Origin: a virus | Strand: one strand, 5' to 3' | Length of the DNA: 41,331 bases | IMG/VR virus record: IMGVR_UViG_3300045988_081349 | Location: 1 to 41,331 of that record | Part shown: in pieces, positions 1 through 41,331 of the stretch | How positions within the stretch are numbered: position 1 is the stretch's first letter | How the letters are laid out: each line of letters starts with the position of its first letter | Program-made: the position numbers and the translations under genes | Notes under the pieces: generated by a model | The model's input: only the letters and a program-made list of their open reading frames with translations | Told to the model about the DNA's origin: nothing | Databases searched by the model: none

Positions 1-45
1 TGACTTTTAATCAAGTTGTCCGGGGTTCGAATCCCCGATGCTTCA
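1..45 (+). tRNA. 3' portion (anticodon arm to discriminator) of tRNA-Lys(UUU); the 5' part lies upstream of the window
   Basis: The anticodon loop CTTTTAA (4-10) carries anticodon TTT at 6-8. It is followed by stem strand TCAAG, variable loop TTGTC, T-arm CGGGG-TTCGAAT-CCCCG (21-37), acceptor 3' strand ATGCTTC (38-44) and discriminator A45. The core GACTTTTAATCAA..GGTTCGAATCC matches canonical bacterial tRNA-Lys(UUU). CCA is not encoded. Confidence 0.8.
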
Positions 46-47
46 CT
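1..47. repeat. attL core: 47-bp perfect direct repeat shared with 41285-41331
   Basis: The sequence tgacttttaatcaagttgtccggggttcgaatccccgatgcttcact is identical at both window ends. A tyrosine integrase gene lies next to the left copy. Confidence 0.9.
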
Positions 48-58
48 ACTTTAAAGGT

Positions 59-97
59 GGCTTAAACCCAGTATTTATAAGGGTTTGAGCCATTTTT
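59..97 (+). terminator. Rho-independent terminator directly after the tRNA 3' end (phage-supplied)
   Basis: GGCTTAAACCC (59-69) pairs with GGGTTTGAGCC (81-91), giving an 11-bp stem with one G-T pair. ATTTTT (92-97) follows. Confidence 0.75.
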
Positions 98-143
98 GGT
101 TGTCTATAATTGCCTTTCTATGACTGTCCATAAATGGCATTTA

Positions 144-193
144 AATGTATCATTTTGGTGTCATGGAAGAGGTAATGTATCATTTTCGTATCA
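144..193 (+). promoter_or_regulatory. Two direct copies of a 20-bp motif, probable integrase arm-type binding sites (P' arm)
   Basis: AATGTATCATTTTGGTGTCA (144-163) and AATGTATCATTTTCGTATCA (174-193) lie 30 bp apart. A third copy, AATGTATCAATTTCGTATCA, sits at 41213-41232 next to attR. Confidence 0.6.
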
Positions 194-1294
194 CATCTCA
201 AAGGCTTTGTCTGCCGCTCCGGCAGCGTCTTCCTTATCCAGTACAATATGGTTATACACCTCCATGACCATCCTCTCGGTATCTCCCAACATCTCAGCAA
301 TCTTTTTGATGGAGATCATTGGTATCTGGTAGCAGAGGTTGGTGCAGTAATTATGCCTAAATACATGAGCGGTGAGACCTGTTATAGGCTCCTCAGAGAC
401 CGCCTGCATGGCTCTAATGATACGTGCCCACATCTTATCATAACTGCTCTTTGTGATAGGCTGACCGTTGCGCATGACAAAGAGCTGGCTGCGCTTTAGG
501 CTTTTAACATAAGCCTCAATGACCGGAAAGACTACTGCCGGTATAGGTACGGTTCTGTATCCATTATTTGTCTTTGGGCCTTTAGGCACGGGCTTGTCAT
601 TTACAAATCCTATGGCCTTGTTGACGGTCAATGTGCGCCGTTTGAGGTCTACATCAAATTTGGTGAGCGGCAGCGCTTCTCCACGACGCAGGCCGCAGCC
701 GAACAGAATATACACAAATACACGGTCCTGTGTGGATAACTCAGCTGAAAATAGAGCTTTCTGTTCATAATCCATGAGCGGTCGCTTCTCTGGCGGCCGA
801 TATTTGATTATGTCCATGTTAGCGAAAATATCCTCCATGACGTTGGCCGCAAAGAGCCGATCAGAGGCAGCGGAGCGCAATACCTGCTTAAAGGTGATCT
901 GGATTTGTTGCTGAGTGCGCTTTTTATCACTAGTGCTGGTCATTAGCATCTGATAATGTACTCGGCCTATGTCCTGCAGCTTGACGCCTTTTAAAATCAC
1001 AAAATGCTTGTCTATGATGTTTTTATACATTGCCTGAGTATTGGTCTCTTTCCCGGCCTTGTAGACATCCATCCACGCCTTTGCATAATCGTAAAAGGTT
1101 ATGTCTGATATACGCAGGTGTTTACGCATCTCCACGTCCTGAGCAAGCTGGTTGACCTTGTTTTCGAGGTCTTTACTACTCTTCTTCGACCGCAGCATGA
1201 TGTAATGTTTTGTGCCGTCATCGTTGTAACTGCCGTCCCAGACGCGTGTCTGAAAGTATCCGTTTTTCTGCTTGGTATATTTTGCTTTTGCCAT
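191..1294 (-). CDS. int: Tyrosine recombinase / phage integrase
   Basis: This is a 367-aa ORF with an AGGAGG RBS. Catalytic-type motifs are GLRRGEALPL (Arg), HVFRHNY (His-x-x-Arg) and MVMEVYNHI (Tyr). The N-terminus looks like an arm-binding domain. The gene is adjacent to the tRNA att site. Confidence 0.95.
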   Translation of the reverse strand: MAKAKYTKQKNGYFQTRVWDGSYNDDGTKHYIMLRSKKSSKDLENKVNQLAQDVEMRKHLRISDITFYDYAKAWMDVYKAGKETNTQAMYKNIIDKHFVILKGVKLQDIGRVHYQMLMTSTSDKKRTQQQIQITFKQVLRSAASDRLFAANVMEDIFANMDIIKYRPPEKRPLMDYEQKALFSAELSTQDRVFVYILFGCGLRRGEALPLTKFDVDLKRRTLTVNKAIGFVNDKPVPKGPKTNNGYRTVPIPAVVFPVIEAYVKSLKRSQLFVMRNGQPITKSSYDKMWARIIRAMQAVSEEPITGLTAHVFRHNYCTNLCYQIPMISIKKIAEMLGDTERMVMEVYNHIVLDKEDAAGAADKAFEM

Positions 1295-1326
1295 GATATC
1301 ATCCTCCTTACGGTAAAATTAGGTGC

Positions 1327-1357
1327 AAAAAAGACAGCCCGTCTCTTGCAGGCTGTC
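1327..1357 (-). terminator. Rho-independent terminator on the minus strand just upstream of the int RBS
   Basis: GACAGCC (1333-1339) pairs with GGCTGTC (1351-1357). On the minus strand the hairpin is followed by TTTTTT (A-run 1327-1332 on the plus strand). Confidence 0.65.
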
Positions 1358-1411
1358 ACCGAAGATGATACAATATATTTGTTCATATGCACGTCTCTTC
1401 GGGGATGTTGG

Positions 1412-1444
1412 CCGGTTCCTGGTTGCAGCCAGGGGCCGGTTTTT
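1412..1444 (+). terminator. Rho-independent terminator on the plus strand (would stop transcripts antisense to int)
   Basis: CCGGTTCCTGG and CCAGGGGCCGG form a stem with two G-T pairs. It is followed by TTTTT (1440-1444). Confidence 0.6.
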
Positions 1445-1449
1445 ACTAT

Positions 1450-1477
1450 TTGACATTTTCGTATATTTTGCTATAAT
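1450..1477 (+). promoter_or_regulatory. Strong sigma-A-type promoter with extended -10
   Basis: TTGACA (1450-1455), a 16-nt spacer, then TGcTATAAT (1469-1477). Confidence 0.7.
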
Positions 1478-1483
1478 ATACTT

Positions 1484-1582
1484 AACAAGACAGCCGGAAG
1501 GTGAATGCACCTCACCCGCTCCGGCAAAAGATTAGTCTAAAAAATAGTCGTCAGCTTTTGCAGGGCAGGACGGCTATTTTTT
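1484..1582 (+). ncRNA. Candidate ~100-nt small RNA (possible type I antitoxin)
   Basis: The unit runs from the promoter at 1450-1477 to the bidirectional terminator at 1539-1582. It has an internal nested hairpin, GCCGGA-AGGTG-aatg-CACCT-cacccgc-TCCGGC (1493-1525). There is no RBS-led ORF. Its 3' end is antisense to the 3' end of the toxin-like ORF at 1574-1657. Confidence 0.4.
1539..1582. terminator. Bidirectional terminator hairpin shared by convergent units
   Basis: ATAGTCGTC (1544-1552) pairs with GACGGCTAT (1569-1577). An A-run lies on the left (1539-1544) and a T-run on the right (1577-1582). Confidence 0.7.
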
Positions 1583-1657
1583 ATGTGTATATTTAAGGAT
1601 GGATACAATTAAGCTGGCTGTTGTCAGTATAATCATAAGTTCCTCATATGTACTCAT
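1574..1657 (-). CDS. 27-aa hydrophobic peptide resembling the 'putative holin-like toxin' (Hol-Tox) small-peptide family; type I toxin candidate
   Basis: This ORF is too short for the ORF track. It translates to MSTYEELMIILTTASLIVSILKYTHKK, with RBS AAAGGGGTGG 6 nt upstream. It has the MS.YE.L start, one TM helix and a basic tail. Its stop codon lies inside the terminator stem. Confidence 0.6.
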   Translation of the reverse strand: MSTYEELMIILTTASLIVSILKYTHKK

Positions 1658-1763
1658 AAGCACCACCCCTTTCGCAAGACTCGAAACGAGTGGAAGCACG
1701 TCCCCCGGTTGCCTGGGTGAATATATTATTTTGTGAGGCCCCTGATTACAGTGGCCTGTTTTA

Positions 1764-2816
1764 TTATTTGGGATTTGTATTTATTCCAGGAAAAAATATA
1801 CTTGCGCCAATACTACAACCACAAGTTGGGCATTTATGGTTATAAAGCATTGGTGGTAATTTAGGATATTTTTTATTCCATCCATAAAATGAATAAATCT
1901 TTCTATTGTATTTTTGACAAACTGGACATTGGCTACTTGTCACTATTAGTAATGTGTCTATTTTCCATTCCTTTATTTTGGGTAAAAGACGTTTAATGGA
2001 AATATTGTCAACATTCGACTTAAATATATGCCTAAACGTATTTTCATAACCTTCATAGGTAGGATTTTCCGTGTCAGATTCAGTTTCATTAACAATCGTT
2101 GTATTTTTAACTAATTGAACTAATTTATCTCTATCCCATAAAAGCACTCCATTTTTCTCTGCAAGTTCCCTGGCAGATTTGGTAAAATACCTATTAGTTA
2201 ATACGACGGCAACATGACACCCATAAAATGTCTTACCCGAAAAAGCTTCTTGTACAGCTTTATTTCCGATATCAGATGAGTAGCATTTGCACTGTATGCC
2301 GTATTTTATTCCCTCTTTATAAGCGATAATATCAATTCCTTGGTCTCCACTTCCTTTGGTTACTTCTACGTCTTCATATTCGTTCTTTTTTAAAATATCT
2401 GCACAAAAATATTCAAATTCATGGCCTTCCATAGCATCAAATGATTTTTGGCGACACTCTTTTGCAGAGTTTATTTCTGAATAGAAAGTTTTATTTTCGT
2501 TCGTCTTTGAATGTTTTGACTTTTGGGCTTTTCTGGGTTTCCACCAGAAATAGTATACTGCATTGGTAATAGCACCATAAATAAGGATTCCGAATATCAT
2601 TACAATAAGCCATTGATCGAAAGTGTGATTTTCAGAAAACAACATATAAAAGCTGTCTAAAATCCATAAAGCTATAACGATTTTAGTTGGCAAAGGCAAG
2701 AATTTACTTATTAAAACATTTTTGTTATGAGTATGGTGTATAATTTCCTCTCCGCATAATGGACACACTGGTTTATCAGTTTCCATACCACATTTAGGAC
2801 ATCTTAAGTGTTCCAT
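1764..2816 (-). CDS. Membrane-anchored Mrr-type (PD-(D/E)xK) restriction-endonuclease-domain protein with N- and C-terminal zinc ribbons
   Basis: The 350-aa product starts with CPKCG..(9)..CPLCG. Two hydrophobic helices follow (TKIVIALWILDSFYMLF and WLIVMIFGILIYGAITNAVYYFWW). The Mrr_cat-like core reads GSGDQGIDIIAY..GIQCKCY..VQEAF..VVLTNRYFTKSARELA. The C-terminus has CPVC..(24)..CPTCGC. Confidence 0.75.
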   Translation of the reverse strand: MEHLRCPKCGMETDKPVCPLCGEEIIHHTHNKNVLISKFLPLPTKIVIALWILDSFYMLFSENHTFDQWLIVMIFGILIYGAITNAVYYFWWKPRKAQKSKHSKTNENKTFYSEINSAKECRQKSFDAMEGHEFEYFCADILKKNEYEDVEVTKGSGDQGIDIIAYKEGIKYGIQCKCYSSDIGNKAVQEAFSGKTFYGCHVAVVLTNRYFTKSARELAEKNGVLLWDRDKLVQLVKNTTIVNETESDTENPTYEGYENTFRHIFKSNVDNISIKRLLPKIKEWKIDTLLIVTSSQCPVCQKYNRKIYSFYGWNKKYPKLPPMLYNHKCPTCGCSIGASIFFPGINTNPK

Positions 2817-2865
2817 ATATTTTTCCCCCTTTTTATAATACTTCTAAAAGTTGTAGTTATTAAAC

Positions 2866-3306
2866 CTATTTCAGACGCAACTCAATAAGTTCCTCTGGAT
2901 ATCCAGTACACTGACAAAATTGCTCACGGGTATATCCAGCATATTCTTGTAGCATATCATCGGCTATCAAGAGATAAGCCGCAAACTCATTGGCCTGGCG
3001 CTCTACGCGTGATGTAAGCAGTAGCGTGTGATGAGCCATAAAGCAACAGTTTTCTTTACAATGTAATAAAGCGTGTCCCAGCTCATGAGCCATTACGACC
3101 CTTAGCAGCACCTCATTGTCTAAGATATCTTCATTAATAAAAATCCATCGGATACGTTTCAGATATCGGTAATTCCCCAAAACATTCCCCATTGGAAGGA
3201 CTGCAATATGTATGCCCAGCATTTTTGCCATTTTCCAAGGGTCATTTGTTCCGCACAAGCGGATATAATAAGCGACAACTTTTTTAATATCATTGTTATA
3301 TGCCAA
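2866..3306 (-). CDS. ImmA/IrrE-family zinc metalloprotease (anti-repressor protease)
   Basis: The 146-aa product has the HEXXH motif in MAHELGHALLH. The gene lies immediately downstream of the XRE repressor in the same operon, the classic ImmR-ImmA arrangement. Confidence 0.85.
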   Translation of the reverse strand: MAYNNDIKKVVAYYIRLCGTNDPWKMAKMLGIHIAVLPMGNVLGNYRYLKRIRWIFINEDILDNEVLLRVVMAHELGHALLHCKENCCFMAHHTLLLTSRVERQANEFAAYLLIADDMLQEYAGYTREQFCQCTGYPEELIELRLK

Positions 3307-3316
3307 TTAAAATCAC

Positions 3317-3745
3317 CTACTTTTTGTTCTTGTACGGGTTGTATTTAACTTTATTCTCCTTCTTTGATTCTCTCAAAGCATACTCTATGGCATTTTCCAA
3401 AAGGATTAAAGACTTTTCGTCCATTTCAACACCATTGTAAAACAGTGGGCCGTCTTCTCCATTTCGTATTTCCTTCATTATTCGGTCTAAATCCCTCCCT
3501 ATTTCGCGTTCGTCTTTTGCGGTTAATTCAGCTTTAGTTGTCGAGATTTCCCTCTCTTCACCTGTCATTAAATAGTCAACAGTAACACCAAAATAATCGG
3601 CAATTGGTTTTATTTTTGATAAATTGGGGGCAGTTTTGTTTATTTTGCTGATGTATCCTTTACCAAAACCAAGTTGTTCTTCTAATGACTTGCTGGTAAT
3701 TCCGTTCTTTTTACATAGAAATTGAATTCTTTCTTTTACGTTCAT
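3317..3745 (-). CDS. XRE/CI-like phage repressor (ImmR-like)
   Basis: The N-terminal HTH reads KERIQFLCKKNGITSKSLEEQLGFGKGYISKI. The gene is divergent from a Cro-like gene. The ATG at 3745 is preferred over the TTG at 3760. Confidence 0.85.
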   Translation of the reverse strand: MNVKERIQFLCKKNGITSKSLEEQLGFGKGYISKINKTAPNLSKIKPIADYFGVTVDYLMTGEEREISTTKAELTAKDEREIGRDLDRIMKEIRNGEDGPLFYNGVEMDEKSLILLENAIEYALRESKKENKVKYNPYKNKK

Positions 3746-3767
3746 ATGGCCGCCTTTCAAAAAAAAG

Positions 3768-3845
3768 TTGCGAAAAAGCGCAAATTAAGCTTGACATTTG
3801 CCATAAAACGCGTATAATGAAATTAGAAGTTGCGATAAATGGCAA
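3768..3845. promoter_or_regulatory. Three operator-like 16-bp sites in the immunity intergenic region
   Basis: The sites are TTGCGAAAAAGCGCAA (3768-3783, a perfect 5-bp inverted repeat), TTGCCATAAAACGCGT (3798-3813, inside the promoter spacer) and TTGCGATAAATGGCAA (3830-3845). They are spaced about 30 bp apart. Confidence 0.55.
3791..3818 (+). promoter_or_regulatory. Rightward early promoter (PR-like)
   Basis: TTGACA (3791-3796), a 16-nt spacer, then TATAAT (3813-3818). Confidence 0.65.
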
Positions 3846-3973
3846 ATATAAAGAAAATGCGTTTGTATCTATTGTTGTGGTGACTTTATTTTACTATAAA
3901 TCGCAAAAAAAATCAATATAAATTTGTTATTTATCGCAAATTCATAAAATGCGCACAGAAAGGAGAGATGATA

Positions 3974-4165
3974 ATGGTTTATGATAACCTGAAAGAAATT
4001 TGCAAAGAAAAGCACATTACATTCCAAGAAATTGAAGTATTAGCAGGACTTGGAGCGGGGTGTATTAGCAGATGGAAAGATGGAAAAGTAAGCCCGAACA
4101 TGGATACATTAAAAAAAGTTTCGGGCGCAATAGGTGTTAAGGTTACAGACCTTATAAAGGAGTAA
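3974..4165 (+). CDS. Cro-like small XRE HTH protein
   Basis: The 63-aa product has the HTH HITFQEIEVLAGLGAGCISRWKDGK. AGGAG lies 8 nt upstream of the ATG at 3974; the ORF-track start at 3968 is too close to the RBS. Confidence 0.8.
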   Translation: MVYDNLKEICKEKHITFQEIEVLAGLGAGCISRWKDGKVSPNMDTLKKVSGAIGVKVTDLIKE

Positions 4166-4206
4166 CAGGTCGAAAAGTAAAGAATCTAAAAAAGGTGGAA
4201 AAATAA

Positions 4207-4500
4207 ATGAAAATCACAATCAATTTGGACGAGTGCCCATGTTCCGGCGTATCTCCCAATTATGTGTATCGTTCTTTGTATATGGAGTATTGGAGTAAAT
4301 TACAAAAAATATATCAAAATCATTTGTGGGGAATGGCAACAGTCTGTGATTCAACTGCCCGAGAACTATATGCGCAGAAGACTGGGCGAAGTAAGAATGT
4401 GAAAAATTTGATACTTACATATGCAGATGCTGAAGCTTGTTTTGAATTATTCAAACAGTTTGCGGACGTGTGGAGCAAGAATTGTTTGACAAATTGTTAA
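4207..4500 (+). CDS. Hypothetical early protein
   Basis: A 97-aa ORF with RBS AAGGTGG. No motif was recognised. Its 3' end abuts an out-of-frame HTH-tail remnant (see findings). Confidence 0.5.
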   Translation: MKITINLDECPCSGVSPNYVYRSLYMEYWSKLQKIYQNHLWGMATVCDSTARELYAQKTGRSKNVKNLILTYADAEACFELFKQFADVWSKNCLTNC

Positions 4501-4561
4501 TTCTGGCCGATTACTTCGGCGTGCCGATTGAGTATTTCTTGGAAGAATAGAAGGAGGTGGT

Positions 4562-4768
4562 GTGAAGGTGACCAGATTTGATTTATTAAAGCAGTGTGAT
4601 ATTGAGCTTGCTTCTAAACTCATATATGCGCTGGGAAGAAAATTTGAGAAATCCGATGAGCTCAAGTTACATTTACTTGAATTCGTGACAGAACAAGAGC
4701 TGCAGCGAATAAACGATGCAGCCCATATGGAAGGATATCAGCCATTATCCTTTTCTTTTAAGCAATAA
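4562..4768 (+). CDS. Cassette copy A, rightward ORF (hypothetical; paralog of 16842-17042)
   Basis: A 68-aa ORF with RBS AAGGAGG. An alternative GTG start at 4568 would give MTRFDLLK, matching MTRFEALK of the paralog. The ORF overlaps the convergent ORF by 31 nt. Confidence 0.65.
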   Translation: MKVTRFDLLKQCDIELASKLIYALGRKFEKSDELKLHLLEFVTEQELQRINDAAHMEGYQPLSFSFKQ

Positions 4769-4971
4769 TAACATCCGTTGCCTTTTTTGGATGGACATAA
4801 CATTGCCGCAGCAATAAGACAGTTCATATAGGAATCATCCACCCATATATGTTCGTGTTTAATATCGTCGATATGACAAAAATCGGTTTCATTATCTAAA
4901 TCATGGATTTCGCCGGTGTTTGTGTTGAGAAGATATCGTTTTCCATTATAAGGCGATTTGTAACGACGCAT
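4738..4971 (-). CDS. Cassette copy A, leftward ORF (hypothetical H/C/CxxC zinc-motif protein; paralog of 17012-17242)
   Basis: The internal start MRRYKSPYNGKRY has RBS GGAAAGGAG, giving 77 aa. About half the residues are identical by eye to the 17012-17242 product. Conserved elements are GEIHDLDNE, C.ID.IK and NGCYYC. The longer ORF-track version (to 5238) runs through the promoter and is rejected. Confidence 0.7.
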   Translation of the reverse strand: MRRYKSPYNGKRYLLNTNTGEIHDLDNETDFCHIDDIKHEHIWVDDSYMNCLIAAAMLCPSKKGNGCYYCLKEKDNG

Positions 4972-5019
4972 AACATATTCTCCTTTCCTTGTATTTGGCG
5001 CTGCAACGCCTGTAAGTAC

Positions 5020-5048
5020 ATTATAGACAGGAGGGAAAAATAAAACAA
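5020..5048 (-). promoter_or_regulatory. Promoter of the leftward cassette ORF (copy A)
   Basis: On the minus strand: TTGTTT (5043-5048), a 17-nt spacer, then TATAAT (5020-5025). The same architecture occurs at 17290-17318. Confidence 0.6.
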
Positions 5049-5062
5049 GAGGAGGTGTAACA

Positions 5063-5290
5063 ATGGAATTTCCAAAGAAAATCATGTACCAGAAGGAATT
5101 AGTCCAGATGGGATTCCCGGAGAAAATGCTGCGCAGAATCAGCCATGAAAAAGGCCAAAAGGTAGCATATAAGGTCAATCCCAATAACCGTACAAGCCCA
5201 ACCTTGTTTGACACGGACGAGCTCCAGAAATATCTCATCCGTCAGAACCGGGCAGCCGATCTGGCAAGGCAAAGGGGGTGCGTGATGTAA
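5063..5290 (+). CDS. Small DNA-binding protein, possible excisionase/HTH_17-like
   Basis: A 75-aa ORF with RBS GAGGAGG. The pattern YQKELVQMGFPEKMLRRI...LFDTDELQKYL resembles excisionase-family HTH proteins. The call is weak. Confidence 0.4.
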   Translation: MEFPKKIMYQKELVQMGFPEKMLRRISHEKGQKVAYKVNPNNRTSPTLFDTDELQKYLIRQNRAADLARQRGCVM

Positions 5291-5505
5291 TGCACTACGC
5301 CACAATAAAAGACGCAGCCATATGCACTGCCATTGCTGCATCAACCGGATTCTGGCAACCCCGGGACGCACCGCAGGCAGTTATGTGTTACATATTTATA
5401 TTTGTGCTGCTGATGGTTGGATTTGAAGTAGCACGAGACCAAGGAAATAAGAGGAGGAAAAATCATGTACAAGGAAGAATTACAGGAAATATTAAAAAAG
5501 CATAA
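5290..5505 (+). CDS. Hypothetical small membrane protein
   Basis: The ATG overlaps the previous stop codon (TAATG). One hydrophobic helix is present ([15 protein letters not shown]). The ORF overlaps the next gene by 41 nt, so coding status is uncertain. Confidence 0.35.
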
Positions 5506-5893
5506 GAAATGGTTAGCCGGAGAAGATGGCGGTGTAAGAGCCGACCTGAGCGGAGCCGACCTGAGCGGAGCCGACCTGAGCGGAGCCGACCTGAGCGGAG
5601 CCGACCTGAGAGGAGCCGACCTGAGAAGAGCCGACCTGAGAGGAGCCGACCTGAGAAGAGCCGACCTGAGCGGAGCCGACCTGAGAGGAGCCGACCTGGA
5701 CTTTTCCTGCTGGCCATTGTGGTGTGGAGGTCTTGCGGTCAAGGTGTGCAAGCGTATTGCCGTGCAATTGGCATACCACTTTTGCAAGCTGGATTGTGAT
5801 GACCCAGAGTATATAGCGGCTCGTAATGCGATACTTGATTTTGCAAATCAGTTCCACCGCGTAGGTGAGTGCGGAAAACTAGAAAAAAGATAG
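5465..5893 (+). CDS. Pentapeptide-repeat protein (Qnr/MfpA-like fold class)
   Basis: A 142-aa ORF with RBS AGGAGG. About 11 consecutive ADL(S/R)(G/R) pentapeptides are present. The N-terminus [21 protein letters not shown] is typical of this family. Confidence 0.85.
5541..5700 (+). repeat. About 10.6 tandem copies of a 15-bp unit (CCGACCTGAGCGGAG and variants)
   Basis: The copies are near-perfect at the DNA level and in frame within the pentapeptide gene. All six frames are open across the repeat, which creates spurious ORFs. Confidence 0.95.
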
Positions 5894-5905
5894 GGAGGAG
5901 TAACT

Positions 5906-6187
5906 ATGGGTAAATTAAAAACAGATGGCGATATCATGGTATATCTACGCAACATGCGCATTGCGCTGCAAAAGATATCGGCGCAGACAGGGCTAAGTAT
6001 AGATATCCGCGCCACACCAGATGGGTATGCATATGTATATGCTGGGGACTATACGGCGACACAATTTCGTGATGGGCACGAAAAGTACGAATACCGGCCA
6101 AAAGACATTGAAAAATGGGAACGTATAAAACCTGGACAGGTAACGTTTGGAAAAGCCCCTGGCGCCGACAAGCAATCAGGGACTTGA
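5906..6187 (+). CDS. Hypothetical early protein
   Basis: A 93-aa ORF with RBS GGGAGGAG. Confidence 0.65.
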   Translation: MGKLKTDGDIMVYLRNMRIALQKISAQTGLSIDIRATPDGYAYVYAGDYTATQFRDGHEKYEYRPKDIEKWERIKPGQVTFGKAPGADKQSGT

Positions 6188-6244
6188 TAAAAATAACTCA
6201 CCCTCATTATAGAGGGAAGATAGGAGGAAAGTCAAGGAGAAGAA

Positions 6245-6430
6245 ATGAAGAAAAAAGACACAAATAAAAACTATCACAGATGTGAGACTTGCGACCACTG
6301 CATCCCCATCGGAGAGGGAGACCATATCTGCGACGAGACCGGGATACCGGTATTTGTGATTGAGGATTATGAGCCGGGGGCAAAGTACCTCTGGTGTGGC
6401 GGGAGACGTTACCAGAAGGGAGGAAAATAA
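6245..6430 (+). CDS. Hypothetical small Cys/His-rich protein
   Basis: A 61-aa ORF with RBS AAGGAG, containing CETCDHC..HICDE. Confidence 0.6.
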   Translation: MKKKDTNKNYHRCETCDHCIPIGEGDHICDETGIPVFVIEDYEPGAKYLWCGGRRYQKGGK

Positions 6431-6432
6431 GA

Positions 6433-6627
6433 ATGAATAAGAAAGCGTTTGAAATCCAGGCAGGTAATACAGTTTTAGTGGAGTACGGTGTACCAGATAA
6501 TTACGTCCCATTTAAGGTGCGGGCAGTGTATGCGACTGAATCTAAGGTTGTGCTCACTGCAGAATCAAAAGTAGGGAATGAGACCTTTGTGCTCCGCCCG
6601 GAGGAAGAGTTGCTGGTGCTACCATGA
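6433..6627 (+). CDS. Hypothetical protein
   Basis: The start MNKKAF is preceded by GGGAGG. The stop overlaps the next start. Confidence 0.6.
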   Translation: MNKKAFEIQAGNTVLVEYGVPDNYVPFKVRAVYATESKVVLTAESKVGNETFVLRPEEELLVLP

Positions 6628-7283
6628 GTGAGCAGTACATAATCATCGACAATGCTGATCATGCCGAATGGCTGCAGGCCCGGAGTTATGGAATTGGCGG
6701 TTCAGATGCTTCTGCCATCATTGGGATGAATCCTTACAAGACCAACATAGAGCTTTTTGAGGAGAAGACGGGGCGCAGGCTTCCAGAGGATATCTCAGAC
6801 AAGCCTTATGTACGGTATGGCACGATGGCAGAGCCACTTATTCGTCAACTCTTTGTACTGGATTATCCAGAGTACCAGGTAGAGTATCACGAAAACAGGA
6901 TATTGCGGCGCAGAGAATACCCGTTCTTGCAAGCGTCTCTGGATGGGGAACTGACTGACCATGAAGGGAGAAGAGGCATTTTGGAGATTAAGACCACGAA
7001 TATATTGCAGTCCATGCAGTATGAGAAGTGGAAAGACCGCATACCAGATAATTATTATATCCAGGTCTTACACTATTTACTGGTCACGGGTTATCAGTTT
7101 GTAGTGCTTCGGGCACACCTGATCAGCAACTGGGGACAGGATAAACGGACGACAGCGAAACATTATTTTATAGAGCGATCAGATGTTGAGAATGATCTGG
7201 ACATGCTCCTTCGAGAGGAGCAGAAGTTCTGGCAGTATGTGGAGAGCGGCAGGAAACCACCTTTGATACTGCCGGAGATATAG
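6624..7283 (+). CDS. YqaJ-like / lambda-Exo-type recombination exonuclease
   Basis: The 219-aa product contains EWLQARSYGIGGSDASAIIGMNPYKT..ELFEEKTG and LEIKT, consistent with a PD-(D/E)xK exonuclease. The gene lies upstream of RecT. Confidence 0.85.
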   Translation: MSEQYIIIDNADHAEWLQARSYGIGGSDASAIIGMNPYKTNIELFEEKTGRRLPEDISDKPYVRYGTMAEPLIRQLFVLDYPEYQVEYHENRILRRREYPFLQASLDGELTDHEGRRGILEIKTTNILQSMQYEKWKDRIPDNYYIQVLHYLLVTGYQFVVLRAHLISNWGQDKRTTAKHYFIERSDVENDLDMLLREEQKFWQYVESGRKPPLILPEI

Positions 7284-7295
7284 AGGAGGAAAGTC

Positions 7296-8174
7296 ATGGA
7301 ATTAAGAATCGCAACCCAAATGGATCCTGGCGTATTGCCGGAAGTCCAGTGGAACAATGAGGAGTTAAAGAAAGAAATCGCTGAAAAAGCGACGGAGTAT
7401 AAGAACATCGCCTACACGGCTGAACAGTCCACGGATATGAGGAAAGACCGGGCAAAGCTGAACGCTCTGGTGAAAGCCTTTGAAGACCAGCGGAAACGTG
7501 TTAAGAAATTTTATAATGAACCGTATACAAAGTTTGAAGACCAGGTAAAAGAGGTTCTGGCTCCGGCCCGTGAAGCGATCGCGCTGATCGATAAAGGACT
7601 GGATGAGATCGAAAAGAAATACAGGGCAGACTGTAAAGAAAAAATGCAGGAACTGTACGAAAAGTATGTAGGCGACCTGAAAGAATTGGTGCCATTTTCC
7701 CGTACCGTGAAAGAAGAATACTATAAAAAGGCTTTCACAGACAAGAAACTGGAACAGGCGTACATAGACTTCTTTGGCCGGATACGGGAGGATATGAAAG
7801 CCCTTGATGGGTTGCCGGAAAGGTTCAGGGACAAAGCACTTTTAAAATATGTGGAATTCTTCAGCCTGTCCGAAGCCCTTCGGGAGGGAAAAAGGTTAGA
7901 AGAACTGGAAAAAGTCATGGAGGAACGCAGAAAGAAACAAGAGGCTGAAAGGGCTGCAAGAGAAGCAGAAAGATGTCAGAAAACATCTACGACAGTGCGT
8001 CCGGTACAGGAAACACAGCGGGCAGTCAAAACCATGGAATCTAAACCTGTAGAACCAAAGGTAGAAGAACCGCTTATGAGCCTGGATTTTCGGGCGTGGG
8101 GCACAAAAGCGCAGCTCATGGGCCTGCGGCAGTACATGATCGACAATAATATCAAATTTGGAAAGGTGGAGTAG
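7296..8174 (+). CDS. DUF1351-like phage protein (recombination-module accessory)
   Basis: A 292-aa ORF between the exonuclease and RecT. It has a charged coiled-coil composition. The N-terminal pattern P.V.WN.EELKKEI..K..EYK and the downstream DRAKLNAL match DUF1351 as I recall it. Confidence 0.55.
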   Translation: MELRIATQMDPGVLPEVQWNNEELKKEIAEKATEYKNIAYTAEQSTDMRKDRAKLNALVKAFEDQRKRVKKFYNEPYTKFEDQVKEVLAPAREAIALIDKGLDEIEKKYRADCKEKMQELYEKYVGDLKELVPFSRTVKEEYYKKAFTDKKLEQAYIDFFGRIREDMKALDGLPERFRDKALLKYVEFFSLSEALREGKRLEELEKVMEERRKKQEAERAAREAERCQKTSTTVRPVQETQRAVKTMESKPVEPKVEEPLMSLDFRAWGTKAQLMGLRQYMIDNNIKFGKVE

Positions 8175-8176
8175 AT

Positions 8177-9115
8177 ATGGCAGTAGGAAACAGCCTGGCG
8201 AACAGGCAGGCAAAGACAGGGCTTACCGCGTACCTGACACAGGATGCAGTTAAGCGCCAGATCAACAGCGTAGTAGGCGGAAAGAATGGCACCCGGTTTA
8301 TATCCAGCATTGTATCGGCGGTACAGACTACACCGGCACTGCAGGAGTGCACGAATCCCAGCATTCTGTCTGCAGCACTTCTAGGGGAGGCTTTGAATCT
8401 CTCCCCATCCCCTCAATTGGGACAGTATTATTTGGTGCCATTTAACAATAGGAAGAAAGGTTGTAAAGAAGCCCAGTTTCAGTTGGGATATAAAGGATAT
8501 ATCCAGTTGGCGATACGGTCAGGTTATTATAAGAAACTGAATGTGCTGCCTATCAAAGAGGGGGAGCTTGTGCAGTATAATCCTCTGGACGAAGAGATTG
8601 AGGTCAATCTGATAGAAGATGATTTGATCAGGGAGGAGACACCGACAGTTGGCTATTACGCCATGTTTGAATATGAGAATGGTTTCCGCAAGACAATGTA
8701 CTGGACGAAAAGAAAGATGATGGCCCATGCAGATAAATATTCTGCCGCTTTTCATGCTACTGATATGGAGCATATTGAAAAGGGGGAGATATCGGAAAAA
8801 GATATGTGGAAATATTCCTCTTTCTGGTATAAGGATTTCGACGGTATGGCAATGAAGACCATGCTCCGGCAGTTGATATCCAAATGGGGAATCATGAGTA
8901 TTGATCTACAGACTGCGATAGAGAAGGACATGGCAGTGATTAATGAGGATGGAAACCCAGAATATATCGAAAATGAAGAACAGGACGATAATGTGGCGGC
9001 GGAACAGGAGTACCGGGAAGCGGCGCCACAGGATGAACGGGAGCAGGCGGAAACCTCTCCGCAGGAGCCTGAGGGGCAAATGAGCATGGAAGATGAATTT
9101 TTCCGTGGATTATAA
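8177..9115 (+). CDS. recT: RecT-family single-strand annealing recombinase
   Basis: The 312-aa product contains QLGYKGYIQLAIRSGYYKKLNV. It is paired with the YqaJ exonuclease and has an acidic C-terminal tail. Confidence 0.85.
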   Translation: MAVGNSLANRQAKTGLTAYLTQDAVKRQINSVVGGKNGTRFISSIVSAVQTTPALQECTNPSILSAALLGEALNLSPSPQLGQYYLVPFNNRKKGCKEAQFQLGYKGYIQLAIRSGYYKKLNVLPIKEGELVQYNPLDEEIEVNLIEDDLIREETPTVGYYAMFEYENGFRKTMYWTKRKMMAHADKYSAAFHATDMEHIEKGEISEKDMWKYSSFWYKDFDGMAMKTMLRQLISKWGIMSIDLQTAIEKDMAVINEDGNPEYIENEEQDDNVAAEQEYREAAPQDEREQAETSPQEPEGQMSMEDEFFRGL

Positions 9116-9197
9116 GGAGTTCCGGCCTTGTGCCTGAATGATATATCACAATACACACAGCGGCCCCGATCAAGCTGGGCCGCGGAAAGGAGCAACT

Positions 9198-9662
9198 ATG
9201 AAACACATGAATATGGAGGAGTTTGCAAACGGCGCCTTCACATCACAGATCAACCGGGAATTGGAGAAAGTGACAGAGAATATCCAGGACCCGAATACGG
9301 ACGCTACACCAAAGCGGCGCATCACTGTTGTCATCGAGTTTAAGCCTAATGATGCCCGTAATTTTGTTACCACGGGAGTCCAGGCGAAATCTACTCTGGC
9401 ACCTGCTCTGGGAGCTGTGACGGCTCTCAACATGGGTAAGAACCTGAAGACCGGAGAAGTGGAGGCCGTGGAGATTGGCAACCAGATCCCGGGGCAGATG
9501 TCCATCCAGGACGTGCAGGAAGAGGAAATCACAGAGCCAGACCATGCCGATGAATCCAACGCCATGGTACGCACCGTTGATCAGTCCACGGGAGAGATTT
9601 ATGAGACACCGGTCAGTACCAGTAACAATGTGATTGATTTGAGAGCCGCAAGACAGGCGTAA
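9198..9662 (+). CDS. Hypothetical protein
   Basis: The start MKHMNMEEF has an AGGAG RBS, giving 154 aa. Confidence 0.65.
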   Translation: MKHMNMEEFANGAFTSQINRELEKVTENIQDPNTDATPKRRITVVIEFKPNDARNFVTTGVQAKSTLAPALGAVTALNMGKNLKTGEVEAVEIGNQIPGQMSIQDVQEEEITEPDHADESNAMVRTVDQSTGEIYETPVSTSNNVIDLRAARQA

Positions 9663-9681
9663 TTAAGAGGAGGACAAGAAT

Positions 9682-10416
9682 ATGTTAAAAGAAGCTATGC
9701 AGTATATCGCAGGATTAAAAGAAGCATCCATGGACCCGAAGGTGGTCGAGATAAATGGGAAGACGTATTGTAACAAGGATCTTACGAGATACGATAGAGA
9801 TCCAATGGCGGAGCAGATTGAGGCAACCACCCTTACGGCTATGATAGATTATATCAAATCCTGCAGTAAGGAGCTGCGGGAGACCATGATCATACATGTA
9901 GTAAGTCCCACCTGTGTAAAACTCTACTCAGGGCTGACAGAAGAGCGGAAGAGAGAATACCTGTTTAAATCTTCCGCTATTGTTCCGAAATTTTCTTTCG
10001 ATAACTGGTATGATCAGGAGCGCTTCATCATTGAACTACAGGCAGATTTTGATGTGACACCTGACCTGGAAGCTATCCTGAAAGTATCTGGAAATGTGGA
10101 AGCAAAGACCACGGCAAACTATGGAGATGATGGCGTGAGCCAGAAGACTACCATCAAACAGGGCATTGCGTCCAAAGCAGATGTGCTGGTGCCGAATCCG
10201 GTCACACTGGTGCCATACCGCACATTCCTGGAGGTGGAGCAGCCGCCAAGTGAATTTGTCTTCCGCATCCGGGATGACCGCGGGGAACCGGCATTTAAGA
10301 TCGTGGAGGCAGAAGGCGGCCTGTGGCGTAATGAGGCTATGAACAATATCAAGCAGTATCTCATTGAGGACCTGCAGAATGACCCGGTATATGACCGTAT
10401 CACTATCATTGCATAA
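9682..10416 (+). CDS. Hypothetical protein
   Basis: A 244-aa ORF with RBS GAGGAGG. Confidence 0.7.
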   Translation: MLKEAMQYIAGLKEASMDPKVVEINGKTYCNKDLTRYDRDPMAEQIEATTLTAMIDYIKSCSKELRETMIIHVVSPTCVKLYSGLTEERKREYLFKSSAIVPKFSFDNWYDQERFIIELQADFDVTPDLEAILKVSGNVEAKTTANYGDDGVSQKTTIKQGIASKADVLVPNPVTLVPYRTFLEVEQPPSEFVFRIRDDRGEPAFKIVEAEGGLWRNEAMNNIKQYLIEDLQNDPVYDRITIIA

Positions 10417-10466
10417 TCAGTTTTATTCCCTGCCCTGGAAACGGGGCGGGGAGTCAGGAGAACGAT

Positions 10467-10790
10467 ATGAACAGCAGAATGAAAGGCAAGACAGGAGAGT
10501 TGGAGCTTGCTAAGGTACTAAAGGGATATGGATATAAAGACTGCCGCCGCGGTCAACAATATTGTGGTGCCAGCGGTGATGCGGATGTGGTCGGCCTTCC
10601 GGGGATACATGCCGAGTGCAAAAGAGTAGAAAAGCTCAATATCTACCAGGCTGTTACTCAGGCACAGGCAGACTGCAAAGAAAACAAGCTTCCTACGGTA
10701 TTTCACCGCAAGAATAGGCAGCCGTGGCTGGTCACAATGACTATAGACGACTGGATGAAGCTATATAAGGCGGCGGGAAAACTGCTGTAA
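10467..10790 (+). CDS. Small PD-(D/E)xK nuclease, probable Holliday-junction resolvase (Hjc-like)
   Basis: The 107-aa product contains GKTGELELAKVLKGYGY ... GDADVVGLPGIHAECK, giving the G..GE / D / E.K motif order. Confidence 0.55.
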   Translation: MNSRMKGKTGELELAKVLKGYGYKDCRRGQQYCGASGDADVVGLPGIHAECKRVEKLNIYQAVTQAQADCKENKLPTVFHRKNRQPWLVTMTIDDWMKLYKAAGKLL

Positions 10791-10803
10791 GACAGGAAAG
10801 TGG

Positions 10804-11703
10804 GTGGTCAGATTGGCACGTGGTGCCCCGAATAAACGAGGACTTGACTACTTTCCGAAGATGGTTGATTTTTATGAAGATGATAAAATCTTCGATTTAC
10901 TGGACCGCTATGGTCCACTGGGTGTGACCGTGTATGACTGTATCTTATGCATAGTATACAGACACGGATACTACGCAGAGATCCCCTTGGATAAGCTATC
11001 TCGAATGATCACTAAGATGATCGGGAACAAGTGGGTGAAGAATAGCAAGGTTGTCGTGCAAGTGGTGCACTTTTGCTCTGAGATAGGTCTCCTGGATGAT
11101 GACCTCATGACGAAAAACATCATCACCTCTGTTGGAATTCAGAAAAGGTTTTACAAGATAGCGGTAAAGCTGATGAAAAGACAGCTCTATAGTGAAGAGT
11201 ATTGGCTCCTCGAAAAAGAGGAAAAAGAGGAGCCTTTATTAAATTCACCCCAAAATGGAATTACTTCGGAAGAAAATACAATTGATTCTGAAGTAATTCT
11301 AAAATCTTCGGAAGAAAGTCATATAAAAGAAAAGGAAACTAAAATAAATAATATATATATGGCTCCGCCGGATAAATCCTTTTCAGCAGAATTGGAGAAG
11401 ACTTTCCAACTTTTTGTAGTCTGTAGACAGCAGAACGGTCAGTCTTTGAATGCAGAGCAGATACGGCTATTGAGAGAAGAACTTTGTAATCTGTCAGATA
11501 AGGATACTGAACGCATTGCCATTGTGAAGAAAGCAACGGTCAGTAATTGGAAAAGCTTTTATCCTTTGAAGAAACAAGGAAGGGAGACGGAGCCAAAAAA
11601 GAAGACAAATTTCAGCAACTTCCACGGACGTGATTATGATGTTCAGAGCCTGGAAAAACAACTACTGAACAGTCAGAAGGGAGGAAAAGACCATGGACAG
11701 TAG
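10804..11703 (+). CDS. DUF4373 (Lin1244/Lin1753-like) replication organizer / DnaD-like protein
   Basis: The N-terminus reads LDYFPKMVDFYEDDKIFDLLDRYGPLGVTVYDCILCIVYRHGYY. The start codon (GTG 10804) is uncertain. Confidence 0.65.
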   Translation: MVRLARGAPNKRGLDYFPKMVDFYEDDKIFDLLDRYGPLGVTVYDCILCIVYRHGYYAEIPLDKLSRMITKMIGNKWVKNSKVVVQVVHFCSEIGLLDDDLMTKNIITSVGIQKRFYKIAVKLMKRQLYSEEYWLLEKEEKEEPLLNSPQNGITSEENTIDSEVILKSSEESHIKEKETKINNIYMAPPDKSFSAELEKTFQLFVVCRQQNGQSLNAEQIRLLREELCNLSDKDTERIAIVKKATVSNWKSFYPLKKQGRETEPKKKTNFSNFHGRDYDVQSLEKQLLNSQKGGKDHGQ

Positions 11704-12232
11704 AGTACAAACCGTAGAAATTGACCATGACAAGCTGTGCAGGTATATCAGGGACACCTTGCACATGACATTGATAGATTTCAGCTACTCGATTGGGAAA
11801 AGTAAGAGCTATATATCTGGCCTTGCACGGAATCCGAAGGTACCAGGTGCCGTATACAGCCTGATTTGTGAGAAATGCAGGGTACCATTTTCTTATTTTG
11901 AGGCGGCGCCACAGGAAGAGAGACAGAAGTCTCAGGAGCAGACATTCGTCAACTCGGAATTGCTCCTCATGCTGAAAAGCCTGTCGGATAGTATGATTGC
12001 AATGGATAAGCTATCTATGTCAGATTATGACAGGGCTGAGACGTATCTCAAAGCCTCACTGGCAGATGGAGACAGGATAGCGTCTGATATCCTTGCCAAT
12101 GCGGAGGCAGAGGGAATCAAAACTGCGGAGCTCATGAGGGCCAAGAATCGGATGGGGATCCGGGCCTATACTACGGGATATGGGAAAAGCCAGAAAAAAT
12201 GGTGGGGATATAAGGAAGGCGGTATTAAATGA
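11693..12232 (+). CDS. HTH DNA-binding protein (XRE-like N-terminus)
   Basis: A 179-aa ORF with RBS GGAGG. The HTH-like segment is LIDFSYSIGKSKSYISGLARN. Confidence 0.55.
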   Translation: MDSRVQTVEIDHDKLCRYIRDTLHMTLIDFSYSIGKSKSYISGLARNPKVPGAVYSLICEKCRVPFSYFEAAPQEERQKSQEQTFVNSELLLMLKSLSDSMIAMDKLSMSDYDRAETYLKASLADGDRIASDILANAEAEGIKTAELMRAKNRMGIRAYTTGYGKSQKKWWGYKEGGIK

Positions 12233-12409
12233 AACATTTATATAACACTGGGAAAATACAGATGAACACAAATGGCAAGGCTGGAAATATGAATGTATTT
12301 CTATTTGCCGGAACTAAAAAGAAAAAACGGCGCATTAAACACGGAAAATAAATCTGAGAAAGGAGCCAGCCTCCGACCGGGGTAAGGGTATACCGGGTTT
12401 CTGAAATAT

Positions 12410-13786
12410 ATGAGAGATTTGATTATAGATTGCTTCGCCGGTGGTGGCGGGGCAAGCGTAGGAATAGAGATGGCATTAGGCCGTCAGGTAGATATAGCGA
12501 TTAATCATGATGAGCAGGCCATAAGGATGCACAAAACCAATCATCCGGGCACATTGCATCTGACAGAGGATATTTTTAAGGTGGATCTGGAAAAGTATGT
12601 AAAAGGCCAGCATGTAGCGCTCATGTGGGCAAGCCCAGACTGTACCAGTCACAGCAAAGCGAAAGGTGGCGCTCCTATTAAGAGTGGCTTAAGGATTCTT
12701 CCGTGGGCTGTGCATAAACACGCTGTCAATATCAAGCCTGATGTAATTATCATGGAAAATGTAGAGGAGATACGCCAGTGGGGCCCATTAAATAAAAAAG
12801 GACGTCCAATAAAGAAAAAGAAATGCAAAGAGTATCAAAAGTTTATGAAAAAAATGTATCTTGCAGGATATGAAAAAATCCAAACAAGAGAACTTGTAGC
12901 AGCAGACTATGGAGCGCCGACAACTCGCAAGCGCTGGTATGCAATTCTTCGGCGGGATGGAAAGCCGATAATCTGGCCAGAGCCTACACACAGTAAAACG
13001 GGTAGTGACGGTAAGCAGAGATGGAAACAATGTGGAGATTTCATTGATTGGTCAGACCTCGGTAAGTCCATATTTGACCGTCCGAAACCGCTTGCAGATG
13101 CTACCATGAAAAGGATTGCTAACGGGTATGTTAAATATGTGGTAAACAATACAGAACCATATATGGTCAAAAGCAAAGACGCTGTTTCGTTTCTGATTCA
13201 ATACCACGGAGAAACAAAACTGGGAGATTCCAGGGGACAACTCCTGGCAGAACCAATTAAAACAATAGACACCAGTAACAGATATGGCTTGGTCACGGCA
13301 TTTATAACAAAGTTCTATAAAACAGGAATTGGACAAGGGTGTGACGAACCACTTCATACGATTACAACATCGCCGGGTCATTTTGGTTTGATTTCAGCTT
13401 TCCTGATTAAGTATTACGGAACAGGATGCGGCCAGGAACTTTCTTCTCCGCTTGGGACTGTAACTACCAAGGACAGGTTTGGCCTTGTGAATGTGGTCAC
13501 AGAAATAAATGGAGAAAAGTATATTTTGATGGATATATACCTTCGGATGCTCAAACCAGAGGAATTGAAGGTGATGCAGGGATTTCCGGTGGACTACATT
13601 ATTGACCGGGATCACGACTGGAAACCATATCCTAAATCGGAGCAGGTTAAACGTATTGGAAACAGTGTTGTACCAATCATGGCGGAGGCTTTGGTAAGCG
13701 CAAACTGCGGATATCTTAAAGTGGGAGAACGGCAGCCAGCGCCTACGATTTATGTACAGACGAATGGGCAGGTGGCGTTTGGATGA
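12410..13786 (+). CDS. DNA (cytosine-5) methyltransferase, orphan
   Basis: The motifs appear in canonical order: DCFAGGGG (I), SPDCTSHS (IV, catalytic Cys), IMENV (VI), QGFP (VIII), GNSVVP (X). No restriction enzyme gene lies adjacent. Confidence 0.9.
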   Translation: MRDLIIDCFAGGGGASVGIEMALGRQVDIAINHDEQAIRMHKTNHPGTLHLTEDIFKVDLEKYVKGQHVALMWASPDCTSHSKAKGGAPIKSGLRILPWAVHKHAVNIKPDVIIMENVEEIRQWGPLNKKGRPIKKKKCKEYQKFMKKMYLAGYEKIQTRELVAADYGAPTTRKRWYAILRRDGKPIIWPEPTHSKTGSDGKQRWKQCGDFIDWSDLGKSIFDRPKPLADATMKRIANGYVKYVVNNTEPYMVKSKDAVSFLIQYHGETKLGDSRGQLLAEPIKTIDTSNRYGLVTAFITKFYKTGIGQGCDEPLHTITTSPGHFGLISAFLIKYYGTGCGQELSSPLGTVTTKDRFGLVNVVTEINGEKYILMDIYLRMLKPEELKVMQGFPVDYIIDRDHDWKPYPKSEQVKRIGNSVVPIMAEALVSANCGYLKVGERQPAPTIYVQTNGQVAFG

Positions 13787-13980
13787 TAGTATCAGGACAG
13801 ATATCAATATCGGAATACCTACAGGACAGGGACAATATAACCTTTGGAGGTTGCGGCCAGTGTGTTTGCCGGAACGCAACGGGAGTGCCGCGCCATATGC
13901 GGATGCCAGTCGGGGGCATTGATTGGGCTGTATGCCAAAGCTGGGAGCCAGTACCGACAATTAAATTCGAGGTGAAATAA
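13783..13980 (+). CDS. Hypothetical Cys-rich small protein
   Basis: A 65-aa ORF with an ATGA start/stop overlap with the methyltransferase. Confidence 0.55.
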   Translation: MIVSGQISISEYLQDRDNITFGGCGQCVCRNATGVPRHMRMPVGGIDWAVCQSWEPVPTIKFEVK

Positions 13981-13981
13981 G

Positions 13982-14182
13982 ATGGAGCATAATTATGAGA
14001 ACTGTCACAATATGAGTTGTAAGAGAAAAAGCGAAAAATTTGGGATGCTGTTAGCTTATCAATCTGTAAAAGAAGAAATGGATACGATAAAGGCCGAATT
14101 ATCAAGAAAAGGGATTGAAGAGCCGAAAGGTTTCTCAGTTTTAGCAGGATTCATCGAAGACAGTCTTAGGCAGTTAGACTGA
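13982..14182 (+). CDS. Hypothetical small protein
   Basis: A 66-aa ORF with RBS GAGGTGA. Confidence 0.55.
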   Translation: MEHNYENCHNMSCKRKSEKFGMLLAYQSVKEEMDTIKAELSRKGIEEPKGFSVLAGFIEDSLRQLD

Positions 14183-14263
14183 TTGGAGGATAACTATGAG
14201 TAGAGTGTTACCGAAAAATGTTAGAAGAGTATGGAGATTTGACCAACTAAGGGAGGACGAACA

Positions 14264-14452
14264 TTGAAAAACAGTGAAGGCTATCCCGACCCGACGGCCA
14301 GCAAGGCGATCCATGAGGCGGACAGGCTGCCTAAACACATCATGGACGTGGTACATACACTCAAGCTGGTTGCAGGGATGGTGGGATTGAGGATTAAAAA
14401 ATTGGAGCTGGAGGACCGGAAGAGCGGGAAACGGTACTGGTACGGGAGGTGA
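14264..14452 (+). CDS. Hypothetical small protein (EGYPDPTA motif)
   Basis: A 62-aa ORF with a TTG start preceded by GGGAGG. Confidence 0.55.
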   Translation: MKNSEGYPDPTASKAIHEADRLPKHIMDVVHTLKLVAGMVGLRIKKLELEDRKSGKRYWYGR

Positions 14453-14458
14453 GCGCCA

Positions 14459-14893
14459 ATGGAAAAGTTATCTGAATCTGAAAAGAAAAAGCGGTATCTC
14501 AGAGAATATAGAAAGTCGGTCAGCCGCTTAAAACGTCTGTGGGCGGAGCTGGCGGAAGTAAAGAGCATGAAAGCAAGTATATCCGTAAACAACGATGGGA
14601 TGCCGCATGGTGATGGACAGAGTGATTTGTCAGGATACGCTGCTAGCCTGGACGAATTGGAGAGGGAAATTGTATCTGAAAGATACCAGCGGATAATGAA
14701 ATACCAGGAAATCAAGACATGCATTGATGCATTGGAAGATAGTAGGGAGAGTGATGTGTTATTTTATCGGTATGTCAAGGGGCTTGACTGGTGGAAAATT
14801 GCGGATAAAATGGGATATACGGAAAGATGGGTTCTGAAATTACATGGAAAAGCATTGGCTCATCTTAAAATTTCGGAAAAGAGTTCATTGTAA
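14459..14893 (+). CDS. Late-gene transcriptional activator, sigma-70 region-4-like (DUF1492/ArpU/RinA class)
   Basis: The C-terminal HTH reads VLFYRYVKGLDWWKIADKMGYTERWVLKLHGKALAHL. The gene is the last one before the packaging module. Confidence 0.7.
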   Translation: MEKLSESEKKKRYLREYRKSVSRLKRLWAELAEVKSMKASISVNNDGMPHGDGQSDLSGYAASLDELEREIVSERYQRIMKYQEIKTCIDALEDSRESDVLFYRYVKGLDWWKIADKMGYTERWVLKLHGKALAHLKISEKSSL

Positions 14894-14943
14894 TTCACCT
14901 GTCAAGATGTTATTATGATATCATCGAGATTAAGAAACAGAGG

Positions 14944-14977
14944 CACCCGGTTGGCAATATGCTGGCTGGGTGTTTTT
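14944..14977 (+). terminator. Rho-independent terminator between the early and late blocks
   Basis: CACCCGG (14944-14950) pairs with CTGGGTG (14966-14972). TTTTT follows. Confidence 0.6.
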
Positions 14978-15038
14978 GCGTACTGAAAAGAGGTGAGCCT
15001 GAATAACAAAAAAACAAAAGAGATTTGTAGAAGAATAT

Positions 15039-15500
15039 TTGATAGACCTGAATGCCACTCAGGCCGCCATAAGAGCAGGATATAGCCCAGATACTGCACA
15101 GGAGCAAAGTTCGAGGCTGTTATCAAATGTTATGGTTAAAACGGCAGTTGATAAGGCAATGGCCGAGCGTAGCAAGCGTACTGGTATAAATCAGGATCGT
15201 GTGCTGCAGGAACTGGCTCGAATCGGATTCGCCCGGATAACAGATGTACTGGATCCTGCAACGGCAAAAATCAAGGAGGATGCATCTGACGATGATCTGG
15301 CCTGTATCCAGTCGGTCAAGATAAAGCCGAATGAGTGGGGCACGGAGAGGGAGGTAAAGCTGTGCGACAAAAAAGCGGCATTGGAGCTTATAGGTAGACA
15401 CCTGGGGATGTTTAAGGATAACCTAAGTATAAATGTTGAGACATCAGAAAAACTGGATGATATTCTGTCACAGATGGGCGGTGAAGGGCTTGAAGAGTAG
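15039..15500 (+). CDS. Terminase small subunit (Terminase_2 type)
   Basis: The product contains YLIDLNATQAAIRAGYSPDTAQEQSSRLL. The start is uncertain because family-like sequence continues upstream to 15003 (see findings). Confidence 0.85.
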   Translation: MIDLNATQAAIRAGYSPDTAQEQSSRLLSNVMVKTAVDKAMAERSKRTGINQDRVLQELARIGFARITDVLDPATAKIKEDASDDDLACIQSVKIKPNEWGTEREVKLCDKKAALELIGRHLGMFKDNLSINVETSEKLDDILSQMGGEGLEE

Positions 15501-16845
15501 CTTTCCTTTGTCGTGGAAGTATAAGGATTTTATCAACACTGTAGAAGGAGTGGACGCGGATTTTTTGGAAGGCACTACAGCTTCGGGGAAGACAACCGTG
15601 GGGGCAGGCGTAAAATTCATGCGAATGGTAAGCCGGAGCAACAAGAAACTCCACATCATTGCCTCAAAAACTACTGGTACTGCAGAGAAGAACATTATAC
15701 AGCAGGATAATGGGATTCTGGACATTCACCCCAAAGCCAGATATTACGGGAATGGAGACAAGGATTATAAGATTCCACATATCAAATTTGAGGGCAAGAT
15801 AATTTTCGTCCTGGGATACGACAACCGGGATAAATGGGAGCTGGTACTTGGTTCTCAGTTCGGCTGTGTGTACATAGATGAGATTAATACTGCCAATATA
15901 GATTTTGTCCGGGAGATATCTACCAGAAATGAATATCTGATGGCAACTCTCAACCCGGATGACCCGAATCTCCCAGTCTACAAAGAATTTATAAATCGGT
16001 CACGGCCATACAAAAAATATGCTGCGGATGTGCCGCAAGAAATAATAGATGAGTTAACAGAAGACCCAGTGCCAAAATGGAGGTACTGGTTTTTTACATT
16101 CAGGGACAATTTATCTTTAACGGAAGAGGATATCGAAAAGAAGATACGTTCCGCTCCGCCAGGGACAAAACTTTACAAGAACAAAATCCAGGGTCTGCGT
16201 GGTAAGGCGACTGGTCTGATATTCCCGAACTTCGACCGCAAGAAGCATGTAGTTACTGCTGCATGGCTAAAACAGCAGATTAAAGCCAGGAAGATAAAAT
16301 TCAAGAAGTTCACGGCTGGTCTGGATACATCCTACTCCAGCAAATCCCCGGACACTATCGCTATGATATTCCAGGGCATTACGGAGGACAGAATACTATA
16401 TACCCTTGCCGAGAAGACCTACAACAATGCTGACCTGGATGTGCCGCTGGCTCCCAGTGATACAGCTATCCGGTTCGTTGGTTTCCTAAGCCAGTGCAAG
16501 GACGAATGGGGGTTAGCACGAAATGTATTTGTGGATTGTGCGGATCAGGCAACTATCACTGAGTTACACAAATTTAAGCGTCTGTACGGATGCCTTTATA
16601 ATTTTGTGGACAGCTACAAAAGCGTTGTGATCATTGACCGCATCAATCTGCAATTGGGGTGGATACAGCAGGGCAGCTATTATGTGGTTGACACCTGCAT
16701 GGAGCATCTATCCGAACTGGAACGGTATAGCTGGGATGATGAGAAAGATGTGCCTGAGGACCGGAATGACCATACGATCAATGCTAACCAGTATGCATGG
16801 ATTCCGTACAGAGATATGATTGGATTCGAGGAGGCAGAAAGATGA
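15433..16845 (+). CDS. Terminase large subunit (PBSX-type)
   Basis: Walker A is GTTASGKTT and Walker B-like is CVYIDEIN. A C-terminal nuclease region is present. The true start is probably within 15457-15490. Confidence 0.9.
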   Translation: MLRHQKNWMIFCHRWAVKGLKSSFPLSWKYKDFINTVEGVDADFLEGTTASGKTTVGAGVKFMRMVSRSNKKLHIIASKTTGTAEKNIIQQDNGILDIHPKARYYGNGDKDYKIPHIKFEGKIIFVLGYDNRDKWELVLGSQFGCVYIDEINTANIDFVREISTRNEYLMATLNPDDPNLPVYKEFINRSRPYKKYAADVPQEIIDELTEDPVPKWRYWFFTFRDNLSLTEEDIEKKIRSAPPGTKLYKNKIQGLRGKATGLIFPNFDRKKHVVTAAWLKQQIKARKIKFKKFTAGLDTSYSSKSPDTIAMIFQGITEDRILYTLAEKTYNNADLDVPLAPSDTAIRFVGFLSQCKDEWGLARNVFVDCADQATITELHKFKRLYGCLYNFVDSYKSVVIIDRINLQLGWIQQGSYYVVDTCMEHLSELERYSWDDEKDVPEDRNDHTINANQYAWIPYRDMIGFEEAER

Positions 16846-17042
16846 CAAGATTTGAAGCACTTAAATCAGTTACAGGAGTAAGGGAGTTTTCAACTCTGAT
16901 TTGCGACATATTGAATGATAAAAAGAATGCAGACGATATTACGGAGTTTTTGGCAACAGAGTTATCAGAAGAACAGCTACAAACATTGAGGTCTGTAGCT
17001 GAATCCGGCAATTATCCATTGTCTTTAGATGGGTTGCAGTAA
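16842..17042 (+). CDS. Cassette copy B, rightward ORF (hypothetical; paralog of 4562-4768)
   Basis: The start MTRFEALK has RBS GAGGAGG and an ATGA overlap with the terminase stop, giving 66 aa. It overlaps the convergent ORF by 31 nt. Confidence 0.65.
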   Translation: MTRFEALKSVTGVREFSTLICDILNDKKNADDITEFLATELSEEQLQTLRSVAESGNYPLSLDGLQ

Positions 17043-17242
17043 TAACAACCATTTGCGCCCCTGACTGACAAAAAGGCCGCTCTTAGCGCGGCATCTTCAT
17101 AACTAGCGCAGTTTATTATGTTTTCAGGTTTGATTTCATCAATCTGACAATTGGGCATTTCATTGTCCAAATCATGAATTTCGCCGGTGGCTCTATTTAA
17201 GACATAGCGATTGCCATTAAAAGGCATTGTATATCTTCGCAT
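17012..17242 (-). CDS. Cassette copy B, leftward ORF (hypothetical H/C/CxxC zinc-motif protein; paralog of 4738-4971)
   Basis: A 76-aa ORF with RBS GGAAAGGAG. It is the only leftward gene within the late operon. Confidence 0.7.
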   Translation of the reverse strand: MRRYTMPFNGNRYVLNRATGEIHDLDNEMPNCQIDEIKPENIINCASYEDAALRAAFLSVRGANGCYYCNPSKDNG

Positions 17243-17289
17243 ATGATTTTCTCCTTTCCTTTGTACTCGGCATGCAGGCCTGTACTTTG

Positions 17290-17318
17290 ATTATAGGAGA
17301 TTTGCCATAAAATAACAA
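17290..17318 (-). promoter_or_regulatory. Promoter of the leftward cassette ORF (copy B)
   Basis: On the minus strand: TTGTTA (17313-17318), a 17-nt spacer, then TATAAT (17290-17295). Confidence 0.6.
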
Positions 17319-17332
17319 TAGGAGGCAAAGAA

Positions 17333-18946
17333 ATGAGGTGGGTACAAAAATTGAATGAAAGCATTAAGCGCGGCCTCAGAAGCTGGTTAAATGTAGTTCC
17401 TGCAAACCCGTACAGTATTCAGATAAATGAGGTATTGGACTTTGAGACCAATGCTATCCGTAACCGTATCTGGTACAGAGGTGATAGCAATGAGCTGGAG
17501 CAGATGTACCAGCAAAATCCAGAGTATGCGGATAAGTTTAAGTTTTGGGCCAGTAAATGTAGCCCTGGAATGGAAATGCGTAAAATCCATACCGGATTGC
17601 CGGGATTGATCGTACGTATATTGACCTCAGTCGTTTTGGCAGATATGAACGACTTTGAATTTGAGAATGCCAAACAGGAACAGCTCTGGAAAGAGATTGA
17701 GGAAGACAATAAATTTACAAAAAAGATGGAAAGGGCCCTGAAGGAAGTGTTATACATCGGGGACGGGGCTTTTAAAGTCACGATAGACACACAGGTAAGT
17801 GAGTATCCTATCCTGGAATGGTATCCGGGAGAACAGATAGAGATAGTCAGACGCCGGGACAGGATAAGTGAGGTGATATTTAAAACTCCTTACAAGGACC
17901 AAGGCAGGATGTATGTCCTCAATGAGCGCTATGGATACGGATACATCATCAATGAGTTGTACCTGCATGACAAGCTGGTTGATATCAAGTCAATCCCGGC
18001 TACAGCCAACCTGGCGGACTGGAAGTTTGATGAAAATATCATTCTAGCGGTGCCCCTGCAAATCTATGAATCAGCGAAATATGAAGGCCGGGGAGGCTCT
18101 ATTTTTGATGGAAAACTGGACAGCTTCGATGCATTTGACGAGGCATGGTCGCAGTGGATGGATGCACTCAGAGCCGGCAGGGCAAAAACTTATATCCCAG
18201 AATGTCTGGTGCCACACGATCCGGAGACAGGAAGGCTCATCAAGCCCAATATGTTTGACAACCGGTATTTTGCCGCAGACGGAGATATGCGTGACAAACA
18301 GCAAAATGTGATCAATACAGATCAGCCAATCATCCCCCATGAGAGTTATCTTGCAAGCTATGTCACAGCTCTGGATCTCTGCCTACAGGGGATTATCAGC
18401 CCCAGTACATTGGGTATTGACGTAAAAAAGCTGGACAATGCGGAAGCGCAGCGGGAAAAGGAGAAAGCCACTCTGTACACCAGGAACGCTATTGTGGAAG
18501 CACTACAGGAAACATTGCCTGATGTGGTGGCAACCTGCATCAATGCCTATCATGTGTTGATGAAAGAAACGATTGAGGATGTCAAGGTAAACATCCCATT
18601 TGGAGAGTACGCGAATCCGTCGTTTGAAAGCCAGGTGGAAACAGTTGGGAAAGCCAAAACACAGGGTATCATGAGTATTGAGCGCTGCGTTGAGGAGCTT
18701 TATGGTGACACACTGGATGAGCACTGCAAGCAGGAGGAGATAGCCCGGCTGAAAAAGGAACAAGGAATTGCCGAGGTGGAAGAACCGGGAATCAGGCAGG
18801 AAGCGGGAGGCTTCCAGATTGGAGGTTTGGATGAAGGTAAAAGTGGGGCCAAGAATATACCGGATGACCCGGAAGGAATACCAGGGGCTACTGGAGATGG
18901 CAAAGGAGCAGGTGCCAATGGGGATATACGCCCTGGAAAAGGCTGA
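17333..18946 (+). CDS. Portal protein (SPP1 gp6-like)
   Basis: A 537-aa ORF positioned after the terminase. It has a low-complexity Gly/Asp-rich C-terminal tail. Confidence 0.85.
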   Translation: MRWVQKLNESIKRGLRSWLNVVPANPYSIQINEVLDFETNAIRNRIWYRGDSNELEQMYQQNPEYADKFKFWASKCSPGMEMRKIHTGLPGLIVRILTSVVLADMNDFEFENAKQEQLWKEIEEDNKFTKKMERALKEVLYIGDGAFKVTIDTQVSEYPILEWYPGEQIEIVRRRDRISEVIFKTPYKDQGRMYVLNERYGYGYIINELYLHDKLVDIKSIPATANLADWKFDENIILAVPLQIYESAKYEGRGGSIFDGKLDSFDAFDEAWSQWMDALRAGRAKTYIPECLVPHDPETGRLIKPNMFDNRYFAADGDMRDKQQNVINTDQPIIPHESYLASYVTALDLCLQGIISPSTLGIDVKKLDNAEAQREKEKATLYTRNAIVEALQETLPDVVATCINAYHVLMKETIEDVKVNIPFGEYANPSFESQVETVGKAKTQGIMSIERCVEELYGDTLDEHCKQEEIARLKKEQGIAEVEEPGIRQEAGGFQIGGLDEGKSGAKNIPDDPEGIPGATGDGKGAGANGDIRPGKG

Positions 18947-19052
18947 TTACGCTGAATTGCGTAATGATCACTGCAAGAGTACCACACAGCTCAAGGCAAT
19001 GACGAGGCAGTTTAAAGCCCAAGGATTTAAGGTGATGGCCAATGGCAAATGA
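18831..19052 (+). CDS. Hypothetical 73-aa protein overlapping the portal 3' end in another frame
   Basis: GGAGG lies 5 nt upstream of the ATG at 18831. The stop overlaps the start of the next gene (ATGGCAAATGA). The sequence looks protein-like: IYRMTRKEYQGLLEMAKEQ... Confidence 0.55.
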   Translation: MKVKVGPRIYRMTRKEYQGLLEMAKEQVPMGIYALEKADYAELRNDHCKSTTQLKAMTRQFKAQGFKVMANGK

Positions 19053-20775
19053 TTATGACATCGGCAAAGCTTTTCAAGCCATTGAAGATGAGTTAATGGC
19101 TTCTATGGTTCGCAACATGAAACGCCATCGTGCATGGGAGGATGCGGAGGGAATGCACTGGGAGCAGTGGCAGGCTTTGCAGTTAAAATCCTTGGAAAGA
19201 TATAAACGTCAGAATAAAAAGCGTTTCCAGAGACAATTTAAGAGCATCAACAAAGAAATTGAATCATTGATCTATGCATCTCACGTACAGGGTGGCATGG
19301 ATCAGGAAATTAAAATACTACGTGCTATGCAGCGTGGGTACAAGTTTTCGCATATCCCCCAGAAAATGCTTGATCTGTTGGAAGAGATGGACGGAAAGTC
19401 CTTCCGCCAGAAGGCCAGCCTACTACTGGAAAAATACAAGGGCAGGGGGATGGCAAAAGAATCGGCGGAGTTTTTTAAGCTTAATGATCGAAAATTAGAT
19501 GCTCTCATCAAAGCCACCAAGAATGATATGCAGAAGGCTGAAACAGCAGTCCTGCGCATGGCCAATGACCAGTACCGGAAGGTCATATATAATGCCCAGG
19601 TTTACGCTAACACCGGCGCAGGCACCTATGAGAAGGCCGTGGATATGGCTACAAAAGACATGTTGTCTGCCGGGTTAAATTGCGTTGAGTACGCCAATGG
19701 AGCCAGGCACACGCTGTCTGACTATGCTGATATGGCGATCAGGACAGCCAGCAAGCGGGCATACCTGCAGGGTGAGGGCCAGAAACGGCAGGAGTGGGGG
19801 CTACATCTGATCATCATGAATAAACGGGGAAACCCATGTCATAAGTGTCTACCCTTTGTGGGTAAGGTGCTGATTGATGATGTCTGGAGCGGCGGGAGCA
19901 AGGCAGACGGCAATTATCCACTTATGAGCTCTGCCATATCTGCAGGACTGTATCATCCACGGTGCAAGGATAGCCATACTACATACTTTCCAGGCATCAG
20001 CACTCCCCCGGATGATAAGTTCAGCAGGCAGGAGCTGGCAGATATTGAGGAGCAGAGTAAACAGGAGGCTAAGCAGCAGTATGCCACACGACAGCATGAT
20101 AAATTTGGAAGGCTGGCAAAGTATTCTTTAGACAAGGACAATCGAAAAGAATATAAGAGAAAGGCTGCTGATTGGAAAGATAAAATCCTTGGAAGGTTTA
20201 CTGTGGACGACAAGATTAAAGACCATAGAACTGATACACCTCAGAAAATGGTTGATTTGGTGGAGCAGTATACGCAAGATGATTTTGTGGAAGTGAATTT
20301 AGGAGCCACTGATGCCTTTGCTTATGATCCGGATAGGGATATAGTTACCGTAAATCCAAGCCACCCCATGTATGAGGTATATGATTACCACGAAACCATG
20401 ATACATGAAATAGCACACAGGATTGACCAAAGTGAAATAGGCAGTCCGATGAATGCAGAATTTAGTGAAGCAATTAAGAATGCAGAAAAAAAGATTATGG
20501 ATAAAACAAGTGATTACGAGAAATCATTTGCCCCGGGTGGAGATCTGGAGTATAATAATCTTATAAGTGATATTTTTAGTTGCATAACAGATAATGAAGT
20601 ATCAGGAGCGTTTTATCACGAGTCAGAATATATTGGAATACCCGGATATACTGAATTGGAAGTTTTTGCGGATATGTTTTCTATCTTGTATCAGGGTGAT
20701 AATAAGTCTGTTGATTTTATTAAAAAAGAATTTCCAGATTTGTATGAGACCTTTATGAATTTTTTTAAGAGGTGA
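19042..20775 (+). CDS. MuF / SPP1 gp7-family head morphogenesis protein fused to a C-terminal HExxH metallopeptidase-like domain
   Basis: A 577-aa ORF. The MuF-like part contains NPCHKCLPFVGKVL and YHPRCKDSHTTY. After a charged linker, the AT-rich C-terminal ~190 aa carries TMIHEIAHRID and a downstream ELEVFADMF (an anthrax-LF-like HExxH...E.FA..F pattern). Confidence 0.75.
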   Translation: MANDYDIGKAFQAIEDELMASMVRNMKRHRAWEDAEGMHWEQWQALQLKSLERYKRQNKKRFQRQFKSINKEIESLIYASHVQGGMDQEIKILRAMQRGYKFSHIPQKMLDLLEEMDGKSFRQKASLLLEKYKGRGMAKESAEFFKLNDRKLDALIKATKNDMQKAETAVLRMANDQYRKVIYNAQVYANTGAGTYEKAVDMATKDMLSAGLNCVEYANGARHTLSDYADMAIRTASKRAYLQGEGQKRQEWGLHLIIMNKRGNPCHKCLPFVGKVLIDDVWSGGSKADGNYPLMSSAISAGLYHPRCKDSHTTYFPGISTPPDDKFSRQELADIEEQSKQEAKQQYATRQHDKFGRLAKYSLDKDNRKEYKRKAADWKDKILGRFTVDDKIKDHRTDTPQKMVDLVEQYTQDDFVEVNLGATDAFAYDPDRDIVTVNPSHPMYEVYDYHETMIHEIAHRIDQSEIGSPMNAEFSEAIKNAEKKIMDKTSDYEKSFAPGGDLEYNNLISDIFSCITDNEVSGAFYHESEYIGIPGYTELEVFADMFSILYQGDNKSVDFIKKEFPDLYETFMNFFKR

Positions 20776-20780
20776 ATGTT

Positions 20781-20966
20781 ATGGTAAGTAAAGAATTTAT
20801 GGAAAAATGTAAAAATGACGAAGAGCTTCAAGACTTGCGAAGACAGGTATATGCCATAACGGGACAGCTTAAGGATATTGCATTTTGTATCAATGGACCA
20901 TATACGTTGGAGGAGTGGAAAGAACATCTTAGGGAAATAGTTGAGAATCATAAACGGAGTATATAA
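20781..20966 (+). CDS. Hypothetical small protein (candidate immunity/partner of the MuF C-terminal domain)
   Basis: A 61-aa ORF with RBS AAGAGG 8 nt upstream of the ATG at 20781, immediately after the MuF stop. The region is AT-rich. Confidence 0.55.
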   Translation: MVSKEFMEKCKNDEELQDLRRQVYAITGQLKDIAFCINGPYTLEEWKEHLREIVENHKRSI

Positions 20967-20978
20967 GGAGGCATCCAG

Positions 20979-21302
20979 ATGGATAATTTTAAAATTATAT
21001 ACAAAATTCTAAAAATACTTGAAAAGTCAATGGATCTGGAGGAATTTGATCATGCGAGTATTTCAAAAGAACGTTTGGAATTAACAGAAGCTAGGTGGTG
21101 CAGAATTATGGCGTTGCTGGCTTCAGAAGGATATATAACGGGGGTTGAGGTCTGGAACAGTATGAATTGTAATTATCCGCGTGTATGTCTGACACGGCCA
21201 GAGATAACAATAAAAGGTCTTGAATATCTGGAAGAGAATACTTTCATGAAAAAGGCAGCTAATTTAGCAAAAGGAATAAAAGATGTTACGCCGGGACTTT
21301 AG
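20979..21302 (+). CDS. YjcQ-family protein (winged-helix-like)
   Basis: The 107-aa product contains FKIIYKILKILEKS...ISKERLELTEARWCRIMALLASEGYITGV, as in YjcQ. Confidence 0.65.
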   Translation: MDNFKIIYKILKILEKSMDLEEFDHASISKERLELTEARWCRIMALLASEGYITGVEVWNSMNCNYPRVCLTRPEITIKGLEYLEENTFMKKAANLAKGIKDVTPGL

Positions 21303-21332
21303 GGTTCCGGTATTTTATACCATTTTTTTAGA

Positions 21333-21346
21333 TTTGCGCCAGCGCA
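21333..21346. promoter_or_regulatory. GC-rich palindrome TTGCGCCAGCGCAA upstream of an RBS
   Basis: 6-bp arms TTGCGC/GCGCAA. A near-identical perfect palindrome, TTGCGCCGGCGCAA, lies at 37403-37416. Confidence 0.4.
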
Positions 21347-21361
21347 AGGGAGGTGAAACAG

Positions 21362-21643
21362 ATGAGATACAGGAAGAAACCAGTGGAAATTGAGGCATTC
21401 CGGTTGACGGATGATGCCGAGATGATTGCTCCTGCATGGTTTACGCAGGCTGTAGCGGACGAAAAAATATGGATTGACCGGAGCCTGGTAGATGGACATA
21501 TACATGTCTATGGATGCACGATTGATACACCGGAAGGCCGGATGCACGCGAGACTGGGCGATTATATCATCCAGGATGTAAACGGCGAGCTATATCCGTG
21601 CAAACCGGATATCTTTTGCAAGACCTACGATCTGGTAGGCTAA
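21362..21643 (+). CDS. Hypothetical phage protein (RKKPVEIEA...GDYII...G..YPCKPDIF family)
   Basis: GGGAGG lies 9 nt upstream of the ATG at 21362. The motif pattern is common in phage ORFs of unknown function. Confidence 0.65.
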   Translation: MRYRKKPVEIEAFRLTDDAEMIAPAWFTQAVADEKIWIDRSLVDGHIHVYGCTIDTPEGRMHARLGDYIIQDVNGELYPCKPDIFCKTYDLVG

Positions 21644-21670
21644 AGGAGGTGATCCGATTATCTCCCTTTG

Positions 21671-21698
21671 AGACGCAGGGTGACGCGTCTTATTTTTG
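21671..21698 (+). terminator. Rho-independent terminator inside the late region
   Basis: AGACGC (21671-21676) pairs with GCGTCT (21685-21690). TATTTTTG follows. Confidence 0.6.
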
Positions 21699-21797
21699 TG
21701 CCCAAACACGATATGGCTTAAAAAGGTGCGTGGCCGGTGACACCGATGACAATGGATTTTATAGAGCGACACTCTCAAAATGGAAAGGAGAAATTAC

Positions 21798-22433
21798 ATG
21801 TTTAAGAAATTTAGATGTTTGTTGCCTATGGATTTACAGTTTTTCGCAGAGCCTGGAGCAGGAGACGGGGGCGGCGCAGGAGCAGGAGGCACAGGAGATG
21901 GACAGCAGGCAGGAACGCAGCTACCCGCAGCGCCACAGATTGATTACAATAAAATCCAGACAATGCTGGAAGGTACGCTGGCGGCGAAAGAGGACACCGC
22001 CCTGAAAGCATATTTCAAACAGCAGGGCTTGTCAGAAGATGAAATGAAGCAGGCTATTGCAGCATTTAAAGCTCAGAAAGCGTCCCAGCAGCCGGATGTA
22101 AATGCACTGCAGACTCAGGCTGCACAGGCCCAGGCGGCAGCACAGCAGGCACAGGTACAGGCAGCGGCCACTATGGCAGCGGTTGGTCTGGGGATTGACG
22201 CAAAGACTATCCCATATGTCCTTAAAATGGCTGATTTAAGCCAGGCAATGGGACAGGATGGGAAAATCAACGAAGAGACACTTAAAAATGCACTAAACAA
22301 AGTGCTTGAAGACATCCCGGCATTAAAACCTGCACCAGCAGGTCAGACAGGCTTTGTACAGGTAGGAGCTTCCGGCCGGGGGAACCAACAGCAAACAAAT
22401 GACGACGCTTTAAAGAAAGCGTTTGGACTTTAA
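21798..22433 (+). CDS. Scaffolding protein
   Basis: The start MFKKF has an AGGAG RBS. DLQFFAE appears near the N-terminus and the product is Ala/Gln-rich and helical. It lies directly upstream of the capsid gene. Confidence 0.7.
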   Translation: MFKKFRCLLPMDLQFFAEPGAGDGGGAGAGGTGDGQQAGTQLPAAPQIDYNKIQTMLEGTLAAKEDTALKAYFKQQGLSEDEMKQAIAAFKAQKASQQPDVNALQTQAAQAQAAAQQAQVQAAATMAAVGLGIDAKTIPYVLKMADLSQAMGQDGKINEETLKNALNKVLEDIPALKPAPAGQTGFVQVGASGRGNQQQTNDDALKKAFGL

Positions 22434-22452
22434 GAAAGAGAGGAAATAATAT

Positions 22453-23337
22453 ATGGCAGTATATGATTATGCTACAACGTTTACACAGCTCCTGCAGCAG
22501 AAATATGCAAAGGAACTGTGCTCTGATGCGCTGGCACAGAGTAATCTGGGAGTAAAATTTATTAATGCCCAGACAATCAAACTCCCTAGAATGACAGTAT
22601 CTGGGTATAAGGACCACACCAGGACACCCGGATTCAACGCTGGAACGCTCAGCAATGACTGGGAGGCAAAGAAACTGGAGCATGACAGGGATGTGGAGTT
22701 CTGGATTGACCCAATGGACATTGATGAGACAAATCTTACATTATCCGTGGCAAATATCCAGAATACTTTTGAAACAGAGCAGGCAATCCCAGAGAAGGAT
22801 TCTTATCGGTACAGCAAGCTTCACGCAGAAATGACTAGGCTTTCTGGACGGATTGATACAACGGTTATTACAGCGTCAAATTTCCTGGAGGCATTTGACG
22901 AAGAAATGAGCATCATGGACGAGGCGGGTGTGCCAGAAGAAGGCAGGATGCTGTATGTAACCCCGTCTATGTATAAAATCATCAAGGAAGCTGAAGGCAT
23001 CCAGCGCGTTATGAGTGTCACCACGCCTTCGACAATCAACCGTAATGTCCACTCCCTGGATAATGTGACTATTAAAATGGTCCCGGCTGCTCGCATGAAA
23101 ACAAAATACGATTTTACGGAAGGCTGCACGGCAGCGGAGGACGCAAAACAGATCAACTGGATCCTGATCCACACCTCCTGCGTGGTATGCCGTGATAAGT
23201 ACAGCTATATCAAATTGTTTACACCAGGAACTGACAGTAGAACCGCGGATGGATATCTTTACCAGAACCGCAACTACGGAGATTTATTCCTGCTCGAAAA
23301 GAAAATAGAAGGCTGTGCAATGAATGTACAGGCATAA
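22453..23337 (+). CDS. Major capsid protein
   Basis: A 294-aa ORF following the scaffold gene, with a strong RBS. Confidence 0.75.
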   Translation: MAVYDYATTFTQLLQQKYAKELCSDALAQSNLGVKFINAQTIKLPRMTVSGYKDHTRTPGFNAGTLSNDWEAKKLEHDRDVEFWIDPMDIDETNLTLSVANIQNTFETEQAIPEKDSYRYSKLHAEMTRLSGRIDTTVITASNFLEAFDEEMSIMDEAGVPEEGRMLYVTPSMYKIIKEAEGIQRVMSVTTPSTINRNVHSLDNVTIKMVPAARMKTKYDFTEGCTAAEDAKQINWILIHTSCVVCRDKYSYIKLFTPGTDSRTADGYLYQNRNYGDLFLLEKKIEGCAMNVQA

Positions 23338-23346
23338 GGAGGGCAT

Positions 23347-23580
23347 ATGAAAGCGGTAAAAGGAAATAAGGAGTATACCATTGATGACGCACAGCAGAAA
23401 TTCTACCAGGATTCCGGGTTTGACATTAAGGGTGACAGTGGTGAAATAATCGCCTACGGCAGGGGAAAAACCGTGCCGTACGATGAACATATGCAGGTTG
23501 TAAGAGAGGTGGAGCGCCTGCAGAAGGAGCTGGAAACCTTGAAGGCTGAAAAGAAACCAGCAAAGAAAGCCGGTGAGTGA
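23347..23580 (+). CDS. Hypothetical head-associated protein
   Basis: A 77-aa ORF with RBS AAGGAGG and a C-terminal coiled-coil. Confidence 0.6.
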   Translation: MKAVKGNKEYTIDDAQQKFYQDSGFDIKGDSGEIIAYGRGKTVPYDEHMQVVREVERLQKELETLKAEKKPAKKAGE

Positions 23581-23581
23581 T

Positions 23582-23965
23582 ATGTACACTCCATATGCAG
23601 ACTCTGCGTATTACACGGATATCTACAATGGCAGCCTGCTGTCGGATGCTGACCGGGAACGGTATTTGAAACAGGCTTCCAGGCATATTGATTCCCTGAC
23701 CTACAATCGTATTGTGGGCCGGGGATTTTCCAGTTTGACACCATTTCAGCAGGACATTGTGCAGGAAGTGTGCTGCCAGCAGGCAGACTTTGAGTATCAG
23801 AACCGGGAAATCTTCGACATGATCCTGCAGGGATACCGTATCAATGGAGTGTCTATGCAGTTTGGGGAATCCTGGAACGTAACAACGAACAAGGGAATCC
23901 CCATGCGGCGTGATGTATATGAGCAGCTCTGTCAGACAGGCTTGTGCTGCAGATTGTTGAGGTGA
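23582..23965 (+). CDS. Head-tail connector (gp6-like) protein
   Basis: The call rests on position and size; the N-terminus reads YTPYADSAYYTDIY...DRERYLKQASRHID. The start may be the GTG at 23573. Confidence 0.55.
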   Translation: MYTPYADSAYYTDIYNGSLLSDADRERYLKQASRHIDSLTYNRIVGRGFSSLTPFQQDIVQEVCCQQADFEYQNREIFDMILQGYRINGVSMQFGESWNVTTNKGIPMRRDVYEQLCQTGLCCRLLR

Positions 23966-23970
23966 TGCCT

Positions 23971-24306
23971 ATGTATCCATGTTTGGTGCCTGAATGGGCT
24001 TGTACGACAGACATCCATGTAACTATATACAGCGAAGGCCTGAATGAAAATGGCGGCCCGGAGGTGGCTTTTGAGGATGACTTGCGCTGTAATTATCAGG
24101 ACAGCGCAAAGACGGTCATTGACAAAGAGCAGAAATATGTGCAGTTGTCTGGGACGGCCCTCTTTCGGGGGGATATTGCCCCGGCTGTTGCCGTTATCTC
24201 CGGTGGCACTGTCCGGGTATTTGGTGAAAAACGCAATATCCTGCAGGGGATGAAAGCCAGGAACCCGGATGGCAGCGTAAACTACACGAGGTTGGATATC
24301 GTATGA
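23971..24306 (+). CDS. Head closure / neck protein
   Basis: The call rests on position. GAGGTG lies 6 nt upstream of the ATG at 23971. Confidence 0.5.
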   Translation: MYPCLVPEWACTTDIHVTIYSEGLNENGGPEVAFEDDLRCNYQDSAKTVIDKEQKYVQLSGTALFRGDIAPAVAVISGGTVRVFGEKRNILQGMKARNPDGSVNYTRLDIV

Positions 24307-24785
24307 TTAATGTTAATTCTATTATAAAGATGGACTGGGGCCGCATACAGGCTCTTACAGAGGCCCAGGTGACAGCCTTGGAGCAAACGGCGGAGTACCT
24401 GCATACAGAGGTGGTACAGGCCCAGGTGATGCCTTTTGATGACCCCAGGGTAGAAGAATACAAGGTATATGGTAAGCGCGGTCAGTTTGCTAAAAATGGC
24501 CGTGAGTATAAGGGCAAAATAAAGAAGCGTACCCTGCGTGGAGGACATCTTCAAAACGACAGCACCTTTGTTGATTATTCCAGGTGCAAATCTGGTAAGG
24601 CAACACTGGTTTCAAGCACGCCATATGCAAGACGTTTATATTTTCACCCAGAATATCATTTTGATAAAGGTGAAAACCCTCATGCTAAAGGCAAATGGCT
24701 GGAAGATTGGCTTCCGGGAGGAAGTAAGGACGAGGACTGCCAGAAGGCATATAAGCAGATATATAAAATGATTACGGGGGTGTGA
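24303..24785 (+). CDS. Neck / tail-completion (minor capsid-like) protein
   Basis: A 160-aa ORF. The call rests on position, and the start overlaps the previous stop. Confidence 0.5.
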   Translation: MINVNSIIKMDWGRIQALTEAQVTALEQTAEYLHTEVVQAQVMPFDDPRVEEYKVYGKRGQFAKNGREYKGKIKKRTLRGGHLQNDSTFVDYSRCKSGKATLVSSTPYARRLYFHPEYHFDKGENPHAKGKWLEDWLPGGSKDEDCQKAYKQIYKMITGV

Positions 24786-24787
24786 GT

Positions 24788-25180
24788 ATGGAATTGGCAG
24801 ATATCAAGGACTGGATCAAGACGCTGGGAGTAGGAGATCACTTCTACATTGGGAAATTGGAGAATAAGAAAGAGCGGTCTATAGGTGTCTATCAGCGTCA
24901 GATTTCTGGCGGCGCAAATATAGCCCTGGGCGGCCTGGACAACACAAAGACGGCCAGTAAAGCTGTATCTATCTTAATCCATTGGGATAAATATGCCAAT
25001 GAGACAGAGGAGGCAGCCCAGGCCCTGTATGACAAGCTTTTACATGTAACAGATTTGGAGATTGCCGGAAAACACGTGGATTACCTGCAGTTGGATGTGC
25101 CGGAACCCATTGACGTGGGAACGGATGATAACGGCGTGTATGAGCGTGTGATCTGGCTGACTTTACACTATGAAAGGTAG
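24788..25180 (+). CDS. Tail terminator / neck protein
   Basis: The call rests on position immediately before the major tail gene. Confidence 0.5.
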   Translation: MELADIKDWIKTLGVGDHFYIGKLENKKERSIGVYQRQISGGANIALGGLDNTKTASKAVSILIHWDKYANETEEAAQALYDKLLHVTDLEIAGKHVDYLQLDVPEPIDVGTDDNGVYERVIWLTLHYER

Positions 25181-25188
25181 GTAGAAAA

Positions 25189-25644
25189 ATGTCAGGAAAG
25201 ACAGGAAAGACAGGAGTATATCCTTGTTATAAAAACCAGTTCCAGGTAGGGGATACTAAAGAAGGGGCGACCTCTATTGCGGATATGGAAACATTTAGCG
25301 TCAAATTTGACAATGGAGTAGAAGAATGGTATCCCTTCGATACAGAAGGATGGGCGCGCAGGCTGGCAACAGCGAAGAGCATCACCATATCTGTATCCGG
25401 GAAAAGAAATATCGGGGACACAGGAAATGACTATGTATTTAATAAGACTTTCAAGAATGGGCGAGACGCAGAGGGCTACTTCGGCTGGACATTCCCGGAT
25501 GGGACAGTGATTTCTTGGGATGCTGCAGTATACAACATTACAAATACAGGTGCAGGCAAATCCACAGAGGTTGGACCGCTGGAGTTTGACGTCATGAGTA
25601 ACGGCAAGCCGACAGTAACATTACCATCAGGAGGTGGCGCATAA
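25189..25644 (+). CDS. Major tail protein
   Basis: A 151-aa ORF located upstream of the chaperone pair and the tape measure. Confidence 0.6.
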   Translation: MSGKTGKTGVYPCYKNQFQVGDTKEGATSIADMETFSVKFDNGVEEWYPFDTEGWARRLATAKSITISVSGKRNIGDTGNDYVFNKTFKNGRDAEGYFGWTFPDGTVISWDAAVYNITNTGAGKSTEVGPLEFDVMSNGKPTVTLPSGGGA

Positions 25645-25940
25645 TGAGTAAAATAGTTGATATTACAGACAAACTCGCTTTTGACGAGAATCCTAAACTG
25701 GTCATTAAGGGCAAGGAGCTGGAGGTAAATGCAGACGCTGCCACTGTCCTGAAGATTATGGGAATCCTGGGGGATGGTGACAACGTGCAGCCCAGTGATG
25801 TAGTAAAAATGTATGAGCTGATCTTCGGCGATACGGACCGCAAGAAAATTGATAAGATGAAACTGCAGTTTTCGGACTTCCAGACGTTGGTCTTTTCGGC
25901 CATCAGCCTGATTACCGGCGAGGAAGAATCGGGAGAGTGA
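25644..25940 (+). CDS. Tail assembly chaperone (G-like)
   Basis: A 98-aa acidic product, the first of two small ORFs before the tape measure. Confidence 0.6.
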   Translation: MSKIVDITDKLAFDENPKLVIKGKELEVNADAATVLKIMGILGDGDNVQPSDVVKMYELIFGDTDRKKIDKMKLQFSDFQTLVFSAISLITGEEESGE

Positions 25941-25956
25941 TGACCCGTACTACGAC

Positions 25957-26280
25957 TTGATAGATGATTTTGGACTTATCATATCATCTTTTCAGACGCA
26001 GTACGGGATTCGTGTTTCCAAAGAGCTTCAGACCATGAAATGGGACGAGTTTAAAGACATGCTGTCCGGCCTGGGTCCCGATACACCGCTTGGCCGGATT
26101 GTGTCTATCAGAGCCGAAGATGACCCGGAAATTTTGGAGTATTTTAGCCCGGAGCAGAAGCGCATCAGAATGGAATGGCGGACGCGCAGGGCAAAAGCAA
26201 TGTCTCAAGAGGATATGGAGGGATTTCTGGAATCCATGAAGCAGGCTCTTATCTATGCGGCAGGAGGTGAGCGAGGGTAA
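25957..26280 (+). CDS. Second tail-chaperone ORF (Gp15-like)
   Basis: A 107-aa ORF with a TTG start and no RBS. Its frame is open from 25912, overlapping the end of the previous ORF. Confidence 0.5.
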   Translation: MIDDFGLIISSFQTQYGIRVSKELQTMKWDEFKDMLSGLGPDTPLGRIVSIRAEDDPEILEYFSPEQKRIRMEWRTRRAKAMSQEDMEGFLESMKQALIYAAGGERG

Positions 26281-28911
26281 ATGGCACAGAGTGTAGGCCA
26301 GATCGGACTTGACCTGGTGGTCAATAAAAATCAATTTGAGAAACAAATATCAGGCATCACAAACCTGGCAAAAAAGGCAGGTGTAGCCCTTGCGTCTGCC
26401 TTTGCAGTCAAAAAACTTGTGGATTTTGGTAAGTCATGTATTGAGCTTGGCTCAGACCTGGCCGAAGTCCAAAATGTCGTTGACGTCACCTTCCCGTCTA
26501 TGACAGCGCAGGTAGATTCTTTCGCCAAGAATGCGGCAGCAAGCTTCGGCCTATCCGAAACAATGGCAAAAAGGTTTACCGGTACATTCGGGGCTATGGC
26601 CAAGGCTTTCGGATTTTCCGAGAAGCAGGCCTATGACATGAGCACGACTCTGACGGGTCTGGCTGGCGACGTGGCGTCCTTTTACAATATCAGCCAGGAC
26701 GAAGCGTATACAAAACTTAAATCCGTATTCACGGGTGAAACTGAGACCTTAAAGGATTTAGGCGTCGTAATGACCCAGAACGCCCTGGACGCCTATGCAA
26801 TGGCCAACGGTTGGGGTAAGACCACCCAGGCCATGAGTGAGGCAGAAAAAGTAGCCCTGCGGTACCAGTTTGTGCAGGATCAGTTGTCGGCGGCAACCGG
26901 GGATTTTGTACGGACGTCAGATTCATGGGCTAACCAGGTCAGGGTCTTGAAGCTTCAGTTCGACAGTTTAAAGGCAACTTTGGGGCAAGGGCTTATAAAT
27001 GTCCTGACCCCTGTCCTTAAGGTGCTGAATCAGCTGCTGGCGAAATTAATGACCGTTGCATCGGCATTTAAGTCCTTCACGGAAATGCTGACAGGAAAGA
27101 AAGCAGAAAGTGGTTCTGGTTTTAAGGATACGGCGTCTGACTTGTCGGTGGCTGCAGGCGCAGCAGATTCTCTGACAGATTCCACGGAGGGCATAGGAAA
27201 GGCAGCCGAGAAGGCATCCAGAAGCCTGATGGGCTTTGACAAGATTAATAAGCTGCAGGATAAGAATGCCAGTGGCACCGGAGGCGGCGCAGGAGTTGGC
27301 AGCATGGACTTTGGCTCTTTGGCTGAAGGAGATAACATAATTGATCAAACGAATCAAAAGATGGATGGCCTGGTCTCAAAATGTCACGAGTTGGCTTCGC
27401 TTTGTAAAAAAGGTTTTGTCATTGGGTTCGGAAACAGCCAACAAAAAATAGAGTCTATAAAGCAAAGCATTAAAGGTATAGGTCAGTCTTTCAAAGATAT
27501 ATTAACCGACCGAGAGGTTGTAAGCGCAGCTGAAAATCTTTTTAACACTATGGTATTTAATGCCGGAAGAGCTGCCGGGAGTATGGCGAGTATGGGTGTC
27601 ACTATCGCTGATAACCTGATAGGCGGTATAGACGGCTATTTGAAAGGGAGCAAAGATTATATTAAATCCAGACTGATATCTATTTTTAATGTGAGCAGTG
27701 AGATATCGGATCTGGCAGGGGATTTGAATGTTGCGCTTGCCGATATATTTTCAGTTTTTAGTGGTGACAATGCGAAAAGCATCACTTCAAGCTTGATAGG
27801 AATCTTCAATGATGGGTTTCTTGGAGTTATTGACATTGCAGGACGGTTTTCACGTGATATTATCAATACGATTGTCCAGCCTATTGTTGACAATAAAGAC
27901 AAAATCAAAGAAGCTATTGACAATACATTGGCGCCAATTTCTGAATGCCTTGGCACGCTGCACCAGGGCGTAAAAGATACATTTGAAAAAATGAGCCAAG
28001 TGTATGATGAGCATATACAGCCTATGTTTCAAAGTATTGCGGATGGAATCTCAGAGATAGTCGGTACGCTGCTTGATGGATATAACGAGTATATCGCTCC
28101 CGTTTTAGATAAGCTATCAGATAAATTCCAAAATGTGTGGGAAACATCTGTACAGCCCATGCTGGATAAGGCAATAGAGCTATTTGGAAAATTGGCTGAT
28201 TTGATAAAGGTGGTTTGGGAAAATGTATTGCAGCCGGTGGTGAACTGGATAGCAGAGCATGTTATGCCTGTTCTAGCACCCGTGATTGAAGGTATTGGAA
28301 ACAAATTCCTGAATATGCTGGAAACAATTTCAGATGTCTTTAATGGTTTGTTTGATATATTAGGTGGCGTTATTGATTTTATAACAGGAGTGTTCTCAGG
28401 AGATTGGGAAAAAGCCTGGAATGGGATTAAAAATATATTTAAAGGCGTATGGGAAACTTTCGCTGCAATAGCTAAAAAACCAATAAACGCAGTTATAGAT
28501 TTACTAAATAAGCTGATAGGCGGCTTGAATAAAATCAAAGTTCCAAGCTGGGTACCTGGACTAGGGGGAAAAGGCATTAACATTCCAAAAATCCCCAAGC
28601 TGGCACAAGGCGGTTTTGTGAAAGCTAACACCCCGCAGCTTGCTATGATAGGCGATAACCGCCATTACGGTGAGATCGTAGCCCCCGAAGATAAACTGCA
28701 GGCTATGGTCAATACAGCGGTCAAGGCCGTGGCAGGATCTGGTGGTGTTAGTAAAACAGAGTTGGAATCCATCATCAACAGTGCGGTGACAAGGTTCATC
28801 GCCGCAGTCGGGAAAATGGGATTTTTCGTGGACGGCGAACTTTTGGCCAGGGCACTTGACAGAGCGCTGGAAAATGCAAAGTACCGTCAGAATCCGGTAG
28901 AGGTGACATAA
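26281..28911 (+). CDS. Tape measure protein
   Basis: An 876-aa helical, repeat-rich product. Examples of the periodicity are ..VQPIVD.., ..IQPMFQ.., ..VQPMLD.. and ..LQPVVN... It occupies the canonical position. Confidence 0.9.
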   Translation: MAQSVGQIGLDLVVNKNQFEKQISGITNLAKKAGVALASAFAVKKLVDFGKSCIELGSDLAEVQNVVDVTFPSMTAQVDSFAKNAAASFGLSETMAKRFTGTFGAMAKAFGFSEKQAYDMSTTLTGLAGDVASFYNISQDEAYTKLKSVFTGETETLKDLGVVMTQNALDAYAMANGWGKTTQAMSEAEKVALRYQFVQDQLSAATGDFVRTSDSWANQVRVLKLQFDSLKATLGQGLINVLTPVLKVLNQLLAKLMTVASAFKSFTEMLTGKKAESGSGFKDTASDLSVAAGAADSLTDSTEGIGKAAEKASRSLMGFDKINKLQDKNASGTGGGAGVGSMDFGSLAEGDNIIDQTNQKMDGLVSKCHELASLCKKGFVIGFGNSQQKIESIKQSIKGIGQSFKDILTDREVVSAAENLFNTMVFNAGRAAGSMASMGVTIADNLIGGIDGYLKGSKDYIKSRLISIFNVSSEISDLAGDLNVALADIFSVFSGDNAKSITSSLIGIFNDGFLGVIDIAGRFSRDIINTIVQPIVDNKDKIKEAIDNTLAPISECLGTLHQGVKDTFEKMSQVYDEHIQPMFQSIADGISEIVGTLLDGYNEYIAPVLDKLSDKFQNVWETSVQPMLDKAIELFGKLADLIKVVWENVLQPVVNWIAEHVMPVLAPVIEGIGNKFLNMLETISDVFNGLFDILGGVIDFITGVFSGDWEKAWNGIKNIFKGVWETFAAIAKKPINAVIDLLNKLIGGLNKIKVPSWVPGLGGKGINIPKIPKLAQGGFVKANTPQLAMIGDNRHYGEIVAPEDKLQAMVNTAVKAVAGSGGVSKTELESIINSAVTRFIAAVGKMGFFVDGELLARALDRALENAKYRQNPVEVT

Positions 28912-29268
28912 ATGGCAGATATTTTAAGATCAGGAGGCGTGGTGCTGCCGGCACCCGTCTCCATTTCCGTTAATGACGAGATCATATGGACCTCCGACAC
29001 GGGCCGTACAATGGACGGGACGATGGTCGGAGACCCGGTTGCGAATAAAAAGACTGTAAGTATCAAATGGGGTGTGCTCCCGGAATCAGATGTAGCGCTT
29101 ATCAAGCGGACACTGGTGGCAGGCTTTTTCCCCTTCACCTTCCGGGATGATGGTATCAATGTAACGATAGAAGTATACCGGGGGACCATATCCAAAGAAC
29201 AGATAGGCCGCCTGGGGGACGGGATATTTTGGTACCGCAGTGTTACGGTGGATATTATACAGAGGTGA
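28912..29268 (+). CDS. Small tail protein (distal-tail position)
   Basis: A 118-aa ORF immediately after the tape measure. It is shorter than typical Dit proteins. Confidence 0.5.
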   Translation: MADILRSGGVVLPAPVSISVNDEIIWTSDTGRTMDGTMVGDPVANKKTVSIKWGVLPESDVALIKRTLVAGFFPFTFRDDGINVTIEVYRGTISKEQIGRLGDGIFWYRSVTVDIIQR

Positions 29269-29272
29269 TGAC

Positions 29273-31294
29273 ATGGTAAGGACAAGTATGGATTACAGAC
29301 GGGCTGTTGTACAGGACAGGATATTTCATGTGCGGGCAGTGATGCAGTTCCCGGATGGGACAGAGATAGTATTAACAAATGCGGATCTGATGTCGGATGG
29401 TCTGACTATCAAGACAGGCGTATCCAGTACAGACAGCTTTGATATTGGTTCGGCATCTATTGTGGAGTGCACGCTGCGCCTGGACAATGCAGACGGGCGG
29501 TATAATACCTACGATTTTGAGGGTGCAGAACTGAATGTAAAGGTTGGCCTGCAGCTATCAGAGGACAAGATCGAGTGGATACCAAAGGGCATATACACGG
29601 CAGAGCCGGGAAAATTTACGGGTGCGGTCATCTCTGTCACAGCTTATGACAACATGGCGAGATTTGACCAGCCATATACAGACAGCAGATTAAAATATCC
29701 GGCTACACTGGGGCAGATTGTAGCCGATGCCTGCAGTGTCTGTGGCGTGGTACAGGCATCCGCGGATTTCCCGAACCGCAATTTTACGGTAAAGGAACGG
29801 CCTGCCGATGAAGCACTGACCTTCAGGCAGGTGCTGACATGGGTGGGGCAGATAGCCTGCCGTTACTGGAAGTGTGACGCATATGGCCGGTTGACGTCAG
29901 GATGGTATGACACTGCCGTATTTGGGCGTCACAAGGGCATGGATGGCGGCGTGTTTGACGATGGAACCCCGTCTTATCAGACTGGTGACAGTGCAGATGG
30001 CGGCAGTTTCCTGCCTTGGACAGATGGAGACAGCCTGGATGGGGGAACGTTTGACAGTTTACAGGAATACCACCATTTATATGCCTTAAACAGTATAAGT
30101 GTTGCTACAGATGATGTGGTGATAACCGGGATCAAGGTGACAGAGGCACAAGACACCACTGTACAGGATGCCCCGGCGTCATATATGACAGGTGTGGAAG
30201 GTTATGTGCTGGAGATAAAGGATAATGATTTTATCCGTAAGGGTAGCGGTAAGACGGTCGCTGATTATTTAGGCGGCTGCCTGATAGGGATGAAATTCCG
30301 CCCAGTGTCTATCTCTTGCCTGTCAGACCCTGCCATAGAAGCAGGAGACCCGGCAATCGTGACAGATTATAAGCAGAACACCTATCAGTGCTATATTACA
30401 AATACCACCTACCAGACAGGTAATTATCAGTCGGTATCCTGTGATGCAAAAACACCGGCCCGTAACAGTGCATCCAGGTTTACAGAGGCTACACAAGCCT
30501 TTGTAAAGGCAAAGAAAAATACTAAAGTACAGATAAATGAGTATAACAAAGCGGTGCAGGCCCTGACCAGTTTAATCACTCAGTCTTTTGGTGTATATAA
30601 GACGGAGGAAAAGCTGGAGGATGGCAGCACCATTTTTTATATGCATAATAAACCCACTTTAAAGGGTTCCGACACCATTTGGAAGATGACAGCAGATGCT
30701 TTCGCAGTATCTACAGATGGAGGTAAGACTTGGAATGCGGGGATGGACAGCAAAGGCAATGCGGTGGTCAATGTCCTGTCGGCTATTGGTATCCGTTTTG
30801 ACTGGGCAAAGGGCGGTACTCTGACATTGGGCGGAGAAAAGAATGTGAATGGTGTGCTGCGCATTTTGGATGCCTCTGGAAAAGAGATAGGCGTTTGGGA
30901 CAGGAATGGTGTGAGGGCATCAAATGTTGATTTAGAAGGAACGTTCAGCAATGTTAATGAAAAAGGGAGAGGAGTAAAAGTTGAAAAGGTTGGTTTGCAT
31001 TCCTATAGTAATAACGAAGAGATAGGTTCTATTGCGATTTTGCCTGTGGTAGATAGTAATGGAAACAATATTGGAAAAGATTATATGGAATTCAAACTCA
31101 AAGGCAAAAACAGTAGTTATGAGTTCTACATTGGAGAAAGCGGTAAACCAGTTTTACAATTTAACAATACTGGTATGGCAATTCCTAAAATACAAGGGTC
31201 AAAGACCGGTAGGGCAGAATTTTCAGATGGGACATATTTGACTTTTAATAATGGGATACTGACAGGAGGTAATGCAAAAGGAGGGGCATTTTAA
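29273..31294 (+). CDS. Tail tip / baseplate hub (Tal-like minor structural) protein
   Basis: About 673 aa, starting at MVRTSMDY with RBS AGAGGTGA. The call rests on position after the TMP and the small tail protein. Confidence 0.6.
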   Translation: MVRTSMDYRRAVVQDRIFHVRAVMQFPDGTEIVLTNADLMSDGLTIKTGVSSTDSFDIGSASIVECTLRLDNADGRYNTYDFEGAELNVKVGLQLSEDKIEWIPKGIYTAEPGKFTGAVISVTAYDNMARFDQPYTDSRLKYPATLGQIVADACSVCGVVQASADFPNRNFTVKERPADEALTFRQVLTWVGQIACRYWKCDAYGRLTSGWYDTAVFGRHKGMDGGVFDDGTPSYQTGDSADGGSFLPWTDGDSLDGGTFDSLQEYHHLYALNSISVATDDVVITGIKVTEAQDTTVQDAPASYMTGVEGYVLEIKDNDFIRKGSGKTVADYLGGCLIGMKFRPVSISCLSDPAIEAGDPAIVTDYKQNTYQCYITNTTYQTGNYQSVSCDAKTPARNSASRFTEATQAFVKAKKNTKVQINEYNKAVQALTSLITQSFGVYKTEEKLEDGSTIFYMHNKPTLKGSDTIWKMTADAFAVSTDGGKTWNAGMDSKGNAVVNVLSAIGIRFDWAKGGTLTLGGEKNVNGVLRILDASGKEIGVWDRNGVRASNVDLEGTFSNVNEKGRGVKVEKVGLHSYSNNEEIGSIAILPVVDSNGNNIGKDYMEFKLKGKNSSYEFYIGESGKPVLQFNNTGMAIPKIQGSKTGRAEFSDGTYLTFNNGILTGGNAKGGAF

Positions 31295-31306
31295 GGAGGA
31301 AGAAAT

Positions 31307-32314
31307 ATGGCACTTACGATAAGCAATGCCTATTTAACAACATCTCAGATGGCAGGAAATGCCCAGTATGTTGCGGATTACCTCATATCCAGAGGCTGGA
31401 CACAGAACGCCGTTGCGGGAATACTCGGAAATATGCAGCGCGAGTCCACACTCAACCCTGGGTTATGGGAATCCCTTATTTACGGCAATATGTCAGGTGG
31501 ATATGGCCTGGTGCAGTGGACACCGGCAACGGGTTACACATCATGGGCGGATGCCAGGGGATATCCCTGGGGAAATAATATGGGCAATCCGACAGCGTAT
31601 TTTAACGGCCAGTTGGAATGTATTTTATGGGAAGTGGCAAACAACCAGCAATGGATCGCCACTTCCTCTTTTAATTTCTCGTTTTCCGCGTTTACCAAGT
31701 CTACACAGGCTCCTGAATACCTGGCGGAAGCTTTTATGCGGAATTATGAAAGACCCGGGGTACTGGCACTAGAGGAAAGAAGGCAGAATGCACGGTACTG
31801 GTTTGAAAACCTGACCTATGGAAGCTCGACGGTTATCAAAAATGCTGTGGAATGGGCGATCGCAATCGCGAATGATAATTCTCACGGATATTCACAGGCC
31901 AATCGCTGGGGGCCGGATTACGACTGCTCCTCACTTTTGATATCGGCGTGGCAACAGGCTGGTGTCCCGGTTAAAGATAAGGGAGCGTCATACACTGGTA
32001 ATATGTATGACGCGTTTATTGCCTGCGGATTTCAGGATGTGACAAATAGTGTAGATATGGCATCCGGGAGTGGCATCATATACGGTGATGTGCTCCTTAA
32101 TCACGTTAACCATACAGCAATGAGCATTGGTAATGGCAGGATGGTACAAGCATCATCAAATCGTGGCAACCCGCAGACAGGGGACCAGGATGGCACAGAA
32201 ATATGGACATGCGGTTATCATAACTATCCCTGGGACTGTGTGCTGCGTTATCCAGGCGGCAGTACGCCACCGACACCCACGGGGGTGTCACTGGTGCGCT
32301 GGATACCAGGGTAA
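31307..32314 (+). CDS. Tail-associated peptidoglycan hydrolase (tail lysozyme-like N-domain plus NlpC/P60- or CHAP-like C-domain)
   Basis: The N-domain contains AGILGNMQRESTLNPGLWE..GYGLVQWT. The C-domain contains PDYDCSSLLISAWQQAG...HTAMSIG (a Cys/His peptidase pattern). Confidence 0.75.
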   Translation: MALTISNAYLTTSQMAGNAQYVADYLISRGWTQNAVAGILGNMQRESTLNPGLWESLIYGNMSGGYGLVQWTPATGYTSWADARGYPWGNNMGNPTAYFNGQLECILWEVANNQQWIATSSFNFSFSAFTKSTQAPEYLAEAFMRNYERPGVLALEERRQNARYWFENLTYGSSTVIKNAVEWAIAIANDNSHGYSQANRWGPDYDCSSLLISAWQQAGVPVKDKGASYTGNMYDAFIACGFQDVTNSVDMASGSGIIYGDVLLNHVNHTAMSIGNGRMVQASSNRGNPQTGDQDGTEIWTCGYHNYPWDCVLRYPGGSTPPTPTGVSLVRWIPG

Positions 32315-32340
32315 GGGTAAGGGTAAGGAGGTGAACCAAT

Positions 32341-32976
32341 ATGGCGATACAGGATAGGCGGGGCGATTTTGACCACTTTGACCCCCAGAAGATGCTGCCA
32401 GGGGAATGGGCAGTTGTACTGAGGGGAGACCCGAATGTGTGGGATGGGAAGGCAACGTATGTATGCTTTTCCGCCGGAGTTGTGAAACGCCTCATGACAG
32501 AGGAAGACCTGACCATAGAGTTAGACGAGCGGACACAGGAGATCATCAACAGGCTTGTCGGTGAGGTTGGGGCGGCTGTAAAAGATGCGGTGGAAGCAAC
32601 GAAATACGCTAACAATGCCGGACAGCTTGCCAATACACAAGCACAAGCAGCAGAGGCTGCCGCAAACCGGGCTAACGCTACTGCCGACGACTTGGAGCGG
32701 CGCAGACAGGCTGGGGAGTTCAATGGCCCGCAGGGGCCACAGGGTCCAATAGGTCCGACCGGCCCGGCAGGCCCGCAGGGACCGCAAGGTATCCAGGGAC
32801 CAAAAGGAGACAAGGGAGATAAAGGTGACCGGGGTGGGGATGCTGCAGTTGTAGAGAGCAAAGGTGTCTATGCCTTCCAGGTGCGGGGAGACGGACATCT
32901 TTATATAGTATACGCTGGCGCAGATGCCCCGGGATACAAAATAGATGATAATGGCCATCTGGTCATGATCTTATAA
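32341..32976 (+). CDS. Collagen-like repeat tail fibre protein 1
   Basis: A Gly-X-Y tract spans 32725-32835 ([37 protein letters not shown]). The C-terminus has the GDGHLYIVY motif. Confidence 0.75.
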   Translation: MAIQDRRGDFDHFDPQKMLPGEWAVVLRGDPNVWDGKATYVCFSAGVVKRLMTEEDLTIELDERTQEIINRLVGEVGAAVKDAVEATKYANNAGQLANTQAQAAEAAANRANATADDLERRRQAGEFNGPQGPQGPIGPTGPAGPQGPQGIQGPKGDKGDKGDRGGDAAVVESKGVYAFQVRGDGHLYIVYAGADAPGYKIDDNGHLVMIL

Positions 32977-32990
32977 GGAGGTAGAGAATT

Positions 32991-33869
32991 ATGCCCGAAC
33001 TTGATTTAGGCAATGTGATGGGACCGCAGGGGCCGAAGGGAGCTACAGGAGCGACCGGCCCTCAGGGTCCGGCAGGTCCAGCAGGCCCAACAGGTCCGCA
33101 AGGACCGAAGGGGGATAAAGGTGATGTAGGGGCCACAGGGCCGCAAGGGCCACAAGGGCCGACTGGCAAAGTGGATGCGTCTACCCCTATCGCGTTTTCA
33201 GACGCGACATCCAGGGAGACATTGGTCACGGAAAATTCCATAGCGGTGTTGATCGGAAAGATATCCAAGTGGCTAAAGGATATGAAGTATCTTGCATTTA
33301 ACCGCGTGATTGATTTAGAAAATAAGGTTACACCTGTTGATACGGATGCTTTTTTGGTGGAAGAGTTTTCAGGGACTGGTAAAAAGATGTTATTTTCAAA
33401 TCTCTTTACACATTTAAAAGAACAAATGACCACGTCGATATATCCAATCGGCAGTATATATATATCGGCGAATGCGACGAATCCTGAAGAACTTTTTGGG
33501 GGAACATGGGAGCTATTTTCTCCAGGTAGAACCCTTGTTTGTGTAGATACCAGCCAGACAGAATTCAATACGGCCGAGAAAATTGGTGGTAGTAAGGAAC
33601 TACAGTCTCATACACATAGTTTCAGCGCTACTACAGGGTCAGCAGGTGCACATACTCACAATCTAGACAGGATAGGCGCATTGACAAATGATTCAGATTC
33701 ACATAACCGATATTTTATGACGGGTACTTCAACATCAGGGAAAATACCCACTTCGTCTAGTGGTGCACATACACATAAGGTTTCAGGGACATCAAGAAGT
33801 TCAGGTACAGGAAATGCAAAGAATTTACAACCATATATTACATGCTATATATGGAAGCGGACAGCATAA
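32991..33869 (+). CDS. Collagen-like repeat tail fibre protein 2 with HTH-triad C-terminal domain
   Basis: A Gly-X-Y tract spans 33021-33167. The C-domain contains IGSIYIS..NP..LFGGTWE and repeated SHTHS / GAHTHN / GAHTHK motifs, typical of fibre tips. Confidence 0.75.
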
Positions 33870-33900
33870 TTTTCAATGTTAGAAGAAAAGAGGTAAAAAT

Positions 33901-34302
33901 ATGTGGAAAATCAGGTTGAATAAAGGCGAAGAATTTGAAGTCACAGAAGATGGTGTTCAGGCCTTGGATAATATACTCACTATAAATTTATTTGCAAACG
34001 AAAAGAATATTGTTGAGTTTGAGGAACTGTTCGAAAACACTGAAAACACTAAAAAAATTCAGTTAATTGACCATGATGGTAGCACTTTTTTGTCCCATTT
34101 AGGGTATACAAAATTGCTAAGTATAAAAAAGCAGATGGAGGCTATTGTGGATTACACACAGGACGAGGAAGGAAATTCGGTACCTGTTATAGGCGTTGCC
34201 ATTATTGTGGAGCTGCAGAGGCCGGACGAGACGGAGGCCCGTATAGCTGCCCTGGAGGAAACTGTTGACACCCTGGTGCTTGATAGCCTGGGGATTGCGT
34301 AA
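33901..34302 (+). CDS. Hypothetical fibre-associated protein (XkdW position)
   Basis: A 133-aa AT-rich ORF directly upstream of the XkdX-like ORF. Confidence 0.55.
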   Translation: MWKIRLNKGEEFEVTEDGVQALDNILTINLFANEKNIVEFEELFENTENTKKIQLIDHDGSTFLSHLGYTKLLSIKKQMEAIVDYTQDEEGNSVPVIGVAIIVELQRPDETEARIAALEETVDTLVLDSLGIA

Positions 34303-34317
34303 GGAGGTATATACAAT

Positions 34318-34434
34318 ATGTTTGAGACAATTGTAAGACTATACAAAAAGACTGGAAATGCAGAAGTAGTGGAAAAGGCAGCCGCAAAAGGCTGGATCAG
34401 CCAGGAAGAAAAGACAAGCATCCTTGCCGGTTAA
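34318..34434 (+). CDS. xkdX: XkdX-family small protein
   Basis: This ORF is too short for the ORF track. It translates to MFETIVRLYKKTGNAEVVEKAAAKGWISQEEKTSILAG (38 aa), with RBS AAGGAGG. The ..KGWI(S/T).EE...I pattern is characteristic of XkdX. Confidence 0.65.
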   Translation: MFETIVRLYKKTGNAEVVEKAAAKGWISQEEKTSILAG

Positions 34435-34459
34435 TCTTCCAGGCGGGAAGGAGACGGCA

Positions 34460-35098
34460 ATGATTATAGCAAAATTTTGCAGTGATGGGCAATATTATAA
34501 AACAATATATGGGCTGGCACAATGGGATTACGGCCAGGTACTGCAGGTGTACGGGCTTAATCTGCCAGAGATGACTGATATCCATATGGTGGAAGAATTT
34601 GGGGATATGTCTTTTACGATCCTGGGCCACAGAAATGAAGACGGCAGCACATCTGCAAGTATTCCGGACATCCTGCTCCAGAGCGGCAAAAACATTGTTG
34701 CTTACATTTATGTTTGCGATGATGGACAGGGAGAAACTTTACGGACAATCCTGATGCCTGTAAAAAAACGTGCAAGACCAGAAAACTATGACGGATCGTC
34801 ATTGACTCCCATGCAGGAGATCCTAAATGAATTGCACTGCCGTGCGGATGACCTTAATATCCAGGAGGATATCCTGCAGCTTATGTCTGAGGGGCAGCCA
34901 ATTGGCACCCGAATCAGGCTGCCAGTCCAAGAGCGGGAAATCGAACTCAAAAATGATGGTACTGATATCAAATGGCGTTATACAGACAGCAATGAGTGGA
35001 ACAGGCTGGTGGCCCTGGAGGATATCCGAGGGCCGGCAGGAGAGACCCCGGAATTTGAAATCAGAGATGGACATTTATATGCATTATATCAAAAGTAA
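34460..35098 (+). CDS. Tail fibre / baseplate upper-protein-like protein
   Basis: The start MIIAKF has an AGGAG RBS. The C-terminus RGPAGETPEFEIRDGHLYALYQK is shared with the other fibre proteins. Confidence 0.55.
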   Translation: MIIAKFCSDGQYYKTIYGLAQWDYGQVLQVYGLNLPEMTDIHMVEEFGDMSFTILGHRNEDGSTSASIPDILLQSGKNIVAYIYVCDDGQGETLRTILMPVKKRARPENYDGSSLTPMQEILNELHCRADDLNIQEDILQLMSEGQPIGTRIRLPVQEREIELKNDGTDIKWRYTDSNEWNRLVALEDIRGPAGETPEFEIRDGHLYALYQK

Positions 35099-35112
35099 AG
35101 GAGAGATGAGAT

Positions 35113-35883
35113 ATGGCAAGAGAAATTGATTTAGGCAGTATTGTAGGACCGCAGGGGCCAAAAGGAGAGAAAGGGGAAACGGGAGCTCAGGGACCCGCAG
35201 GGCCAAAAGGAGAAAAAGGGGACCCGGGAGCAACTACAGCGGGAGGCGTAAGCTATAAGGACATAGATGTGGAAAAGGCGCTGGACGACTTAATAAAAAG
35301 AATGGATGATGTCCAGTATATAAAAATCCAGATATCCTCCTTTACGAACAATGTTAACACGGTGGAAATGGGAAGCACTGTGAACACGGTTGTATTAAGC
35401 TGGGCAACAAATAAGACGCCGAAAACCTTAACCCTGGACGGTGCAGCCTTAGATGTAAGCCTGAAAACAAAGACTATTGAAAATGCAAATATTAAAGCAA
35501 ACAAGACTTATACCCTGAAAGCTACAGATGACAGGGAAGCAGAAGCTACAAAGACATCATTAATCCAGTTTTTAAATGGTGTGTATTATGGTGCGGCGGC
35601 AAATGCATCTGCTTTTGATAGTGCTTTTGTTTTAAAACTCACCAAGGCATTGCAAAACAGCAAGGCAAAAACATTTACAGTAACGGCATCACCTGGGCAG
35701 CATATATATTATGCGATTCCTTCCAGATACGGCACACCAGCCTTTAAAGTAGGTGGCTTTGACGGAGGATTTACAAAGGCAGCAACTATTGACTTTACAA
35801 ATGCATCTGGCCATAAAGAATCCTATGATATCTGGAAATCTGACAATGCAGGGCTTGGCAATACCACAGTTGTAGTAGCGTAA
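35113..35883 (+). CDS. Collagen-like repeat tail fibre protein 3
   Basis: A Gly-X-Y tract spans 35146-35229, followed by a globular C-terminal domain. Confidence 0.7.
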   Translation: MAREIDLGSIVGPQGPKGEKGETGAQGPAGPKGEKGDPGATTAGGVSYKDIDVEKALDDLIKRMDDVQYIKIQISSFTNNVNTVEMGSTVNTVVLSWATNKTPKTLTLDGAALDVSLKTKTIENANIKANKTYTLKATDDREAEATKTSLIQFLNGVYYGAAANASAFDSAFVLKLTKALQNSKAKTFTVTASPGQHIYYAIPSRYGTPAFKVGGFDGGFTKAATIDFTNASGHKESYDIWKSDNAGLGNTTVVVA

Positions 35884-35895
35884 GGGAGGAAAGAC

Positions 35896-36933
35896 ATGGC
35901 AATTGAATTAATCTCAAAAATTAAACCCAAAAACAACGGGACATTTAAGTTGGTAGACGCAGAAGACATTGAATACAACGGAAAGAGCTTAGCGGAAGCG
36001 ATTGCCTCCGGAGAATTTAAAGGCGATAAAGGTGACAAAGGAGATACTGGCGCAGCAGGAGCAAAAGGCGAGACAGGTGCTCAGGGGCCACAGGGTAAAC
36101 AGGGCGAGACTGGCCCGACAGGTCCGAAAGGTGATACGGGTGCAACCGGAGCAAAAGGTGCGGACGGTACAACATGGCTGTTTGGCGCTGCAGCACCGAC
36201 AACACAGGGAAAAGACGGAGACTTTTATCTGAATTCAGCCAATTTTGATGTATATAAAAGGGCATCAGGAGCCTGGGCGAAGACAGGTAATATCAAAGGT
36301 GCGACTGGTGCACAGGGTCCGAAAGGAGATACCGGAGCAACAGGAGCACAGGGTCCGAAGGGAGACACCGGAGCGACCGGTGCTACAGGCCCAAAGGGGG
36401 CTACAGGTGCTACAGGCCCGCAGGGGCCTGCCGGTGAAGCTTTCACGATCGCAAAGACCTATGCCAGTATCAGTGCTATGAACAGCGGTTATGCTTCTGA
36501 CGGTGTGAAGGTTGGCCAGTTTGTTATGATCGACACCGGAAACGTCAATGATGCAGATAACGCGAAGCTGTATGTAAAAGGCTCATCGGCATACACCTAT
36601 ATCACAGACTTGTCCGGTGCAACTGGTATGACAGGACCCCAAGGAGTGAAAGGCGCAACTGGTGCTACAGGCCCGCAGGGAGCCACAGGGCCTAAAGGTG
36701 ACAAAGGAGACGCTTTCACTTATGCGGACTTTACATCTGCCCAGTTGGCTGCATTAAAAGGGGCTAAAGGTGATACTGGTGCAACTGGCCCGCAGGGGCC
36801 AAAAGGTGATACCGGTGCTGCCGGAGCAAATGGCGCCACGGGTGCTACAGGCCCGCAGGGACCTGCCGGTGCAGACGGCAAGACACCGACTTTTGAGATC
36901 CGGAGCGGACATCTGTATGCAATCTTTGAGTAA
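35896..36933 (+). CDS. Collagen-like repeat tail fibre protein 4
   Basis: The product has four Gly-X-Y tracts. The C-terminus reads [18 protein letters not shown]. Confidence 0.75.
36022..36879 (+). repeat. Four Gly-X-Y (collagen-like) coding repeat tracts
   Basis: The tracts lie at about 36022-36168, 36298-36435, 36616-36708 and 36760-36879. Tract 2 contains a duplicated [12 protein letters not shown] unit. The repeats create long stop-free shadows on the opposite strand. Confidence 0.85.
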
Positions 36934-36944
36934 GGAGGAATAAT

Positions 36945-37391
36945 ATGAAAATAATTGATACTTACAATGCTATTTGGGGAACGGTAGTTGCAATATTAAG
37001 TATGGTATTTGGAGAGCATTGGATTCTGTTTATGGCATTTTTAGCCCTGAACGTGGCAGACTGGATTACTGGTTGGATGAAAAGCAGGATGGCCCATAAG
37101 GAGAATTCAGTATCTGGGTGGAAAGGAGTATTGAAGAAACTAGGATATTGGCTGATGATCATGGTTGCGTTCATCGCCAGTGCTGTTTTTATAGAAATTG
37201 GAAATGTTTTGGGAGTGAATTTACAGATTACGACACTTTTAGGATATTTTGTCCTTGCGTCTCTCCTGGTAAACGAAATCCGTTCTATTTGCGAAAATTT
37301 TGTAGAAGCGGGTTTTAATGTACCATTGGTATTAAAGAAGGGATTAGAAGTAGCAGATAAGGCAATTAATAAGGATTCAGAGGGCGAGTAA
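36945..37391 (+). CDS. Holin (phage_holin_4_1 / TcdE-like)
   Basis: The 148-aa product has multiple TM helices. It contains ADWITGWMKS..S..G..G..KK and NEIRSICENF. Confidence 0.85.
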   Translation: MKIIDTYNAIWGTVVAILSMVFGEHWILFMAFLALNVADWITGWMKSRMAHKENSVSGWKGVLKKLGYWLMIMVAFIASAVFIEIGNVLGVNLQITTLLGYFVLASLLVNEIRSICENFVEAGFNVPLVLKKGLEVADKAINKDSEGE

Positions 37392-37402
37392 TCGCTCTCT
37401 TT

Positions 37403-37416
37403 TTGCGCCGGCGCAA
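37403..37416. promoter_or_regulatory. Perfect 14-bp palindrome TTGCGCCGGCGCAA in the holin-endolysin gap
   Basis: The sequence is its own reverse complement. It lies about 20 nt upstream of the endolysin start. Confidence 0.4.
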
Positions 37417-37436
37417 CCGGCAGAAAGGAGTAACAC

Positions 37437-38408
37437 ATGACAAAGACAGAGGCAATCAATAAGATGATTCAGACCGCCAAAGCAGAGGTTGGGTACCTGG
37501 AAAAGCGAAGCAACAGTAATCTGGACAGTAAGACCGCAAACGCCGGGAGTAACAACTACACCAAATACTGGAGGGATATAGAGCCGTCCTATCAGGCACA
37601 GCCTTGGTGTGCTGTATTTGTGTCTTGGGTGCTGATGCGGGCGTTTGGACAAGCCGCCGCGAAAAAGATGTTAAAACACTGGCCATATGTGTATGTACCC
37701 ACGCTCGCCGGTAAGTTTACTAACTATGCCAACCCGCAGGTCGGTGATATCGTGATGTTTAAGCGTGGGGGCACTTTTACCCACACCGGCATTGTTACAT
37801 CTGTGTCTGGGGACTATTTTACCACCGTAGAGGGTAATACCAGCGGTGGCAGTACGATTATCGCCAACGGCGGCGGGGTATGCAGCAAGGGGTATTATAA
37901 CAGTAATCTGCCGGGGACTAAGTTTGCACGGCTTGATTGGAGTATCGTAGCTGGACAGGCATCCACGCCGACACCGAAGCCAGATGGTAAGCCGGCAACA
38001 TCCGGCAGCAATGCTGTAATCAGAGATGGTCAGATCCACTGTAATAACTTCACCGGCGCCGGCATTCCGGTTGACGGATATGACGGTCCGAAAACCCGTA
38101 AAGGAGCTGTCATGGTGCTGCAGACAGGTATTAACATGGATTACCGTGCTGGGCTTAATATAGATGGTATCTGGGGACAAGCATCGGAGCGGGCACTGGG
38201 CAGCCACTATGTTTGTAGAGGAGAGTGCCAGTACATGGTAACGGCCTTAGAGATATTGCTCATGCTCAAAGGATATAATCCAAATGGTGTGGAGTGTCCT
38301 GGCAGCTTCGGCAGCGGATTGGAGGCAGCCGTGCGGCAGTATCAGCGTGACCACGGGCTTACTGTGGATGGTATTGCAGGGTACAAGACATTTAAGAGCT
38401 TGCTGTGA
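37437..38408 (+). CDS. Endolysin: CHAP-domain amidase/peptidase plus two PG_binding_1 repeats
   Basis: The CHAP-like Cys/His pattern is QPWCAVFVSW ... FTHTGIV. The C-terminus has DGIWGQASERAL and LTVDGIAGYKTFKSL repeats. Confidence 0.9.
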   Translation: MTKTEAINKMIQTAKAEVGYLEKRSNSNLDSKTANAGSNNYTKYWRDIEPSYQAQPWCAVFVSWVLMRAFGQAAAKKMLKHWPYVYVPTLAGKFTNYANPQVGDIVMFKRGGTFTHTGIVTSVSGDYFTTVEGNTSGGSTIIANGGGVCSKGYYNSNLPGTKFARLDWSIVAGQASTPTPKPDGKPATSGSNAVIRDGQIHCNNFTGAGIPVDGYDGPKTRKGAVMVLQTGINMDYRAGLNIDGIWGQASERALGSHYVCRGECQYMVTALEILLMLKGYNPNGVECPGSFGSGLEAAVRQYQRDHGLTVDGIAGYKTFKSLL

Positions 38409-38464
38409 TCCGGCTCGACGTCGAGTCAGTAGCATAATAATAGCCCCGGTGATGAGCCGGGGCC

Positions 38465-38493
38465 TTGAAAAATAAGTTTTATGCTGTTATAAT
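38465..38493 (+). promoter_or_regulatory. Strong promoter with extended -10 downstream of the lysis genes
   Basis: TTGAAA (38465-38470), a 17-nt spacer, then TGtTATAAT (38485-38493). Confidence 0.6.
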
Positions 38494-38499
38494 TTAGTT

Positions 38500-38562
38500 G
38501 CTGGGGGAGCGGTGGCAAGCCCGCCCTCCCTTGGTATTCACTGAGCCTATCGGCTCTTTTTT
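38500..38562 (+). ncRNA. Candidate ~60-nt small RNA
   Basis: The unit lies between the 38465 promoter and the 38543 terminator. A GC-rich hairpin (GGGAGCGG..CCGCCCTCCC) precedes the terminator hairpin. It contains no ORF. Confidence 0.35.
38543..38562 (+). terminator. Rho-independent terminator
   Basis: GAGCC-tatc-GGCTC followed by TTTTTT (38557-38562). Confidence 0.7.
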
Positions 38563-38628
38563 AATTATCTTCGATACCTTTTTGCGTATCGTCTATTAAT
38601 TTGTCTACCATAATCTCCGCTTGCCCGG

Positions 38629-38656
38629 TAATTAAGTTAATCTCTTAACTTAATTA
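38629..38656. repeat. 28-bp palindrome (12-bp perfect arms, 4-bp spacer)
   Basis: TAATTAAGTTAA-tctc-TTAACTTAATTA. It sits at the predicted transcription start of the leftward promoter at 38658-38686. Confidence 0.8.
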
Positions 38657-38657
38657 T

Positions 38658-38686
38658 ATTATAAACTATTTTTGGTTTAATGTCAA
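38658..38686 (-). promoter_or_regulatory. Leftward promoter P3 of the right-arm module
   Basis: The minus strand reads TTGACATTAAACCAAAAATAGTTTATAAT (-35 TTGACA, 17-nt spacer, -10 TATAAT). Confidence 0.6.
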
Positions 38687-38700
38687 GGCTTAAATTAAAC

Positions 38701-38919
38701 TTATTTTGGTTTATTTCCTTCCTCTACATATTTAATTATGTTCCCAGGTTGCATGTCCAGTAACTCACATAATTGTTCAAGTGTTTTAATTCCAACCATA
38801 TCCCCTTTTCTTAATTTTTGCATTGCGGACTGACTCAATATGTTTTCTTTTAATATACGCGTGCTGTTGTAGCCTGATTCTTTCAAGGCATCAATAACAT
38901 TGATTTTATAAACAAGCAT
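38701..38919 (-). CDS. Small Cro/C1-type HTH regulator (HTH_26-like)
   Basis: The 72-aa product reads YKINVIDALKESGYNSTRILKENILSQSAMQKLRKGDMVGIKTLEQLCELLDMQPGNII. The RBS is AGGAGG. Confidence 0.8.
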   Translation of the reverse strand: MLVYKINVIDALKESGYNSTRILKENILSQSAMQKLRKGDMVGIKTLEQLCELLDMQPGNIIKYVEEGNKPK

Positions 38920-38941
38920 ACAGAATACCTCCTTTTCTTAT

Positions 38942-38970
38942 ATTGTAAAACCATCTTGTTTTAATGTCAA
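38942..38970 (-). promoter_or_regulatory. Promoter P2 of the HTH gene
   Basis: The minus strand reads TTGACATTAAAACAAGATGGTTTTACAAT. Confidence 0.6.
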
Positions 38971-39001
38971 TAAAATAATCCAAAAAAAGTTTAAAAACCT
39001 A

Positions 39002-39030
39002 TTGACATTAAACCATATTTGGTTTATAAT
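39002..39030 (+). promoter_or_regulatory. Rightward promoter P1 of the right-arm operon
   Basis: TTGACATTAAACCATATTTGGTTTATAAT. The spacer holds the inverted repeat AAACCA/TGGTTT. Confidence 0.65.
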
Positions 39031-39063
39031 GAAATCAAGATAAAGAACAGGAGGAAAACAAAG

Positions 39064-39516
39064 ATGAAGAAATACAACTTATCAAAAATCATGAAAAGAG
39101 CATGGGAACTGGTTAAATCATTCGGGATCACCATTTCTGACGGACTGAAAAAAGCATGGAAGGAAGTAAAAGGAATGAAGATTGAAATGTGTGTAGTGGG
39201 GAAAGAAACATTTGTGGTTGATACCACAACAGGTATCGTAACTGGAACAACTTACCACGCAAGAGATTTTTTAAAAGATAACTTTAACGCTAAGTGGAAT
39301 AAGGACTCAAAACAGTGGACCGTTGACACAGAAAAGTTTAATTCCGAAATGGAAAAATACTCAGACTACTACAAAAAATACATCGTATCAAAAAGCACAA
39401 ATGCATCAACAGCAGTAAAAACAATCGCATCAAAACAACTGGTAAATGGTAATGATGGCTTTTATAGCATCGTGACCTACACTGACGGATCAGCAGAAAA
39501 GGTTTTTATTGGATAA
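39064..39516 (+). CDS. Hypothetical protein
   Basis: The start MKKYNL has an AGGAGG RBS downstream of P1, giving 150 aa. The ORF-track start at 39019 lies inside the promoter. Confidence 0.65.
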   Translation: MKKYNLSKIMKRAWELVKSFGITISDGLKKAWKEVKGMKIEMCVVGKETFVVDTTTGIVTGTTYHARDFLKDNFNAKWNKDSKQWTVDTEKFNSEMEKYSDYYKKYIVSKSTNASTAVKTIASKQLVNGNDGFYSIVTYTDGSAEKVFIG

Positions 39517-39566
39517 TTTAAGACAAAACGTATTTATCATTCTGGCCGACCTTAACCGAAGAATTT

Positions 39567-39607
39567 AAAAAAAAAGCCGCTGGGTGAGTTGGTAGCTGTC
39601 CAGCGGC
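39567..39607 (-). terminator. Strong minus-strand terminator with no obvious minus-strand gene upstream
   Basis: GCCGCTGG (39576-39583) pairs with CCAGCGGC (39600-39607). A run of nine A on the plus strand (39567-39575) gives T9 after the hairpin on the minus strand. Confidence 0.55.
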
Positions 39608-39664
39608 ACCAAACAAATAACATGAAAGGCACCCTTATTGTAACAAAGGGGTAGGTAAAAAACA

Positions 39665-39865
39665 ATGAGAAAATTATATGTAGTAAGCGATTGTACCAGC
39701 ACAAGGAGTTACGAAATCGAAGATGCAGAGGGAAAAAACATCCTGGATTTGGCTATGAAGTACGGCAGAGGTGAGACCGGGGAAGTCGTTGATCTGTATG
39801 AAGATGACACAAGAGTAGCAAGATGTTACTGGGATAGCCAGTACCGTAAGTACCGCAGATGTTAG
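39665..39865 (+). CDS. Hypothetical small protein
   Basis: A 66-aa ORF with a weak RBS, directly upstream of the recombinase. Confidence 0.5.
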   Translation: MRKLYVVSDCTSTRSYEIEDAEGKNILDLAMKYGRGETGEVVDLYEDDTRVARCYWDSQYRKYRRC

Positions 39866-39877
39866 GAGGTGGCATTG

Positions 39878-40711
39878 ATGAGCGATAAACTTGCTGCTAT
39901 ATACATAAGAGTGAGTACACTAGACCAGGCCAGGGAGGGATACTCCCTGGAGGCCCAGGAAGAAACTTTGCGCAAGTGGTGCAAAGACCATAAATATGAG
40001 GTATATGATCTATATGCAGACCGTGGTATATCGGGAAAAGATATAGACCATAGGCCAGACATGCGCCGATTGCTACTCGATGCTAAGGCAAATAAATTCG
40101 GTGTGGTAGTCTTTTGGGCTTTGAGTAGGTTTACCAGATCTGTATCCGACCTCTATCATACAATGGAGGTACTGCAGTCGCACGGAATTGGCATGGTATC
40201 ATATACAGAGGCTTTTGATACATCGACTCCTATGGGACGTGCTATGTTCGGGGTCGTTGGCGTGTTCGCCCAGTTGGAGCGTGAGCTCACAGGAGAGCGT
40301 GTGCGAGCTGCAATGCTGGTACGCGCTGAACAAGGTAAGAGGACATGCTCCGAAATACTAGGTTATGATATCAATGGGAAAGATAGTTTTAAAATTAATA
40401 AAAAAGAGGCAGAATATGTAAAATTTTGCTTTGAAAAATATCTTGTCTACAAGAATCTCAGCCAAGTAGCAGAAATATGCCGCAAGCTGGGGTATAAAGG
40501 AAAACGCGGGAAAGAGCCAACGGCATATACGGTATATGTCATCCTCACAAGGCCGCAGTATTGTGGATATAACACATACTGCGGGAATATATACAAGGGA
40601 AATTACGAGCCATTAATAAGCGTCGAAATCTTTAACAAGGTGCAGCGCCTATTGAAGATGCAAGGCAAAATTGTTGGCAGAAACCGTATCAAACCGATAT
40701 CTGGGATATAA
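39878..40711 (+). CDS. Serine recombinase: resolvase catalytic domain plus 'recombinase' domain, lacking the zinc-ribbon/coiled-coil C-terminus of large serine integrases
   Basis: AAIYIRVSTLDQ provides the catalytic Ser. SGKDIDHRPDMRRLL and FAQLERELTGERV are also present, followed by the recombinase-domain pattern ILGYD...YVILTRPQYCGY...YEPLISVEIFNKVQ. The ORF ends at 277 aa, where the zinc ribbon normally begins. Confidence 0.8.
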   Translation: MSDKLAAIYIRVSTLDQAREGYSLEAQEETLRKWCKDHKYEVYDLYADRGISGKDIDHRPDMRRLLLDAKANKFGVVVFWALSRFTRSVSDLYHTMEVLQSHGIGMVSYTEAFDTSTPMGRAMFGVVGVFAQLERELTGERVRAAMLVRAEQGKRTCSEILGYDINGKDSFKINKKEAEYVKFCFEKYLVYKNLSQVAEICRKLGYKGKRGKEPTAYTVYVILTRPQYCGYNTYCGNIYKGNYEPLISVEIFNKVQRLLKMQGKIVGRNRIKPISGI

Positions 40712-40786
40712 ACAATAAAAGGTCGAGCAATGTACTGGGGCGCAACTCCCCCGGCGACCCATAGGCTTACAAGTCAGGAGAATAAC

Positions 40787-41002
40787 ATGAAAAAATATAG
40801 TAAAGATGATTTTAAGAGTATGATCGATGATTTTTTAGCAGATCACGCAGATGAGTACGAGGACGATCCATTAAAAATTGAAGAGCCAGAGCAGGACGAT
40901 GATGGCTGCTGGAGTTGCGCTGCGGAGGACTCTAAAACGCGTTATGCTTTGTCTGATGATGGGATTGGTAATATCCAGATTGACTACATCGGCACAAAAT
41001 AA
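40787..41002 (+). CDS. Hypothetical highly acidic small protein
   Basis: The start MKKYSK has an AGGAG RBS, giving 71 aa that are very Asp/Glu-rich (DDFLADHADEYEDDPLKIEEPEQDDDG). Confidence 0.6.
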   Translation: MKKYSKDDFKSMIDDFLADHADEYEDDPLKIEEPEQDDDGCWSCAAEDSKTRYALSDDGIGNIQIDYIGTK

Positions 41003-41179
41003 GGAGGCTCGTACGGGTGCTGCACCTATAAAGACTGGAGAGTGATACCGACAAAGGATGATATCAACAGGGCAAAGACAGATAAAGAAAAAGAGTAACG
41101 CAAAACGGCCGACACCATTACAGTGCCGGCCGCCGTGTCGGATTAGAGGATACCCATACCTCCGGTTACAAAATTATGA

Positions 41180-41208
41180 TTGACAGGCCGAAGAAAAAAT
41201 TGTAAAAT
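41180..41208 (+). promoter_or_regulatory. Outward-facing promoter next to attR
   Basis: TTGACA (41180-41185), a 17-nt spacer, then TAAAAT (41203-41208). It points across attR. Confidence 0.5.
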
Positions 41209-41212
41209 ACCT

Positions 41213-41232
41213 AATGTATCAATTTCGTATCA
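41213..41232 (+). promoter_or_regulatory. Third copy of the arm-type motif (P arm)
   Basis: AATGTATCAATTTCGTATCA, compared with the copies at 144-163 and 174-193. Confidence 0.55.
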
Positions 41233-41284
41233 CGAGATTCTTACAAACCCCGCATTTATGCGGTTCCGTGGCAGTTAGGTAACA

Positions 41285-41331
41285 TGACTTTTAATCAAGT
41301 TGTCCGGGGTTCGAATCCCCGATGCTTCACT
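41285..41331. repeat. attR core: second copy of the 47-bp repeat (displaced 3' tRNA-Lys fragment)
   Basis: The copy is identical to 1-47. The upstream flank lacks a GAAGCAT acceptor strand, and identity breaks exactly inside the anticodon stem (CA instead of the CT needed to pair with TCAAG). Confidence 0.9.

Follow-up and report, generated by a model that had tools for sequence, protein, structure and literature searches.

Defences that prophages encode help to determine which phages can spread in the human gut. To our knowledge, almost none of them have been characterised in Lachnospiraceae. Several described systems offer points of comparison. Zorya degrades entering phage DNA locally. Superinfection exclusion is conferred by Sie2009 in lactococcal phages and by Ltp in S. 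thermophilus TP-J34, both of them small, non-enzymatic proteins that are encoded between integrase and repressor and block DNA injection. Epona, a single-gene anti-phage system, was found in a chromosomal-integron cassette of Vibrio cholerae and was protective in E. coli (bioRxiv 10.1101/2024.07.02.601686).

A further group with a bearing on this study are the MuF proteins. MuF/gp7 is a head protein that binds the portal (PMC5576092, PMC6316719) as well as DNA and is thought to exit the capsid together with the genome; gp7 of phage SPP1, which binds both ligands, has a supporting role when infection begins. A portal or terminase gene is found nearby for 85-87% of the muf genes, most of which lie directly 3' of the portal gene (PMC5576092). 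The polyvalent-protein paper describes MuF solely as a virion-associated domain.

Here we describe the gene of a predicted nuclease from a prophage of the gut bacterium Blautia. It defines a widespread modular family, members of which are encoded in the repressor operons of many gut prophages. Two results go beyond the preliminary description of this DNA, namely the MuF-core identity of the C-terminal domain and the shuffling of modules across gut Firmicutes prophages.

The nuclease gene and its lysogeny module

The gene is located at 1764..2816 on the minus strand of the window, by which we mean the whole stretch of 41,331 nucleotides that was analysed. The 350-aa leftward reading frame that had been picked out earlier is real and complete: it starts with ATG and is preceded by a strong Shine-Dalgarno sequence (AAGGGGG, 2825..2831, minus strand) within the 49-nt gap between immA and the nuclease gene. 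The identical protein has a database entry, 'MULTISPECIES: restriction endonuclease [Blautia]' (204 contigs), and 3691 relatives were found.

The first gene of the leftward unit encodes the Xre/cI-type HTH repressor ImmR (3317..3760, minus strand; HTH_19/HTH_3). It is followed by an ImmA-like Peptidase_M78 gene (2866..3306, minus strand; PF06114, E=1.7e-14), directly upstream of the nuclease gene and on the same strand, and downstream of the latter lies the tyrosine integrase (191..1294, minus strand; PF00589). The position between int and the ImmA/ImmR genes, co-oriented with them, was thus described correctly. A tRNA 3' fragment (positions 1-45, 32.3 bits) adjoins the integrase and marks the attachment site; in L001/L002, host genes come after the integrase. 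On the other side, a profile search identified a divergent cro-like HTH gene (3968..4165, plus strand). Divergent promoters lie within 3761-3967, with a perfect consensus on the plus strand at 3791-3818, and a weak promoter-like site is present upstream of the nuclease gene at 2863-2835.

The region had been noted as AT-rich, and the nuclease gene does have a GC content of 32.5% compared with 45% for the window. However, the block 1764-4800, which holds ImmA, ImmR, the cro-like gene and early genes, is 35% GC as a whole. AT-richness is therefore a property of the lysogeny module and is not particular to the nuclease gene.

Two neighbouring features may be mentioned here. A Hol-Tox type I toxin-like module directly adjoins the nuclease gene, and a comparison with Rfam gave no known family of antitoxin RNA for this small toxin. 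The phage also encodes a C5-cytosine methylase (12410..13786). We considered this enzyme and the membrane nuclease as a restriction-modification-like pair and rejected the idea, since the two genes are 10 kb apart, belong to different transcription units and show no comparative linkage.

Domains of the encoded protein

The central part of the protein (aa 127-235; 2112..2438, minus strand) is an Mrr_cat PD-(D/E)xK nuclease domain. It matches PF04471 over model positions 2-114 of 115 with E=1.4e-31 (109.4 bits, the cutoff being 21) and is modelled by AlphaFold with a pLDDT of 94-98. In Foldseek searches against the PDB, the domain retrieved 1Y88 (AF1548; E=6e-5), MspJI, AspBHI and the nuclease domain of Avs4 (8dgf) with probabilities of 0.99-1.0; Hjc was a further structural match. 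Profile and structure searches thus agree on the nuclease fold that the preliminary description had proposed, and its quoted motifs are found at aa 155-166, 173-179 and 204-215. The residues E135, D158, D162 and Q175-x-K177, to which we assign catalytic roles from general knowledge of the Mrr_cat family, are conserved in 49-50 sequences of a 56-row alignment (A3), where the remaining rows show gaps at these positions, being nuclease-free sequences that contain the C-terminal domain only. A predicted PD-(D/E)xK nuclease with an intact active site is therefore strongly supported. Neither Mrr_N (no match at E<=0.1) nor an SRA-like reader was found in the protein; its N-terminus consists of a ribbon and a transmembrane hairpin.

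The ribbon (aa 1-25; 2742..2816, minus strand) is of the C4 type, and the CPKCG and CPLCG motifs recognised earlier provide its cysteines C6, C9, C18 and C21. Profile matches to Zn_ribbon_3/DZR remain below threshold and a Nop10-type ribbon is matched with E about 1e-3, while the AlphaFold model reaches a pLDDT of 86-94. The hairpin follows at aa 42-90 (2547..2693, minus strand). Here hydropathy and modelling agree on the two hydrophobic helices that had been claimed: Kyte-Doolittle analysis places them at about aa 42-60 and 69-87, with peaks of 1.73 and 2.08, and AlphaFold at 42-59 and 66-103 with a pLDDT of about 95. In the Pfam scan, the transmembrane region gave only a weak match to DUF6681, and the protein gave none to a holin family.

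The charge distribution supports the membrane tethering with a cytoplasmic nuclease that had been suggested. The short outside loop of the hairpin, SENHTFDQ, is acidic and contains no K/R, whereas the basic juxtamembrane linker behind the second helix (aa 91-125; 2442..2546, minus strand) carries 10 K/R in aa 92-125. By the positive-inside rule, this difference places the C-terminal two-thirds of the protein in the cytoplasm. Zinc ribbon, Mrr-type nuclease and C-terminal domain are all predicted to be cytoplasmic, a topology that is also supported by the presence of Zn-Cys motifs at either end of the protein. Linker residues 106-121 have a pLDDT below 50. A second linker, acidic and also modelled with low confidence (pLDDT 48-55), separates the nuclease from the C-terminal domain (aa 236-261; 2034..2111, minus strand).

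The C-terminal domain and its relation to MuF proteins

The C-terminal domain comprises aa 262-350 (1767..2033, minus strand). It is indeed a separate domain with the CPVC and CPTCGC motifs that had been reported, but these are spaced by 28 residues and not by 24, the one inaccuracy among the earlier observations. Its cysteines are at positions 297, 300, 329, 332 and 334, and C297, C300, C329 and C332 are the putative zinc ligands. It is not the generic zinc ribbon that it had been taken for. Scans with Pfam, NCBIfam and PHROG yielded only sub-threshold zinc-ribbon noise, and PF06152 does not match this particular domain even at E<=10. A word-index search returned only two homologous proteins, so that an exhaustive HMM search was needed, which found 151 representatives at E<=1e-3. 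In the resulting family, 29 of 62 members match PF06152, the best with E=2.4e-15.

The phage itself carries a canonical MuF2 minor capsid protein (19042..20775, plus strand; PF06152, E=8.4e-34; phrog_581 minor head protein), encoded directly 3' of the portal gene (17333..18946; phrog_533, E=2e-102). With hhalign, aa 246-326 of this MuF2 align to the C-terminal domain of the nuclease protein with a probability of 88.8% and E=2.5e-6 over 74 columns. The AlphaFold model of the domain (pLDDT 89) found minor capsid/MuF proteins as its top matches in BFVD, with probabilities of up to 1.0 and TM-scores of 0.57-0.61. Judged by these profiles and models, the domain is a copy of the conserved MuF/"minor capsid protein 2" core that has diverged in sequence. 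A sequence-profile search of the PDB and PDB Foldseek found nothing for it, and a solved structure seems to be absent from the PDB. An ADP-ribosyltransferase fold for MuF was also considered and dropped, as PDB Foldseek matched no such structure and the polyvalent-protein paper knows MuF as virion-associated only.

Compared with the MuF proteins (PF04233 MuF1 and PF06152 MuF2; SPP1 gp7, Mu GpF), the C-terminal 89 aa are homologous to the MuF2 core in profile and predicted fold, but only the core of about 80 aa is present, and it stays below the Pfam threshold. The gene moreover belongs to the lysogeny module, 14.5 kb away from the portal gene and on the opposite strand, while the portal-adjacent slot is taken by the canonical MuF2. 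Its fusion to a membrane anchor and a nuclease also means that the domain cannot belong to a packaged head protein. This setting recurs: the MuF-core-like domain lies in lysogeny modules in 11 of the 12 contexts examined and is portal-adjacent in none. It occurs as a stand-alone protein, for instance between repressor and immA in L107, or fused to TM2 or to a transmembrane segment plus an RNase_T exonuclease. MuF-core-like domain and membrane-anchored Mrr nuclease are both shuffled modules of the repressor-to-integrase region in many gut Firmicutes prophages, some with tyrosine and some with serine integrases.

The nuclease core, too, shows a modularity typical of conflict systems. Cores that are about 60-84% identical are joined to a zinc ribbon, TM2, DUF4236, FtsK alpha/gamma, a second Mrr/Hjc, an L12-CTD-like tail or the MuF core. 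One relative (P0002) is 82% identical across the aligned part and differs in its C-terminal tail. Another copy (P0121) is frameshifted, which indicates that some strains, at least, can do without the gene. Phages with different integrases, whose proteins are 52% identical, have retained both the catalytic residues and the complete architecture, as would be expected under purifying selection.

In each of six close relatives that were inspected, we found the order repressor-(ImmA)-[TM-Mrr]-integrase, with tyrosine or serine integrases and differing early regions. In L055, the HTH and immA genes flank the Mrr gene on either side, and in L041 the latter overlaps immA. Among 136 immediate neighbours at 39 species-representative loci, Xre/cI HTH genes were most frequent (17), followed by site-specific recombinases (9); restriction-modification, Abi or other defence families were absent from the top 25 neighbour families, and there is no classical defence-island context. 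The expected enrichment beside integrases applies to the closest relatives, but not to the nuclease-core family as a whole, in which an ORF/HMM survey found an integrase within 3.5 kb at about 14 of 80 species-representative loci. This family is not confined to prophages. It may also serve a non-defence cellular role, because about 35 of the 80 loci encode a short Mrr_cat paralogue with a single transmembrane segment in a conserved chromosomal housekeeping neighbourhood.

Possible roles and comparison with known systems

We have established the domain identities of the protein, its intact catalytic residues, its conserved genomic position and the shuffling of its domains. From these we propose a role in superinfection exclusion or anti-phage defence, in which the nuclease would cut foreign DNA at its entry through the membrane; we give this proposal an even chance. 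The location of the gene in the repressor/ImmA transcription unit suggests that the protein is probably made continuously in lysogens. The two-helix hairpin would hold it in the cytoplasmic membrane, where the nuclease could cut foreign DNA at its point of entry. The C-terminal domain may direct or activate the nuclease by binding DNA; alternatively, it may bind a component that is brought or made by the invading phage, such as portal or MuF. Either ligand is speculative. A nuclease facing the cytoplasm would have to spare the DNA of host and prophage, which speaks against exclusion, although tethering and the requirement for a ligand might keep it off the host chromosome. It also speaks against exclusion that the neighbourhoods are mobile-element regulatory modules and not classical defence islands.

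A more general reading, which we regard as rather unlikely, is that temperate phages of gut Firmicutes have domesticated the MuF/gp7 core as a membrane-anchored recognition module with interchangeable effectors (an Mrr endonuclease, a DEDD exonuclease, or none). The target of such a module would be the portal/MuF/DNA-end complex of a superinfecting phage, whose genome it would destroy on entry or whose head assembly it would poison. If this were true, it would represent a phage-derived 'molecular mimic' sensor family, which has not yet been described. The re-use of the MuF core in lysogeny modules provides a testable handle on how lysogens recognise an incoming phage and on the binding partner of the poorly understood MuF domain.

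The protein might also act as an abortive-infection effector, in which the MuF-core-like domain senses a late phage protein, most plausibly the portal, and the nuclease then attacks all cellular DNA, so that the cell dies before progeny are made. The portal is a known partner of MuF/gp7 (PMC5576092, PMC6316719), Avs4, whose nuclease domain (8dgf) is among the structural matches, recognises the portal and couples this to an Mrr-like nuclease, and a sensor module would be in keeping with the occurrence of the domain by itself and with exchanged effectors (Mrr, RNase_T, TM2 only). We nevertheless consider this possibility doubtful, as portal and MuF2 are also produced by the resident phage upon induction, which would lead to self-killing unless the specificity has diverged, and the mechanism does not need membrane tethering.

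Less probable still is that the protein serves the life cycle of the phage itself or the ImmR/ImmA switch, for instance in DNA processing at induction, degradation of host DNA or regulation of ImmA, and not in defence. That the gene is so closely and repeatedly linked to immR/immA, at times inside the operon, would suit such a function, and so would the stand-alone MuF-core proteins between repressor and immA and the homology to the virion protein MuF2 of the phage itself. On the other hand, lysogeny modules that are alike in other respects differ strongly in presence and architecture (ImmA or the nuclease may be there or missing, and tails are swapped), a frameshifted allele exists, and a membrane anchor fits poorly with excision or replication.

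The best matches in sequence and fold, Mrr_cat, MspJI and AspBHI, as well as the database name 'restriction endonuclease', might instead suggest a membrane-bound Type IV-like restriction enzyme that cuts incoming DNA with foreign base modifications. The protein shares catalytic domain family and fold with E. coli Mrr, MspJI and AspBHI, but it is anchored in the membrane and has no N-terminal domain that reads modifications, neither Mrr_N nor SRA-like. Moreover, an enzyme that recognised m5C would find self-targets made by the C5-cytosine methylase of the phage, and we consider such an enzyme very unlikely. The most improbable reading is a toxin/addiction element with a stabilising effect on the prophage, or else a passenger gene in decay and without current function: the annotators of Roseburia phage Jekyll called the flanking genes toxin/antitoxin, a toxin-like module adjoins the gene and one copy is frameshifted, but no cognate antitoxin is evident, and catalytic residues and architecture are conserved across phages with different integrases.

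Among the described systems, Sie2009 and Ltp share with our protein the slot between integrase and repressor, the orientation of the lysogeny genes and the membrane association, but the Blautia protein differs from them by its predicted nuclease with an intact active site. The matches from PADLOC and Pfam do not reach past this nuclease domain in the 350-aa protein, which is a point against a defence role. The best PADLOC match to the nuclease domain is ZorD of Zorya type I (E=2.6e-20, model positions 933-1067). However, ZorD is an SNF2 helicase with a C-terminal Mrr-like nuclease, whereas the helicase is missing here and no ZorA/B/C genes are found nearby. The two are alike in concept, since ZorD works together with the membrane complex ZorAB, but anchor and nuclease are united here on one small polypeptide. 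Four HMMs of PDC-S02, a single-gene 'phage defence candidate' of PADLOC, also match the protein, the best with E=1.1e-16. This match covers nuclease and linker (aa 99-237, 139 of 350 residues; model 164-307, 143 of 334 positions) and leaves unmatched the N-terminal 160 model positions as well as the ribbon, hairpin and C-terminal domain of our protein.

The preliminary description did not recognise the domain combination as a named system. This is true in part: a two-TM region with Mrr_cat agrees with the description of Epona and PDC-S02 matches the nuclease part, but neither covers the ribbon and the MuF-like domain. Compared by description only, Epona appears to be the closest validated analogue, in that Mrr_cat and a two-TM region reside on one polypeptide in both. 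The description of Epona mentions a 'holin' domain but neither a zinc ribbon nor a MuF-like domain, and the system comes from an integron cassette of Gammaproteobacteria, whereas our gene belongs to a prophage lysogeny module in Lachnospiraceae. If the proposed cutting of foreign DNA at the membrane is correct, a single small protein would do what membrane-linked, DNA-degrading defences of the kind of Zorya or Epona do, and would be their minimal analogue.

The nuclease gene and its prophage setting

The 350-aa query protein is encoded on the minus strand at 1764..2816; its ATG is preceded by AAGGGGG (2825-2831), and 49 nt separate the gene from the stop codon of the upstream gene. The ORF, the N-terminal CPKCG..CPLCG ribbon (Cys 6, 9, 18 and 21) and the two hydrophobic helices of the preliminary description were all borne out, with hydropathy maxima at aa 42-60 and 69-87 and AlphaFold helices at 42-59 and 66-103 (pLDDT about 95). 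The inter-helix loop SENHTFDQ contains no K/R and the 34 residues past TM2 contain ten, so that, by the positive-inside rule, the ribbon and everything beyond the hairpin are predicted to be cytoplasmic. The Zn-Cys motifs at both ends are consistent with this topology; the C-terminal one reads CPVC-(28)-CPTCGC (Cys 297, 300, 329, 332 and 334), and the spacing of 24 given previously was the sole error in observation.

The proposed Mrr-type nuclease fold is supported by the Pfam Mrr_cat match at aa 127-235 (E=1.4e-31; 109 bits where the cutoff is 21; pLDDT 94-98 in the full-length model), by the best PDB fold matches, which are AF1548 (1Y88), MspJI, AspBHI, Cdn1, EcoT38I, the Avs4 nuclease domain, Hjc and Can2, and by the conserved residues E135, D158, D162, Q175 and K177. 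These are kept in 49-50 sequences of a 56-row alignment (A3), the other rows being gaps from nuclease-free proteins with the C-terminal domain only. Pfam scans of the query found neither Mrr_N nor another modification-reading domain. A lack of profile support for a nuclease fold, one of the outcomes named beforehand as refuting the preliminary reading, was thus not what the searches returned.

The window is a Blautia prophage. At its left edge, the 3' part of a tRNA (1-45, plus strand; Rfam tRNA, 32.3 bits, cut at the edge) adjoins the tyrosine integrase gene (191..1294, Pfam) and is presumably the attachment site; in metagenome contigs with the identical protein, host genes lie directly past the integrase. 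Pfam places the query gene, ImmA/Peptidase_M78, the HTH repressor and a divergent cro-like gene next, followed further along by YqaJ/RecT-type early genes, terminase, portal (17333..18946), the minor capsid protein MuF2 (19042..20775, plus strand), a collagen-repeat protein and lysin. The divergent region 3761-3967 has promoter-like sites on both strands, and beyond the query gene a single strong terminator is present on the minus strand, at 1357-1333; from this layout we infer co-transcription with immR-immA. The AT-richness noted earlier is real (32.5% GC in the gene, 45% in the window). Since the entire block 1764-4800 has 35% GC, it marks the lysogeny module as one unit.

The gap separating the nuclease gene from int holds a hydrophobic ORF of 27 aa (MSTYEELMIILTTASLIVSILKYTHKK, 1574..1657, minus strand) with its own SD, which scores slightly below the Pfam Hol_Tox cutoff (E=2e-4, 21.6 against 23.3 bits). 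An opposite-strand promoter (1450-1477, plus strand; perfect TTGACA-16-TATAAT) faces it, and a hairpin with T-runs on both strands (1546-1575) overlaps its stop codon. The region 1450-1657 has the apparent layout of a type I toxin/antisense-RNA module; the putative antisense RNA has no Rfam match. In the early region, ORF 5465..5893(+) encodes a run of pentapeptide repeats, and its counterpart in locus L001 gives a weak Pentapeptide Pfam match. Near the right window end, ORF 39869..40711(+) (280 aa as listed; Resolvase and Recombinase domains) is additional to the left-end tyrosine integrase and could represent a second integrase, belong to an adjacent element or be truncated.

A MuF-core-like C-terminal domain

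The C-terminal segment, aa 262-350, has no Pfam match itself. An exhaustive profile search with this domain yielded 151 cluster representatives at E<=1e-3, and 29 of 62 excised domain sequences matched PF06152, 'Phage minor capsid protein 2' (best E=2.4e-15), which is the MuF2 branch of the MuF superfamily according to Jamet et al. (PMC5576092). Profile-profile alignment with the phage's own MuF2 covered 74 columns (MuF2 residues 246-326; prob 88.8%, E=2.5e-6), with EW..(D/H)L.I, C..C....GK(V/I), YP.L, (C/H)P.C and (Y/F)FPGI(S/N)T.P in common. Moreover, nearly every top BFVD match of the AlphaFold model from the 62-sequence alignment (pLDDT 89), which had no PDB structure match, is a 'minor capsid protein', 'MuF-like' or 'head morphogenesis' model (prob up to 1.0, TM-score 0.57-0.61). 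These three independent lines agree in identifying the domain as a diverged MuF core. The preliminary description had already marked this domain as distinct, and its zinc ribbon can now be read as part of a MuF-core homologue.

The domain is a mobile module. It is N-terminal in P0012 (domain-TM2-Mrr), and in P0122 it follows the TM2 anchor and the nuclease is absent. A ribosomal L7/L12-CTD-like tail is seen in P0002, P0025, P0124 and P0139: close relatives swap the MuF core for it, and some small proteins join both. The two modules belong to one shuffling network. A sizeable family (P0136, P0146, P0167, P0151 and others; locus L102) combines the MuF-core-like domain with a conserved, weakly TPR-like N-terminal region (YDMDSLEGI..IPVP..LQRKATEHKKN.R.DLAIACLRKSN) and sometimes zinc ribbon/TM2 anchors.

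Canonical muf genes adjoin portal or terminase genes (PMC5576092), and SPP1 gp7 binds portal and DNA and supports infection initiation (PMC5576092, PMC6316719). In contrast to this portal/terminase-side position, 11 of the 12 contexts examined for the close family of our domain are lysogeny modules. These are the query, P0003 and P0012; P0122 (TM2 plus domain), after an HTH gene; P0123, a stand-alone domain after genes for HTH, 137-aa and TM2 proteins; P0146, with an HTH gene directly before and a BrnT toxin gene next; P0174 (TM, RNase_T exonuclease and domain), flanked by genes for an HTH protein and a serine integrase; and four IMG/VR contigs arranged as HTH-ImmA-[domain]-integrase, some of them encoding the domain as a stand-alone protein of 85-95 aa. 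In the phage's MuF2 (19042..20775), the extension at the C-terminus contains an HExxH motif and weakly matches the zincin-like MPTase-PolyVal domain, suggesting a 'polyvalent' protein delivered with DNA.

Relatives and contexts of the nuclease core

The exact query protein (P0001) is the NCBI entry 'MULTISPECIES: restriction endonuclease [Blautia]', found on 204 contigs, and the homologue search returned 3691 relatives. The core keeps about 60-84% identity in a wide range of architectures: zinc ribbon-2TM-Mrr (P0005, P0013), zinc ribbon-TM2-Mrr (P0070), DUF4236-TM2-Mrr (P0054), TM-Mrr-FtsK_gamma-Mrr (P0016), Hjc/Mrr...Mrr-FtsK_gamma (P0027), FtsK_alpha-zinc ribbon...Mrr (P0085) and zinc ribbon-2TM-Mrr-L12_CTD-like (P0025 and P0002, the latter 82% identical over the aligning part). 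In P0003, an orthologue over the full length (52% identical), all four modules of the query recur.

Context was examined for the close relatives P0001, P0003, Roseburia phage Jekyll, P0012, P0070 and P0118, and in each of them the gene order is repressor-(ImmA)-[TM-Mrr]-(0 or 1 gene)-integrase, with a tyrosine integrase for P0001 and a large serine integrase for P0003. The suggested integrase adjacency and prophage setting therefore apply to the close relatives, but not to the whole core family: among 80 nuclease-core loci in species-representative genomes, about 14 have HTH and integrase flanks, and at about 35 the product is a 1-TM Mrr_cat protein of ~150 aa (53-62% identity in the core) whose conserved chromosomal surroundings comprise sugar-kinase, epimerase, transketolase and ABC-transporter genes. 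At loci L060-L101 (e.g. L074, L075, L082), this short paralogue is kept in Acetatifactor, Kineothrix and other Lachnospiraceae beside FGGY kinase, ribulose-5-P epimerase, transketolase and ABC/FtsX genes, with no mobile-element genes seen nearby.

Among the 136 immediate neighbours of the 39 longer versions, the leading Pfam families were Xre/cI HTH (17) and recombinases (9), followed by ArdA, S24 and M78 peptidases and transposases, and classical defence families were absent from the top 25. The longer versions therefore lie in regulatory modules of mobile elements and not in defence islands.

Proposed function and comparison with known systems

The query combines a predicted membrane anchor, an intact Mrr-type active site and the MuF-core-like domain; the nuclease and the MuF-core-like domain both belong to shuffled families that are fixed in the prophage repressor-to-integrase region. 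The protein is probably made together with the repressor in lysogens, probably faces the cytoplasm and may act on DNA at the membrane, most plausibly on a superinfecting phage's genome during entry. The MuF-core-like domain would target or activate the nuclease, through binding either to DNA or to a portal/MuF component. Other accessory domains found in the family bind DNA or derive from translocases (FtsK gamma/alpha, second Mrr/Hjc), or they serve as membrane anchors, a repertoire that fits action on DNA at the membrane.

The main rival is abortive infection, in which a late phage protein, the portal, would trigger the nuclease, by analogy with Avs4, whose Mrr-like nuclease domain is a structural match in a portal-bound structure; a difficulty is that portal and MuF2 are also produced by the resident phage. 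Less likely is a modification-dependent, Type IV-like enzyme, since a reader domain is absent and the phage has its own C-5 cytosine DNA methylase in the early region (12410..13786, plus strand; PF00145, E=8.7e-25), a gene that bears on any modification-reading idea for an Mrr-type nuclease. Involvement in the switch or the induction of the phage itself, which the tight linkage to immR/immA makes conceivable, is disfavoured by variable presence and architecture and by a frameshifted allele (P0121).

The earlier interpretation thus holds in part, with the C-terminal domain sharpened and the claims of prophage exclusivity and of an unnamed domain combination moderated. Epona, which comes from an integron cassette of V. 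cholerae and is active in E. coli, is described as Mrr_cat joined to a holin domain with two TM helices (bioRxiv 10.1101/2024.07.02.601686) and, likened by described architecture and not by sequence, appears to be the closest validated analogue. In PADLOC, the candidate PDC-S02 and ZorD match the nuclease part only, and the query is not ZorD. Its sequence places it in the Mrr_cat family and, because Mrr_N is absent, argues against an Mrr-type Type IV enzyme. Nor is it a MuF virion protein, since its gene is in the wrong position and only the core is present. We therefore regard the query as a probable variant of an already-known kind, the prophage-encoded membrane-anchored Mrr nuclease; what is genuinely new about it is the co-opted MuF core, together with the recurrence of that core in lysogeny modules.

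Follow-up and report, generated by a model that had tools for sequence, protein, structure and literature searches.

The window analysed here, a 41,331-nt stretch of DNA from a temperate phage of a gut bacterium, carries two copies (A and B) of a compact cassette in which a leftward gene for a predicted zinc-binding protein (Z) converges on, and overlaps, a rightward gene for a small partner protein (P). The reading to which we give most weight, while holding it tentatively and by analogy of arrangement, is that Z and P constitute a noncontiguous-operon pair like Tai/Ati or Tha/Ith, in which Z would be produced during lysogeny and P would be its lytic antagonist. If Z/P is indeed an immunity and counter-immunity pair, it would represent a new and very small system, built from two proteins of about 70 aa. 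The pair is found widely among prophages of Lachnospiraceae that abound in the human gut, such as Blautia, Mediterraneibacter gnavus, Coprococcus, and Lacrimispora, and to our knowledge almost nothing is known of phage-phage competition in these bacteria.

Layout and likeness of the two cassettes

Each copy comprises two ORFs, P (rightward, 66 aa) and Z (leftward, 76–77 aa), together with a predicted promoter, a leader, and a ribosome-binding site. The coding features, with their positions in the window, are as follows:

4562-4768, + strand: rightward ORF of copy A as given in the ORF list, overlapping Z_A by 31 nt
4568..4768, + strand: P_A, 66-aa acidic helical partner protein of the A type, from GTG 4568 (alternative start, GTG 4562)
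4738..4971, − strand: Z_A, 77-aa predicted zinc-binding protein (putative ligands His-Cys-Cys-Cys), reading against the early operon
5050..5055, + strand: Shine-Dalgarno (SD) sequence AGGAGG for the next rightward gene (ATG 5063), at the right end of the cassette and abutting the −35 box of Z
16842..17042, + strand: P_B, 66-aa partner protein of the B type, whose ATG overlaps the TerL stop (ATGA)
17012..17242, − strand: Z_B, 76-aa predicted zinc-binding protein, antisense, between TerL and portal

A previous, sequence-only reading of this DNA had described convergent ORFs with a 31-nt overlap that recur as a second copy, and both sets of coordinates were confirmed, the P_B/Z_B overlap of copy B being 31 nt as in copy A. 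P_A is the fourth ORF after a consensus promoter (3791-3818, 12/12 matches), with a Cro-like gene and orf97 preceding it, and Z_A is nested among the rightward early ORFs downstream of that promoter. The likely start of P_A is GTG 4568 (MTRF...), which is preceded by the SD GAAGGAGG and corresponds to the start in copy B and in most homologs; in most unique pairs an SD and start codon fall at position 1 of the P HMM, and P_A starts there too. Translation of P_B is probably coupled to that of TerL in the late operon, and the same −4 spacing between TerL and P was found again at other TerL-context loci. At the opposite end of the cassette, the exit SD layout of copy A is repeated at copy B and at other loci.

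The likeness of the two copies is statistically significant for both proteins, by BLASTP for Z and by hhalign profiles for P. Z_A and Z_B share 56% identity (BLASTP E 4e-28), bearing out the estimate by eye that the leftward proteins have about half of their residues in common, and DNA identity between the copies is modest, as had also been noted, at 55.8% over 518 aligned positions. P_A and P_B, for their part, gave no BLASTP match to each other, and their homology is detectable only through profiles: sub-alignments of A-type and B-type P, with the Z-overlapping tail removed, were matched by hhalign with 99.2% probability (E 2e-19), and P_A matched a P HMM from which the window sequences and the overlap tail had been left out (E 4e-15). 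The collinear, weak similarity proposed for the rightward proteins thus stood at the profile level, but the shared C-terminal ‘Y.PLS’ did not, as this motif arises when the conserved ‘KDNG*’ of Z is read on the opposite strand, and it offers no independent evidence. The P stop codon itself lies antisense to the codons for CYYC in Z (TGT TAT TAT TGC), and the constancy of the 31-nt overlap can be attributed to conservation of the C-terminus of Z.

As judged by Z identities, copies A and B are different sub-lineages. Z_A is 77% identical to the Z of another locus, L103, versus 56% identical to Z_B, so that two separately acquired cassettes are more likely than a duplication within the genome. 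The earlier suggestion that the copies are old paralogs retained by selection consequently gives way to one of two cassette subtypes with separate histories of acquisition.

The Z and P proteins and their pairing across loci

The sequence-only reading had proposed that Z is a zinc mini-domain, and several observations support this prediction. His23, Cys32, Cys66, and Cys69 are invariant in the Z family, an AF2 model of Z_B was obtained with a pLDDT of 93.7, and the best PDB fold matches of that model were two structures of the Ada N-terminal domain (1ZGW and 1U8B), albeit weak ones (E about 0.4–0.5, TM 0.45–0.48). Z is accordingly predicted to be a His-Cys-Cys-Cys zinc mini-domain with an Ada-N-terminal-like fold, the fold match being weak. 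The Ada domain (PF02805) is a small β-hairpin plus helix, a description that the model of Z would also suit, and its four metal ligands would be in the same order as the putative ones of Z. The methyl-accepting residue of Ada is Cys38, whereas the first putative ligand of Z is a His. Z is also mildly acidic (median pI 5.8), which casts doubt on any Ada-like role in DNA binding.

Database searches placed neither protein in a characterised family, in agreement with what had been supposed earlier. Scans of all four proteins (Z_A, Z_B, P_A, and P_B) against Pfam, NCBIfam, and PADLOC returned nothing meaningful, and among the four only Z matched a PHROGs family, namely phrog_28292 of unknown function, which was matched over its full length (profile positions 1-77 of 77) by Z_A (E 5e-36) and Z_B (E 1e-40). 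With regard to PF02805, the Pfam scan of Z_A and Z_B gave no match even at E ≤ 10, so that both fall short of the 23-bit gathering cut-off. Sub-threshold matches to PF02805 were seen in five of 115 distant representatives of the Z superfamily (best E 3.7e-4), and the two members with bit scores shown, at 20.4 and 18.0, both lie under the cut-off. A search of the Z profile against PDB sequences yielded chance-level matches, Ada not among them, and a BFVD fold search with Z returned uncharacterised viral proteins bearing the Z domain and nothing else. The idea that Z might be an HNH endonuclease, which came from its position between TerL and portal, was rejected given that there was no Pfam match and that the weak best folds were of the Ada domain. 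As for P, the AF2 model of P_B consists of four helices (pLDDT 92.3), P is acidic, and the PDB fold search with P gave no match (best E 4.3).

Z and P are both real genes under purifying selection, as judged from substitution patterns, because their dN/dS values of 0.22 and 0.46, respectively, are far from the 1.15–1.28 obtained in shifted frames. P evolves faster than Z, with a dN of 0.64 versus 0.31.

The association of the two genes recurs well beyond this phage. Of 145 Z loci, 112 have P converging on Z; these represent 70 unique pairs, mostly from phages and prophages of Lachnospiraceae, and the overlap measures 31 nt in 53 of these 70. For example, the characterised Ruminococcus phage RG-TP1 possesses the same pair as gp49 and gp48, again with a 31-nt overlap; searches of the literature on RG-TP1 and on Lachnospiraceae prophage morons turned up no account of these genes. 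With the Z promoter, leader, and RBS conserved across the unique pairs and with insertion evident at the TerL-portal junction (below), the description of a recurring, autonomous two-gene module that occurs in convergent, overlapping form in other phages holds up. Relatives of Z_A are partnered by A-type P, a co-divergence of subtypes that could reflect linkage alone.

Exceptions to the pairing are also informative. A solo-Z clade occupies one chromosomal locus, beside a VanY-like gene and a two-component system (identified by sequence motifs), and this locus is repeated in about ten Mediterraneibacter/Lachnoclostridium MAGs. The retention of solo Z on chromosomes, with no P, argues that P is not a cofactor needed by Z. 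Conversely, at one locus, L013, P is intact although the neighbouring Z is degraded, so P can persist alone; P away from Z or a Z remnant was not found among the loci retrieved.

It is quite improbable, in light of this pairing, that Z and P are simply two unrelated morons that share an insertion site, with an overlap born of genome compactness and no functional link between them. The sequence of Z alone does dictate the 31-nt overlap, and other leader-bearing antisense cargo overlaps assorted rightward ORFs, both of which such a coincidence would accommodate. Set against this are the frequency of P with Z in early as well as late contexts, the failure to find P without Z or a Z remnant nearby, and the fact that Z and P are gained, lost, and swapped together, with subtypes that co-diverge. 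The least probable of the readings considered is that Z and P act as a heterocomplex, such as a zinc-finger regulator and its co-factor controlling phage expression or packaging. The weak resemblance of the Z fold to the DNA-binding Ada N-terminal domain and the probable translational coupling of P_B to TerL would be in keeping with it, but the opposite orientation of the genes and the head-on promoter speak against co-expression, Z is acidic and found by itself on chromosomes, and the cassette is dispensable in most related phages.

Predicted transcription signals, insertion and exchange of cargo

Each Z gene is framed by predicted signals on its own strand:

5020..5048, − strand: Z_A promoter, TTGTTT-17-TATAAT, with a weak −35 box (3/6 matches); absent from the promoter-scan listing
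4977..5015, − strand: Z_A 5′ leader, whose hairpin (about 5015-4991) falls at the predicted transcript start or close to it, followed by the SD GGAAAGGAG; matched by covariance model R1 at 49.2 bits (E 5.5e-7)
4697..4724, − strand: Z_A 3′ hairpin, a putative Z-strand-biased terminator or 3′ stabiliser, 13 nt past the Z_A stop
17290..17318, − strand: Z_B promoter, TTGTTA-17-TATAAT, 10/12 consensus matches
17249..17285, − strand: Z_B 5′ leader hairpin and SD GGAAAGGAG; matched by R1 at 40.9 bits (E 2.7e-5)
16974..17001, − strand: Z_B 3′ hairpin of 11 bp, a putative Z-strand terminator, 10 nt past the Z_B stop

The predicted promoter, of the sigma-70 type by its consensus (TTGnnn-17-TATA(A/C)T), keeps a constant spacing to the ATG in the majority of 83 unique Z upstream regions, and the distance from the −10 box to the ATG is 46–52 nt in 67 of the 83. 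Downstream of it, the leader structure was derived from per-sequence folds, a hand-seeded covariance model (R1), and pair counts. The R1 model matches two sites in the whole window, the leaders of Z_A and Z_B, and no others, and the inner helix of the hairpin shows covariation. RNAalifold predicted no structure when run on a MAFFT leader alignment, which is not structure-aware, and Rfam scans around both copies (E ≤ 10) gave nothing relevant for either the 5′ leader or the 3′ hairpin. A reading of the leader as a LexA/Cheo box or palindromic operator is less likely, because variation in the stem is free but compensated, a 1x2 internal loop makes its two sides unequal, and conservation is seen in the loop. 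An integron attC-like site was likewise considered and rejected, given that the hairpin falls short of the size required and sits in a 5′ UTR and that an integrase is lacking.

At the other end of Z, the 3′ hairpins are embedded in codons of the partner gene. That of Z_A lies within the P_A codons for ELQ..DAA and is followed by CTTGTTCTGT (z-score −3.8), and that of Z_B lies within the P_B codons for QLQTLRSVA and is followed by TTCTTCTGAT (−19.5 kcal/mol, z −3.9), the latter having also been found by a terminator scan. Across the family, the hairpin has a median dG of −16.8 when folded from the Z strand and −13.1 when folded from the P strand. In 42 of 60 cases the Z-strand fold is the stabler of the two (Wilcoxon 9e-7), and G.U pairs occur in 47 of the 60 stems. 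Since the U-tract past the hairpin is weak (TTCTTCTG), termination at this putative site is not assured.

The promoter and leader are not the property of Z alone, as they are shared with many unrelated antisense cargo genes, which overlap assorted rightward ORFs. The notion of a module with its own promoter therefore needs qualification: the Z promoter, leader, and RBS are conserved across the 70 unique pairs, but they are not private to them. The leader hairpin that they have in common is a candidate new RNA motif, and one that could flag lysogeny-expressed genes in Lachnospiraceae phages.

Comparison of related phages reveals how the cassette is accommodated at the TerL-portal junction, where copy B can be delimited as an indel:

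16846..17332, no strand: copy B cassette as an indel of 487 bp, comprising all sequence from the TerL stop to the portal ATG

It is bounded by similar SD-ATGA segments, GGAGGCAGAAAGATGA at one end and GGAGGCAAAGAAATGA at the other. Among 78 related TerL-portal junctions, 67 are empty, with the genes abutting (gap of −17 to +6 nt), and ten contain the cassette. As these junctions align, the cassette is a clean, moron-like insertion of ~490 bp. Moreover, loci L145 and L149 have a near-identical TerL end, promoter, leader, and portal, with different convergent pairs in between, L145 holding a 58-aa ORF and a DUF2513 gene where L149 holds P and Z. Because the two loci differ in the pair alone between matching flanks, the convergent pair is, on this comparison, the unit of exchange. 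In about 30 loci the gene that immediately follows the cassette is Ant, and in other loci portal lies downstream of it.

These observations bear on a reading in which the proteins are secondary and the cassette serves as a cis-acting transcriptional brake, with the Z promoter and its antisense RNA damping leaky read-through of the early and late operons in the lysogen, for instance into the antirepressor or portal genes. The strong conservation of promoter, leader, and 3′ hairpin would suit such a brake, as would the position of the cassette immediately upstream of Ant or portal and the use of one promoter and leader by many cargo genes, but we consider it improbable. Both ORFs are under purifying selection and the metal ligands of Z are invariant; furthermore, cargo matters, given that pairs are swapped while the promoter stays.

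The junction data also weigh against a reversal of the favoured roles, in which P would be the active lytic factor (for host takeover or development) and Z its inhibitor, conferring immunity against related phages. Under such a scheme, prophage or chromosomal Z would neutralise leaky or incoming P, and P would outrun Z upon induction. The same architecture fits, the solo chromosomal Z genes of Mediterraneibacter MAGs could be host-side anti-P factors, the higher dN of P (0.64 versus 0.31) is as expected of a protein escaping its inhibitor, and L013 retains P next to a degraded Z. This reversal is nonetheless judged unlikely, because P is absent at the TerL-portal junction in 67 of 78 related phages and is thus not an essential lytic factor, and P was never far from Z among the loci retrieved.

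Returning to Z as the lysogenic factor and P as its antagonist, a broader proposal can be entertained, which is possible but frankly speculative. The promoter, the covarying 5′ hairpin, and the strong SD may together form an “expression socket” that lies antisense in the lytic operons of temperate phages of gut Lachnospiraceae and receives swappable cognate pairs, each made up of an effector expressed in lysogeny and an antidote encoded on the lytic strand. Z/P would be the commonest of these and would amount to a new immunity/counter-immunity system based on a tiny Ada-like zinc protein, with the hairpin serving as an undescribed cis-regulatory or stabilising RNA.

Likeness to known immunity pairs and morons

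The noncontiguous operon, or excludon, is a concept founded on the mapping of transcripts and their processing by RNase III (Saenz-Lahoya et al. 2019 PNAS, as cited in PMC11087260 and PMC11364771; PMC7154746). In it, an opposite-strand gene with its own promoter is nested in an operon and the transcripts are expected to overlap; Z/P would correspond to this by its gene order and consensus signals. Portal expression in copy B would indirectly call for the operon transcript to read through Z_B. Z_B is nested on the opposite strand between TerL and portal, two genes that must be co-transcribed because they abut or overlap in the 67 related phages, and Z_A is nested in the same manner between rightward early ORFs, past the 12/12 promoter.

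Two published systems offer close parallels. In phage phi80, the immune gene tai, which confers immunity by tail-assembly inhibition, reads against the late operon in which it sits and neighbours ati, a counter-defence gene on the operon strand; lysogens make Tai, Ati is inferred to be expressed only along with the late operon, and the proteins of a homologous Salmonella pair, TaiSalB and AtiSalB, bind each other (PMC11364771). Like Z/P, Tai/Ati combines an antisense gene in a lytic operon with a small, overlapping, and co-inherited neighbour on the operon strand (AtiEcA, 76 aa), and its location beside packaging genes recalls copy B. The differences are considerable, however: TaiEcA has 204 aa versus 76 aa for Z with its predicted zinc site, tai and ati diverge and overlap by 20 nt at their 5′ ends whereas Z and P converge, share 31 nt at their 3′ ends, and include a hairpin that lies within the partner gene, and the hosts are Proteobacteria for Tai/Ati and Firmicutes for Z/P. 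In the staphylococcal tha/ith system, a prophage defence gene is paired with a small, overlapping antisense inhibitor in a noncontiguous operon, and convergent transcription leads to mutual exclusion that couples immunity to the lysogeny or lysis state (PMC11087260). In phage 80alpha, it is the inhibitor gene, driven by a constitutive promoter, that lies nested in antisense, the defence gene being part of the cI (lysogeny) operon. The polarity of Z/P is thus mirrored, with Z, nested and antisense, predicted to be the gene expressed in lysogeny. Tha belongs to the HEPN RNases, and Z has no such domain in Pfam.

The likeness to both systems is one of arrangement, with no sequence homology claimed or seen. 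The Z and P HMMs scored −2.4 to 0.2 bits against phi80 orf63/orf64 (TaiEcA/AtiEcA), and BLASTP gave nothing meaningful.

By analogy with these pairs, the following course of events can be envisaged for Z/P. In the lysogen, the phage operons would be silent, with Z made and P not. Upon induction, strong rightward transcription would run head-on over the Z promoter and generate RNA antisense to Z, and this read-through would shut Z down while P is made. P would most likely be a cognate protein antagonist of Z, and Z an accessory or immunity factor, expressed from the prophage, that if left unchecked would hinder the phage's own lytic growth. We infer that the A-type and B-type pairs would not cross-react, one antidote being made early and the other late. 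The expression logic put forward in the sequence-only reading fits the published immunity and counter-immunity pairs (PMC11087260, PMC11364771), and the part concerning timing, along with any toxin, exclusion, or defence activity, is carried here as a prediction. The authors of the Tai/Ati work predicted that further such pairs would be found in noncontiguous operons, and Z/P, if correctly read, would be a concrete case of that prediction arrived at from sequence (PMC11364771).

The toxin/antidote-like option of the earlier reading fared less well. A toxin-antitoxin-like addiction or selfish module, with one product toxic, the other neutralising it, and the overlap locking the pair so as to stabilise the prophage or cassette, would be consistent with two small, tightly linked genes that move as a unit and with the presence of two diverged pairs within one genome. 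Type II systems, though, are co-transcribed from one autoregulated promoter, and here the genes are convergent rather than a co-transcribed bicistron, with only Z having an evident promoter. In a prophage, an antitoxin would therefore be absent when needed. Searches of Pfam, NCBIfam, and PADLOC gave no match to a toxin-antitoxin or defence family, and chromosomes tolerate solo Z, all of which renders such a module improbable and a classical operon of this kind at odds with the layout.

The cassette also invites comparison with phage morons, a notion that is said to stem from the Juhala/Hendrix comparison of HK97 and HK022. Morons are additional genes, equipped with a promoter and a terminator of their own, that lie between genes adjacent in related phages. 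The Z/P insert has a predicted promoter of its own and a terminator-like hairpin (with a weak U-tract) and is inserted between normally adjacent genes. It departs from the classical moron in being a convergent pair instead of a single gene, with a gene that reads against the flanking operon, in bringing an exit SD, and in having a promoter and leader common to different cargo pairs. It is tempting to suggest that the cassette points to a route by which accessory genes could spread without breakage of the operon, namely by means of entry and exit SDs, a putative terminator stronger on one strand, and a conserved promoter and leader with exchangeable cargo pairs.

Two cassette copies in a temperate phage

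A temperate phage or prophage with a Lachnospiraceae host makes up the window; over ~11% of the window's first 25 kb, Blautia phage Montmirail matches it at 86% DNA identity. The phage carries two copies of a cassette made up of a rightward ORF, P, and a convergent leftward ORF for a putative zinc protein, Z, amid the following genes and signals.

Landmark features of the window
191-1294, minus strand: integrase
1764-2816, minus strand: Mrr-type nuclease gene, 350 aa, Mrr_cat restriction-endonuclease domain (E 1e-31)
2866-3306, minus strand: ImmA-like peptidase
3317-3760, minus strand: HTH repressor
3791-3818, plus strand: rightward promoter, 12/12 consensus
3968-4165, plus strand: Cro-like HTH
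15039-15500, plus strand: small terminase
15433-16845, plus strand: large terminase (TerL)
17333-18946, plus strand: portal

Copy A is located in the early rightward operon and copy B exactly between the TerL and portal genes, and both copies are also present on one IMG/VR contig. TerL was recognised only by PHROG terminase families, across its C-terminal half, and had no Pfam match at E <= 0.001. The Mrr_cat gene, flanked in the lysogeny module by the integrase on one side and the ImmA/repressor pair on the other, is likely a prophage-encoded defence gene. The early operon also encodes a 142-aa pentapeptide-repeat protein (5465-5893, plus strand; Pfam Pentapeptide, E 2e-30), whose near-perfect repeats stand in a row; it might be a DNA mimic or anti-defence candidate.

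The sequence-only reading had described a convergent ORF pair with a 31-nt overlap, and this was found in both copies (rightward 66-68 aa, leftward 76-77 aa). The proposed kinship of the two Z proteins was borne out at 56% identity (E 4e-28), as was the modest DNA identity between the copies (55.8%). For P the claim stood at the level of profiles alone: BLASTP between the copies finds nothing, whereas P of copy A scores E 4e-15 against a P HMM from which window sequences and the overlap-encoded tail had been left out, and hhalign places the A-type and B-type P sub-alignments in one family (99.2% probability, E 2e-19). Two shared features lost their value as independent evidence, since the C-terminal PLS of P is simply the antisense of the DNG-stop of Z and the fixed overlap is dictated by Z's conserved end; the overlap is constant at 31 nt because P stops at a codon that reads antisense to the two Tyr codons of Z's CYYC motif. 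Z of copy A is 77% identical to a Z paired with an A-type P elsewhere, as compared with 56% to Z of copy B. Because the two copies thus represent two co-diverging subtypes, their separate acquisition appears more likely than duplication within the genome. Just upstream of copy A, at 4470-4550 (plus strand), a short frame ending at 4550 (...ELFDKLLILADYFGVPIEYFLEE*), with stop codons just upstream, matches the C-terminus of an HTH protein of the XRE type. Elsewhere the cassette usually has an HTH gene of this type upstream, and the frame looks like an HTH gene fragment brought in with the cassette.

The paired proteins and their conservation

In total, 141 loci with Z relatives were fetched from viral contigs and GTDB genomes which, together with phage RG-TP1 and the window, gave 143 sources and 145 Z hits. 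A convergent, overlapping P partner was found at 112 of the 145 hits, and the overlap is 31 nt in 53 of 70 unique Z+P pairs, in most of which P has a Shine-Dalgarno sequence of its own and its start codon falls on position 1 of the profile. For example, the pair is encoded as gp49 and gp48 in Ruminococcus phage RG-TP1, with an overlap identical to that of the window; its P domain is the C-terminal portion of a longer protein, of 151 aa. Codons outside the overlap give a dN/dS of 0.22 in Z and 0.46 in P, as opposed to 1.15-1.28 for P in shifted frames. Both genes are under purifying selection, which counts against a rival explanation in which the arrangement is purely a cis-acting brake. No P remote from any Z or Z remnant was found in the fetched loci. 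In one locus (L013, 5526-5888), a second, A-type P (5661-5888, minus strand) adjoins a regular P-Z pair, and all that is left of its own Z partner is a degraded C-terminal remnant frame ending at 5684; these are tandem cassettes, and P can outlive Z.

Z has four invariant residues (His23, Cys32, Cys66 and Cys69), and its AF2 model (pLDDT 93.7) combines a beta hairpin with a third strand and a single helix. In the PDB, its two best fold matches are both the DNA-bound N-terminal zinc domain of E. coli Ada, and the match to the AF2 model is weak (E about 0.4-0.5, TM 0.45-0.48). Moreover, Z is mildly acidic (median pI 5.8), which weakens the analogy with DNA binding. Searches of Pfam, NCBIfam and PADLOC gave no match to Z, and the one PHROG family that it matches, phrog_28292, is without an assigned function. 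The Z superfamily comprises 475 representatives at E <= 0.001 and is without a Pfam model; Ada_Zn_binding, weakly matched by 5 of 115 members, is its sole recurrent Pfam signal. Many of its proteins are free-standing, at 60-80 aa, while in others a Z-type domain is C-terminal in diverse proteins (DUF5675, transglutaminase, HD, SLT), often after a membrane anchor and Pro-rich linker and sometimes in tandem. The domain signature Y[LI]GN.NT.E[IV]HD...C.I..I..EH...GY.GC..C was seen in proteins P0089, P0101, P0120, P0123, P0124, P0133, P0135 and P0142. P is acidic (median pI 4.6) and predicted to form four helices (pLDDT 92.3); fold and family searches with it gave no match.

A clade of solo Z proteins, with a different C-terminal tail (PEHHRD) and without P or a leader match, occupies one conserved chromosomal locus (L126 6001-7070, L115, L122, L124, L129, L130, L131, L135, L137 and L141). 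A convergent gene for a VanY-like D,D-peptidase overlaps the solo Z gene by 4 nt, a neighbour common to ~10 Mediterraneibacter/Lachnoclostridium MAGs; judging by sequence motifs, DapA and DegV genes and a two-component system also appear to be nearby. Solo Z looks like a host or domesticated form, and its chromosomal occurrence implies that Z works without P outside phages.

Transcript signals and exchange of cargo

Among 83 unique upstream sequences, Z is preceded by a predicted promoter, TTGnnn-17-TATA(A/C)T, whose -10 box lies 46-52 nt before the ATG in 67. A leader hairpin follows ~5 nt past the -10 box. Its outer stem is TAC/GTA; past a small internal loop comes an inner stem of 3-7 bp, most often 4-5, closed by a loop that frequently reads CTGCCA, and GAAAGGAG comes after the hairpin. 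A covariance model was built from 15 leaders and gave 82 matches in the fetched loci. In this alignment, whose fitting to the model favours the structure, the inner helix is 97.9% paired with double-sided changes in all 4 pairs (one of them AU 30, GC 16, UA 14, CG 8), and the covariation score is 0.305 versus 0.111 in shuffles (none of the 500 attained 0.305) and <= 0.07 for slid partners. Per-sequence folds agree with the model structure, and Rfam holds no matching family. The hairpin would form the extreme 5' end of the Z mRNA. Firmicute mRNA decay involves RNase J, 5' stem-loops and STAB-SD elements, and by that analogy the hairpin may be read as an mRNA stabiliser; it may also have a protein-binding or regulatory role.

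A second hairpin, of 9-12 bp, lies 7-13 nt past the Z stop codon, within conserved P codons (LQT..SIA in B-type, ELQ..DAA in A-type), and is followed by a pyrimidine-rich tail, TTCTTCTG. Its median dG is -16.8 kcal/mol on the Z strand versus -13.1 on the P strand, and 42 of the 60 hairpins are the more stable as read from the Z strand (Wilcoxon p 9e-7), because G.U pairs, present in 47 of the 60 stems, turn into A.C mismatches when the P strand folds. This fits a Z terminator or 3' stabiliser that would leave rightward transcription free to continue into portal.

The promoter, hairpin leader and GAAAGGAG also precede at least 24 unrelated small antisense genes, including those for DUF2513 proteins, a YozE-like protein, membrane proteins, a ~105-aa family (phrog_750, LTKDADK..YK.YLERRKSG) and numerous 55-90-aa orphans. 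An overlap with a convergent rightward ORF is likewise frequent among these genes, and none matched PADLOC.

Leaders preceding other cargo in the fetched loci (all on the Z strand)
L047: 4618-4656
L081: 5320-5358
L120: 4615-4653 and 5486-5526
L110: 6488-6526
L093: 6732-6772
L108: 5072-5112
L090: 3907, 4479 and 5188
L016: 5042-5079
L011: 6515-6555
L139: 4227-4267
L034: 6664-6704

Exchange of cargo can be followed at 78 TerL-portal junctions of related phages (TerL 67-83% identical). The two genes abut in 67 (gap -17 to +6 nt), ten hold a P-Z cassette of ~490-500 bp, and one, L145, holds a different insert of 643 bp, in which (4433-5055) a 58-aa rightward ORF converges on a 129-aa antisense DUF2513 gene with a 41-nt overlap, the antisense gene lying behind the promoter and leader known from P-Z. 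L108 likewise pairs a small ORF with a DUF2513 gene, though at a site of another kind. L145 and the P-Z bearer L149 are near-identical through the end of TerL, unrelated from there to the RBS of the antisense gene, and near-identical again from that RBS through leader, promoter and portal. The gene pair is therefore the unit of exchange and the promoter and leader its fixed frame, boundaries that argue against the rival explanation of P and Z as unlinked morons. The cassette leaves the translation signals of the flanking operon intact: in copy B the P start and TerL stop codons overlap as ATGA, and at the right end an AGGAGG for the next gene lies directly beside the Z -35 box. A similar ~16-nt SD-ATGA segment is present at both ends (GGAGGCAGAAAGATGA left, GGAGGCAAAGAAATGA right) in the window (16826-16846, 17316-17336), L149, L187 and L190, as opposed to a single one at empty junctions; the doubled segment could be an insertion footprint, or the cassette may require an SD on either side in order to function. 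A second recurrent site is in the early region, after a Cro-type HTH gene and often before an antirepressor gene.

A possible mode of action and its precedents

In the silent prophage, Z would be made from its own promoter. Upon induction, rightward early (copy A) and late (copy B) transcripts would cross the Z promoter and gene head-on, lowering Z expression while being translated into P, which would then antagonise Z. As a whole, this is the best explanation at hand, held tentatively at a little short of an even chance. P is more likely an antagonist than a cofactor, given that chromosomes can carry Z by itself, that P is Z's companion in phages only, that exchange involves both genes at once, and that the subtypes co-diverge. 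Besides the cis-acting brake and the unlinked morons, the less likely rivals are a co-acting Z-P complex, a toxin-antitoxin-like module, and the reverse polarity, with P active and Z its inhibitor.

The antagonist reading has precedents in noncontiguous operons, where an opposite-strand gene is nested inside an operon. In phi80 tai/ati, a layout checked in this analysis, the immune gene is antisense within the Q-dependent late operon and next to it, in the orientation of the operon, lies the counter-defence gene; Ati expression was deduced via a late-operon proxy, binding was demonstrated for the homologous TaiSalB/AtiSalB pair, and the authors predicted further such pairs (PMC11364771). The same logic was demonstrated for the staphylococcal prophage system tha/ith (PMC11087260). 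Z and P have no sequence similarity to Tai and Ati. The kind of system is already known, as a moron or noncontiguous-operon pair, and the Z and P families are uncharacterised. Unlike the known pairs, P-Z has a convergent coding overlap together with a strand-biased hairpin that lies within the partner gene, a ribosome-binding site at its entry as well as at its exit, and a promoter-leader "socket" common to different cargo pairs.

Follow-up and report, generated by a model that had tools for sequence, protein, structure and literature searches.

A gut-bacterium prophage carries a small mobile cassette of two genes, on opposite strands, at the junction of its terminase and portal genes. In the window analyzed here, that is, the whole 41,331-nucleotide stretch of IMG/VR virus record IMGVR_UViG_3300045988_081349, the cassette and its flanks comprise the following features.

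15433–16845, plus strand: TerL, the gene for the terminase large subunit (PHROG terminase large subunit matches), left flank of the insertion site
16828–16834, plus strand: Shine-Dalgarno sequence (SD) GAGGAGG of R-B; the same sequence serves the portal gene in empty-site relatives
16842–17042, plus strand: R-B, a 66-aa ORF in operon sense, translationally coupled to TerL
16964–17001, minus strand: hairpin in L sense (17001–16974) with a T-rich tail (16973–16964), within the coding sequence of R (scan match)
17012–17042, both strands: 31-nt overlap of the 3′ ends of the convergent R and L ORFs (pairwise comparison of relatives)
17012–17242, minus strand: L-B, a 76-aa antisense ORF (phrog_28292 at E = 1e-40)
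17243–17285, minus strand: leader of L, with a stem-loop (about 17285–17263), a GAGUAC motif and a strong SD (about 17258–17250), recognized by its conserved anatomy
17290–17318, minus strand: sigma-70-type promoter of L, TTGTTA-17-TATAAT (scan and positional conservation)
17320–17325, plus strand: cassette-borne SD AGGAGG that restores portal translation initiation (comparison of empty and occupied junctions)
17333–18946, plus strand: portal protein gene (ATG at 17333; phrog_533 at E = 2e-102), right flank of the insertion site

The start codon of R-B (ATG, 16842–16844) and the stop codon of TerL (TGA, 16843–16845) share an ATGA, in agreement with a preliminary description of the locus. The antisense promoter that it assigned to L is recovered in the sequence as well as by the scan (on the minus strand, TTGTTA at 17318–17313 and TATAAT at 17295–17290, with a spacer of 17 nt), and the ribosome-binding site and start of the portal gene do come immediately after that promoter. 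The core of the leader stem-loop, GGC-CUGCAU-GCC, occupies positions 17280–17269. The convergent overlap is exactly 31 nt long in most of the 63 distinct R/L pairs, a few having 24, 25, 27 or 34 nt. With this fixed dual-coding overlap, a predicted intrinsic terminator within a coding sequence and a transplanted SD, the cassette is an example of genomic compaction.

Across 80 portal relatives, the TerL/portal junction is tight in 60 (TerL stop and portal start overlapping or at most 23 nt apart), contains L/R in nine, and in the rest accommodates other inserts that include an HNH homing endonuclease (NUMOD4 + HNH_3, in L187/L210). Comparison of empty and occupied junctions thus reveals a presence/absence polymorphism, and the expectation that an interrupted junction of this kind harbors an accessory element holds both for the L/R moron in this phage and for the endonuclease in other relatives; the junction is an insertion hotspot common to morons and homing endonucleases. 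Empty junctions read GAGGAGGCnGAGAA-ATGA-GGTGG, with the portal start overlapping the TerL stop; at occupied junctions, R starts at this ATGA and the portal signals are restored by the AGGAGGCAAAGAA-ATGA that the cassette brings along. The cassette has been swapped amid near-identical flanks (96–100% identical; L143, L100) and, conversely, is 98–100% identical within more diverged flanks (L141, L146, L147), the mosaic breakpoints coinciding with its edges. Moreover, it occurs in about 60 different flanking-gene contexts; in L032 it lies at a TerL/portal pair that is unrelated, in L087 at a junction of portal and minor-head genes, and elsewhere among Ant/Rha genes. At the sequence level, the cassette is an insertable accessory unit (moron) that supplies a replacement SD to the downstream gene: it is inserted between otherwise adjacent genes, and a promoter and a terminator of its own flank the ORF. 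The preliminary description had anticipated such a unit bringing translation signals for the gene downstream, and the empty and occupied junctions, the cassette swapping and the replacement SD all agree with it. Copy B is bracketed on either side by AGGAGGCA...ATGA, which suggested a target-site duplication of 18 bp; copy A and L172 repeat no more than the SD core, so the flanking sequences cannot be told apart from a pair of normal ribosome-binding sites, and the idea was dropped.

With respect to the expression signals of L, a scan of 1.8 kb detected three promoter-like sites against 4.3 expected from shuffled sequences, and the 10/12 match of the L promoter is, by itself, no better than chance. 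It is the conserved position that makes this promoter credible: when the best −35/−10 match upstream of L was scored in 61 distinct family members, the −10 box ended 43–52 nt before the L start codon in 46 of them, compared with approximately seven expected by chance. The anatomy of the leader, namely the hairpin, the motif and the SD, is kept across all leaders of the family. In a selected, same-geometry subset of leaders, 96.5% of the cells of the hairpin are paired, compared with 66% in shuffles (0/500), and double changes are seen at 5/5 pairs; the full MAFFT alignment of the leaders, owing to mis-registration, yielded no consensus structure. For the leader hairpin, the antisense fold is the slightly more stable one in 38 of 55 comparisons. 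Rfam, scanned with the cassette and its leader, returned no family, only noise.

At the other end of L, a hairpin lies 10–20 nt beyond the stop codon, inside R, and is present at about all loci. Compensatory changes are found at 10 of its 11 pairs, 91.8% of the cells are paired compared with 71.9% in shuffles (0/500), and selection acts on the L-sense strand, which has 77 G-U against 8 A-C combinations; furthermore, the adjacent T-rich tail is found on that strand only. The hairpin and the tail are a probable intrinsic terminator or 3′ stabilizer of the L mRNA. Given this conserved hairpin, most L transcripts are predicted to end, probably about 120 nt short of TerL; leaky termination is possible, since the T-tract is not continuous (UUCUUCUG). 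The prediction runs against the earlier suggestion of an antisense promoter firing into the terminase gene.

The designation of this cassette as copy B implies a copy A, and a diverged second cassette is indeed present in the early region of the same prophage (4568–5055), with the following features.

4568–4768, plus strand: R-A, the paralogous operon-sense ORF (GTG start at 4568, or start at 4562)
4699–4722, minus strand: hairpin GCUGCA...UGCAGC, equivalent to the terminator of copy B, within R-A
4738–4971, minus strand: L-A, the paralogous 77-aa antisense ORF, overlapping R-A by 31 nt
4972–5055, minus strand: platform, with an SD, a leader hairpin core (5010–4997), TATAAT (5025–5020) and TTGTTT (5048–5043)

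The promoter of copy A is TTGTTT-17-TATAAT (5048–5020), and on the plus strand GAGGAGG (5049–5055) serves the downstream gene (5063–5290). L-A and L-B are 56% identical (E = 4e-28). R-A and R-B could not be aligned by BLASTP; their homology emerges in the family alignment, at 31% identity. At the site of copy A, the platform of promoter and leader is kept in 7/7 relatives and L/R in only one; at the site of copy B, L149 carries a different cargo. An identical platform precedes an Abi_alpha abortive-infection gene (also the PADLOC candidate PDC-S47) in L098, and the remaining cargo amounts to about 30 small ORF families, including membrane proteins. Such cargo points to a defense hotspot.

Both L-A and L-B match phrog_28292 in the PHROG search. 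The L family consists of 59 clusters, within a wider superfamily of 478 representative clusters, and is under purifying selection (pN/pS ∼0.15, computed, as for R, on codon alignments). Four residues are invariant, H23, C32, C66, and C69 (H-C-C-C), and structural modeling (AF2, pLDDT 89) suggests that L is a small zinc-binding domain that distantly resembles the N-terminal domain of Ada: the best PDB fold matches in a Foldseek search, albeit weak, are 1zgw and 1u8b (N-Ada; probability 0.63–0.75, TM 0.46). L itself does not reach the corresponding Pfam family, PF02805 (Ada_Zn_binding), at E ≤ 1. The same family is hit below threshold by 5 of 79 members of the superfamily (best E = 3.7e-4) and is the sole Pfam family that recurs, at this level, among the distant relatives of L. 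A profile search of PDB sequences with L gave only noise. An HNH-like nuclease was considered for L and dropped, the fold offering no support. Distant relatives show domain fusions (HD, transglutaminase, DUF5675, baseplate J) whose variety is too great to signal a function.

The R family includes 138 clusters, likewise under purifying selection (pN/pS about 0.20). R is predicted to be a four-helix protein (AF2, pLDDT 82) with a conserved C-terminal PL tail, and no fold match was found for the model in PDB. Searches of L-A, L-B, R-A and R-B against Pfam, NCBIfam and PADLOC gave no usable match and no known defense or toxin-antitoxin family, and neither L nor R contains a nuclease domain (HNH, GIY-YIG, LAGLIDADG or similar) or a nuclease fold. 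Among 50,697 phage records, tblastn with L and R retrieved a sole match, Ruminococcus phage RG-TP1; the TerL-portal region gave no megablast match to phage records.

In prophages, R is convergent with L save for one lineage (L224–L226, three contigs) that has R alone, and L without R is seen only outside prophages, beside degV in Mediterraneibacter chromosomes. One R homolog by itself appears in 830 blocks of the sequence collection. Pairing is cognate by type (La with Ra, Lb with Rb) and the pairwise identities of L and R correlate (r = 0.69), so that, by sequence comparison, L and R are conserved, co-diverging genes; the co-divergence could simply stem from physical linkage. The conservation of both proteins under purifying selection is at odds with the notion, contained in the preliminary description, of ORFs that mainly carry signals, and the layout of the cassette points to a protein-level function of L/R.

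From what the sequences show (the anatomy of the parts, their mobility and conservation, the covariation and the signs of purifying selection), together with the analogies discussed below, we infer a timing of expression, an interaction between L and R, and a role for each: L would be a defense protein expressed in lysogeny and R its cognate antidote of the lytic phase. We assign this interpretation a probability of roughly one half. The L half would be an autonomous transcription unit set against the lytic operon, consisting of a promoter, a 5′ stem-loop, an SD, a zinc-binding protein and a unidirectional terminator; with a promoter and terminator of its own, L could be made from a silent prophage, its transcript confined to the cassette. 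R, being translationally coupled to an upstream lytic gene (here TerL), would be made only in the lytic phase. In the lysogen, L would be a superinfection (anti-phage) effector and arrest phage development at some step. Upon induction, the prophage's own L could be neutralized by the binding of R to its cognate L; additionally, convergent operon transcription across L may lower its level through antisense RNA and polymerase collisions. The prophage carries two such pairs that have diverged from each other, one in the early operon (copy A) and one in the late operon (copy B). The orphan pattern, with L alone outside prophages and R alone in one prophage lineage, fits the defense/antidote model, the orphan-R part of it coming from that single lineage (three contigs).

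A broader scenario is possible, if somewhat doubtful. Temperate phages of Lachnospiraceae may share, at gene junctions of early and late operons, an antisense platform with exchangeable cargo, in which a sigma-70 promoter is combined with a strong SD and a structured 5′ leader whose loop is of the CUGCCA type. Under this scenario, L/R would represent an unrecognized family of zinc-dependent anti-phage effectors with a cognate, fast-evolving helical antidote, and the leader hairpin would be a regulatory RNA, recognized, for example, during the lysis-lysogeny switch, rather than a mere mRNA stabilizer.

Equally, the zinc domain of L could regulate genes of the host or the phage by binding DNA or RNA. 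Accordingly, the cassette might be a lysogenic-conversion or regulatory moron in which L is a zinc-dependent, nucleic-acid-binding regulator and R a lytic-phase anti-regulator, with defense not the primary function; in variants of this scheme, L might assist in repressing lytic promoters or might modulate host genes, and R would be akin to an anti-repressor. The layout evidence fits this possibility as well as it fits defense, the best fold match of L is a zinc domain that binds DNA, the sub-threshold matches of its distant relatives are to the same family, and anti-repressor genes (Ant/Rha) are the neighbors of the cassette in many phages. Against this stand the weakness of the Ada match (probability 0.75 at best, TM 0.46), the presence of the Abi_alpha defense gene and membrane proteins on the same platform elsewhere, and the chromosomal L orphans adjacent to degV, where no phage target is obvious. 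On this evidence, we consider a regulatory moron unlikely, although the strongest of the alternatives.

Less probable still is a device operating at the RNA level, an idea that goes back to the preliminary description, in which the antisense promoter insulates or modulates the lytic operon (terminase, portal) by convergent transcription or antisense RNA and the ORFs are secondary. The position of the L promoter is conserved, the operon mRNA crosses about 310 nt complementary to the L mRNA, and in Listeria, terI and the gene complementary to it have been seen to engage in antisense silencing (bioRxiv 10.1101/2025.02.27.640495). Against it stand the strong conservation of the L protein, with its four invariant metal ligands and low pN/pS, the unrelated protein cargoes driven by the same platform, and the conserved L-sense terminator, which is predicted to stop the transcript inside the cassette before it reaches TerL. 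Effects at the RNA level probably add to the main function and do not constitute it.

Type I toxin-antitoxin loci occur in Firmicutes prophages as small convergent pairs with overlapping 3′ ends, and L/R, a strictly linked and co-diverging pair, resembles them. An addiction module, type I-like through the 3′-overlapping RNAs or type II-like through protein binding, could stabilize the prophage or the cassette. Yet R, wired to lytic operons that are silent in the lysogen, could not serve as a standing antitoxin; given that L occurs alone in chromosomes and R alone in a prophage, neither appears to be lethal to the host without its partner, and, judged indirectly from the same orphans, the host does not appear to need either one to survive the other. 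Furthermore, neither L nor R resembles the hydrophobic peptides of type I toxins, and no toxin-antitoxin family is matched, all of which renders such a module quite improbable. The least probable of the alternatives, scarcely to be expected, is a selfish homing element whose product cuts cassette-less junctions and spreads among co-infecting phages in the manner of freestanding HNH or GIY-YIG endonucleases: sporadic presence at a conserved junction, a genuine NUMOD4 + HNH_3 endonuclease at that junction in other relatives and mosaic breakpoints at the cassette edges would suit it, but L and R have no nuclease motif or fold, are, at 76 and 66 aa, below the size of known homing endonucleases, occupy dozens of target contexts unrelated to one another, an argument against site-specific cleavage, and include an antisense gene with its own promoter, an unusual layout for a homing endonuclease.

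Returning to the defense/antidote interpretation, L/R is a testable candidate for a new defense/counter-defense pair in gut commensals. Furthermore, the platform, combined with the signature of an operon-coupled ORF plus a convergent antisense ORF, could provide a search handle for small defense genes that are missed by domain-based tools.

Comparison with known systems delineates what is distinctive here. The Ada zinc domain (PF02805; 1zgw, 1u8b) has four conserved metal ligands, including a C-terminal CxxC, as L is predicted to have, and differs in that the ligands are C-C-C-C in Ada and H-C-C-C in L; there are no grounds for expecting methyl transfer by L. Classical morons, under the HK97/HK022 definition (e.g., HK97 gp15), as a rule consist of one gene in the orientation of the operon. 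The cassette resembles them as an autonomous promoter-ORF-terminator unit between genes that are adjacent in relatives, and departs from them in the antisense orientation, the second, operon-sense gene, the terminator embedded in that gene and the replacement SD. In the type I toxin-antitoxin loci bsrG/SR4 and txpA/RatA of Bacillus prophages, transcripts converge and overlap at their 3′ ends; the same convergence of transcription units here would offer RNA-RNA control. In contrast to such loci, both partners encode conserved, predicted soluble proteins, each found alone in nature, and R is not expressed from a promoter of its own.

Prophage-borne pairs of a defense gene and a self-antidote have been experimentally proven only recently, Tab/anti-Tab in Pseudomonas in 2024 and TERi in Listeria in 2025. 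The TERi system of the Listeria prophage phi10403S includes terI, which encodes 65 aa, lies antisense within a lytic module and has a sigma-A promoter that is active in lysogeny, and TerI targets the terminase; the overlapping gene on the opposite strand encodes a self-immunity protein (anti-TerI) and additionally exerts an antisense-RNA effect, there being two immunity proteins in all, anti-TerI1 and anti-TerI2 (Azulay et al., bioRxiv 10.1101/2025.02.27.640495). The promoter region of TERi is conserved across prophages, whereas the cargo genes alternate and are unrelated (bioRxiv 10.1101/2025.02.27.640495). By this description, L/R shares with TERi a small antisense ORF that overlaps an opposite-strand gene in a lytic module, the overlap being 31 nt at both copies here, and, at both cassette sites, a conserved promoter region with alternating cargo. 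It differs in having one partner gene, R, in place of two immunity proteins, and tblastn of Listeria phage records found no match to L (E ≤ 1e-3) or R (E ≤ 1).

The closest parallel in gene arrangement is Tab/anti-Tab of Pseudomonas phage JBD26, a constitutive prophage-borne defense that halts the assembly of invading phages, with an antidote that is encoded in the late operon and binds Tab; the defense gene has been experimentally shown to be lethal without the antidote (Patel et al., Nat Commun 2024, PMC10884400). The gene order in JBD26 (JN811560) is gp29 TerS, gp30 atab, gp31 tab and gp32 TerL; atab, on the plus strand, overlaps TerS by 1 bp, and tab, which lies on the minus strand and is driven by its own promoter, converges on atab so that the two 3′ ends overlap by 47 nt. 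In both cases, a small operon-sense gene in the packaging region of the late operon overlaps a terminase stop codon; then come a small convergent gene in antisense, which has a promoter of its own and overlaps the first at the 3′ end, and the late gene that is next in the operon. The two differ in the site, TerS/TerL in JBD26 and TerL/portal here, in the length of the overlap, 47 compared with 31 nt, and in the predicted Cys/His metal site, which L has and Tab lacks; homology is not detectable (hhalign probability 0.04% for L and Tab, 0.08% for R and anti-Tab). Lachnospiraceae that are abundant in the human gut (Blautia, Mediterraneibacter, Coprococcus, Lacrimispora and others) carry the same wiring in their prophages, where it is built from two unannotated protein families that are unrelated, by detectable homology, to Tab and anti-Tab.

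The window comprises one complete prophage. A direct repeat of 47 bp, exact in both copies, marks its two ends (1-47 and 41285-41331) and includes the tRNA T-arm-like sequence GGGGTTCGAATCCCC. This repeat probably represents the attL/attR core, with integration at the 3' end of a tRNA or tmRNA gene; ARAGORN found no complete tRNA inside the window. The late operon harbors a two-gene cassette, copy B, which consists of a plus-strand ORF (R) and a minus-strand ORF (L), and a diverged copy A in the early region justifies the label that copy B received in the preliminary description. The layout reported there for 16842-17318, namely an ATGA overlap, an antisense L with a TTGTTA-17-TATAAT promoter, and the portal Shine-Dalgarno (SD) sequence and start right after it, was confirmed:

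15433-16845, plus strand: terminase large subunit gene (TerL; PHROG terminase hits), stop TGA at 16843-16845
16842-17042, plus strand: R-B, ATG at 16842-16844 in the ATGA overlap with the TerL stop, GAGGAGG ahead
17242-17012, minus strand: L-B, sharing 31 nt with the 3' end of R-B
17001-16974, minus strand: putative L-B terminator hairpin, tail to 16964, inside the R-B coding sequence
17318-17313 (TTGTTA) and 17295-17290 (TATAAT), minus strand: L-B promoter, spacer 17 nt
17320-17325, plus strand: portal SD AGGAGG, directly after the L-B promoter
17333, plus strand: portal ATG (phrog_533)
4568-4768, plus strand: R-A, in the early region
4738-4971, minus strand: L-A, 31-nt overlap with R-A as in copy B, TTGTTT-17-TATAAT promoter

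At the DNA level, the two copies resemble each other from the R SD through to the SD belonging to the next gene on the plus strand; L-A and L-B share 56% identity, and the homology of R-A and R-B is recognizable solely within the family alignment. Several other features of the prophage were observed. The ORF just downstream of copy A (5465-5893) consists largely of pentapeptide repeats, with eleven 15-nt tandem units at 5508-5732; pentapeptide-repeat proteins can be DNA mimics. Extensive collagen-like Gly-X-Y repeats with a 9-nt periodicity occupy several late ORFs (32341-33869 and 35113-36933), presumably encoding tail-fiber proteins. Near the right end, AT-rich repeats, both direct (one of 33 nt) and inverted (42-nt arms, 81% complementary), cluster around a divergent intergenic region at 38645-39043, which may be regulatory.

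L belongs to phrog_28292 (function unassigned in PHROG) and is represented in a 5.8-billion-protein collection by 59 clusters of ~76 aa each, all from Lachnospiraceae or gut metagenomes; for R, there are 138 clusters, every one unnamed. Among the 139 loci fetched, we distinguished 63 L/R pairs, in all of which the partners are convergent, with an overlap of exactly 31 nt in most and 24, 25, 27 or 34 nt in a few. In unsaturated comparisons with the overlap excluded, pN/pS is ~0.15 for L and ~0.20 for R. R diverges faster than L (mean identity 39% vs 62%), the identities of the two correlate (r = 0.69), and Ra-type R is always the partner of La-type L. Judged by these sequence comparisons, L and R are real genes that form one conserved unit. 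In Ruminococcus phage RG-TP1 (PQ571303.1), the L homolog at 3971-4228 is labeled '3-hydroxyacyl-CoA dehydrogenase', which is almost certainly wrong for a zinc-domain protein of 76 aa; in gp48 (151 aa), the convergent partner of this homolog, the R domain is C-terminal.

The preliminary description further proposed that the cassette is an insertable unit bringing translation signals for the downstream gene, and comparison of empty and occupied junctions bears this out. Among the 80 closest portal relatives in IMG/VR, the TerL/portal junction is empty in 60 (stop and start overlap or lie ≤23 nt apart) and is occupied by an L/R cassette of 490-501 nt in nine. One locus (L149) carries the L-type promoter and leader with two different ORFs, two carry a NUMOD4 + HNH_3 homing endonuclease and two its deleted remnant, four a 73-aa ORF and one a 31-aa membrane peptide; one is undetermined. 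The TerL/portal ATGA junction is a shared insertion hotspot. The endonuclease at this junction is a 181-aa protein (L187:2947-3492 and L210:2400-2945; remnants in L216 and L217). An empty junction reads GAGGAGGCnGAGAA-ATGA-GGTGG; upon occupation, the ATGA coupling passes to R, and the portal gene receives a new, cassette-supplied AGGAGGCAAAGAA-ATGA. In L143 and in the Blautia producta locus L100, identity to the window is 96-100% as far as both edges of the cassette but only 60-67% inside, and the pattern is reversed in L141, L146 and L147; these profiles indicate that cassettes are exchanged between loci. Elsewhere, the cassette occurs in ~60 different flanking contexts, for example a TerL/portal pair belonging to other PHROG families (L032), the junction of portal and minor-head genes (L087) and, as in RG-TP1, positions among Ant/Rha genes. 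As a separate observation, the N-terminal half of TerL (15433 to ~16200) is 60-67% identical to, or unalignable with, that of L141, L143 and L146, in which identity to the window is 80-100% over the C-terminal half, the cassette and the portal, and this points to a second mosaic breakpoint within TerL near 16200.

Of 61 distinct regions upstream of L, 46 have their best -35/-10 match positioned such that the -10 box ends 43-52 nt before the ATG (~7 expected by chance). All family members share the leader pattern TATAAT-N5-TACAGG-stem-YUGCCA loop-stem-GAGUAC-N5-GAAAGGAG-N8-AUG, which matches no Rfam family, nor does the rest of the cassette. In 24 same-geometry sequences picked by eye, 96.5% of the cells of the putative leader stem are paired, vs 66% in shuffles (0/500), with double changes at 5/5 pairs, a signal that is not tied to one acting strand. 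A second hairpin lies within the R coding sequence, 10-20 nt past the L stop, in nearly every locus. Its 11 pairs show compensatory changes at 10 (RNAalifold), and 91.8% of cells are paired, compared with 71.9% after shuffling (0/500) and 31-52% in slid controls. On the L-sense strand, G-U wobbles outnumber A-C (77 vs 8), and a T-rich tail (at least 5 T in 9 nt) follows the hairpin in 32/51 L-sense vs 3/51 R-sense sequences. Given this hairpin and tail, at 17001-16964 in copy B, the L transcript probably stays within the cassette and stops ~120 nt short of TerL. Readthrough of the operon transcript remains possible. The suggestion that the antisense promoter fires into the terminase gene is not supported and is where the inference in the preliminary description chiefly fails.

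The same platform, i.e., promoter, leader and SD, also serves other cargo. At the copy A site, it is kept in 7/7 close relatives of the downstream gene, and L/R is present in only one of them; the others carry a membrane-anchored protein of 115 aa, accompanied by a 50-aa membrane ORF that converges on it and overlaps its 3' end, or a 70-aa or 92-aa protein, in some cases in tandem. When all fetched sequence was scanned for its motif, the platform was found ahead of ~30 non-L ORF families, 24 on the same strand as L vs 5 opposite. These include an Abi_alpha abortive-infection protein in locus L098 (Pfam E = 7e-30; PADLOC candidate PDC-S47, E = 4e-33), DUF2513, DUF6883 and YozE-like proteins. 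The Abi_alpha gene (187 aa, at 2123, plus strand) adjoins an L/R cassette at 1503-1942. In L230-L236, relatives of window 5063-5287, and in L149:942-1415, the platform is constant and the cargo alternates (the C-terminally membrane-anchored 115-aa protein with its convergent 50-aa membrane ORF; 70-, 92- and 60-aa proteins); L231, which shares its contig with L035/L142, carries L/R at the late site and a different cargo at the early site.

The L model is confident (AF2 pLDDT 89). An exhaustive profile search yielded a superfamily of 478 representative clusters, in many of which L is the C-terminal domain of larger, heterogeneous proteins. H23, C32, C66 and C69, the sole invariant positions among 79 members (mean column identity 23%), indicate a metal site. 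The best PDB matches, albeit weak (probability 0.63-0.75, TM 0.46), are to the zinc-binding N-terminal domain of Ada, and Ada_Zn_binding is the single recurring Pfam family among L relatives, always sub-threshold; L is therefore predicted to be a distant Ada-N-like zinc module, and nothing in these comparisons points to an enzymatic function. R is predicted to form four helices (pLDDT 82) with a flexible tail containing an invariant Pro-Leu, and its model had no fold match in PDB.

Each gene is also found alone, so that neither L nor R appears to require its partner for host viability, which argues against a toxin-antitoxin pair. L homologs without R reside beside degV in Mediterraneibacter chromosomes, in a non-prophage context with VanY, GNAT and CAT neighbors, and R occurs without any L-superfamily ORF in one prophage lineage. 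The orphan L loci (L102-L132, MAGs mostly from chicken gut) have a strong TTGACC-17-TATAAT promoter and variable neighbors (VanY, GNAT, CAT or BlaR1-like). The orphan R (L224:3001-3273; also L225 and L226) is a 90-aa protein of the early region with a C-terminal extension at the usual L-overlap position, and no L-superfamily ORF was found in any frame of these loci.

With a probability that we put at roughly 0.5, the cassette is a moron in which L would be a zinc-protein effector made in lysogeny and R its cognate antidote made in the lytic phase, carried by a platform that Lachnospiraceae phages would reuse for further defense-type cargo. The sequence comparisons show the anatomy, mobility, conservation and covariation of the cassette; its expression timing, L-R binding and defense activity are inferred.

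The wiring of L/R is common to two experimentally characterized systems, Tab/anti-Tab of Pseudomonas phage JBD26 and TERi (TerI/anti-TerI) of Listeria phage phi10403S, and its mode of action would be similar, with components from unrelated, uncharacterized families. In JBD26, tab (83 aa) is a minus-strand gene situated between those for TerS and TerL and read from a promoter of its own (PMC10884400), and in the record (JN811560) tab and atab converge, their 3' ends overlapping by 47 nt. In phi10403S, terI (65 aa) lies antisense in the early lytic module and is constitutively transcribed; its product inhibits DNA packaging, the opposite, overlapping gene encodes one of two self-immunity proteins, and antisense silencing operates as well (bioRxiv 10.1101/2025.02.27.640495). 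Among comK prophages, 96% keep the terI promoter, and the cargo behind it alternates between genes that likewise have anti-phage activity (bioRxiv 10.1101/2025.02.27.640495). L and R share no homology with Tab and anti-Tab, and neither has a match in the Listeria phage records.
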